From positions 1 through 41,033 of IMG/VR virus record IMGVR_UViG_3300032233_002605: DNA of 41,033 nt; one strand, given 5' to 3'. The position numbers were made by a program, and so were the translations under genes. Under the pieces are notes generated by a model. That model made no database searches, was not told where the DNA came from, and worked only from the letters and a program-made list of their open reading frames with translations. Below, piece after piece: positions 1-41,033 of this stretch. Source of the stretch: a virus. Its lineage: Duplodnaviria > Caudoviricetes. Within the stretch, counting starts at the first letter, position 1. Each line of letters begins with the position of its first letter.

Positions 1-2
1 CC

Positions 3-587
3 ATTACCGTTCCAGGCCTACCAGGCACTCTTATCACGGCAGTTGGCGGTGGACTTGGACAGGGTGGATCAAATACGGCTGGTACAGCAGGTAATGCAGC
101 AAACAGAATGATATACGGAATGACATTTTCCGCTGGCGGTGGTGGTGCAGGAGGCACCAACTTGGGCGGAACTGCTTCGACCATATCTAATCCGTATTCC
201 AACGGTGGAGCAGGCGGAGGAGGAGTAGGTACAGGTGGTGCGGGCGCAGCGGGTTCTGGCGGAGGCATCACCCAACCCACAGTAAACACTACTACTGTTA
301 CTTGGCCCAATGTAACCCGAAACACGAACATACTTGCTGGCGGTTCCGCAAACACAGCAACTCCTCCACTATTTGCAAACGCAATTGCTGGCTCGATATT
401 TGGTGGAGTATTTGGTCCTGGATTCGGAGGCCCTGGCGGTGGTGGTGGTGGTTCCACTTCTGCAAACAACGGTGGTGATGGCTATCGCGGTGGCGGTGGC
501 GGAGGCGGAGGCGGGGCATTGAACGGTATAACCACTGGCTCTGGCGGTAGAGGTGGAGATGGATACGTATTGATCGTGGCCTATTGA
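3..587 (+). CDS. Glycine-rich tail fibre/virion protein, C-terminal part (5'-truncated by the window edge)
   Basis: The frame of ORF 108..587 is open back to position 3 (ITVPGLPGTLITAVGGG...). GGGGGG-rich repeats end in GGRGGDGYVLIVAY, the typical terminus of phage Gly-rich fibre domains. Confidence 0.75.
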   Translation: MTVPGLPGTLITAVGGGLGQGGSNTAGTAGNAANRMIYGMTFSAGGGGAGGTNLGGTASTISNPYSNGGAGGGGVGTGGAGAAGSGGGITQPTVNTTTVTWPNVTRNTNILAGGSANTATPPLFANAIAGSIFGGVFGPGFGGPGGGGGGSTSANNGGDGYRGGGGGGGGGALNGITTGSGGRGGDGYVLIVAY

Positions 588-596
588 GAGACATCT

Positions 597-1004
597 ATGC
601 GTTGCGCAATAATTAATTCCAATACAGATACCGTTATCAACGTAGCGATTGCCGATCCTTCCTGGAATCCAGGAGACGGACTATATTTAGTAGCGCTATC
701 AGAAAACGAATCTTGCCTTATAGGCCAGAATTACGACGAGAATCAAAATCCAAGATTCTTCGGAAACCCAACCCCTACTCCAAAAACATACACGGCGTAT
801 CAATTCTTGCTGCGATTTACGGCAGACGAGAGAGCTGCATTTAGAGCTGCGGCTCTTACTGATCCTCAGGTTGCCGACTTCCAGCAACTCGCCGGAGCTG
901 CACAAGAGATTTCGACGAACAATGAGGTTACTCTAGCTGGATTGGACTATCTGGTATCCATCAATCTGCTGACGGAGAATCGAAAGCAGGAAATCCTGGG
1001 CTAA
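597..1004 (+). CDS. Small tail-fibre-associated protein (possible fibre chaperone)
   Basis: Directly follows the Gly-rich fibre gene. N-terminal AII..V.NV pattern and C-terminal 'QFLLRFTADERAAFRAAA...LLTENRKQEIL' helical module are both typical of phage fibre-adjacent genes. Confidence 0.55.
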   Translation: MRCAIINSNTDTVINVAIADPSWNPGDGLYLVALSENESCLIGQNYDENQNPRFFGNPTPTPKTYTAYQFLLRFTADERAAFRAAALTDPQVADFQQLAGAAQEISTNNEVTLAGLDYLVSINLLTENRKQEILG

Positions 1005-1005
1005 C

Positions 1006-1566
1006 ATGAGCTTTTCTATAAACGACATATATAGAGACGGACTCAGTAACGGCTACGGCAAAGCGGCAGCAGAAAAAAGATTCTTAATCTTGGATAGGTT
1101 TTCTTTTAGCTCAGTGCTTGATGTAGGCTCTGGGCCTTGTTTTTTACAGGATTGGCTAAGACTAAAGGACATAAAGGTTCACTACGAGGCCGTAGATATC
1201 CGACCAGAAGCTCTAGCGCACTGCAAGTGTCTGACCTATTCCGCTATTCCCGTCTCCGGCAAATACGATTTGGTCTGCCTATTTGGTACGGTTACCTACA
1301 ACATAGACAGAGATGAGCTAAAAAACAAACTTATCTTGAAGCAGCTGCTGCAATCAGCTAAAAAGGTATGTAGCTCCACACTGATCTTTACCGTATTTAA
1401 AGAAACATTAAAAGACGAGCTAAAAGTATTTCAGCAGGATCGATTTGTCTATTTCAGCAAGGTTGAAATTAGAAACTTGCTGCTCAGTATTGGCATCTCA
1501 AATTTTGAAATACTTGAAGAAAATCAGCTAGATAAAAACGAATACTTCGTGGTCTGCAAAATGTAG
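1006..1566 (+). CDS. Class I SAM-dependent methyltransferase
   Basis: Motif I VLDVGSG, acidic motif II YEAVDI, and YDLVCLFG motif. Confidence 0.85.
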   Translation: MSFSINDIYRDGLSNGYGKAAAEKRFLILDRFSFSSVLDVGSGPCFLQDWLRLKDIKVHYEAVDIRPEALAHCKCLTYSAIPVSGKYDLVCLFGTVTYNIDRDELKNKLILKQLLQSAKKVCSSTLIFTVFKETLKDELKVFQQDRFVYFSKVEIRNLLLSIGISNFEILEENQLDKNEYFVVCKM

Positions 1567-1567
1567 A

Positions 1568-1596
1568 TTGCATCGCTAAAGGTTTTTTACTATAAT
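1568..1596 (+). promoter_or_regulatory. Sigma70-type promoter, probably giving a leaderless transcript for 1604..2290
   Basis: TTGCAT (1568-1573), 17-nt spacer, TATAAT (1591-1596). ATG at 1604 lies at the expected start site and has no SD. Confidence 0.7.
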
Positions 1597-1603
1597 TGCC
1601 CCG

Positions 1604-2290
1604 ATGGCTGAGCCTAACACAACCGAGATAGACAAACCGGAGTCTCTGAAGCCAGAGGCTCATATCGGATGTCAATTTCCCTCTCGGCTAGCCATCTCTG
1701 GTGTTATCCAGGACTGCCTAAGGCAGTTGTTTAGCAGCCCAGACAACATCTTACATCCACAATTAAAAGAATTTTACTGGGCTCCTGACGCTACAGAAGA
1801 TGCCCTTAAAGCACCATTTCAAGTAACTATTGAGAATTATTTTTCAATAAATCTTTCTCAAATGATAGTAAGGCCTGCAGTTCTAATAAAGCCCGGAGTA
1901 TGGCAAGAATCCAAAATAGCCATAGGCGATAGAAGTATCGGTGGAACCGAATCTCAATATTATAAAAGAATTACAGGCACGCATACAGTCATTGTATTAG
2001 GTAAGACTGTAGCCCAAGCTGAACTGTTTGCCAGAGAGGTTCATGGTTATCTTAGCCATTTTGGCCCTCTACTAAGGGAATGGATGGGTCTATCCAGGTG
2101 GGATGTACCATCTATATCCGAGCCAGCAGACATGGAATCTAACCTAGATAATGTTATAATTCAGATTCCAGTACAGTACGAATTTGTTTATTCCTGGGAA
2201 CTAACCCCCCAGGCCTCTCGTTTGCTGAGACAAATCTCAGTTAATGCTATAATGAAGAACACAGATATCAATTTCCAATTAGGAGCATGA
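1604..2290 (+). CDS. Putative tail completion/terminator protein
   Basis: Immediately upstream of the sheath. RPAVLIK...GTHTVIVLGKTVAQAELFAREVHGYL fits the alpha/beta pattern of tail terminator proteins. Confidence 0.5.
   Translation: MAEPNTTEIDKPESLKPEAHIGCQFPSRLAISGVIQDCLRQLFSSPDNILHPQLKEFYWAPDATEDALKAPFQVTIENYFSINLSQMIVRPAVLIKPGVWQESKIAIGDRSIGGTESQYYKRITGTHTVIVLGKTVAQAELFAREVHGYLSHFGPLLREWMGLSRWDVPSISEPADMESNLDNVIIQIPVQYEFVYSWELTPQASRLLRQISVNAIMKNTDINFQLGA
2225..2253 (+). promoter_or_regulatory. Promoter for the sheath/tube genes (extended -10) with an inverted repeat over the -35
   Basis: CTGAGA (2225-2230), 17 nt, TGc-TATAAT (2245-2253). CTGAGA-caaa-TCTCAG palindrome at 2225-2240. A second TGtTATAAT at 2152-2160. 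SD-like AGGAG at 2281-2285. Confidence 0.5.
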
Positions 2291-2297
2291 CCGAACT

Positions 2298-5156
2298 ATG
2301 GCCAGCCCAAAACCAGCCGTAATCGTTAGACGTGAATTCGAAGCTACCCCTGACGTTGTAGCGCAGCAGCTCCGAGCCTGCATCGTAGGCCCGAGCTGCG
2401 AGCTTGTTCGTTACGGCGTTGCTGCTGAAAAGTCCAAAGGATTTATTTCCACCGTTGCCACCCGTACTGGTACCAACGGTACGGATAGATCTATCTTTTC
2501 CGCAGATGCCACTTACTCCATTCCCACGGTGGTTTATAGCTCTCTGCTTGACGCAGACTACGTTAAGCTCTTTGTTGAGGATGCTTATATTAGCTATGCG
2601 CATTTAGCCCAGGCAAGCAACTTTTCGAGTAGCAACCTTGCTGCAGGTACAAACGTACTAGCTGCAATTAATAGCAGCACAGGCTGGAAGGGATCTAGTC
2701 GCAACGCAAACCTAGTTCAGGATGTCGTAGTCGGCGATATTGTTGAGATCTACGATAGCACTGGTTTACGCCACAGCTCTGTAGTAAGTGGCTTTGACGG
2801 CACTGTCTCTTCTGCAGCGGTAGGCACTATTGCCGGAACCCAAGCAGATACCCTTGCTCTAGAGGCTAGCTCTGGTATATCCAGCTCCGCTACAGGTGCA
2901 AGCCAGACTGCGATTAATGGTATTACTGGGTTTAACTTTACCTTAGTTAGAACCAGTTACTTAACTGGCACTACTGCTGCTACCTACGCGGCAGATCCTC
3001 GATCTATTGGTAAGACCGTAACTAACTATACCCTCACCACAACTGCCAGTACTTCTACAACGGTAGACTACACGGTTGTTTCCGACACCGGGCTTGATAA
3101 CATTACCGGTACAGGTAAGACAACAGGCGTAACTACTACGCTTCCTAGCGGCGCAACGGTGGCTCTCGCCTTCTCGTCACAGCCTCCGATTGGCGCTAAA
3201 ATTACATTTAGCATCACAGTAGGTCATACTAAACTTACTGTCGGCGCTGGTGGTACTTTTGCAGTAACTGCGGGTACTTTGTCTACTAGCACTCCAAATA
3301 CCACTTATATTATTAGTTGCATCAAGGGTGGTAGCTTTGCTAACGAAAATATCACTAATGCTCCTGAGTTCCAGGTGTCTACCAATAATGGTGCAGACGT
3401 AACTAGCATCTTTAAACTTACTCTTAACAGTGCTGCTCAAACTGTAAATATCGGTAGTTACGGTCTTCAGCTTACTACAGCTGTAGGTGGTACAGGTGCT
3501 ACGCCAGCTAACCAGCAAAAGGGTTTTGTTCGTGGCGACGTGTTCACGATCGCAGTAACCGGGGCAACTGTTCCAGTACTTGATAAGTTGGTTTTTGCAG
3601 ACGCTGTAACAGGCACTACATTTGCTCCAACTCAGCTTCGTCTTTCCAAGAAGAAGACCGTAGAGCTAGGTCGTTATCAGCCAAACGGCGTCACTCCGAA
3701 CTGGAGCCTGCAGAACGCCTCCGACTCTGATTCGCGCAGCCTCCTGGTTGAGAACATCCTCATCACCAGGGACTCCGCTGTAAACAACAGCCAGACCGAC
3801 GCATACGTAACTGCAGGTAAGTTCTACATGCAGTATCGTGCGTTCCAGGCCATCGCTCGTCAGGTTGGCTCGGTTAACACCCTGGCAGATATCACCACTC
3901 AGCTCGGTACGATCGACGTAGACAACCCGCTTGCCTACGGCGTATATAAGGCTTGGTCGAACGCCAACGGCGCAACCGTCCACTTCATTCCAACCGTATC
4001 GCAGACGCTCAACGGTAATCGCGGCTTTGCAGATGCTCTGGCTCTCGCAAAGGGCAACAGAAACTGCTACGGCCTCGTTCCGCTCACCACCTCCTCTGAG
4101 ATCTGGAACGCCTTCGTAGGTCACGTCCAAGACGAATCAGCCCCAGCAACTGGCCGCTTCCGCGTTATGTGGATTGCCCCTGAAGTCGAAATCCACAATA
4201 AGATCCAGGATAAGGATTCCACGGGCGTCAACATCTATGGCACCAGCGCTTCCTTTACTGCCGGTAAGTGGTACGTAAACGCCGTTAGCGAAGCTGGCGG
4301 TCAGGTGCTGCCTAAGTTCACCGAAACCGTCCAGGTTGGTGACTACGTCCGCACCAAGTTCAATACCAATGTCTTCGGTGGAACCACTTTTGTCGAGTAC
4401 AAGGTTCTTGCAGTAGTGGATAATGATACTCTCGTAATCAGCTCTGCAACCGATCCTGCGCTCTCCAACTTCAAGATTGAAATCTTCCGTGACCTCACCT
4501 CTGCGGCAACGGCAGCCAAGTATGCCCAGGTTGCTGGCGGTTTCAGCTCTGATCGCGTGTTCGCAGTTGTACCTGACCGTGGCGTTAACGGTCTTCGCGT
4601 AGATGGCACTCCAGTCAAGAACTGGTACATTGCCTGCGCCTTTGCAGGTCTTCGTTCCGGCTCCCGTCCGCAGCAGCCCCTCTCGAACGTAGAGCTCCTT
4701 GGCTTTGACGGAGTCAACATCACCTCTCCGCTCTTCAGCGAGTCGGATCTAAACATCCTTCGCGATGGTGGCGTATGGGCTGTCCGTAATACAGATGAAG
4801 GCAAGATCTATGTTGAGCGTCAGCTCAGCACCTCGACCCTTGACCTGTATCGCAAGGAACAGTCTGTAACCTGCAACGTAGACTCAGTGTCCTTCACGCT
4901 TGCTGACGCCCTGCGTAACCTCGTAGGCCGCGTAAACATCACTGAAGAGACTAAGGGTCTTGTCGAGGCTACTATCCGTCAAACGCTGGGTACTCTGGCT
5001 GCCACCAACGGTGCAATCACAGTTGGCCCGCAGCTTAAGACCTACACGATCGTATCCGTCACGGTTCCTGCAACCGCCCAAGATACGCTCCTCGTCAAGG
5101 TTCAAATCAGCGTACCGCTGCCCATGAACATCATTGACATCACCCTCGTTATCTAA
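2298..5156 (+). CDS. Contractile tail sheath protein with large insertion domains
   Basis: 952 aa. N-terminal 'ACIVGP', 'NPLAYGV', and C-terminal 'IACAFAGLRSG..PQQPLSN', 'LRDGGVW', 'EQSVTCNVD', 'VPLPMNIIDITL' are typical of sheath C-terminal domains. Followed by a tube-sized gene. Confidence 0.9.
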   Translation: MASPKPAVIVRREFEATPDVVAQQLRACIVGPSCELVRYGVAAEKSKGFISTVATRTGTNGTDRSIFSADATYSIPTVVYSSLLDADYVKLFVEDAYISYAHLAQASNFSSSNLAAGTNVLAAINSSTGWKGSSRNANLVQDVVVGDIVEIYDSTGLRHSSVVSGFDGTVSSAAVGTIAGTQADTLALEASSGISSSATGASQTAINGITGFNFTLVRTSYLTGTTAATYAADPRSIGKTVTNYTLTTTASTSTTVDYTVVSDTGLDNITGTGKTTGVTTTLPSGATVALAFSSQPPIGAKITFSITVGHTKLTVGAGGTFAVTAGTLSTSTPNTTYIISCIKGGSFANENITNAPEFQVSTNNGADVTSIFKLTLNSAAQTVNIGSYGLQLTTAVGGTGATPANQQKGFVRGDVFTIAVTGATVPVLDKLVFADAVTGTTFAPTQLRLSKKKTVELGRYQPNGVTPNWSLQNASDSDSRSLLVENILITRDSAVNNSQTDAYVTAGKFYMQYRAFQAIARQVGSVNTLADITTQLGTIDVDNPLAYGVYKAWSNANGATVHFIPTVSQTLNGNRGFADALALAKGNRNCYGLVPLTTSSEIWNAFVGHVQDESAPATGRFRVMWIAPEVEIHNKIQDKDSTGVNIYGTSASFTAGKWYVNAVSEAGGQVLPKFTETVQVGDYVRTKFNTNVFGGTTFVEYKVLAVVDNDTLVISSATDPALSNFKIEIFRDLTSAATAAKYAQVAGGFSSDRVFAVVPDRGVNGLRVDGTPVKNWYIACAFAGLRSGSRPQQPLSNVELLGFDGVNITSPLFSESDLNILRDGGVWAVRNTDEGKIYVERQLSTSTLDLYRKEQSVTCNVDSVSFTLADALRNLVGRVNITEETKGLVEATIRQTLGTLAATNGAITVGPQLKTYTIVSVTVPATAQDTLLVKVQISVPLPMNIIDITLVI

Positions 5157-5168
5157 AGGAACCAATAG

Positions 5169-5642
5169 ATGGCTACCGAAATCTTTAATAAAACACCTAA
5201 AAACGTCGTAGGCGGTTTTAGCGTCGACAAGGCTACTCTGCAGTTTCCAGCCTTAGGCGCTGACGGCAAGACCTCCGGCTTACTTATTCAGAATGTGCAG
5301 CTCAGCTATCAGCAACAGGTCAGCTTTGTCTACGATCTTGCCAAGGCTGACGATGTCTACTACATCGCAGGTAGAACCTCCGGCACTCTGGCTCTCGGCA
5401 AGGTTGTCGGCTCCAAGGGTATTGTAAAGAACTTTTACACTACTTTTGGCGACGTGTGCAAAGTCAAGGGCAAGAACCTTGAACTTCAGGGCGTAGCTGG
5501 CTGCGCCGGTGTTGATGTAGACACCAACTCGATCACGATCAAAGAGCCGATTATTACGCAATTCGGCCTTACCATGAATGTCGACACTGCCATCATCGGA
5601 GAGAACGTTCAGATGATCTTCTCGACGATGGAACTGCAGTAA
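5169..5642 (+). CDS. Tail tube protein
   Basis: 157-aa beta-rich protein directly after the sheath, with AAGGA SD. 'LIQNVQLSYQQQV..VYDL...YYIAGRTSGTL' tube-like pattern. Confidence 0.8.
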   Translation: MATEIFNKTPKNVVGGFSVDKATLQFPALGADGKTSGLLIQNVQLSYQQQVSFVYDLAKADDVYYIAGRTSGTLALGKVVGSKGIVKNFYTTFGDVCKVKGKNLELQGVAGCAGVDVDTNSITIKEPIITQFGLTMNVDTAIIGENVQMIFSTMELQ

Positions 5643-5675
5643 TCTAGAGTTTGTAAATTCGAAGATACGCGCTAT

Positions 5676-5707
5676 ACTAGGCTCCGGAAACGGAGCCTAG
5701 TTACTTT
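5676..5707 (+). terminator. Intrinsic terminator/attenuator after sheath-tube
   Basis: Perfect 11-bp stem ACTAGGCTCCG-GAAA-CGGAGCCTAGT (5676-5701) followed by TACTTT. Confidence 0.75.
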
Positions 5708-8434
5708 ATGAGCACCCCAGTTACTACTAATTCCACTAAAGTTTCTGCGGCTGCAGGCTCTCCGTTAACATCGCCAAAGTACGATTGGCCCATGCGAGCC
5801 TCAGAGGCTTTCAGCAAGTCGTTGCTAAACGACTACACCTTTGTTGCAACGGTGGTCGAGGTCAATCAACAATTACAATCATATAAGCTGAGAGTGGCCA
5901 GCATGCCCGATATGCTGGGTGTGCCCCTCGAAGCCACAGGCGGAATTCAGTCTTTTAACACCAGAACCAGCAGTCTATACGGTGTAGGTAGTCGGGTCTT
6001 GGCTATGACCACACCGGCCTTGGGTGTAAACCAGGCGATCATTCTAGGGGGCATATCCACGTACCTTGGTGAAAGCACTTCGCTGGGCAGTCCAGAACTG
6101 GTTGTAAGCTCGCCTGCTGGTAGCTTCAAAGACGACATATCAGATAACGGTCCGCTCAACTGCGTATTCAACAACTTCAACGCTGGAAAGCCTGTAGACG
6201 CGTATCCAGGAGACACAACCATACTCAACTCATTTGGATGCGGTCTCTTTGTCGGAGCCTTGCATGCGTCTCTAATATCCGGACTCGACTGCTCCGTTGA
6301 ATGCCATTACATCGACTCCTTGGTCAGGATCAATGCGTTTAACTATGAGCATAACACGGCTGGCTCTGAAGTAACTAAATTTGCAGACGTTGGCGACTAT
6401 ACCGAAGTCCGTAGAATCAATTCGTATGTGATCGAGTCTCTTGGAGGTACGGAGCAGTACGGGGAGGCGCCAAAGGCTCAAGCTACGGATAGATCCACCT
6501 ATCCGGGCCCAGAAGTTATTACAGGCACCTACAAGCCGCAGGATCCAAGCCAGATAGGCTGGTGGCGGTATTCGGAGTTTGAGGGATACCTAGGCAATAT
6601 CAAACTTAACTTTGTTGTTGTACCCAAACTGGAATCTGTGCGCAAAGCGACAGAGAGCGATACGCAGGATGAGTCTGCCGTATTCCGGGAGCACGTTGAC
6701 TCCTCTGGAGCCTATACGGTCGTATCTGCCAAGTCTATCGCTTTTATCAAAGACTGCCTGATCCCGATGCCCAGGGAACGCTACAAGGCAGATGACAGCC
6801 GAGGCGACAAGCAAGAAACGGTAGAGCAGGCTAGGGATGAGAACGAGCCTAATACGGCAGATGCGACGATTACCGGCATAGAGGAGAATGTAGATCACGG
6901 AGCTCTGCTTTACAGCGCTGCAAGCTCTGATCTCGCGTCCTTCAAGAATCACAGAGCTACCCTGAATTTCAAGGAAAGAAAAAACGACTGGACGTTCAAG
7001 GAGATAGATGAGATCGATCTGGCCGGTTTTAGGTCGGTAGTTGATTCAGGAGGCTTGATCTCGGCAACCAACGGAGTCAGCGCTGAAAGAATGTTTGCCA
7101 AATTGCCCCAAGTTGGCAAGCTGCAAATCAATGCCAGAGAGGAAGTTAAGTACTTCGCCTCCCGTGCAATGATCATGATGCACGAGGATGGTTCTATTCA
7201 CTTGCAGGACGGCTACGGCTCGACCATCAGCATGAGAGCTGGTTCTATAGACCTATCATGCCCAGGGGACATAACCTTGCGCGCAGGCAAGAACGTTGTC
7301 AGCTTTGCAGGTGACGGAGTGTCGTTTACGGCAGGCACAGATGTGGAGCTAAGTGCCAATATTGGCGACTTAAGACTCAAGGCCGATCGCAATGTGACAG
7401 TTCTGGCAGGTAACGATGGGGCAGGCGGTATCCTACTGGAGTCAAAGGCCGAGGCCTTGAATCTACTGCAAGAAGACGAGCAGGTGTTTAAGGATCCAAC
7501 TAATAACGCTAATAGCCATCGCGGTATCTGGCTAAAAGCGCCTAAGTCCTCAATCAGTAGCGTGGCCTCTGAGATTTACGCCGGCAATCAAACGCAGAAT
7601 TGCAGCATATACTTTGACTCAGGCAAGGGCGATATAACTACTAAAGGCTCTAGAAGCATATCCCTGGCAAATCAGGTTCTGTTTGTCACAAATGTAGATA
7701 ATCTAGATGCCGGTACAAACATGCTAATTAATAACTCAGGCATGGGCGTGCAGACATCTGGAGGGTTCTTCTTCCAAGGCAACTCGCTACTTGCGTCTGG
7801 TAAGGATCGAGACATGCAGTTCCTCGTCAAAGGCACTGGAGTATTCTCTCGCTCCATGCTGTCGGCTTCGTATGCAGGCACTAACACACAGATAAGTAAA
7901 CTTGAAGACGCAGATCTGCAAGAGTATGTAAAGAACATCCAGACAGCTATCTCTGATAGAGCCGAGAGCATTGAAGAATACGTAAGCGCTCAGCAAGAGC
8001 AGCAGGATCTTGTAGATAGATCTGTCTTTGGTAAGGCCACCAGCTCGCTTAAGAATCTTACATTCTGCTATCCCAGTTCTGAGCTAAGAGGCATTCCCGA
8101 CAATACGGAATTTGTAATGTTTGAAAGTGACTGGCAGCAGACCTATAGAGCTCAGGGTGTGGGCGTTCCCATGATCTTCAAGGGCGTAGATCCCAGCAAA
8201 CCTGCAGGAGCGGCATCGAAGGGAATCGAAGAAGACAAGAGTTTCTTCTGGCCCGGCACTACTGCCCTGCTGCAAAAGTTTGGTAAACTTAATCCCGATT
8301 CGAGATTTGTAGACGATAAGCTAAGATTCAAGAAAGACGGCTTCGATAAGCCTATTACGTTGAGTAGTGAAGCCCAAAGCTTTGAGGGCAACTACACAAT
8401 CATCTCGGAAAACAAGATTCGAACCAAGGAATAA
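5708..8434 (+). CDS. Baseplate central spike, gp5/VgrG-like (OB-fold plus beta-helix)
   Basis: N-terminal OB-like 'ATVVEVN...YGVGSRVL...AIILGGI'. Internal beta-helix repeats 'EDGSIHLQDGYGSTISMRAGSIDLSCPGDITLRAGKNV'. Confidence 0.7.
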   Translation: MSTPVTTNSTKVSAAAGSPLTSPKYDWPMRASEAFSKSLLNDYTFVATVVEVNQQLQSYKLRVASMPDMLGVPLEATGGIQSFNTRTSSLYGVGSRVLAMTTPALGVNQAIILGGISTYLGESTSLGSPELVVSSPAGSFKDDISDNGPLNCVFNNFNAGKPVDAYPGDTTILNSFGCGLFVGALHASLISGLDCSVECHYIDSLVRINAFNYEHNTAGSEVTKFADVGDYTEVRRINSYVIESLGGTEQYGEAPKAQATDRSTYPGPEVITGTYKPQDPSQIGWWRYSEFEGYLGNIKLNFVVVPKLESVRKATESDTQDESAVFREHVDSSGAYTVVSAKSIAFIKDCLIPMPRERYKADDSRGDKQETVEQARDENEPNTADATITGIEENVDHGALLYSAASSDLASFKNHRATLNFKERKNDWTFKEIDEIDLAGFRSVVDSGGLISATNGVSAERMFAKLPQVGKLQINAREEVKYFASRAMIMMHEDGSIHLQDGYGSTISMRAGSIDLSCPGDITLRAGKNVVSFAGDGVSFTAGTDVELSANIGDLRLKADRNVTVLAGNDGAGGILLESKAEALNLLQEDEQVFKDPTNNANSHRGIWLKAPKSSISSVASEIYAGNQTQNCSIYFDSGKGDITTKGSRSISLANQVLFVTNVDNLDAGTNMLINNSGMGVQTSGGFFFQGNSLLASGKDRDMQFLVKGTGVFSRSMLSASYAGTNTQISKLEDADLQEYVKNIQTAISDRAESIEEYVSAQQEQQDLVDRSVFGKATSSLKNLTFCYPSSELRGIPDNTEFVMFESDWQQTYRAQGVGVPMIFKGVDPSKPAGAASKGIEEDKSFFWPGTTALLQKFGKLNPDSRFVDDKLRFKKDGFDKPITLSSEAQSFEGNYTIISENKIRTKE

Positions 8435-8436
8435 CC

Positions 8437-9231
8437 ATGGACTTTAAGGCCTTAAAGCCCGGTAAGTTATATAAGACAGACGAGGCCGGCAATCTAGTAG
8501 AGGCTGATGTACCTCAGCCGGAAAATCTACAGCCCGTTGCTGAAGACGATCTTCCGCCTGATATGCGAGCATCTGCCAAGGATGCGCAGAAGAAGATTGA
8601 AGACATTAACGACAATCTAAAAAAGATTGCCGATAATATTCAACAGCCTGCTCAACTGCCAGAGCCAGATTTAGTTATTCCTGAGCAGGAAAAGATGAAG
8701 TTTCTGAAGGCGGTTGTTGCCAATAAACCATATAAGAAAACCTTTGATATCTTTGGTGGTAGCATCAAAGTTACTTTCAAGACCTTGGCTACAGCCGAGC
8801 TAGACGCCGTTTCTGAGGCCATCGTTATTCAGAGCGGTAGAGTGCCGTATTCCTCCATGATGGCCATGGCTGGGGCTCATATGCGCTTCTGTTTGGCTTC
8901 CTCGCTATGCGAGCTGGAGTTTCATGGCGACGAGGGCATCTCCCTCAAAAGCTATCAACCGATATTCGATATGTATCCTAGCGTCCCTAAGAAAGAATCT
9001 TTCTATGTAAAAGACTCTGCAGGAAATATGCAGAAGAAGGAAGCTTCGGTTTACGGCTCTCCGGGACAAAAGGTTATTTGGGCAGCTACAGATAAGTTCG
9101 CTGACATCAGCACAGTCCTATATAACGTTTTATTTGAAAAATATCAGCGGTTTGATGCTGAAGTCCTGCAAATGACCAAGGAGACGGCCGATCCTGATTT
9201 TTTTCTAAATGGGGTCGGTGGTCCCTCCTAA
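8437..9231 (+). CDS. Tail assembly chaperone (gpG-like)
   Basis: Upstream of the tape measure. 'IKVTFKTLATAELD' chaperone-like motif. Ends just after a slippery heptamer (PDFF). Confidence 0.75.
   Translation: MDFKALKPGKLYKTDEAGNLVEADVPQPENLQPVAEDDLPPDMRASAKDAQKKIEDINDNLKKIADNIQQPAQLPEPDLVIPEQEKMKFLKAVVANKPYKKTFDIFGGSIKVTFKTLATAELDAVSEAIVIQSGRVPYSSMMAMAGAHMRFCLASSLCELEFHGDEGISLKSYQPIFDMYPSVPKKESFYVKDSAGNMQKKEASVYGSPGQKVIWAATDKFADISTVLYNVLFEKYQRFDAEVLQMTKETADPDFFLNGVGGPS
9198..9204 (+). promoter_or_regulatory. Programmed -1 ribosomal frameshift site (T TTT TTT)
   Basis: GAT TTT TTT CTA in the chaperone frame. The -1 frame is open from 9198 straight into ORF 9282..9548. Confidence 0.8.
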
Positions 9232-9548
9232 TCCTGGACGCCTATCAAAAGTCTCTTTATAGCTACGCTCCAGATACAGATATGCTGGGCATGGCTAGGG
9301 AAAATTTACTGCTGTCTTTTAGAGGGTATCTGAGGCAAAGAGAACTTGCACAAACAGTACTGGATAACCGCAGAGCTGTGGCTGCTGCGGGAATATACGA
9401 GAATCCTCTGCAGCCCCTCAATGCAGCTACGGACGAATACCTAGACAAAGTAGACTTTGCTATAAATCCAACTATTCGTAAACAGCAGCAGAGTAACCGG
9501 GAGCTTTATGAAGAGTGGAAGGCACTTTTTGGTAAAATAGATGAATAG
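9204..9548 (+). CDS. Frameshift extension of the tail chaperone (gpT-like part of gpGT, about 370 aa total)
   Basis: The -1 frame reads SKWGRWSLLILDAYQKSLYSYAPDTD-MLGMAREN... to the stop at 9548, immediately before the tape measure. Confidence 0.75.
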   Translation, partial: SKWGRWSLLILDAYQKSLYSYAPDTDMLGMARENLLLSFRGYLRQRELAQTVLDNRRAVAAAGIYENPLQPLNAATDEYLDKVDFAINPTIRKQQQSNRELYEEWKALFGKIDE

Positions 9549-9550
9549 CC

Positions 9551-12499
9551 GTGCCTAACTCCAACGATCCATTCTCAAATCCGCTTACTGCCTATCAGAT
9601 GCAAAATAGAGCCCTTATGGCTCAAATTGCCGGGCAGTTGCAGGCAAATATGCAGATGGCTGGCAGCAATGTTCCGCTGGCTAATACTACGTATTTAGGT
9701 CCTCAGCCTTTTACCAGTCCGACAATGTTCGGACAGTTTTCAAATATTATAGGCGGACTGATGGGCCCTGAGGCTGGGGCCATGACTCAGATGGCCGGAC
9801 AGCTTGCAGTCTCCCCAGGTCTGCGAGGAATGCTCGGCCCTATATCCAGCTCAGTATCAGCGATGATGGGCTCAATGCCCATAGGCGGCGGAGATCCGGG
9901 CGCATTCATGTACGCTCAACTCCAAGGTCGTCTGGGTAGGTCTATACCCAAAAATATCACTATGCCTGCCAGCTTTTCAAGCCAGGCTGCAGTAGACCTA
10001 TATAACGAAGAGCTGGCCCAGATGCGGGAGTACCTCAAGGATACGAACGCAAACTTTGGCGTACAGCTACAGAGATTCGAGCAGCAAGGAGAAGGCTACA
10101 ATCTAGGCACTCAGCTAGCAAACGTTCAGGCTTTGTCTAGTTCGCAATCTCGTTTCAGCGGCGTCTTTGAGATGTTTACCGCAGCAACTGGACAAAACAT
10201 CCAGGATCAAGAACTGCAGCCGTTGATTGATCTGGCCAAGCAGAACACGCCTGAGGCTGCTACTAAAGCAAACGCCTTGCTACAGGGCAATTCGAATCTA
10301 AAGAAAAAAGCCGAAAAGGTTCTCAACACTGCAACTAATGCTGCAAACCTCGGCAATCTCGCAATGAACATATCTTCAATGCTGCCCCCTGGCACTATTG
10401 GCGGTGCGGAAGCCGGAGCGTTCAGCAGTCTTGGCGATATTGTGCTGGGCATCACCGGCTTGGATAAAAATCCAATGCTGTTTACATCAGCAGCGACACA
10501 GTCTCTTTCAATGATGGGTGCCCTTGGTACGGCAACCTTTGATCAAGATGGTCAAAGAGTGTTGGCTGCAGACAGAGTAGCTGCTGGGCTTACATCTAGA
10601 CTAGAAGATCAAAGCGGGGCATTTGAAGGCATGCGGCGTCTTGGCGCATCCAAGGCCGGTACACTCATGCAGGAGCTTAGCCGTTCGGGATTGCTTAGCT
10701 CCGGCGGCGTAGACATGTTCGGAGCTATAAAGCCTGAAGATGTCCAAAGATTGGAAGAGAACATTGCTCGTCAGCTGGAGGGATTCAGCTCAGTTGTCCA
10801 AGCCGGTAAGCGCATGGGCATGCAGGTAAATGAAATTATCCAATCCATGCAGAGCATGTACGGCGGTCGATTCGGAGAAGAGTTGGCAAATGCTGCTGGT
10901 AGGGAGTTTCAGCAGATGCGCAGAAACTTCGTCGGCCCCATGGATCAGCGAACGGAAGACTTTCTGAGAGCAGATGCTCAGAGGAAGGCGGGCGCTACGA
11001 TGATGCAGCAAGTAGAGCAGGCGGTGCAGATAGGCAGATTTGCAGGTCAGGATGCCAGAGGATCCATAGCCGTACTGCAGACCGCCAGCCAGCTGGCTCA
11101 GGACCTTGGAATGGGGGGCAGCGCCGGAATCGCAATGGGCACTGCGGCAATGTCAAGAGTTGCCCTATCCAGGACCATGGGCACGCCGATGACGATGGAT
11201 CAAGCTTTGGCGTTGTCTCGCGACGTGGCAGCCAAAGGCATGGAGAATCCGTCTGTGCAGGCATTTGCATCTCTTCAGCTTGCGATAAACGCCGGCGTGG
11301 TTTCTGAGCAAGAAGCTCAAGGTTTCTTAAACGACTTTAGAGCAGGCAAGGACATAGATCCTGGCGCTGTAAATCAACTACTGGCGAGCAAACAGGGAAT
11401 CAATCTTGCGGCATTCACCGGCAGGGAAGCCGTTGCTACAGGTATGTCTCTTGCCATGAACGACGTTAATAAGTTCTACGCACAGAACGAAAATGTCAGT
11501 GTCACCGGTGCGGTCAAGAGGGCATTCCAGGAGCAGGGTTTTGATGCTGAGGGAATGGTCAAGGATATGACTACTACCGCAGGTGCAGAATTGAAGACCG
11601 CCTTTGGAATGACAGATGCTCAGATTGCAAACATGGACTTCACGCAATTTACAGCAGCCTTCAACAAGCTACCGAGCCAGGCGGACAGAGTAGCTTTGCT
11701 AGATACTTTGACGCAGTCTGGCGCCATCACAACCTCTCAGAGAAACGCCGTACTGTCCAACCTCGGAGAGAGAATGGGTAGATTCGGTCTGGCCTCCGAC
11801 AAGGGCACCATGCGAACAGCCGGAATTAGACAGGCTGAGGAGGCCGAGCGAGCGGAGCATGGCGGCATGACGACAATGGAGATTACGGCCACAGCAATTG
11901 CCGAGAATCAACGCGCCTTGAATGAGGCCTTTACGCCAAAGCCCGGAGCACAAGAGGCGCTTAGCGAAGGTCTAAAACAGCTTAGGGACAGCAAGGTTGC
12001 GGAAAAGTTTAAGGGTGGTCTATCTCAAACAGAAGCTGAAGCCGCCGTAGATCAGGAAGGGTTTAGCTTTGTAGAGCTTATTCAATCTGCTTCCAACGTC
12101 ACTACACCTGGAATGAAGGAAGCCGTGACTAAGGAGCTGAGCAGCATTGAGGCAGAACTGGCTACAGCCACCCAGTCGGGGGATAAAGCGCGCGTAGAGA
12201 TCCTGGAGCGCCGTAAGGCAGACATGACGTCATTCCAGGATATTTTAGGCTCCAGCAAAGAAGAGCGAGCTAAGAAAATAGAAGCGCTGAGAACCAAGGT
12301 AGAAAAAGACATAATCGAACAGGATAAGGCTGCGAGAGAGAAGAAGGACGAGCAGCAAAAGCAAACTGACGATTCTCAAAAGGCCATGGTCTCAAGTGCT
12401 AAAACTTTAACAGATCTGCTTGCTGTGAACAGGCTCATGGCAGAAAAGATCGGCGTGAGTGCGGAAGCCCTCAAGAGCCTTAACGAAAAGGTTGCATAA
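9551..12499 (+). CDS. Tape measure protein
   Basis: 982 aa, GTG start, Ala/Gln/Met/Gly-rich and helical with a charged coiled-coil C-terminus. Follows the G/GT chaperone pair. Confidence 0.85.
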   Translation: MPNSNDPFSNPLTAYQMQNRALMAQIAGQLQANMQMAGSNVPLANTTYLGPQPFTSPTMFGQFSNIIGGLMGPEAGAMTQMAGQLAVSPGLRGMLGPISSSVSAMMGSMPIGGGDPGAFMYAQLQGRLGRSIPKNITMPASFSSQAAVDLYNEELAQMREYLKDTNANFGVQLQRFEQQGEGYNLGTQLANVQALSSSQSRFSGVFEMFTAATGQNIQDQELQPLIDLAKQNTPEAATKANALLQGNSNLKKKAEKVLNTATNAANLGNLAMNISSMLPPGTIGGAEAGAFSSLGDIVLGITGLDKNPMLFTSAATQSLSMMGALGTATFDQDGQRVLAADRVAAGLTSRLEDQSGAFEGMRRLGASKAGTLMQELSRSGLLSSGGVDMFGAIKPEDVQRLEENIARQLEGFSSVVQAGKRMGMQVNEIIQSMQSMYGGRFGEELANAAGREFQQMRRNFVGPMDQRTEDFLRADAQRKAGATMMQQVEQAVQIGRFAGQDARGSIAVLQTASQLAQDLGMGGSAGIAMGTAAMSRVALSRTMGTPMTMDQALALSRDVAAKGMENPSVQAFASLQLAINAGVVSEQEAQGFLNDFRAGKDIDPGAVNQLLASKQGINLAAFTGREAVATGMSLAMNDVNKFYAQNENVSVTGAVKRAFQEQGFDAEGMVKDMTTTAGAELKTAFGMTDAQIANMDFTQFTAAFNKLPSQADRVALLDTLTQSGAITTSQRNAVLSNLGERMGRFGLASDKGTMRTAGIRQAEEAERAEHGGMTTMEITATAIAENQRALNEAFTPKPGAQEALSEGLKQLRDSKVAEKFKGGLSQTEAEAAVDQEGFSFVELIQSASNVTTPGMKEAVTKELSSIEAELATATQSGDKARVEILERRKADMTSFQDILGSSKEERAKKIEALRTKVEKDIIEQDKAAREKKDEQQKQTDDSQKAMVSSAKTLTDLLAVNRLMAEKIGVSAEALKSLNEKVA

Positions 12500-12987
12500 T
12501 GCCAGATCTATTCCCACGTTCAACAGGCGCAGTCGTAAGAATCGAAGGCGCAACTCCTGGGCAGATGGCCAGCATAGAACTTACCGGCAACTCTGCCTTA
12601 GTTGGTGGCGATGCCAATGTTCTTATATCGTCTATAGCCGTAAGTCAGCAAACTCGAATTGCATACTTTAGCACGCTAGGCAAGGCTCTGTACATCTATC
12701 CTCTGGGCAACGAAATGTCCAAGGCGATTGTAAGCGGGCTCGCTTTGCCTGCGTCTGTTTGCAGCGGAGGCACCAGAGACTACACCGCAGCAGAGAAGAT
12801 CATAAACTTCTACAACAACAATAAAGCCTCTAACTTTCAAGCTGTTACAAACCCGGTGACATTGAGTCTACCCCCCGTGACCCTCAAGGGATTCATAGAA
12901 GGCATGACGCTTGAAATCGGTAGTGGCGCTGCTGATTTTGGCTTTGCCAAGTTCAGCATTACAATGTCAATCATTCCCAAGGAATAG
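12499..12987 (+). CDS. Tail tube initiator / tube paralog (gp48/gp54-like role)
   Basis: After the tape measure. LISSIAVSQQTRIAYFSTLGKALYIYPLG aligns by eye with tube LIQNVQLSYQQQVSFVYDLAKADDVYYIAG. Confidence 0.6.
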   Translation: MPDLFPRSTGAVVRIEGATPGQMASIELTGNSALVGGDANVLISSIAVSQQTRIAYFSTLGKALYIYPLGNEMSKAIVSGLALPASVCSGGTRDYTAAEKIINFYNNNKASNFQAVTNPVTLSLPPVTLKGFIEGMTLEIGSGAADFGFAKFSITMSIIPKE

Positions 12988-12988
12988 T

Positions 12989-13726
12989 ATGCTATTTTTC
13001 TCAAGCACAAATCCTATTCCAGTAGATGCGCCGTTTACCAGAATGCTGGCAGGGCGTTCCGACTTGCCTTTTGCATTTGGGGTTCCCCCTATTTCAGATA
13101 GCTCGTTGACGCAGAGCACACCTGAACTATCACAGGCAGCTCAGATTCTAGGCCTGGATTCAGATGACCCCGAGTTCGTAGGTCGCAGAGTAAGGCACCT
13201 AGCTCAAATACTGAGATCCAGTCAATTTGCAGATCGCATTAACTGGCGCTCGTATCTCGCTCAACTGGATTCTGCCGCGCCTATATTTGACGAGCCAGAT
13301 AGATTGACCGTAGAGGCCATCAGCCCTAGCTTAACCTATACTTTGCTGAAAACATCGGAGCAGGATCCACATAGAAACTTTTGGCGAGTATCAGTTGATG
13401 GTACATACCCCAGCCTCAGCTTCAGCGTCAATGGCTTGCTGGTAGCTCAGTTCAGCTCGACTCTAGCCAGTACGGCAGTAGGTACTTCAGGATACTCATT
13501 AGGTTTTAAATGTTCTGCAGGTGGCGGAGATCAGATATCTCTGGTCGGCTACATCAGAACTCCGTACTCCGGAGACTGCATGCCGATATATAACGCCATA
13601 AAGGCAAAGCCGGATCTGGTGTCACGGCTTACCTACAACAACTCTGAATATGCGGATACGATTGCTCAAGGGATAGCAGTCGAAGACGCAATCGCTGCCT
13701 TTATCCTTGCGGTGAATGAACTCTGA
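12989..13726 (+). CDS. Hypothetical baseplate-region protein
   Basis: ATG at 12989 follows AAGGA SD and the upstream stop, so it is preferred over the TTG start at 12911. Stop overlaps the next start. Confidence 0.6.
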   Translation: MLFFSSTNPIPVDAPFTRMLAGRSDLPFAFGVPPISDSSLTQSTPELSQAAQILGLDSDDPEFVGRRVRHLAQILRSSQFADRINWRSYLAQLDSAAPIFDEPDRLTVEAISPSLTYTLLKTSEQDPHRNFWRVSVDGTYPSLSFSVNGLLVAQFSSTLASTAVGTSGYSLGFKCSAGGGDQISLVGYIRTPYSGDCMPIYNAIKAKPDLVSRLTYNNSEYADTIAQGIAVEDAIAAFILAVNEL

Positions 13727-15336
13727 TGGCAAGCAATGCGATCAGCCCGGAGCATGCCGCATATAAACTATCAGTAGACCTGGTGGTAAACGGCAAGACC
13801 GTACCCGTGGTGGATGCTGTTGTTGAATTTATCCTCAACCAAATTCCTATTGCTCGGGTAGTCGTACCATCTGGAGTTACGTTTAACAATCCAAACGCAT
13901 CAGGCGGATCTCAGCTGCTTGAACCCTCAGATCTGACCGGCAGACAGCCAGCTCAGCTGAAGGTAAAAGGCGTAGGTAAGGCCCACCCAAGCGGCTCTAA
14001 AGCCACTCCGACTGGGGATGTTGACACCGTCTTGTTCGACGGATACGTCCTGTCCAGTTCTGCAGACTTTAGCACTACAGGTGTGGCAACTACCGTGGTG
14101 TTAATACACTGGATGTACAATTTGGATCTAGCGTCATTTGCATGTGGAGACTTTGATAAGAACGCCCCAGACTCTTGGTTTACGATACAAGACTCCTCCC
14201 TGCCATCCAAGGAACACGCCCAGCCCACATTCATAGCAGACGGTAAGGTGGTGGCCGATATCGACTACGTCGGCAAGGATTGGTGGGAGGACATCATTCG
14301 CCCAGCAGCTATCTACAAAGCCAGTCAGCCTCTTCGGAGATTCAGAGACACCAGCACTCCGTCTAACAATGCTGCCGCAGTCTCCGCCCTGGGTAGACTT
14401 ACGTCCAAAGGCAAACTGAAGTTAAACTCAAAAGCCGCACCAGCTCTGGATCAATCGACTCTAGTAACACACGCTATTAACGAGATGGTGGGCACGATCA
14501 TCTTCACAGGTACGGGTGGCAGCACTGCCTTTGAAAAGATAACTACTTTAATTTCTGCATTTGGCGGTGTACTCGCTCCCCGGGTAGATGAATGTCTTGT
14601 GATGTCTTATAATCCGCTAGGCCCTATAGATGTTAAAGTCCCGGATTCGGAATGCGACTTTGGAGGAGGCTCTGCCAATCCTGCGCTCCTGCCAATGGGT
14701 GCGATCATGTACGGCGGAGGCATCAGTTCATCCATAGTGAACGTGGATAAAAGCATAATAGAAAATAATTTCATAGGACAGTACGTAGCCCCACTGCAAG
14801 GCAAGGTAGATGGAGGTCCGTTTATAGTATTCCCTACTCCAGACTATCTAAGCAGTGTACATACCAGCCAAGCCCCGGACGGGCAATATAAATCTAAAGT
14901 CGGCATAGTGCCTGTCACCAGCCCCACAGCGGCAAAAGCAAACAATACTCAGCACTCGATTCCCAAAGGCTTTGCGGATGAGGTCGCAAAGTCTTATTAT
15001 TTCTCAAAAGTGTTTGCCACCAAGACTCAGGACGTGCTTTGCGGATTCAGGTTGGATATTGCCCCAGGAGATTGTGTGAAGATATACAGATCTGGTGGCT
15101 CTCAGTCTGGTGCCAACGTCTCAGGTCTTGCTAAAAACTGGGTAAAACGAGGTATAGTAGAATCGGTTACCTACACGCTATCAGCGTCTAGCAGCAGAAT
15201 ATCTACATCCTATAGACTACGACACCTCATGGAGAGTCAAGACATTGATATGTTTGGTATTTCTGATGACGGCGAAGAAGCAGCACTATTCCAAAACAAA
15301 CCCAAAAATACTGAATCTCCTCTGAAAAAAGTGTAA
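13726..15336 (+). CDS. Baseplate hub protein (gp27/late control D-like)
   Basis: 'LNQIPIARVVVP', 'VLFDGYVLS', and C-terminal 'FRLDIAPGDCVKI...GIVESVTYTL' are hub-like. Position fits. Confidence 0.65.
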   Translation: MASNAISPEHAAYKLSVDLVVNGKTVPVVDAVVEFILNQIPIARVVVPSGVTFNNPNASGGSQLLEPSDLTGRQPAQLKVKGVGKAHPSGSKATPTGDVDTVLFDGYVLSSSADFSTTGVATTVVLIHWMYNLDLASFACGDFDKNAPDSWFTIQDSSLPSKEHAQPTFIADGKVVADIDYVGKDWWEDIIRPAAIYKASQPLRRFRDTSTPSNNAAAVSALGRLTSKGKLKLNSKAAPALDQSTLVTHAINEMVGTIIFTGTGGSTAFEKITTLISAFGGVLAPRVDECLVMSYNPLGPIDVKVPDSECDFGGGSANPALLPMGAIMYGGGISSSIVNVDKSIIENNFIGQYVAPLQGKVDGGPFIVFPTPDYLSSVHTSQAPDGQYKSKVGIVPVTSPTAAKANNTQHSIPKGFADEVAKSYYFSKVFATKTQDVLCGFRLDIAPGDCVKIYRSGGSQSGANVSGLAKNWVKRGIVESVTYTLSASSSRISTSYRLRHLMESQDIDMFGISDDGEEAALFQNKPKNTESPLKKV

Positions 15337-15345
15337 AATAGACGT

Positions 15346-16095
15346 ATGGATCCTGTACCAATTAAAAAACTATCTCTGGATGACATGTATGCGACTTGGG
15401 CTAAAACCCAGGATAGCAGCCAGATGCAGGCGATGTTGGATCAGCTGAATCCAGACATCGATAAGGCTGTTTATGCCTACTCAGGATTGAATGCAGGGCC
15501 GGCCGTAAAAACTAGAGCCAAGCTGCTGGCAGCTAAAGCCATAAAAAAATACACCCCTAATTCCGGCTCTTCATTGCGGAGTTGGATATATACCCAGCTG
15601 CAGCCTCTGAACAGGTACTCCCGGGAGCTGACTCCATCCCCAGTCCCAGAAAGAGCCTATCAGCAAATCAGCGCTCTCAAGAAATTTGAAGCTGATTTTT
15701 ATGAGAACAAGGGCCGAGTTCCAAGTGACGGCGAACTGTCTGACCTTACAAGTATGTCCATACGGCAGATAAACAAAGTGCGAGGAATGGACAAGCGGGT
15801 CTTTAGCGAAAGCTCCACGGCTTTTACTGGCGAGAATCCTGTGACCTCTCAGGAAATCACTGTAGCCAAGAATCCTGGCTTTCAGAAAGACGTGCTAGAC
15901 ACTATGTACAGCTCCTTTACACCGCAGGAGCAAGTCATCATGGAGCACAAGCTAGGATATAACGGCAAGAAGATTCTAAGCAATAATGACATTGCCAAGC
16001 GTCTTAGAATCAGTGCAGGCAGAGTCAGCCAACTCACCAATACAATCGCCGCAAGGCTAGATGAATACGCCCAGCTCAGCAGGAGAGGGCGATGA
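15346..16095 (+). CDS. Phage-encoded sigma-70 family RNA polymerase sigma factor (group 3, FliA/SigF-like architecture)
   Basis: Region 2-like KAIKKYTPNSGSSLRSWIY, region 3-like GRVPSDGELSDLTSMS, region 4 HTH LSNNDIAKRLRISAGRVSQL. Confidence 0.85.
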   Translation: MDPVPIKKLSLDDMYATWAKTQDSSQMQAMLDQLNPDIDKAVYAYSGLNAGPAVKTRAKLLAAKAIKKYTPNSGSSLRSWIYTQLQPLNRYSRELTPSPVPERAYQQISALKKFEADFYENKGRVPSDGELSDLTSMSIRQINKVRGMDKRVFSESSTAFTGENPVTSQEITVAKNPGFQKDVLDTMYSSFTPQEQVIMEHKLGYNGKKILSNNDIAKRLRISAGRVSQLTNTIAARLDEYAQLSRRGR

Positions 16096-16505
16096 ATCCA
16101 GTAGCTCAAAAGGTGTTTGACTCCCTTAAGGAAGCCACCAAGAACTCAGCTAACGGCGAGGGGATCCTCGGCTCTGGCGCTTTTAGGCTATTGTGGGAGC
16201 CCAAAGAATTTAACAATACCTTTGAGGAGCTGGCAACCAGATTTAACAGAAATGAGCTGGCTCAGCAATTCATCACTACGGTAAGCCAGAAGCATAAAAT
16301 CTTCGACGCCATGAAGCAGCAAATGCAGCATGATCTGGTTGCCGTTGCCCATAGAGACATGACGTTTAGGTACTCATCGAGGATTCACAGAATACTGGAT
16401 GAAGCAGGTCGTCGTAAAAACATTCAGACGGATAAGTCTGGCCTACTAGCTAACATGCAGGACAACGTAGAGAAGTTCCTAGCTGTTGAGGAGGCGCAAA
16501 GCTAA
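16092..16505 (+). CDS. Hypothetical protein
   Basis: 137-aa helical ORF, translationally coupled on both sides (ATGA, TAATG). Confidence 0.7.
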   Translation: MNPVAQKVFDSLKEATKNSANGEGILGSGAFRLLWEPKEFNNTFEELATRFNRNELAQQFITTVSQKHKIFDAMKQQMQHDLVAVAHRDMTFRYSSRIHRILDEAGRRKNIQTDKSGLLANMQDNVEKFLAVEEAQS

Positions 16506-16960
16506 TGGCCGTCAGCCAGTCATATCTTGGCAAGATCTCTGACATATGCGTACTGGAGACTCCCGCTTATGGCGGCCTGGGCCCAGTCAACGTTACGATA
16601 TCTAACTCAGGATCTGTTATTGCAGGCCCGTATAAGGTTGCACAAAAGTTCTTTAAGTTCCTGATGACAGAGCAGGGGTCTGTGCCTAGTGAACCTACGT
16701 ACGGGACAAAATTTGTATCTAACTTATTTAGCGGACAGATACACACTGCTTTAGCTTTGTCATTTGCGTTCTACGCAGAAAAAGACGACATCTTAAACTA
16801 CATTAAAAGTTCTGTACTTGAGTCTACACCGGATGAGGCTCTGCTTGACGTCCAGCTGGAAGGCCTTACGGTTACCTTGGACTCGGCAATTATGTCTCTA
16901 CGGTTTTCGTTTGAGGACTCTTCGATAATCCTGGTGCCTGTCGCCATTTCAACGGTGTAA
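16505..16960 (+). CDS. gp25-like baseplate wedge / sheath initiator
   Basis: 'KVAQKFFKFLMTEQGSVPSEPTYGT' matches the gp25 L.T..Gs....P.yG motif. Precedes a J-like gene. Confidence 0.75.
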   Translation: MAVSQSYLGKISDICVLETPAYGGLGPVNVTISNSGSVIAGPYKVAQKFFKFLMTEQGSVPSEPTYGTKFVSNLFSGQIHTALALSFAFYAEKDDILNYIKSSVLESTPDEALLDVQLEGLTVTLDSAIMSLRFSFEDSSIILVPVAISTV

Positions 16961-16961
16961 T

Positions 16962-18728
16962 ATGGAAACTCCACTCGCTGATCAATCCCCTGATACTGTC
17001 TTCTCAAAAGAGGAGCAGATCATCGCATTTGTAAAGGCAGCCTACCCCACCATTGACCTGTCTGCAGGCACAGTGCTTCGGGACTTGGTTGTAAAACTCT
17101 ATGCCCACCTTGAAACGCGAATACAAGAGCAGATTGATTTGGCTCTTATCTCTAGCAGTCTGCTTGAAATTAGCAAAAGTCCTAATGACGTAGATGATGT
17201 TCAAGTAGAGCGAGTACTGTCTAACTTCAACGTAACTCGTGCAGAAGGATCTACGGCTAGCGGAATAGTTAGACTTTTCTTTTCGTTATCTAACTCAACT
17301 GTAATTACGCCAGATATGCGCTTTACTTTGGGCGGATTGCTATTCCGCCCAGCAGGATCTTACGTTCTTGTGTCTGAAGCCAACTACACCGGGGCTTCTA
17401 ATCAACGCATCTTAGAAGCATCTGGATCTCTGTTCACAACAACTATTGATTTAATTGCGGTAAATTCAGGCTCTTCTGGAAACATCCGAGCGACAACAAC
17501 AGTTACAGGAGTTACTCCAACTATTTCCACGCTGGTGTCTGCAAAGGCCGACTCTGATTTTACAGGCGGAGCAGACGCTGACGACAATGTTGCTCTCCTT
17601 GCCAAAGCCAAAGCTGGCGTTATGGGTAAGGTATTTGGCGGTAGAGATCACATCAAGGCTAAGATTAAGGCTGAGTTTTCTGGTGTTAAGGATGTAGGCG
17701 TAGTTGGCTTTTTAGACCCAGAAATGACCAGGGACCTGGTAGACGGTGTTCACATTGGCGGTCGAGTAGATTTGTTTGTAAAGACTGCATCTTATCCTTC
17801 CCGTATACAGGAGAAGATTGCCGCTCAAATGATTTCTTACGACGTAGGCAATCAAGAGGCTTTATTTGAAATTGTACTGCCGACCTCTAAAGCCGCCGGC
17901 ATGTATTCCGTGGAGAATATCAAGTCTAACCTTACTCAACAGGCAGGCCTTGAACTTGTATCCGACATCAGAACGCTGGATGGCAATACTAGGCATCTAG
18001 TTCCAAACATAGAGTCTGCTGCCTTTACAGCCTATCAAAAAGCAACTATTAGGTTTATAGTTCCATACCCACAGATCAAAGAAGCCGCAACCCCTACTGC
18101 TTTAAATTTTATAGAAAACGGTTCAATTGCAAACCCCAATCCTTGGCTGCCAAATGAATACGTTGAGACATCCAGCACTTTACCAGTGCCTCAGGCTGCC
18201 ACAGGACCATGCAACATATTCCTAAGTGCTAGCCCTGGTGTTGTAGATTTCTTCTACTTCTACATTGAGTACCTCAAGATGCCAAACATCGTTGAAGTGC
18301 AGAATTACGTAGACTCTGCTGCAGAGCGAAGTTTGAGCGCTGACATGCTGGTACACGCCCCTATCCCGACAATGTGCAGCCTTGAAATGCGTTTAATTAA
18401 ACCAGCAGGAGCACAAGATCCAGATATAAATGCTCTCAAGGCAGCTTTAGTATCTAAGTTTAATTCCTTTGAAATAGGTAAATCTATTCCTGCTAGTGCC
18501 CTTATACACACAGCTTATCAAAATATACCAGAGGGTTACGTGATAGATCTACCCGTACACCTCTATGGTGTAGTCATAGGTCCCAAGCTGGAAAAGGACA
18601 TCATTTATTCTTCAGATGCCCTTAAGCCGCCTAAGATGCCTCTGCGCGGATTAACTCAAAATACCCTGGCATTCTTCCTTGAGTCTGCCCTTATTGACAT
18701 CTCCATCGTGGAGTGCTCCACCTCATGA
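16962..18728 (+). CDS. Baseplate J-like (gp6-like) wedge protein
   Basis: 'DLSAGTVLRDL', 'NFNVTR..G..ASG.V', 'GSSGNI', 'FTGGADADD', 'GGRVDLFV' motifs. Confidence 0.85.
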   Translation: METPLADQSPDTVFSKEEQIIAFVKAAYPTIDLSAGTVLRDLVVKLYAHLETRIQEQIDLALISSSLLEISKSPNDVDDVQVERVLSNFNVTRAEGSTASGIVRLFFSLSNSTVITPDMRFTLGGLLFRPAGSYVLVSEANYTGASNQRILEASGSLFTTTIDLIAVNSGSSGNIRATTTVTGVTPTISTLVSAKADSDFTGGADADDNVALLAKAKAGVMGKVFGGRDHIKAKIKAEFSGVKDVGVVGFLDPEMTRDLVDGVHIGGRVDLFVKTASYPSRIQEKIAAQMISYDVGNQEALFEIVLPTSKAAGMYSVENIKSNLTQQAGLELVSDIRTLDGNTRHLVPNIESAAFTAYQKATIRFIVPYPQIKEAATPTALNFIENGSIANPNPWLPNEYVETSSTLPVPQAATGPCNIFLSASPGVVDFFYFYIEYLKMPNIVEVQNYVDSAAERSLSADMLVHAPIPTMCSLEMRLIKPAGAQDPDINALKAALVSKFNSFEIGKSIPASALIHTAYQNIPEGYVIDLPVHLYGVVIGPKLEKDIIYSSDALKPPKMPLRGLTQNTLAFFLESALIDISIVECSTS

Positions 18729-19897
18729 CAAAGCTATATGCCAAACAGCTTTTAAACTTACTAGGCTCGTTCTGGAGCCGGCTATTTGGCAATGGTGCTC
18801 TACTGCGTCAACTTGTCAAAGGGCAGCTTGTAACGCACGAGCAGTCGGAACAAAATGTCAGCGATCTGGTTAAGTCTGTGGGCAATCAGGAGATTCCCGC
18901 GGGACGCACTACCAGTTGGACTAAATTTGTTTTTAGCTATTACAATCAAACAAAAATTGAGCATGGGGATCCTAATAAAAAATACGGACCCTATCCGATA
19001 ATTTACAGTTACGGTCAACTAAATACCGACGTTATAGCTTACGACTTGCCAGAAGAGTTATTGTCTATCCCGTTTTTATATGACGATATAGCGCAGCCTA
19101 CAAAAGTGCTTACCGAAAATATAGATTTTAAAATTGAAGACAATAAGCTGTACTTTAGAACTCCCCTTAGACTAGATGGAAAAGAAACCGTTTTCTACGC
19201 TAGAAATGTTGTAAAAGAGGCAGGATTTACTACAAGTAGATTAGGTTACGCTTTAGGTGTAGCTCTATCAGATGAGGTGTATTCTGTCGTCCCGTTTAAG
19301 CATCTCTGGAGATTAGGATCCTACGGTCCCAACTATCTAGATATGTTGACTATGTTAGGCTCTTGCGCTAACTCCCCAGTCACACAAAATGACGAACAGG
19401 TTGAGTTGGTTTACGCATACGGACCCACTACAGTTGTGGTTACTGATAAGGCAGGATACGTTGCTCCTACAGCTAAAATAAACGCACTTAAAGTAGGACA
19501 AGCTCTTCCTCAAGGTACCTCGCTAACTAGTAGCCTACAGATCATCCACGATAAAGACGTTTATGTAACGGAATCTATACCGGCTCCTTACAGAGATCGT
19601 AAGACTTTTAAGTACGGTAAAGAACTGGCAATTGCTAGTTCTATGATTATTATCAAGGCAGACATTCAGGGTCCTGCAGCTGCTGCACTTAAAGTTTTTA
19701 GGCAAACACTCCCTGTTGATGTAAAAGTCTTAATATTTACCAACATTAATATAGTGGAGCCTATACTTGTAAGCACCGCTTTTGGCTTTGACTGCAAAGC
19801 CTCGTACAGCGTCATTACTCCAGCTCTTGCTATAAACGAAAGCCAGGTTTCTGTTAAAGCCACTTCCCGGGTAAAATACTCCACCTACGGATATTAA
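18725..19897 (+). CDS. Baseplate wedge subunit (I/gp7-like)
   Basis: Follows the J-like gene with ATGA overlap (start 18725). 'LLGSFWSRLF' N-terminus. Confidence 0.55.
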   Translation: MTKLYAKQLLNLLGSFWSRLFGNGALLRQLVKGQLVTHEQSEQNVSDLVKSVGNQEIPAGRTTSWTKFVFSYYNQTKIEHGDPNKKYGPYPIIYSYGQLNTDVIAYDLPEELLSIPFLYDDIAQPTKVLTENIDFKIEDNKLYFRTPLRLDGKETVFYARNVVKEAGFTTSRLGYALGVALSDEVYSVVPFKHLWRLGSYGPNYLDMLTMLGSCANSPVTQNDEQVELVYAYGPTTVVVTDKAGYVAPTAKINALKVGQALPQGTSLTSSLQIIHDKDVYVTESIPAPYRDRKTFKYGKELAIASSMIIIKADIQGPAAAALKVFRQTLPVDVKVLIFTNINIVEPILVSTAFGFDCKASYSVITPALAINESQVSVKATSRVKYSTYGY

Positions 19898-19899
19898 TA

Positions 19900-20403
19900 A
19901 TGGTCACAACATTCACAGCAGAACTTCCCTTAGGAATTGCCAAAGCCGTTGCCGAGCAGCCGCATAAAATGTACTTATATCTAGAGTACACAAATACGGT
20001 TGGCAATATTCCAACTGGGTATACAACTGCTGCTGCTATTCCTAATTTTTCAAATCCTAAAGACTACTATAAGCAGCTATCAGGTAAAAACTATCTGAGA
20101 GTCCAGGCCATTAGAGATCCAAATATAGTTTCGTCTGTGGCAGGCAGCGTATACACAACGTCTACTAACTTCTTTGGGCAGTCTAGCGGCACTTCGGCCG
20201 GGCAGTTGGCTGGAGAAACTTTTGGCACAAGCTCTATCTGCTATGGAGCAGCACTCGTGCTAGCCGTAGATGAGAGCGAACCCAGCTCTGACGTTGTCTT
20301 AGCTAGAGCTTACTTTACCGGGGCTGGAGAGCGCCTTACCAAAACCGCTAGCTCTGAATTGTTTGTAACCTTCCCACTCACCGTAAGCGTAACGGCACCA
20401 TAA
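19900..20403 (+). CDS. Baseplate/tail-fibre attachment protein
   Basis: 167 aa, beta-rich; 'ICYGAALV...VVLARAYF...KTASSELFVTF' resembles fibre-collar N-terminal domains. Confidence 0.45.
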   Translation: MVTTFTAELPLGIAKAVAEQPHKMYLYLEYTNTVGNIPTGYTTAAAIPNFSNPKDYYKQLSGKNYLRVQAIRDPNIVSSVAGSVYTTSTNFFGQSSGTSAGQLAGETFGTSSICYGAALVLAVDESEPSSDVVLARAYFTGAGERLTKTASSELFVTFPLTVSVTAP

Positions 20404-20407
20404 TCCT

Positions 20408-22606
20408 ATGAGCTCCATTCAACCCTGGCAAAGCGTAATTGAGACGATTAAAAACGGTGAGCCTATCACCGCTGAGGTGGCCAATCGCGCTATTGCTCAG
20501 CTGGCTTATCGCACCCAGCACCTCAAAGATCGCCAGGATGCACAAAGTCTGGCAGCTGCGATCTTCATATCGGGCGCTCCATTTACGGACGACGTAAAGA
20601 CCGGACATGCGGTTTACTTCAATCCGGTATCTGCAAAGTTTGCTCCAGCTTACGCTGATATGGAGTACAAGGATGGCTATTTGCAAGCCTCAGAGGCTTC
20701 TACGGTTGCAGGTATCGTTGTATACAAAGATACGACTAACTCCGGCGTCATCGTAGTAGAGGGCTTGGTTGATCCATCTCTCTACATAGCTATCGACTGC
20801 ACCGGCGAATCTATTGTCTCTAATCTTCTTTTAAATCCTGCAGATCGTGGGGTGTTGTATCTGGCCTCGGGATCTGCGACTGCTGGCTCTTTGACACCTA
20901 AGCCTGGCTTACTGAATATTCCTATTTGCACTCTGCTTGACGATACGCACCTTTTGGTTCGTCCGCCAATCACTTCGCCTTTGGATACTCAGGCTCTTCG
21001 CTTTCAATTGACCGCAAGGCCTGCCACCCCAGAGCTTATTCTACAGCGCGTCTCTGGCGGAGCTGTAGAGAACTTCCCTGGAGGTGCAGCCTCTGCACTA
21101 ACAGTAGGGACTACAGTTCAGCTATACAGCCACTCTTACGCAAATCCCGATACCGTAGGGAACATCTACCTTACCGGCAAGGTACATTCGCTAACTTCAA
21201 ATGAGTTGCGCCTCGTAGACGTTGTATTGACTAAATATGGAATTCAGCAACTTAACACAAACAGCGCAGATTACGACCTAGTATTTAAGGCCTCTGCGGG
21301 CATAGGCCTTGCCGTAAAAGTACCTAACACAGTTACAGGCTACAGGATCAGCTACGGCGTAAATAGCTCAACAGCAGCTGGCATTACATCCTACATCTCT
21401 CCAATTGACGCTACTTCGCCCAGTGTAGGGTACGTAATTAAGGGTCAATACGTAGACTCATCTCTACCGGGTTGGATGCCCGCTACAGCTCAGTACTTCC
21501 CAGACTCGGTCATTCCGCCAACAGCAAAATATGGATATAACTTTGCGGCAGATAAAGTCCTACATCAGCTATTTCCAGAAACGGTAGTAGGTGCGTATGT
21601 CGTATCCAAGAACGGCATAGCCCTACCAGACACAACTGTCGAAGCTGGCAGTAACGGCATTTGGTGGGCCGATCCGTTCCTCACGGTGCCGTGGAATAAG
21701 GTTGGTCCTAAGCATGTGCTGCCAGACACCAACATAAAGTTTGGCGATTGGTCTCTAAATGATGCAGGTCAAATTGTACCGCCTGTTGATCTCACCTTGG
21801 TATACACAAAACTAGTAAGCGGGGGCATCAAGGTTGTAACCAGTCTGGAAACACCTGCAGACTCTCCAATTACGATTACAGATCCAGACGGCAGACCTGC
21901 GACAAATGGCCCACTGATTATCAAGGCAGGCTTTACAGTCACAGACGCTTCTACTACAGAACCCGGATCTCTGGTCGTTAAGGACATTACCAACTTCACG
22001 ATGAAGCGTGGACGTGTGGTAGAGAAGCTCATTGCAGGTACAAACATAAGCCTTAACTCTACATTTGCTGGGGGTCAAGGCGAAGTAACAGTTGGAGTGG
22101 TTGGCCTTGATGGCAAGCTGGAAGGGCAGCCGGATATCTTGACAATTGACGATGTTCTTATTGAGAAGGACTCGGCAACAAATGTTTTCTATTCTTCAAT
22201 GCCTCCAGCTAAGAACTCATCGATTCTTGGCAAGGTAGATATTCCTGCTTATCTAGACGGTAACTACAAATTAAATCTTGTTATCACTTTCCTAGCGCTG
22301 CATGCTTCTGGCGCCACTGCTATGCCTAACTTAGAGCTTAGCTGGGTAAACATGAAACCACCGCCAGCTGCGCAAAAGTACAATCTAACAAATTCTACTC
22401 ATGTTACGAGTGGGACAATTTCTGGTGGATTGCCAATTCTAACTGGAACGGCAATACCTAAAGACTATTTTATTAAAACCGTGGAGCTGGACACCGCATA
22501 CGCAGGAGGCGAGATATTCTTCCGTCTTGCTAGATCGTCATCGGATGCCTACACTGGTAAGCTAGGAATTGTTTCTCTGCGGTATAGATTTATAAAGTTT
22601 ACTTAA
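20408..22606 (+). CDS. Tail fibre/baseplate structural protein
   Basis: N-terminal 'IKNGEPITAEVANRAIAQLAYRTQHLK' is a common myophage fibre anchor motif. 732 aa, beta-rich. Confidence 0.65.
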   Translation: MSSIQPWQSVIETIKNGEPITAEVANRAIAQLAYRTQHLKDRQDAQSLAAAIFISGAPFTDDVKTGHAVYFNPVSAKFAPAYADMEYKDGYLQASEASTVAGIVVYKDTTNSGVIVVEGLVDPSLYIAIDCTGESIVSNLLLNPADRGVLYLASGSATAGSLTPKPGLLNIPICTLLDDTHLLVRPPITSPLDTQALRFQLTARPATPELILQRVSGGAVENFPGGAASALTVGTTVQLYSHSYANPDTVGNIYLTGKVHSLTSNELRLVDVVLTKYGIQQLNTNSADYDLVFKASAGIGLAVKVPNTVTGYRISYGVNSSTAAGITSYISPIDATSPSVGYVIKGQYVDSSLPGWMPATAQYFPDSVIPPTAKYGYNFAADKVLHQLFPETVVGAYVVSKNGIALPDTTVEAGSNGIWWADPFLTVPWNKVGPKHVLPDTNIKFGDWSLNDAGQIVPPVDLTLVYTKLVSGGIKVVTSLETPADSPITITDPDGRPATNGPLIIKAGFTVTDASTTEPGSLVVKDITNFTMKRGRVVEKLIAGTNISLNSTFAGGQGEVTVGVVGLDGKLEGQPDILTIDDVLIEKDSATNVFYSSMPPAKNSSILGKVDIPAYLDGNYKLNLVITFLALHASGATAMPNLELSWVNMKPPPAAQKYNLTNSTHVTSGTISGGLPILTGTAIPKDYFIKTVELDTAYAGGEIFFRLARSSSDAYTGKLGIVSLRYRFIKFT

Positions 22607-22608
22607 AA

Positions 22609-22655
22609 TTGAGATAAGCCAGGCGTTCAGTAAACTAGGCTTCCTGGCTTGGAGG
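22609..22655 (+). promoter_or_regulatory. Possible promoter plus inverted repeat and SD before the Cys-rich gene series
   Basis: TTGAGA (22609-14), 16 nt, TAAACT (22631-36). AAGCCAGG (22616-23)/CCTGGCTT (22643-50) inverted repeat. GGAGG at 22651-55. Confidence 0.4.
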
Positions 22656-22659
22656 CTTT

Positions 22660-23622
22660 ATGTCTGCAATAATTGGAACGGAATGGCTAAACTCAAACTC
22701 ACTAAGAAACTATCCTCTTAGTCAGCTGGCAACACAACAAGCCAATAACTCCTCGTTTGAAATGCCAAACGAGTTGTTTGTTGATATGAAGTTGGCGGTA
22801 CCATATATAGCAGGACTTAAGCCTGCTGGCTTCTATATCAGCTCTATTACGGTTTATCCTCAGGGCTTTGTATTTGAGTTGGGCTACGACGGAGAATTCC
22901 AAGCTCCGAGTATTGCCGTATCCTCCCCTGTGGCATTTGCGGGTTTTACGCAAAATACCTCAGTAACAATTAAAGGCATCTCCTCCAGCTCTATATATGA
23001 TTTTTCCCAGATCTCCGGCGTGGCGGTTATCGGAGACGTGACAAAGCTACAAGGCGCGGTAGGTACTCTTACCTTTAATCTAGCCGGCTCTCGACTCGAG
23101 TCAACGGTTGTCAGCTTTGGGCTTAAGAGAATTAGTGGAATTAGAGTTGTTAACTCCGGATTTACTACACCGGTTCTATCGGGCCAGATCTCTCTACAAA
23201 GCGGGTCGAATCACAGCATCGCAGTTACGTCCTCGCCTGAATACAGCTCTTTACGATTCAATGCTGTAGACGGAGGCGGACTGGCAGAAACTTGCGACTG
23301 CAACGACATTGAGTTGAGCCCCTGCATTAGAACAATAAACGGCATACAAGGTGATGCCCAAGGAAACATTGCTATCGTCGGCGGAGACTGTGTCTCTGTT
23401 GTAACAAGCAACGACGGTATTAGCATATCGGATACTTGTGCAAAGCCTTGCTGTGGTTGTAACGAGTTGCAGGTTGTCGTAACTGATACTGAAAACCTAA
23501 ATAATCGACTTACAGAGCTTGCTCTGCAAATCACGCAATTAGCCTCATCTGTAGCCAATCTACAGAATGTATGTCTTAGCTCTTCTACTGACCCAACTAG
23601 CTGCGCGCAGGATCCAGGTTGA
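22660..23622 (+). CDS. Virion structural protein, paralog family member 1 (N-x-N-x-x-R-x-YP start; CxxPCCxC + coiled coil)
   Basis: EWLNSNSLRNYPL, IRTINGIQGDAQGNI, CAKPCCGC followed by a heptad-like tail. Confidence 0.65.
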   Translation: MSAIIGTEWLNSNSLRNYPLSQLATQQANNSSFEMPNELFVDMKLAVPYIAGLKPAGFYISSITVYPQGFVFELGYDGEFQAPSIAVSSPVAFAGFTQNTSVTIKGISSSSIYDFSQISGVAVIGDVTKLQGAVGTLTFNLAGSRLESTVVSFGLKRISGIRVVNSGFTTPVLSGQISLQSGSNHSIAVTSSPEYSSLRFNAVDGGGLAETCDCNDIELSPCIRTINGIQGDAQGNIAIVGGDCVSVVTSNDGISISDTCAKPCCGCNELQVVVTDTENLNNRLTELALQITQLASSVANLQNVCLSSSTDPTSCAQDPG

Positions 23623-23623
23623 T

Positions 23624-25522
23624 ATGGCACTACGTAAATACGCTGCAGGCTTTCTTGAGGAGTGCGAGTCTAATGGCTTGCCGTTTTTAACAACGGCAGC
23701 TAATGGCAATCCTCCTATTGTTGCTTTTAAAGCATTTGGTTCATTCAGCCCAAGCATGGCTTATCTGGAGCACGTAACTATTACTCCAACTTTAGGGGCA
23801 GGACCTAGATTAAAGTGTAACGTAATAACTGGATCTGGTCCTTTATTTACAAGACAAAATTTTGAGACCGCCACGTCAACCACAGCCGGACCTTATTCCG
23901 CTACGGATAGATTCTATATAACCGAAGAGTCCGTAGGTGGATACACCCATGGTCTGTTAGCGGATACGCAAAAGGGCGCCTACATAACCTATGTAATTTT
24001 AGAGGACGTGGCATTCGACTCCTACCCTATTAGCGCTTACTCGCTTGCTCCGTTTTGCCTAGAGCCAGAGCTTGGAGTTGTAGCGGTAGACGTAAACAAC
24101 AATCTACTACCCACTAAGCCCATCTGGATTACCGAAGGCTATAACTACTCTTTAGACTACGCTGCAGAAGACCCTGTAAACGTATCTTTTGCTGTAAGTC
24201 CCGGCGCTGGAGCAGGACTAGTGCCCTGCAACGATGTCATAGAGCCTGACAATGTCATTAGGCGTATTAATGGACAAGAGGCAAACGACAAAGGGGAGTA
24301 CGGATTTCAGGCTGAGTCTGCGGACTGCATAACGGTAGACAGCCGATATCTGCCAAACGGCAACCCACAAATTACTGTAAACGCACACTGCGCCCCTTGC
24401 TGTCGTTGTCAAGACTACAAAGACACCTCAGAGTACATCAAAGGTGTAGCGCTGCTGTACTACAAAGCAGTAAAGAAACTTAAAGAACTTATTACGGAGT
24501 ACAACAGCGTATCTCAACAATTTAAAAATAGAGCAGCCTGTTGTCCTACCTTTGGTTCGTTTACGCCACGGTTCCGAATGTGGCCTCAGCAAAACTTTAA
24601 GCTTCAGATCCAGGCCATGGCGGAAAACAACACCGGACACACCATCCGAGCGTTGAGTATGAAACTAAGACATGCTGTCACAGCGGCAAACGACATGTCC
24701 GCCACTGACGAAAACGGCAACGTATATACCGTTCAAAGAGATCAACCTCTTGCCGTCATTCCTATTTCAGAAGCTTCGTACCTATACTATAAAAATCTAA
24801 ATCCAACATCAAAGGGATTAGAATTTAACATACAGTCACAAGGTGTAGTTGAAACCAATGTAGACCTAGTGGCATTGCCTGGATTGCCTTCTTGCCAGTT
24901 AGAGCAGCGTACAGATATTCCTTCCTGTACTGGCTATCTAATGATGACCTCAGGCGTAGTTATCGTAGACCCTATCTTCAGAAAGATTGTTAATCTTAAT
25001 GGAAGCCCTGGCTACGTAAACATCGCTCTTACTTTTACTTACTACGGCAGTTCTCCAAGTCCAGCAGGATCTCCCTGCGGTGAAGCACAAAATAGAATCA
25101 TTGCTCAAAACGTAGTTAAACAAGTAGCGATGTCCCCAAATAAGAAGTCAGTAAATCCTTGCCCTCCGGCAACCGGATCCTATGTGACTGTAGGATCGGA
25201 TAGAAGTCTTTCTATCAAGTTCTCAGATGCAGTTCACGGGGAAGGATCTCTTACCTTAATTTATAGAACTTTTGCAGACAACGCTTGGACTACTGCTTCA
25301 AGCAGTTCTATTTCTCTTAATCTTACTGGTCAGTTTGAGGCACGGCTGGGAAGTATTCCTGCCGAATACACGGGCGCAATACAAGTTGCAGTCAAGTACA
25401 CACCTCCTGCAGCAGGGGAGCCTGGAGCATTTGTAACTAAGTGCAAGGCTGTCGATGCATCGGATGACGAAGTCGACATTCCAGCAGAGGCTTTTGAAAC
25501 TGCGGCAACCTTGCTGCTATAA
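23624..25522 (+). CDS. Virion structural protein, paralog family member 2
   Basis: ATG at 23624 lies just after the upstream stop. Contains IRRINGQEANDKGE and CAPCCRC followed by a coiled coil. Confidence 0.65.
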   Translation: MALRKYAAGFLEECESNGLPFLTTAANGNPPIVAFKAFGSFSPSMAYLEHVTITPTLGAGPRLKCNVITGSGPLFTRQNFETATSTTAGPYSATDRFYITEESVGGYTHGLLADTQKGAYITYVILEDVAFDSYPISAYSLAPFCLEPELGVVAVDVNNNLLPTKPIWITEGYNYSLDYAAEDPVNVSFAVSPGAGAGLVPCNDVIEPDNVIRRINGQEANDKGEYGFQAESADCITVDSRYLPNGNPQITVNAHCAPCCRCQDYKDTSEYIKGVALLYYKAVKKLKELITEYNSVSQQFKNRAACCPTFGSFTPRFRMWPQQNFKLQIQAMAENNTGHTIRALSMKLRHAVTAANDMSATDENGNVYTVQRDQPLAVIPISEASYLYYKNLNPTSKGLEFNIQSQGVVETNVDLVALPGLPSCQLEQRTDIPSCTGYLMMTSGVVIVDPIFRKIVNLNGSPGYVNIALTFTYYGSSPSPAGSPCGEAQNRIIAQNVVKQVAMSPNKKSVNPCPPATGSYVTVGSDRSLSIKFSDAVHGEGSLTLIYRTFADNAWTTASSSSISLNLTGQFEARLGSIPAEYTGAIQVAVKYTPPAAGEPGAFVTKCKAVDASDDEVDIPAEAFETAATLLL

Positions 25523-25530
25523 GGAATACC

Positions 25531-27081
25531 ATGAAAGTAGTTAGCAGAGATTTTCTTAACGACAATGAGTACCGCTCATATCCGGTAGACGATAGAGCTA
25601 CATTTGAGCCTTACGCTAATACAGATGTATCGGCTGTAAATTCTTTGCTATCCGATATTAAGCTAATTCTGCCGGGGTCTATTGCTGCATGTGCGTTTAT
25701 TGCCAGCATTAAAGTGACTAATGCACTAGTCACTTTAACAATCATGGGATCCCAGACACACCCATTCTCGCCAAATACTCCGCCAGCAACACTTATCAAT
25801 GAACAGTATTCAGTATTAGGTGCATTTGTTTTAGCTACAGTACAGGTACGCCGTAGTTCTAACCTGCCGGGATCTGTAGTTGAAATTCAATCTGATGTGC
25901 CGGGTGTAGGCGGTTGGATTGTATTTGGATCTGGAATTCTTAATCCGGGGTCTTGGTCTTTCTCCGGCCCCCAGGCTTCCATGATTTCAGACCAATGCGT
26001 AACTCGCTACGAATACGGCGGCGTTACTAGCATCGGCCGCCTTAATTTCAATACAGCAGTAGACGGGCAAGTTCAATTAGTAGGGCAAAATGGAATTGAA
26101 GTGGTGCCCGATGACAAGGGCCTTGCTATTCAATTTAGCGGTACTAAAGGTGAGATACGACAAAGCCTGCAATCCTATCTTGGACAATGTGGCGGTAGAC
26201 CAGAATCAAATACCTGTGCATTTACGGCTATTAAAAGCATTAATGGACTGGTACCTCAAGGACAGGATAGAGGGCTGGTAATCGTATTGGATAAACCCTT
26301 ATACGCTACATATGAAGGATCTGGAGATAAGGAAATTGTTGTCGTCTCTTCCGATCTAGAGCTGTCTGCCTTCTGCAAGGGTCGCATTGATATACCTGAA
26401 AGCTGCAGCACTGCTCAAGGATTTACAGAGTTTACAACTAGAGCCTACACGGTAACTCCTACAAGAGTAGCTTTAAGCCCTAATACAAAACTTACATTTG
26501 AAATTATTGTAAATAGGTTAGTGCAATCTTACAGATTTACCTATACGCAACAGCATCCTACTCGCGAAGCTATAGCGGTATTTACTAGTAATAATCCCAT
26601 CGTCGCATTTGGTGAGACGTTGCTGTATCTACATGTGGATGAGGTTTTATCTGAGTGGCAACTCTACGACAACGCAGGTCCAAGCCTTATAGGATTTGGT
26701 CCGGTTGCTACTAACCTTCGTAGCGAATCAGATATTGTCTACCAGGGCTCGCAATACCACATGATCTTGGGACCGACGACAATTTACGATCAATTGGGAA
26801 TCACTCAACTCATTGTTGGTATTCAGGCTCCAGATAGTTTTGAAGAAGCCGGGACTTACATACGTAAAAGCTACGGTAGATATGAGCATATATCTAATCC
26901 TGGTTATTACGTTGAAATTCAGGGAGCCCCCAATGACGTATGGGCAGTTAACAATAATGGACTATTGTTGGCAGCAGGTACTTTAGACAGTGACGGTAGA
27001 GGCGTGCAAACTCAAACTTATGTTAGATCAAATGGCGAGTCTGCTATTAGATCTATTGTCATACTAGGAGTTACTTCGTGA
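25531..27081 (+). CDS. Virion structural protein, paralog family member 3
   Basis: DFLNDNEYRSYPV and IKSINGLVP motifs. AAGGA SD. Confidence 0.65.
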   Translation: MKVVSRDFLNDNEYRSYPVDDRATFEPYANTDVSAVNSLLSDIKLILPGSIAACAFIASIKVTNALVTLTIMGSQTHPFSPNTPPATLINEQYSVLGAFVLATVQVRRSSNLPGSVVEIQSDVPGVGGWIVFGSGILNPGSWSFSGPQASMISDQCVTRYEYGGVTSIGRLNFNTAVDGQVQLVGQNGIEVVPDDKGLAIQFSGTKGEIRQSLQSYLGQCGGRPESNTCAFTAIKSINGLVPQGQDRGLVIVLDKPLYATYEGSGDKEIVVVSSDLELSAFCKGRIDIPESCSTAQGFTEFTTRAYTVTPTRVALSPNTKLTFEIIVNRLVQSYRFTYTQQHPTREAIAVFTSNNPIVAFGETLLYLHVDEVLSEWQLYDNAGPSLIGFGPVATNLRSESDIVYQGSQYHMILGPTTIYDQLGITQLIVGIQAPDSFEEAGTYIRKSYGRYEHISNPGYYVEIQGAPNDVWAVNNNGLLLAAGTLDSDGRGVQTQTYVRSNGESAIRSIVILGVTS

Positions 27082-27911
27082 ACCCTATTCCTCATTTAGA
27101 GTGGCGTAATCTTAACTCTAATAGAAACTATCCGTTTATGGATAGCAGCAGTCTTATTTTTGATGGCGGGTTTATCCCGCAGAGCTGGATAGTAGATGCT
27201 CGCATTTATGCACGTGGAAACTACTCTGAGGAGCAGCCTTGCTATATCAGCAAGATGGTGAGAACAAATACACTGGTCGCTCTTGAGATATCTACAAGTT
27301 CTGGATTTGTTTTGGGCGAGGCTATAATTAAGTTTGGAGAGACAAAAGACATAATATCTGTCTTTGATGGCAGCGTCCTAGCCGGATGTCTAGTCATTGA
27401 TCCAGCTAGGAGTTCACTGCTGCAATCTGTAGACGAAGGAGAGTACTCCTTGACGGCAGACTCTGCTACGTTTCTACCTGCTGTCTGTGAATACCTGCCT
27501 GAGACGCAAGTTCAATCTATCAATAATAAGTCTGCAAATGTGACGCTTACAGGTAATGAAGGAATTAAAGTAGAAAGACTTAATAGTACTACTATTAAAA
27601 TTAGCATCTTAGGCGACCCACACTTTACTAGATACGAGTGTGTAGTAGATTCCGCCTCTGCGCCAGCTGAAGTGCTCGATCTAAACGGAGTGTTTCTTAA
27701 AAATTTAACAATCGTACACTACGTTAAATCTGCGGCTGGAACATTGCTGGGACCCTTTGTAAGCAAGCTAAAACAAAAGCCAGACGGCTCTGTTGTACTG
27801 GCCCTCAAGACAAAAGAGTTTGAAGTAGGTAGTTCTGAGCCAGACATGCGTCCGGCTTTCAGAATAACCACCGAAGTTAATTCTCTCGTATTCAGCATGG
27901 CAGGCGGATGA
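27078..27911 (+). CDS. Virion structural protein, paralog family member 4
   Basis: EWRNLNSNRNYPF and VQSINNKSANVTL motifs. GTG start overlaps the upstream stop. Confidence 0.65.
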   Translation: MNPIPHLEWRNLNSNRNYPFMDSSSLIFDGGFIPQSWIVDARIYARGNYSEEQPCYISKMVRTNTLVALEISTSSGFVLGEAIIKFGETKDIISVFDGSVLAGCLVIDPARSSLLQSVDEGEYSLTADSATFLPAVCEYLPETQVQSINNKSANVTLTGNEGIKVERLNSTTIKISILGDPHFTRYECVVDSASAPAEVLDLNGVFLKNLTIVHYVKSAAGTLLGPFVSKLKQKPDGSVVLALKTKEFEVGSSEPDMRPAFRITTEVNSLVFSMAGG

Positions 27912-27912
27912 C

Positions 27913-28842
27913 ATGTACACTGCATTTAATCAAATAGCCTATCCGTTAGTCAACTTCAGCTCCGGTTCTACTGAGCAGGTTCGGGCTCTACGTTCTACTT
28001 TAGTAGACTTTAAGATATACATAGCAGGGGATAGTTTTTCTACCGTACCTAAAGTGACCTTGGTATCGCTGTATAAAGCTACAGGACAACCATTAAAGTT
28101 ACTGCTAGAACTTAAGGTAGACAGCATACTACTGGGTTCTACTATTCTTACTGTGGTTAACGACTCTTATGCTACGCAAGAGTTTGTACGCTATTACTTT
28201 GACTCAGACGACTGGCCTGTAGTATCTGGGTATAAAGTTGAAGGGTACATTTGTCTAAGCAATGCTCAAACTCTTTTTCAAACTTTTGCAGCAGAGCAGC
28301 CTATCGCTATAAATGTTGCCTTTGAGCCGAGTACAGTAGTGGCTCTAAGCAACCATAGAGTACATCAAATTACCTGCAGATCTGCCCAACCGCTTTTACA
28401 GCAGACGCCCACCGTTAGATACAATGCGGAGTCTTTGCCAGTTATGGGGGATGTTAAGTTAGTAGCAGGTAATAACTGCACTATATCTGTGCTTCCAGCT
28501 ACAAAGACAATCATTGTTGGAGCACAGCAAGGAGCTAACGACTCCGGCGATGAGCTATGCGGAGTCTGGTCTGAGAAAGTAAGTCCAAAAGACATTCTCT
28601 GCGATGAGGCAATTTACAGCATTTCTGGCGTAGATCCTGATAGCAATGGAAACATTGACATCAAAGCCGAAACCCCGTTAGTTGTAAGTTCTCTTACAGA
28701 AACAGAGTTAGCACGAGTAGCCCCTGCGTTTATCCCCATTGTAAGTCAATTTCCAGATATAATACGCTTTATCTACGTAGGTCTACCTCAGTCGGCCGGT
28801 AATGCTAGCGTGTTTAATTGTGATACTCAAGGAACGCCATGA
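27913..28842 (+). CDS. Virion structural protein, paralog family member 5
   Basis: FNQIAYPL, GDVKLVAGNN, IYSISGVDPDSNGNIDI motifs. Confidence 0.6.
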   Translation: MYTAFNQIAYPLVNFSSGSTEQVRALRSTLVDFKIYIAGDSFSTVPKVTLVSLYKATGQPLKLLLELKVDSILLGSTILTVVNDSYATQEFVRYYFDSDDWPVVSGYKVEGYICLSNAQTLFQTFAAEQPIAINVAFEPSTVVALSNHRVHQITCRSAQPLLQQTPTVRYNAESLPVMGDVKLVAGNNCTISVLPATKTIIVGAQQGANDSGDELCGVWSEKVSPKDILCDEAIYSISGVDPDSNGNIDIKAETPLVVSSLTETELARVAPAFIPIVSQFPDIIRFIYVGLPQSAGNASVFNCDTQGTP

Positions 28843-29969
28843 GTCTAGATCGATGCATTCCTATCCCGCCTGTAACCGGTCCTGGTTGCATCCTACCTAC
28901 AGGAACCGCAAACTGCAATAGTGCGCAGGTACCTACAGGTATATGTCCGCCACCCATTGATCCAGGTCCTGATGGGCCTAAATGCGTTAATGATAACGCA
29001 AGACGCCCCTGGCCAACACCTCCCCCTGCGGAAATAGGATGTAATCCTGTAAGTTTACAAGTAACAAACGAGCCTACTGAAGAAGATGATCCAGACCAAA
29101 CAATTAGGCTTGAAGGTTCAATTACATACATCTCTGGAGATGCATGTTTACCCCAGGTGAATCTTAATCTTGTAGTGCCGCCTAACATTGCATCAGGTGG
29201 AGGATCCCCAAGTCTAAGCGGATTCGGCTATACCCAGTATGGCGGCTGTGTCCGAGTAGGTCCGGTTCAAAATGCAAAATACGCCACTCCGCAAGACTTC
29301 TTTAGCAACGAACCAGGAGCTGCCTCTTTTGTAACTAAACCTATAGCGCAAATGAACCAGCTTGGAAATTGCGACGAGTTTTGCGAAGCTCGAGCTAAGT
29401 TTGGCTCTCAGGTTGCAAAATTTAATTTAATAGGGCCTATACTTGCAGAAATAACGGGATTCTATCCTACTACTTACTCTTCTTCTAATGGAGTAAGTTT
29501 TGCCACTGGATGGCGATATAGTTGGACAAGATCTATATGCGTAATTGCCTCAAGTCAGTGCATTAACGCTTTTTGCGATGTGTCGTCTTGGACAGATTAC
29601 GACGTAGGTATTGAGTATGGGGACGCTTGGAATAACAAAGAAAACGTTTATGGTTTTAGTTTTGGCGGCTTTCCCGGGTATTTAACTCCGGGTATAAATC
29701 TTCAAAAACAGGTAGAAAAAGGATTTAAACCTGTACCTGTAATGGCAGGTACTCAAGTACTTATGTATGGATTTGTTCCTTGGGGGCCAACAGCAGATGC
29801 TTGCGGCTGCCCTATAACTTGGTTCTTTAGCGAACAAGTAGCCTTTGACGGAGACTGCGAAGAAGCTACGGATACCGGTACTGCCGGAGTAACGTCTATG
29901 CTGCCTCAGAGAAACATAACTTCAGCGGGAATGTTCTTCGGATCCCCAGAAAATGCCGATCGAGTTTAA
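28839..29969 (+). CDS. Pro/Cys-rich hypothetical (likely virion) protein
   Basis: 376 aa, N-terminal CIPIPP...CPPPIDPGPDGPKC region. Coupled to neighbours. Confidence 0.65.
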   Translation: MSLDRCIPIPPVTGPGCILPTGTANCNSAQVPTGICPPPIDPGPDGPKCVNDNARRPWPTPPPAEIGCNPVSLQVTNEPTEEDDPDQTIRLEGSITYISGDACLPQVNLNLVVPPNIASGGGSPSLSGFGYTQYGGCVRVGPVQNAKYATPQDFFSNEPGAASFVTKPIAQMNQLGNCDEFCEARAKFGSQVAKFNLIGPILAEITGFYPTTYSSSNGVSFATGWRYSWTRSICVIASSQCINAFCDVSSWTDYDVGIEYGDAWNNKENVYGFSFGGFPGYLTPGINLQKQVEKGFKPVPVMAGTQVLMYGFVPWGPTADACGCPITWFFSEQVAFDGDCEEATDTGTAGVTSMLPQRNITSAGMFFGSPENADRV

Positions 29970-30231
29970 CACAGTAATCCACAGATACTCTATTCAGTCT
30001 GGCGTAGTACCTACGGCAGCTGAATTATATCCTGGAGAGCTAGCTTTAAACTTAGCAGATGGCAAATTATTTACTCTAAATCCCGCAGGCACCGTAATTG
30101 ATTTGACGGGAATTAACTCTCAGTTTAACCTAACCGGATCCCTTGATGGAGACTTATTAGTCTATAACTCCACAACAGGTAGATACGAAGCTACTAGAGC
30201 AAAAGATGTATTAGATGGAGGATCGTACTAA
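29953..30231 (+). CDS. Mini fibre-like protein (fibre N-terminal 'GELALN..DGKLF' module)
   Basis: VPTAAELYPGELALNLADGKLF, DGDLLVYNSTTGRY and terminal LDGGSY are motifs common in phage fibre proteins. Confidence 0.6.
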   Translation: MPIEFNTVIHRYSIQSGVVPTAAELYPGELALNLADGKLFTLNPAGTVIDLTGINSQFNLTGSLDGDLLVYNSTTGRYEATRAKDVLDGGSY

Positions 30232-30632
30232 TGAGTAACTTAACTACAAACTTTATAACTTCCATAGTGCGAGAATCTAATCAAGATCCGTACTATAGAG
30301 TACAAATAACCACAGGCATTATAGGTACCTCCTCGGCGGCAGATGGAAACCTGCTGCTCATTAAAAGAAAGAAAACTTTAGATGGAGAGGTAGATGTATT
30401 CTACGGAATCGCTAAAGCTGTAGATTTTGCAACGTTTAGAAAAGCATCACCTAATGCTGGGCAAGACTTCTATAGAGCGCACACTTGGAATCTTGTTTTC
30501 TATAGCCAGGAGACTCTTGACTCTGCTTTAAAGCTTATGAAGAGTCAGGTTGATATTTTAGCAGAAGACTTATCTATCCTTACTAAATACACTAATCAAC
30601 GTTCAGAAAGCCACATCTCCCCATCCTTTTAA
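30231..30632 (+). CDS. Hypothetical protein
   Basis: 133-aa ORF coupled by TAATG; GGAGG upstream. Confidence 0.7.
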   Translation: MSNLTTNFITSIVRESNQDPYYRVQITTGIIGTSSAADGNLLLIKRKKTLDGEVDVFYGIAKAVDFATFRKASPNAGQDFYRAHTWNLVFYSQETLDSALKLMKSQVDILAEDLSILTKYTNQRSESHISPSF

Positions 30633-30640
30633 GGTTTATT

Positions 30641-30925
30641 ATGAAGAAGTTCGCAATGACGTACGCCACGGTTCACGGCCTACTCAACAACGCAGAGGTA
30701 CGAGCAATCAGCCCTGCCATTAAGGCCGCCTACGACTCCATAGAGGCAAGCAGTGCCGGTCAGGGATGTTCTGCATGTGCTAAGAAAAAGAAAGCCAATG
30801 AGGCTATTACTCAGCTAATCTCTCAACTCCAAGGCGCATCAGAGTTAGAGTTAGATAGAATTAAAAAAGCATTAGGAGTAGAGACATTAGTGTTCTCTAA
30901 TGGCCTTAGCTTTATAGAGAGATAA
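30641..30925 (+). CDS. Small CxxC protein
   Basis: GCSACAKKKK motif, 94 aa. Confidence 0.7.
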   Translation: MKKFAMTYATVHGLLNNAEVRAISPAIKAAYDSIEASSAGQGCSACAKKKKANEAITQLISQLQGASELELDRIKKALGVETLVFSNGLSFIER

Positions 30926-31986
30926 TGGGCAGTTATAACCCAGCTATTCCTTGCTGCTGCAATAAAGGCGGCCAAAACTTATGCTGTCTTGCTGTTACGT
31001 TAGAACAATCGTGCGAAACAGCGATTATAGATGAAGAAAACTGTACGGCAGCTAGTGGGCCAGTTCAAACTCTAACGTACTTTAAACAAATTAAAACTTG
31101 CGCTAGTTCCGAAGAATGCAATTGCGAGATACTATCGACCCCAGAGAACACTGGAGGCTTTGGGCAAGAAGGTGGCGTTGGCGGATTTGGACAGCTTCCT
31201 CCTGGTACTAAGATTGTTGACTGCTCTGCTACATACTATTCAGATATAAAATGTGACTCACCGGAAGCAGCAGAGGCATGTACCGGAGGAGACACTGTAT
31301 GTATTAAATATAAATGTGGACCTTGCCAGGCGGTAAAAGACGGCTGTGTGATAGTTGGTCCTGGAACCCCTTGCCCGCCTATTCCAGATTGTCCTCCTGA
31401 TCCTTGTTGCGAACCACCTCCAACGCAGTTGTGTTGTTGTAGAGTTATAGATGACGGATGTATAGTCTCTGCAAATTGCACAACTTGCACAGAGGAAACT
31501 AGCTCAGGTACAGGTGCTAGCGGAGAAATATGCACATTTGTATCTGACTGCGAAGGGTGCAATTTAGACACAGGATTTCATATAACAACTCTATGTTGTC
31601 CTAGTTGCTACTATGTGGATACTGACGGAGACAATGTAGCTGATGTTTACCGAAATTTCTGCGTCTATTACGGCACAGACCCTCAACTAACAACCTGCTG
31701 TAACGACTGCAGGACTTATGATCCTGTTACTGGAAATCTTACCTGTGAGACACAGGCTTGTATATCTCCTTGCGGATCTGGGGTAAATCCACCCACAATG
31801 TGCCCTTGCCCTATGGCGCCTACGGGATATAATTGTTATCCCTTAACTCAAACTACATTTAGATATGGAACTATTAATAATTCTGCCGAAGGTAATTTTA
31901 TGTCGGGGATGGTATATGATCCCGTGACAAAAACGTACAAGCAGAACCGTCTATTCTTATTTGGCTACGGCTACGATAAACTATGA
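30925..31986 (+). CDS. Extremely cysteine-rich protein
   Basis: About 43 Cys in 353 aa by manual count, including CCC and CC clusters and a DTDGDNVAD Ca-binding-like loop. Confidence 0.75.
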   Translation: MGSYNPAIPCCCNKGGQNLCCLAVTLEQSCETAIIDEENCTAASGPVQTLTYFKQIKTCASSEECNCEILSTPENTGGFGQEGGVGGFGQLPPGTKIVDCSATYYSDIKCDSPEAAEACTGGDTVCIKYKCGPCQAVKDGCVIVGPGTPCPPIPDCPPDPCCEPPPTQLCCCRVIDDGCIVSANCTTCTEETSSGTGASGEICTFVSDCEGCNLDTGFHITTLCCPSCYYVDTDGDNVADVYRNFCVYYGTDPQLTTCCNDCRTYDPVTGNLTCETQACISPCGSGVNPPTMCPCPMAPTGYNCYPLTQTTFRYGTINNSAEGNFMSGMVYDPVTKTYKQNRLFLFGYGYDKL

Positions 31987-32897
31987 AAGCAGTTCACTCT
32001 TTTAGATCAGACAAGCTCCGCCCATATCTTGATATGGTTGGAGGTCCAGAGCTACTGAAGCCAGCCATTTATATTATGGCATTGTCTGCTGCAACAATAC
32101 GCAAACAGCACAAAGACTTTTTGTTTATTACCGATAAGCTGGGCAAAGAGTTAGCGGAAGCATGCAAACTGCCCTATACAGAAATTCAGTCTGTAGGGGA
32201 GGAATTTGATTCTCATCCGTGTTTTTGGGTGCATAGCAAAGTGCACGCTTATTCAAACATACACGAACCGTTTATTCACTACGACACAGATTTTTTTCTT
32301 TGGGATGCCTTACCGGCAAGTTTTTTAAATAACGACGTAGTGGCTTTTCACTCGGAAACTTTTGCTTGGGGTAAGTACGAAGAGTACAATAAAAATTTAG
32401 TTAACGCGGGATTTACCTTACCGCCATTTACGCAGACTTATTGGACTAGCCGAATGCCTATTAATATGGCGCTGTTTGGCGGCAATGACTGGAAAGCAAT
32501 AAATGAATACGGCAATACCCTGCAGCAATTTATAAAAGATAACCACGGATTTAACTACGCTACGGACGATCAAAGATTTGCTTTAGAGAAAAGCATTGCT
32601 CTGATTGAACAGCTTTGGGTTTCATACATTATTCAAGATAAGTTAAAAGTACCGATTGCTAGACTGCTTACAGAACGTAACGTCTTAGAGGGATCTGGAG
32701 ACGCAAAGGTTACGCATCTACATGGCTTTAAGCAGGAAGCAATGAAGTCTGGTAGGACTCAAGAACTCATATTTAAGCTAGAGTCTAAGTTGAATGAAGT
32801 TAACCCTGAGGTATATTCTGCGGTCCGTAAGTTCGTAACTTCCGGCGTAGATATTGATGCTATGGTTTTGGAGGCAACAAATGGTCAGAATTCCTAA
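31983..32897 (+). CDS. DxD glycosyltransferase-like protein (DUF6734-like)
   Basis: 'FWVHSKVHAYS..HEPFIHYDTDFFLW', 'N..LFGG', 'IEQ', 'HLHG..K' fit a GT-A-like pattern. Confidence 0.65.
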   Translation: MKAVHSFRSDKLRPYLDMVGGPELLKPAIYIMALSAATIRKQHKDFLFITDKLGKELAEACKLPYTEIQSVGEEFDSHPCFWVHSKVHAYSNIHEPFIHYDTDFFLWDALPASFLNNDVVAFHSETFAWGKYEEYNKNLVNAGFTLPPFTQTYWTSRMPINMALFGGNDWKAINEYGNTLQQFIKDNHGFNYATDDQRFALEKSIALIEQLWVSYIIQDKLKVPIARLLTERNVLEGSGDAKVTHLHGFKQEAMKSGRTQELIFKLESKLNEVNPEVYSAVRKFVTSGVDIDAMVLEATNGQNS

Positions 32898-33147
32898 AGA
32901 TAAAAAGCATGAACTTACGCAAGAAGGTCTTCGTGTCTTTGTGGAAGGTCCAGCGCAAATGGCGCTCACTTCACCTGAAGCTCAAAGGCTTGTTTATAAT
33001 TACGTAAAAGAGGCAGGTCTTGCAGGCTATGGTATGAATAAATTTGTACCAGCAGATAGCAACGCTAGCTCGGAAGATCCTTATCCATATAAGGGTTACT
33101 GGTTGATGCTTTCCAATCAATGGAATCAAAAGTCTGTTAATTTATGA
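32881..33147 (+). CDS. Hypothetical protein
   Basis: ATG at 32881 is preceded by GGAGG, so it is preferred over 32854. Confidence 0.65.
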   Translation: MVRIPKDKKHELTQEGLRVFVEGPAQMALTSPEAQRLVYNYVKEAGLAGYGMNKFVPADSNASSEDPYPYKGYWLMLSNQWNQKSVNL

Positions 33148-33434
33148 GCACCTTATCAAAATCCGAAGAAAAGTTATTTATTAAAAAGCAAGACTGGGAG
33201 CCAAAGCTGCTACCCATCTGCGAAGCTTTAAAACTATCTGGATTTGATATCGCCACAATTGCAGACATTATGACGCAATTACAATTAGAAGTAGAAATAC
33301 CTAAGAAGTTTTCTATTGTCAACAATCGGTATTTGGTGCATCGCCACGGCTTAGTATATGATTTACTGAAGGCTCAGGCACTACCCGAAGAACCTAACGA
33401 GCCTAAGAGAATGGCAGTAATCTTTTGGCTGTGA
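33144..33434 (+). CDS. Hypothetical protein
   Basis: 96-aa ORF with ATGA coupling. Confidence 0.65.
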   Translation: MSTLSKSEEKLFIKKQDWEPKLLPICEALKLSGFDIATIADIMTQLQLEVEIPKKFSIVNNRYLVHRHGLVYDLLKAQALPEEPNEPKRMAVIFWL

Positions 33435-33440
33435 GGCACC

Positions 33441-33740
33441 ATGAATATAAAGCTGCGCAACAATACGTGGAAGCTGGTTAAGACTGACCTAGGCTCAAGC
33501 GTAAGAGGCGAGATAGACCCTCCCTCGTATGTCAACAAGAGCATTAAGCTGTCTTCCCGGTTGCGCAAACAGAGCGAGATACTAGAGGTTTTTTTACATG
33601 AGTGCCTACATGGATGCTTTTGGGATCTAGATGAAGAGGCTATTGATAAAGCCGCCTACGATATTTCCAAAGCCCTATATAAGCTTGGCGCCAGGATAGA
33701 GACAGATAAACTCAAAACAAAAAGATCTAAGCCTAAATAA
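33441..33740 (+). CDS. Small HExxH zinc metallopeptidase-like protein
   Basis: 'RGEID...IKL...EVFLHECLHG...DEEAI' mini-zincin pattern. Confidence 0.7.
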   Translation: MNIKLRNNTWKLVKTDLGSSVRGEIDPPSYVNKSIKLSSRLRKQSEILEVFLHECLHGCFWDLDEEAIDKAAYDISKALYKLGARIETDKLKTKRSKPK

Positions 33741-33754
33741 GCCAAGGACATACA

Positions 33755-33913
33755 ATGGATATTGCTTTACTGGCGTTCTTTGCCCTTACAGTCGCATTAA
33801 ATATAGCTGTGATTTTTGACATAATTTATGATATAGTAGTGGCACGATGTAAGAGAAAGTGCCCTCCTGTATCGGCAAGCATCACATTTGGCACACCTAG
33901 GAGCAGAAAGTAA
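33755..33913 (+). CDS. 52-aa single-pass membrane peptide (not in the ORF track)
   Basis: AAGGA SD (33744-48). Translates to MDIALLAFFALTVALNIAVIFDIIYDIVVARCKRKCPPVSASITFGTPRSRK. TAATG coupling to the next gene. Confidence 0.75.
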   Translation: MDIALLAFFALTVALNIAVIFDIIYDIVVARCKRKCPPVSASITFGTPRSRK

Positions 33914-34245
33914 TGGCTGTAATTAACAATATCCAAGAAGTAGATGTAACTGTATCGTTTAAACTTAGCAGCGGAGTCGATGTTGCAGCTCGCAATATTG
34001 TTTGGAGCGTTTCAGACGCAGCGCTTATTGAAGTTGCTGTAAGCGTCGACAATGCCGCCAAGGCAGTCGTAGCGTCTAAGGGTCCAGTTGGCGTAGCTAA
34101 GGTCCTTGTGGCCGCAGAGTACGCTACTGTTGACGCTGATGGCGTAGAAACCGTATTCCCAATCGGCGGTGAGGCAGAAGTAACCGTAACTGAGTCTGGC
34201 GTCGTTGTGGCAAACTTTGAATTTGGCGAGCCCAGAAACCGCTGA
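33913..34245 (+). CDS. Ig-like (Big_2-type) domain protein
   Basis: Val/Ala-rich all-beta sequence with 'IVWSVSDAALIEV...AVVASKGPVGVAKVLV', an Ig-like signature. AGGAG SD. Confidence 0.7.
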   Translation: MAVINNIQEVDVTVSFKLSSGVDVAARNIVWSVSDAALIEVAVSVDNAAKAVVASKGPVGVAKVLVAAEYATVDADGVETVFPIGGEAEVTVTESGVVVANFEFGEPRNR

Positions 34246-34257
34246 TATACTAACTAC

Positions 34258-34317
34258 TGTAGGCTTACGAGCCCGGTTTTAGGGAAGGCGTTCTTCCCAC
34301 TCACAAGTAGGTCTACA
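34258..34317 (+). ncRNA. Candidate structured RNA element (3' UTR or small RNA)
   Basis: 11-bp outer stem 34258-68/34307-17 with two G-U pairs, enclosing GAG/CTC and the hairpin GGGAAG-gcgtt-CTTCCC. Confidence 0.4.
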
Positions 34318-34322
34318 AATAG

Positions 34323-34355
34323 CAAAACCCAGGGCTTTGGCCCTGGGTTTTGTTT
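34323..34355. terminator. Bidirectional intrinsic terminator between convergent gene blocks
   Basis: 13-bp stem CAAAACCCAGGGC-TTTG-GCCCTGGGTTTTG with A-tract and T-tract flanks. Confidence 0.85.
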
Positions 34356-34391
34356 ATATAGCACTTAGGTTTTATACCAGCAGGTCTTGTA

Positions 34392-34988
34392 TTATTTTTG
34401 ACTGGGATCCGCCTTCGGCGCGTACTTTTCTTTATAGTAGTCGGCGTGCTCGTCTGCATAGACCCCTCCTGTGGGCACCCAACTCGGTAGCCAATCAGGA
34501 CGTATTAAGTCCATTGTTACAGGGTCAAACCCAGACTCTACCAATCGCTCGTCTCGGGTTAGCGGCATATCGATCTTGTCCGGTTCAGCGTCTATGCGCT
34601 CTTTATTAGCTCGGTATACCTGGCTTGGAGAAACCCCAAGAGAGTCCAAGACCTTAGTTAGATTTGGATGCTTTTCCCCCTCTCTATTGATAACATACCT
34701 ATCTAGGGAGTAGTCTCCTATGCCTTTAACTGCTGCGCCGCTACCAGCTCCAATTAATGCACCCATAAGAGCACCCTTGAGTTTAGGCTGTCCTCGCAAT
34801 GCATTAATCAAAGTGCCTATACCCGCACCTGCTAAACCGCCACCTCCGGCATAAATACCGTAATTGGCCAGCTGATTGCTACTTGGATTTAGTATAGGGA
34901 AATATACGGGAACCTTGTTGGGGTTATCTACTTGCGGCCTACCGGCCTTCTTAAGCATACGCTGAATATTGTTTGCTACTTTAATCAT
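34392..34988 (-). CDS. Glycine-zipper protein with conserved N-terminal leader (putative head-internal/ejection protein)
   Basis: MIKVANNIQRMLKKA leader. GGGGLAGAGIG...GALMGALIGAGSG hydrophobic hairpin. Confidence 0.6.
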   Translation of the reverse strand: MIKVANNIQRMLKKAGRPQVDNPNKVPVYFPILNPSSNQLANYGIYAGGGGLAGAGIGTLINALRGQPKLKGALMGALIGAGSGAAVKGIGDYSLDRYVINREGEKHPNLTKVLDSLGVSPSQVYRANKERIDAEPDKIDMPLTRDERLVESGFDPVTMDLIRPDWLPSWVPTGGVYADEHADYYKEKYAPKADPSQK

Positions 34989-34992
34989 CTTA

Positions 34993-35904
34993 TTAGCCCA
35001 TCAAGCCTTTTCTTACTAGCTGGCGCTGGAAGTCTCTGGCCATCTGAGCCTTTAGTCTAGGGTCGCTGAAAAGCTCCACCTCTCCTAGATCAGCACCAAC
35101 AGGTAGATCTTCCATCAGGTCTTCGATTTCTTTATTCTTTCTAGCGCGGCTTCCGTAGCCATACAGCAATCCGCCTAGACCTCCGGCTGCACCGCCGATC
35201 AAGGCGCCCAGAGGAGCACTCTTCTCCAGTAGGGCTCCAGTGCCTGCACCAGCGCCTGCGCCTAGTAGAGCGCCCATGAGTCCAGTTCCTAGCCCGGCCC
35301 AGGTTGGACTGGACAGCTGGCTGGAGATTGGATCTGCCTCAGTGGGAAACAGCATTGGGAACATCTGAGCCTTAGCTCTGTCGACTTCAAGCTGCTCTTC
35401 TGGCGTAAAGTATCTCTTGCAGCCAAATCCAGGAGTGCACTTAATGGGTACGTCTAGGATAGCTTCTGTGGCAAAGGTGTTGGCCTCTTTGGTCTTATTG
35501 CCCCAGTTGTCAGCTCCAACCTCACGGCACTTGGTTACCGCACCTGAGGCATAGGCCGAGGGCCATACGTCATATCTGGCCTTTACCTTACGAGTGCAGG
35601 CATCGTCCTTTTTCTTTTCTTCTTCGGACTTCTTGCCCCAGCTGTCACCTCTGCCCTTTTCCTTGCATGCTCCAGGAGTCGGACGACATGCAGGATAATC
35701 TCCTCGCTCTTCGCCAGAAGACCGTCCGCAGGCCTTGTAGCCTCCGGATCCATCCGGTGCATTGCAGTCCACCCAGCCGCCCCTAGAGCCTTTTTCGCCC
35801 TTACGACTGAACCAGTCGTGCAGAGACTTCTCCTTGCTGGCCTCACGCTTGGCTTCGGCCTGCTTTAGTAACATCGTTGTAATGTTGTGACTAATTGAAA
35901 TCAT
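34993..35904 (-). CDS. Modular protein: leader, two small Cys/Trp basic domains, and a glycine zipper
   Basis: MISISHNITTMLLKQA leader; SLHDWF...GGWVDC...CGR...YPACRP; DACTRKVKARYDVWPSAYASGAVTKCR; C-terminal GxxxG-rich hairpin. Confidence 0.65.
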   Translation of the reverse strand: MISISHNITTMLLKQAEAKREASKEKSLHDWFSRKGEKGSRGGWVDCNAPDGSGGYKACGRSSGEERGDYPACRPTPGACKEKGRGDSWGKKSEEEKKKDDACTRKVKARYDVWPSAYASGAVTKCREVGADNWGNKTKEANTFATEAILDVPIKCTPGFGCKRYFTPEEQLEVDRAKAQMFPMLFPTEADPISSQLSSPTWAGLGTGLMGALLGAGAGAGTGALLEKSAPLGALIGGAAGGLGGLLYGYGSRARKNKEIEDLMEDLPVGADLGEVELFSDPRLKAQMARDFQRQLVRKGLMG

Positions 35905-36602
35905 TTGTTAAGTCCGTTGGCAAAGCTTTGTACAAACTTATTCCAAGTACCGGTGTCCTTGTTTACCAGCGGAGTGTTATTTAGCTCAAGCATCATTTTA
36001 GCAGTTCTTCTGTCTACGTAGGCTTTTACGTCTGCTTGAAACGCTAATTGATTTTGAATCATCATTTGCATGGTTTCCTGGGTATCTGCGTGAGACTCCA
36101 CGTTGGCCGCAAAGTCCCCAGGGCCCATGTCCGCAACCTTTGCAAGTACTGGAGGCGGTCTATACAACCCTTGCTCCTTGCACACCTCTCCGATGTATCT
36201 ACGTACGTCTGGACCTAGTCGCTCCGGAGTACTGCTGTCTATCATTGTCAATTCCGTAATCGCCCAGGCGCATTCGTAGACATCCGCTATATCAAACACA
36301 TCGTAGCTCATAGGCGTTCCGCTTAGTAGATTTGCTGTGTTCATGAACGTCGAGACGTCCACGTGCACAAGGTCTGTCGTAAGGGAATTCCAAAGAGCCC
36401 AAACTTTGTCTGTGCTGATAGCAGGAATGTCGGATAGCCCGAAACCTTCTTCAATTTCTTGGCGGAAGGCCTGGGGATCCATATCAAAGATCTCCTGGCC
36501 GTACGAGTCCAAGACCATAGTGAGGAGCGTGGTCCCAACGGTGTCTCGGCTTTTCCACAGCTGCTCATAGGTTTGTTGAGATGTTACGGACTTTACTGGC
36601 AT
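35901..36602 (-). CDS. Hypothetical protein
   Basis: 233-aa acidic helical ORF overlapping the next gene by 4 bp. Confidence 0.75.
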   Translation of the reverse strand: MPVKSVTSQQTYEQLWKSRDTVGTTLLTMVLDSYGQEIFDMDPQAFRQEIEEGFGLSDIPAISTDKVWALWNSLTTDLVHVDVSTFMNTANLLSGTPMSYDVFDIADVYECAWAITELTMIDSSTPERLGPDVRRYIGEVCKEQGLYRPPPVLAKVADMGPGDFAANVESHADTQETMQMMIQNQLAFQADVKAYVDRRTAKMMLELNNTPLVNKDTGTWNKFVQSFANGLNK

Positions 36603-36629
36603 ATCACCTCAGCATGTTAGTTTTTGGAA

Positions 36630-37277
36630 TTAACGTCCTAGAGGATTCTTAAGAAGATTTTGACCAATGTTCTTAATTTTGCTACCTAGACCTGCTGCTT
36701 GATTTTGAATAGCTTGCCCTTTCGCTGCCATCTGAGGAGCAACCTGATTAAGGCCAGCCCCACCTGCGTCTACAATGTTTCTAGCATAACCTTGAGCCTC
36801 AGGAATAAAGGCGTCAACGTAGTCAAGAGCATAGCCACCTATGTCGCCAAACTGGTTTATACCCTGAGTCTGCAGGTTTAGAATGTTGTTGTAGTCCTGC
36901 GCAAGTAGTGGAGCTGCGGCCTGTGTATCTGCAGCAAACTGGCCCGCTCTTGACAATAGCAGAGGAATGCCGTCCGGACCTACCATCCTCTTGTAGCCTT
37001 GTTGCGCACCGCGAAGTCCACGATTAATATCTCTGTGCATCATACGAGTGTCATTCTGCAACCGCTGTTGTAAGGGTGCATAGAAATTCTCTGGAGCAAG
37101 TCTAGGGGCATCCGCAGGTCTTGCAATATACGGAGAAAGGGCATCCGCAGGTCTTGCAATATACGGAGATGGTGGTCCCATTTCTCCATCCGCAGGTCTT
37201 GCAATATACGGCGGAGAGATGTCACCTTGTGCCTTCTTCTCCAGCATGCGTTGAATGTTGTTTGCTACTTTAATCAT
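36630..37277 (-). CDS. Gln/Ala-rich protein with conserved leader and PYIARPAD repeats
   Basis: MIKVANNIQRMLEKKA leader; three PYIARPAD repeats. Confidence 0.7.
   Translation of the reverse strand: MIKVANNIQRMLEKKAQGDISPPYIARPADGEMGPPSPYIARPADALSPYIARPADAPRLAPENFYAPLQQRLQNDTRMMHRDINRGLRGAQQGYKRMVGPDGIPLLLSRAGQFAADTQAAAPLLAQDYNNILNLQTQGINQFGDIGGYALDYVDAFIPEAQGYARNIVDAGGAGLNQVAPQMAAKGQAIQNQAAGLGSKIKNIGQNLLKNPLGR
37109..37211. repeat. Three identical 25-bp coding direct repeats
   Basis: CATCCGCAGGTCTTGCAATATACGG at 37109-37133, 37142-37166 and 37187-37211. Periods of 33 and 45 nt keep the frame. Confidence 0.95.
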
Positions 37278-38623
37278 GACTGCATTCCTTGGGCTGCGCC
37301 CATTTGAGAGTTAATAACGTTCTGTTCGTGTTGCTGTCTTGCCTGTCGAGCCTTGACAGCGGCTAATCCTGCTTGAGCATCAAGCGCATCTAGCTTGGCC
37401 TGCTCTTTCTTCTCGTTCATACGAGCTTCAAACGAAGCATCGTCTTCTCCAGGCACAGGGTTTGTGTCGTCTACTGGACCCTGCTGCATGGGAGGCATGC
37501 CGATGTTTGCCTCCTTAAATAAACGACCAAGCAGATCGTCGGCAGTTTCTGGCATGTACCCGGACACCTTGATTGCCTCTTCAAATCTACGGGCTTCTGG
37601 TTTTGGCAGGGTGGGCAGAATCTCGGCAGCTTTGCTTCTATCTACATTGAAGCCGTCGGTCTGGCAATAAGACAGGAAGTCGTCGCCAGCGATCTTGAGG
37701 CCCTTTTCCAATTGATGGTCGCTGATCTTGGTAAGATCCACAGGCATGCCGGTAGTAAGGTGAATTACAGCGTCTGCTGCGGCAGCGGCTTTAGTCATAT
37801 TGACGCGTAGGCAAGCCTCCACAGGATGCTGCAGAGCCGACCCCCACTTGGTATTAAGTCCGTGCTTTACGTCCAAAGCCTCCAGAGCATTGGAAATAAG
37901 TTCTCCGCTATTGCAAATCTCAAAAGGACGACTGTTTAAATCGTTAGCAATTTTAAGCAGCTCGTCTTCTAGATTGCTCCAACGCATAGTGGAGATGCTG
38001 CTAAGGCGATCAGTAATCGCCATGGCTACCTTGCAATTAATGTTTGCATAGGTCTCAGGATTTACCAATTTGTCTAAATAAGTAGATGCGCCAGTAGTAA
38101 GACTTAAAAAATCTGCCTTAGCTGCAAGGCGAGTTGCTGCTTGCTTCTGTACATTTAGCGGAAACTTTGTTCTATTCTTATACAGCCATTCTGCGCTAGC
38201 CGTAGCTGCTTCCTTAGTGTGATCTGGGCAGCGCTCTACCTTTGCACCCTTGTAGTCAAAAGAAATGGCATACGAGGCAGGAATAGTTTGTAATTCAAAT
38301 GCCTGCTTCAGACTTGTTACGTCATCTGCAATTCCCCAGATACGAGCAGCATTAAACAACTTTGCTTCAGCTTGTTTACTCGTTCCTGAAGTGTTACACT
38401 GGTTGCCGTAGAAATAAAGAGCGGAGCACCAACAGTTGGCTTTAGTATTTACGGCAAACTTTCTGTTGAAGCCATCTGCAAATGCATCGGATGGAACGTC
38501 GTTCAAATCTTCTTTGGTGGGTACGCTTGCTGCCTTTACGTACTCCGGCATCGAGACCTGCTTAACGAAGGCATTATAGTACTTTTTAGAGACGTCATCA
38601 GTTATGTCAATCCAGCGACTCAT
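37274..38623 (-). CDS. Putative head-associated protein with two internal helical repeats (DUF6582-like)
   Basis: FADGFNRKFAVNTKANCWCSALYF...AKLFNAARIWGI and RCPDHTKEAATASAEWL...ATRLAAKA. Several K-x-A sites. AAGGA SD on the - strand. Confidence 0.55.
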   Translation of the reverse strand: MSRWIDITDDVSKKYYNAFVKQVSMPEYVKAASVPTKEDLNDVPSDAFADGFNRKFAVNTKANCWCSALYFYGNQCNTSGTSKQAEAKLFNAARIWGIADDVTSLKQAFELQTIPASYAISFDYKGAKVERCPDHTKEAATASAEWLYKNRTKFPLNVQKQAATRLAAKADFLSLTTGASTYLDKLVNPETYANINCKVAMAITDRLSSISTMRWSNLEDELLKIANDLNSRPFEICNSGELISNALEALDVKHGLNTKWGSALQHPVEACLRVNMTKAAAAADAVIHLTTGMPVDLTKISDHQLEKGLKIAGDDFLSYCQTDGFNVDRSKAAEILPTLPKPEARRFEEAIKVSGYMPETADDLLGRLFKEANIGMPPMQQGPVDDTNPVPGEDDASFEARMNEKKEQAKLDALDAQAGLAAVKARQARQQHEQNVINSQMGAAQGMQS

Positions 38624-41033
38624 AGATGGTGTTCCTTCGGAAGAGTTCTACTCGACCTTCCATTATACAAAAATCTTAAAACTTCTGGGTTACGACGGCC
38701 CGGCTAAGGCAGGCGCTTATGTACGTTGTCCTAAGTGTAAAACTGCAAATATGCTGGTCTCTAGCCTGCTACCCTTTGAAGGGTGGATGTATTGCGACAA
38801 GTGCAAACTAGCATGTGAAGGTCTGCAACTATACGGGCAGGCGTACAAAATCTCAAACCCAGAAGAGCTTTTAGAGGTCCTTTCCAAGGATCTTAAAGTA
38901 AAGTCTGTAAATACAGAAGACCACATTGCTTATTGCAATTTTTATAACAGATACTACAAAAAGATACAAAAAGTTTGGACTAAGGCCCAAGCAGCCATGT
39001 ACCCCACGGCAAACAGACTTGCCGTAGGCAGACTGGCAGAACTTAACCTATGGCTAAGCCAAGAGGTATTTAACCGAGGGCTAGCTGATTGGTTTGGATT
39101 TGGGTTTAAGAACGAGCTAGAAGAGCAACTACAGGAAACCATATCTGGTCTTGGTAAGTCTCCTGAGGGTTTGCTTGTAATGCCGTTTTACATCAAGCCG
39201 GGATTTATTAGTGGATTTGGTTTTGTATCCGCTAAAGATCAGATGTCCTATATGAATCTCCTACAGGGGCATAGCGGAGGATATTGTGGACTTAACTCTT
39301 GCCATAACTCCGATGCAAATAAAATACACGTTGTGTCTCACCCCATGCAGGCAGCTAGAATTGCACAAAAATGTGCAATTGAAAGATACACCAAGTTATC
39401 TGTAGTAGCTAAAGCCCCTATTGGGGAACTAGAGCCCCTATTACTTACTAAGCCCACCGTGGCGTGGATTGACGAACCAGACACCGCATTCTTTAAAAGT
39501 TGCATTAAAGCTCGTAACTTTAAGATAATGGTGGACGATACACCTTACATATGGAAGCCGACAGAAAAAACCTCTAAAGTTTGGGAGGGTAGTTTTATGC
39601 CCTCTATTCATGCCAGGATAGAGGAAAACAACCTATTAGATCCTATTGATTTTTTAGTTACCGAACTGTTGACCATGGGCAAAGCCAATGCTCGAAATGT
39701 CATTGATAGTTTAGATTTAACAGAATTTCAAAAGAATATTATCCTTGCATCTTGCTCAGAAGATATTAGAACCGAGATAGCAGAGCTGCTAAATCACATA
39801 ATGGAGTCGCAGCCTCTTGTTATCGATAAAAAGGTTTTCTTTGAACGAGATGGCAAACTTTGGATTCAGGGCTCACGGGAAGTAATTGATGAAATAGTGT
39901 GCAACGCTATTGTGCGCATATCCCATATATGCAGAATAAAACAAGGCGGAGCTGCTGCCATCTTCGGCAAGCTGTTGTTTGACGGCAAAGAGATTGGCTT
40001 TCAGACTGCCGAAGACGATCTTGAGGATCATCCAAGTAAAGTCTTAGCCTTTATTGCAGCCTCTGCCGGACTGTCTAAGCAACCGTTTGTAGCAGACTCA
40101 ATAGCTAAAAAATATTTAGAAATTATTACAAGACTCAGTTCTCCTGAAGTACATTCAGCTCAAAACTATGTGGGCTACGACCCTGACACAGGTCGGTTTA
40201 ACCTACCTAGAGTATCAATTGACACAGATCAAATTAGAGTAGGAGTGCCCTTTGTTATGAGCGAAGTTGAGCCTCCCTGCTCTAACTTAACTGTTGAGCC
40301 TGGGATGACCGTTAAAAAGATTTCAAACATATTTGAGCCTAGCGTAGAAACTATTGCGTACTTAGCAGGAATGGCAGGAGTCATCTCAGGTATACACAAT
40401 CTTATTGATGGCACGTCAAGAACAAATTTAATGCTCGTGGGCGCTAAGAATTCTTTAGCAGAATATATTTTTGATATAATTAGAATAGATTTAGGCTTAG
40501 ACTACCTAACCCTAAACTGCAAAGAAGACATAGACGCCGCGCAGGCTATTGCGGAGCTACATCAAGTTCCGGTGGCTATAGACGGAGTAAGGTCGTCACC
40601 AAAGTTGCTAGCGCAATGGCTAGAGGGTAGAGGCAAGAATAGCCTTGTCTTAGCGCCACCCCTTATTGCCTCTGCTTTAGCCTCAGACAAAGACTGGGAG
40701 TTTGTGCGAGCAGATACAGAGTTTACAGACGAAACTCGAGCGCTACTAAATAGCGAAAATGTATTTCCGTTTTTTATGCAGTATGCGCTTACCGTAAAGC
40801 CTACGTCTTCGCATTCGTTATTAGATAGTTTAAAGTATTTAATTAAATCATTAGATAGTAGTCCCGACATTATGGATAAAGCAAAAGCCATGATATCTGC
40901 CCGTGGCTACATCAACACTAAGTCTGCAGGAGTTCAGCTCATCAACTTTGTGCAAGAAGGTGTAGAGCAAGGCATGTTTAAGATGTTTACCGGAGACGGA
41001 TCTAAGAAGCGCTACGTGGTGTTTAAAAACCCC
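38604..41033 (+). CDS. Primase-helicase-like protein (Zn finger, TOPRIM-like, DUF927-like), 3'-truncated, catalytic motifs degenerate
   Basis: Manual translation from ATG 38604 (MSIQRLIDGVPSEEFY...); the same frame still reads open at the window end (810 codons). CPKC...CDKC, LLVMPFY, 'VCNAIVRISHICR' and 'NYVGYDPDTGRFNLP'. Confidence 0.65.
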   Translation, partial: MSIQRLIDGVPSEEFYSTFHYTKILKLLGYDGPAKAGAYVRCPKCKTANMLVSSLLPFEGWMYCDKCKLACEGLQLYGQAYKISNPEELLEVLSKDLKVKSVNTEDHIAYCNFYNRYYKKIQKVWTKAQAAMYPTANRLAVGRLAELNLWLSQEVFNRGLADWFGFGFKNELEEQLQETISGLGKSPEGLLVMPFYIKPGFISGFGFVSAKDQMSYMNLLQGHSGGYCGLNSCHNSDANKIHVVSHPMQAARIAQKCAIERYTKLSVVAKAPIGELEPLLLTKPTVAWIDEPDTAFFKSCIKARNFKIMVDDTPYIWKPTEKTSKVWEGSFMPSIHARIEENNLLDPIDFLVTELLTMGKANARNVIDSLDLTEFQKNIILASCSEDIRTEIAELLNHIMESQPLVIDKKVFFERDGKLWIQGSREVIDEIVCNAIVRISHICRIKQGGAAAIFGKLLFDGKEIGFQTAEDDLEDHPSKVLAFIAASAGLSKQPFVADSIAKKYLEIITRLSSPEVHSAQNYVGYDPDTGRFNLPRVSIDTDQIRVGVPFVMSEVEPPCSNLTVEPGMTVKKISNIFEPSVETIAYLAGMAGVISGIHNLIDGTSRTNLMLVGAKNSLAEYIFDIIRIDLGLDYLTLNCKEDIDAAQAIAELHQVPVAIDGVRSSPKLLAQWLEGRGKNSLVLAPPLIASALASDKDWEFVRADTEFTDETRALLNSENVFPFFMQYALTVKPTSSHSLLDSLKYLIKSLDSSPDIMDKAKAMISARGYINTKSAGVQLINFVQEGVEQGMFKMFTGDGSKKRYVVFKNP

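Follow-up and report, generated by a model that had tools for sequence, protein, structure and literature searches.

Why should two adjacent phage genes, whose products are otherwise unrelated, end in nearly the same beta-strand? The question is raised by the final two genes of a plus-strand run in the window, by which we mean the whole stretch of 41,033 nucleotides analysed here, a fragment of a large tailed phage that CheckV rates as 24% complete. The genes encode a 52-aa peptide and a 110-aa Ig-like protein, and on their 5' side lie a baseplate wedge gene and a tail-fibre-like gene, recognised in Pfam and PHROGs scans. A first-pass annotation had described the two ORFs as coupled by TAATG and had proposed that the Ig protein polymerises through its C-terminal strand, with the peptide supplying the first strand from the membrane. 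The coupling is as described (Table 1). The C-terminal likeness is also real: the tails align without a gap, with seven of 13 residues identical and a BLOSUM62 score of 35. This pair ranks first among 820 tail-versus-tail pairs drawn from 41 window ORFs; when the peptide tail was shuffled 5000 times, the real score was never equalled, the best shuffle reaching 24. Neither the peptide nor the Ig protein had a match in Pfam or PHROGs.

Table 1. Features of the gene pair, with positions counted from the first nucleotide of the window.
Feature	Position	Strand	Basis
52-aa putative starter/anchor peptide gene	33755..33913	+	ORF; kept in L002; codon pattern; AAGGA upstream at 33744-33748
Hydrophobic helix, peptide residues 5-21	33767..33817	+	KD 2.59 over 17 residues; predicted N-out/C-in
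Peptide tail strand, residues 39-51	33869..33907	+	Predicted strand A donor to the first Ig; tail alignment, fused homolog model
AGGAG ribosome site of the Ig gene	33899..33903	+	Within the peptide tail codons (sequence)
110-aa predicted permuted Big_2-like Ig subunit	33913..34245	+	AF2 pLDDT 91, VIA matches, Atlas; no signal peptide
Ig tail strand, residues 98-110	34204..34242	+	Without a partner in the monomer model; predicted to become strand A in the following subunit
Terminator-like hairpin between cassette and convergent gene	34323..34352		Fold; terminator listed on the minus strand

Both genes are kept in a related complete phage of 174.6 kb (G001, in which the locus is L002). When the last 41 codons of the peptide were compared with L002, 16 were identical, 11 differed synonymously and 14 non-synonymously, and the stretch encoding FGTPRSR contained four synonymous and no non-synonymous changes. 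This synonymous-biased pattern suggests that the 52-aa peptide is probably translated, a point on which the first-pass proposal had been made to depend. Loci L002 to L008 are not independent of one another, since L004 to L008 equal L002 across the 700 bases compared. The transcript of the cassette probably ends at the hairpin downstream of the Ig gene.

The ribosome site of the Ig gene falls in the Arg-Ser codons of FGTPRSR, so that one or two of the seven tail identities may be driven by it. Its position within the peptide tail is what could be expected if the likeness came from this overlap, or if the 3' end of the Ig gene had been duplicated locally, with no binding between the proteins and with the Ig protein acting as an ordinary virion decoration. 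Big_2 domains are indeed common on virions, and gpV, pb6 and the SU10 tail are among the structural matches reported below. We nevertheless regard this origin as highly unlikely, considering that changes in the motif are synonymous only, that upstream strands occur across many distinct lineages, and that the Ig protein is predicted to lack a strand A that is replaced in the model of a fused homolog.

The first-pass annotation had recognised that its proposal would fail if the Ig monomer used its own C-terminal strand in cis. In the AF2 model of the monomer (pLDDT 91), strands are distributed across residues 2-93 and none is formed in residues 94-110, leaving the tail unpaired; the strand after residue 9 is broken. 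Structural matches of this model are to Big_2, S-layer and phage tail Ig domains, with Z up to 9.9. They include a Big_2-like fold with Z 9.0 to 7quz (rmsd 2.1, 75 aligned) and LigA (8gyr) with Z 8.9 (rmsd 2.3, 77 aligned). Foldseek returned nothing at E 0.001 against the PDB, and a PDB sequence search returned nothing significant. According to the AF2 model and the VIA matches, the core of the subunit comprises residues 2-93 without strand A. Matches to single domains begin about 8-13 residues in (LigA4 14..92, ICAM-3 11..86 and ICAM-2 11..85), which suggests that strand A has no counterpart at the Ig N-terminus. Alignments that use all 110 residues run past one domain of intimin, EA1 and InvD.

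What fills this gap is indicated by P0015, a homolog in which the upstream segment and the Ig domain are naturally fused, so that the contact is modelled in cis. The best of five models (pLDDT 93) contains a hydrophobic helix at residues 2-30, a strand at 35-40, the Ig domain and a free tail at 135-155 that has no sheet partners; strand 55-63 is continuous. This model extends the same structural matches by 8-10 residues at their N-terminal end. Against SbsC, the start moves from 564 to 556 and Z rises from 9.8 to 12.1 (rmsd 1.9, 87 aligned), and Z to LigA (8gyr) becomes 10.2. The starts likewise move from 103 to 93 in LigA, from 11 to 1 in ICAM-3, from 218 to 210 in SU10 and from 170 to 162 in lambda gpV. 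The N-terminal gain points to the upstream strand as the predicted strand A, and this filling of strand A in P0015 is the strongest single result of the modelling. The 110-aa protein is accordingly modelled best, in our prediction, as a circularly permuted Big_2-type Ig domain with its first strand shifted to the C-terminus. Because of this relocation, the strand that one Ig copy lacks is likely supplied by the copy before it.

Strand complementation in some form is, in our judgement, very probable. We propose that the strand of the 52-aa membrane peptide would complete strand A of the first Ig copy, that the tail of this copy would become strand A of the second, and that repetition of this step would build an open head-to-tail polymer, the non-covalent equivalent of a rod of tandem Big_2 domains. 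The peptide would keep the chain attached to the inner membrane on its cytoplasmic side. The chain would form late in infection and require neither chaperone nor secretion, and the starter:subunit ratio would set its length. Taken as a whole, this reading of a chaperone-free, cytoplasm-facing, strand-complemented Ig chain that runs head to tail from a membrane peptide as starter appears to us rather more probable than its negation.

The Ig protein belongs to a large family. Searching 1.84 billion representatives with a profile recovered 26 matches, and a wider profile found at least 559 family proteins (clusters at 90% identity, one search). The Atlas contained 30 look-alike clusters, of which three among the matches listed are about 105 aa long and 93-96% viral; Big_2 annotation was carried by 17% and 51% of members in look-alike clusters. 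None of 88 family members matched Pfam (including Big_2, PF02368; E 0.001) or PHROGs. No tblastn match was found for the window Ig and P0047 in 50,697 GenBank phage records, or for P0047 in plasmids, and six bacterial assemblies were matched in the family scan, two of them weakly. A literature search over titles and abstract starts found no description of the family, and the supplements of metagenomic phage studies could contain one. The size of the family, together with the lack of Pfam and PHROGs matches in those 88 members and of GenBank phage matches to those two queries, suggests unexplained biology of uncultured phages. The baseplate protein of the window had its sole match in Bacillus phage G, at 26%.

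The C-terminal strand with its Gly and Pro is a feature of the family: the tail pattern is present in 96 of 141 homologs, with Gly in 89% and Pro in 85% of the respective column counts. The linker of 2-4 residues ahead of the tail often contains Gly in the alignments. An N-terminal extension is present in 38 of the 141, and the short forms, with a median net charge of -9, are acidic. The complete phage G001 carries a single Ig of the window family, which makes another copy of the same protein the likeliest acceptor of its tail.

If the upstream strand is a functional partner of the Ig protein, it should be found beside distant relatives as well. Loci were taken from viral scans (the best 80 of 201 loci in one and 11 loci, one of them shared, in another), with L001 and L002 added. 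Removing identical Igs left 83, removing repeats and loci with fewer than 400 upstream bases left 77, and removing Igs more than 80% alike left 72. The upstream strand motif, in a looser form written as regular expressions after the upstream sequences had been viewed, was present at 26 of the 72 loci, versus 51 of 1761 control windows and two of 72 reverse strands. In-frame alternating strand patterns within 35 codons were found at 23 of the remaining 46 loci (controls, 315 of 2869). With the strict Ig-tail profile, upstream windows scored above controls overall (p 3e-6), and scores of 12 or more were reached at only five of the 72 loci and in six of the 1761 controls; many upstream strands carry G-P rather than G-x-P. 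Anchor and tail strands resemble each other more within a locus than in permuted pairs, the real value being reached in 37 of 20000 permutations when relatedness is left uncorrected. Among the distant relatives retrieved, the nearest is L119 (35% identity), in which a hydrophobic helix and seven basic residues are combined with a tail whose end resembles that of the window peptide.

When four loci were added and the 76 were scanned over a slightly shifted interval, the motif was present in 28, as a separate gene in 15 and in the Ig frame in 13. Separate and nested forms are interspersed on the tree, where well-supported branches force at least four changes. An open frame of at least 40 codons lies upstream of the Ig at 54 of the 72 loci, compared with 42 of 144 in other frames, and in 13 pairs of related upstream extensions the differences fall mainly on the third base of the codon. 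At 47 of the 54 open-frame loci, the Ig start has an ATG with a ribosome-site motif, versus 160 of 1094 internal Met codons. The retention of this internal start suggests that one frame yields both a short subunit and a longer starter that completes its own fold. Nested in-frame phage genes such as lambda C/Nu3, S105/S107 and T7 gp4A/4B similarly give long and short products from one frame with two starts; in the phage cassette, chains would be built of the short product and begun by the long one.

The same parts could also close on themselves. Small Ig rings or swapped dimers, which the anchor strand would open or recruit to the membrane, would satisfy strand complementation with no long filament. 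The short Gly-containing linker before the tail could turn, and the many anchor segments that look coiled-coil-like by eye could fix a small stoichiometry. Tandem fusion, moreover, was not found: a tandem repeat of the permuted domain occurs in none of the 156 proteins examined, 15 of which came from a search for longer proteins. We consider such closed forms improbable, since a separate starter and a kept internal start, which would provide an excess of Ig, best fit an open chain.

At 68 loci, neighbouring genes (145 of 530 candidate ORFs) were scanned against PHROGs. Head, connector or tail genes adjoin the Ig gene at 18 of these loci and endolysin-like genes at five, while 13 had only DNA-metabolism or other named neighbours and the rest had none named. 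The 18 loci with structural neighbours lean towards late expression. They would also suit a 1:1 split protein of peptide and Ig, whose free tail hooks a host Ig-fold or virion protein and thereby forms a tether rather than a polymer; each fused form, judging by the P0015 model, is already a whole domain that leaves one tail free. For this purpose an internal start would be superfluous in fused genes, yet 47 of 54 keep one, and G001 has no second acceptor from the family, though a remote one would escape detection. We therefore rate the 1:1 tether as decidedly unlikely and retain the open chain. No neighbour family is common to more than three of the 72 loci. The lack of a widely shared neighbour suggests that the cassette is mobile, and with such variable neighbouring genes no function is fixed by context.

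The first-pass annotation had proposed checking whether Ig homologs are consistently preceded by small transmembrane ORFs ending in a similar motif. The strand itself is often there, separate or fused, but a membrane-spanning segment is less common: strongly hydrophobic upstream segments were found in 16 of the 58 scored (7 of 58 hand-picked), one of the 16 being the strand itself, and no anchor was seen in four loci viewed by eye (L023, L029, L111 and L113). The remaining anchors appear by eye to be short Trp-rich amphipathic helices or coiled-coil-like segments. A membrane-spanning anchor is thus a prediction from sequence that holds for the window peptide and is not universal in the family.

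Basic residues mark the cytoplasmic side of a membrane helix (the positive-inside rule). In the window peptide no K/R stands ahead of the helix and four are found in the following 15 residues, and an excess of K/R after the helix is present in 15 of the 16 hydrophobic anchors. By this rule, the strand would lie in the cytoplasm, alongside an Ig protein that has no signal peptide. The cytoplasm-facing topology put forward earlier is therefore consistent with the wider family, as N-out/C-in fits 15 of the 16, and so is the lack of a signal peptide, given that a crude test found a hydrophobic 10-residue stretch within the first 30 residues of just three of 97 short Ig forms.

Topology also bears on whether the pair assists lysis as an accessory system of the Rz/Rz1 spanin type, bridging the envelope layers. 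Small overlapping or nested genes, a membrane anchor, coiled-coil-like stalks and the endolysin-like neighbours at five of 68 loci are all reminiscent of such a system. However, i-spanins are N-in/C-out, the reverse of what the basic residues after the helix indicate for 15 of the 16 anchors. An outer-membrane lipoprotein partner is not evident either: hydrophobic N-terminal stretches are as rare as stated above, any Cys is present in 21 of the 97 short forms, and the window Ig has neither Cys nor signal peptide. A spanin-like role is very unlikely on these grounds.

Several loci depart from the arrangement in the window. At L080, L088, L094 and L096 the strand donor is a helical protein of 127-135 aa and not a membrane peptide; the tails of this donor and of the Ig at the same locus are closely similar, and a portal or head protease gene is next to it in three of the four. 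At L029 and L111, the stretch about 330 bases upstream of the Ig has no evident anchor ORF, and these stretches, which look similar to each other by eye, may be non-coding. L108 has a second, shorter Ig-like gene immediately behind the first, 309-623 bases past the Ig start, with the same tail type (profile score 25.6), possibly a minor subunit.

We compared the proposed chain with known strand-complemented and Ig-based structures. Chaperone-usher pili are secreted, need a chaperone and an usher, and use an N-terminal extension that replaces strand G. PMC7616799 describes their subunits (Fim, Pap, CupE) as incomplete Ig folds that receive a donor strand from the neighbouring subunit. The analogy with donor-strand pilins drawn in the first-pass annotation would extend to the incomplete Ig fold, which is predicted for the phage protein and whose completion is modelled in cis in the fused homolog. 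The geometry differs: the phage Ig lacks the N-terminal strand A and has its spare strand at the C-terminus, instead of an N-terminal strand-G donor, and it carries no Sec signal peptide. No chaperone or usher Pfam match was found among 42 window ORFs; the neighbours at other loci were scanned against PHROGs only.

In type V pili the inserted strand is C-terminal, and the much larger subunits are made as lipoprotein precursors that a protease activates outside the cell. A released beta-strand of Porphyromonas FimA/Mfa1 fills the groove of the next subunit (PMC7616799), and separate anchor subunits exist (PMC8512630). For the phage Ig, a free C-terminal strand is predicted in both the monomer and P0015 models; the protein is a single domain of 105-110 aa with no evident lipoprotein signal and, in the window, no Cys. 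Pam pili of CPR bacteria, according to PMC13278184, also have a truncated Ig-like domain that takes the strand of the adjacent pilin, as well as membrane-anchored components; their pilins have two domains and Sec signal peptides, use chaperones and are chromosomally encoded. The phage Ig is likened to them by description, not by sequence. Big_2 and S-layer rods (LigA, intimin, invasin, SbsC) and phage decorations (lambda gpV C-domain, T5 pb6, SU10) share the fold (Z 8-12), but their domains are complete and covalently joined. The repeat unit of the phage Ig is cut one strand later, so that its joint would be non-covalent.

In the literature covered, donor-strand Ig filaments are secreted and stand on the surface of bacterial and archaeal cells, most of them with chaperones or proteases. 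If the open chain is real, a signal-less phage subunit of 110 residues with its own starter would bring the donor-strand principle into the cytoplasm of the infected cell, and a single permutation would convert a covalent Big_2 repeat into a polymer. The product would be a phage-made counterpart of the pilus that points into the cell, and the Ig/peptide pair could offer a protein fibre with its own nucleator in minimal form. As to its use by the phage, our leading guess, itself doubtful, is that it acts late, attached to the membrane, as a scaffold or tether in the assembly or release of virions, followed by the guesses of an acidic decoy or a lysis aid. The broadest version, in which a widespread mobile cassette, as one gene or a split pair that encodes both starter and subunit with a nested start that sets the length, makes an intracellular membrane-rooted Ig filament through strand complementation free of chaperones, for late scaffolding or as an acidic decoy, is put forward tentatively, with a chance somewhat short of even.

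The surroundings of the pair contain further features. A sigma-70-like promoter with an extended -10 (window 34223-34251, +) overlaps the 3' end of the Ig gene, whose final 15 codons are identical in DNA to those of L002. Beyond the promoter come a 61-nt hairpin and then a terminator (window 34223-34352, +; L002 4311-4453). The hairpin has z-scores of -3.5 in the window and -3.9 in L002, with three compensatory pairs in the two sequences. Promoter, hairpin and terminator make up a candidate small RNA of about 100 nt, which had no Rfam match at the gathering level; since one promoter was counted where 1.5 are expected by chance, the small RNA is only a lead.

A Cys-rich 376-aa ORF (28839-29969, +) has a C-terminus with the pattern A-x-M-x-F-G-x-P that is conserved in L010 (1498-2622, -) and in G001, and its tail occupies ranks 2 and 3 of the 820 tail pairs. 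We considered it as a third strand donor and set it aside as unsupported, its clade profile score being only 3.6 (rank 10 of 204). Directly 5' of the peptide gene lies a 99-aa ORF with an HExxH motif (33441-33740, +; weak phrog_1233), kept in L002, whose sequence is that of a possible zinc metalloprotease. Further upstream, 30925-32897 (+) encodes a 353-aa protein with a very high Cys content and then a DUF6734 protein, both kept in L002. Amid the baseplate-region genes, the window also contains a sigma-factor-like gene (15346-16095, +; phrog_351, E 2e-10).
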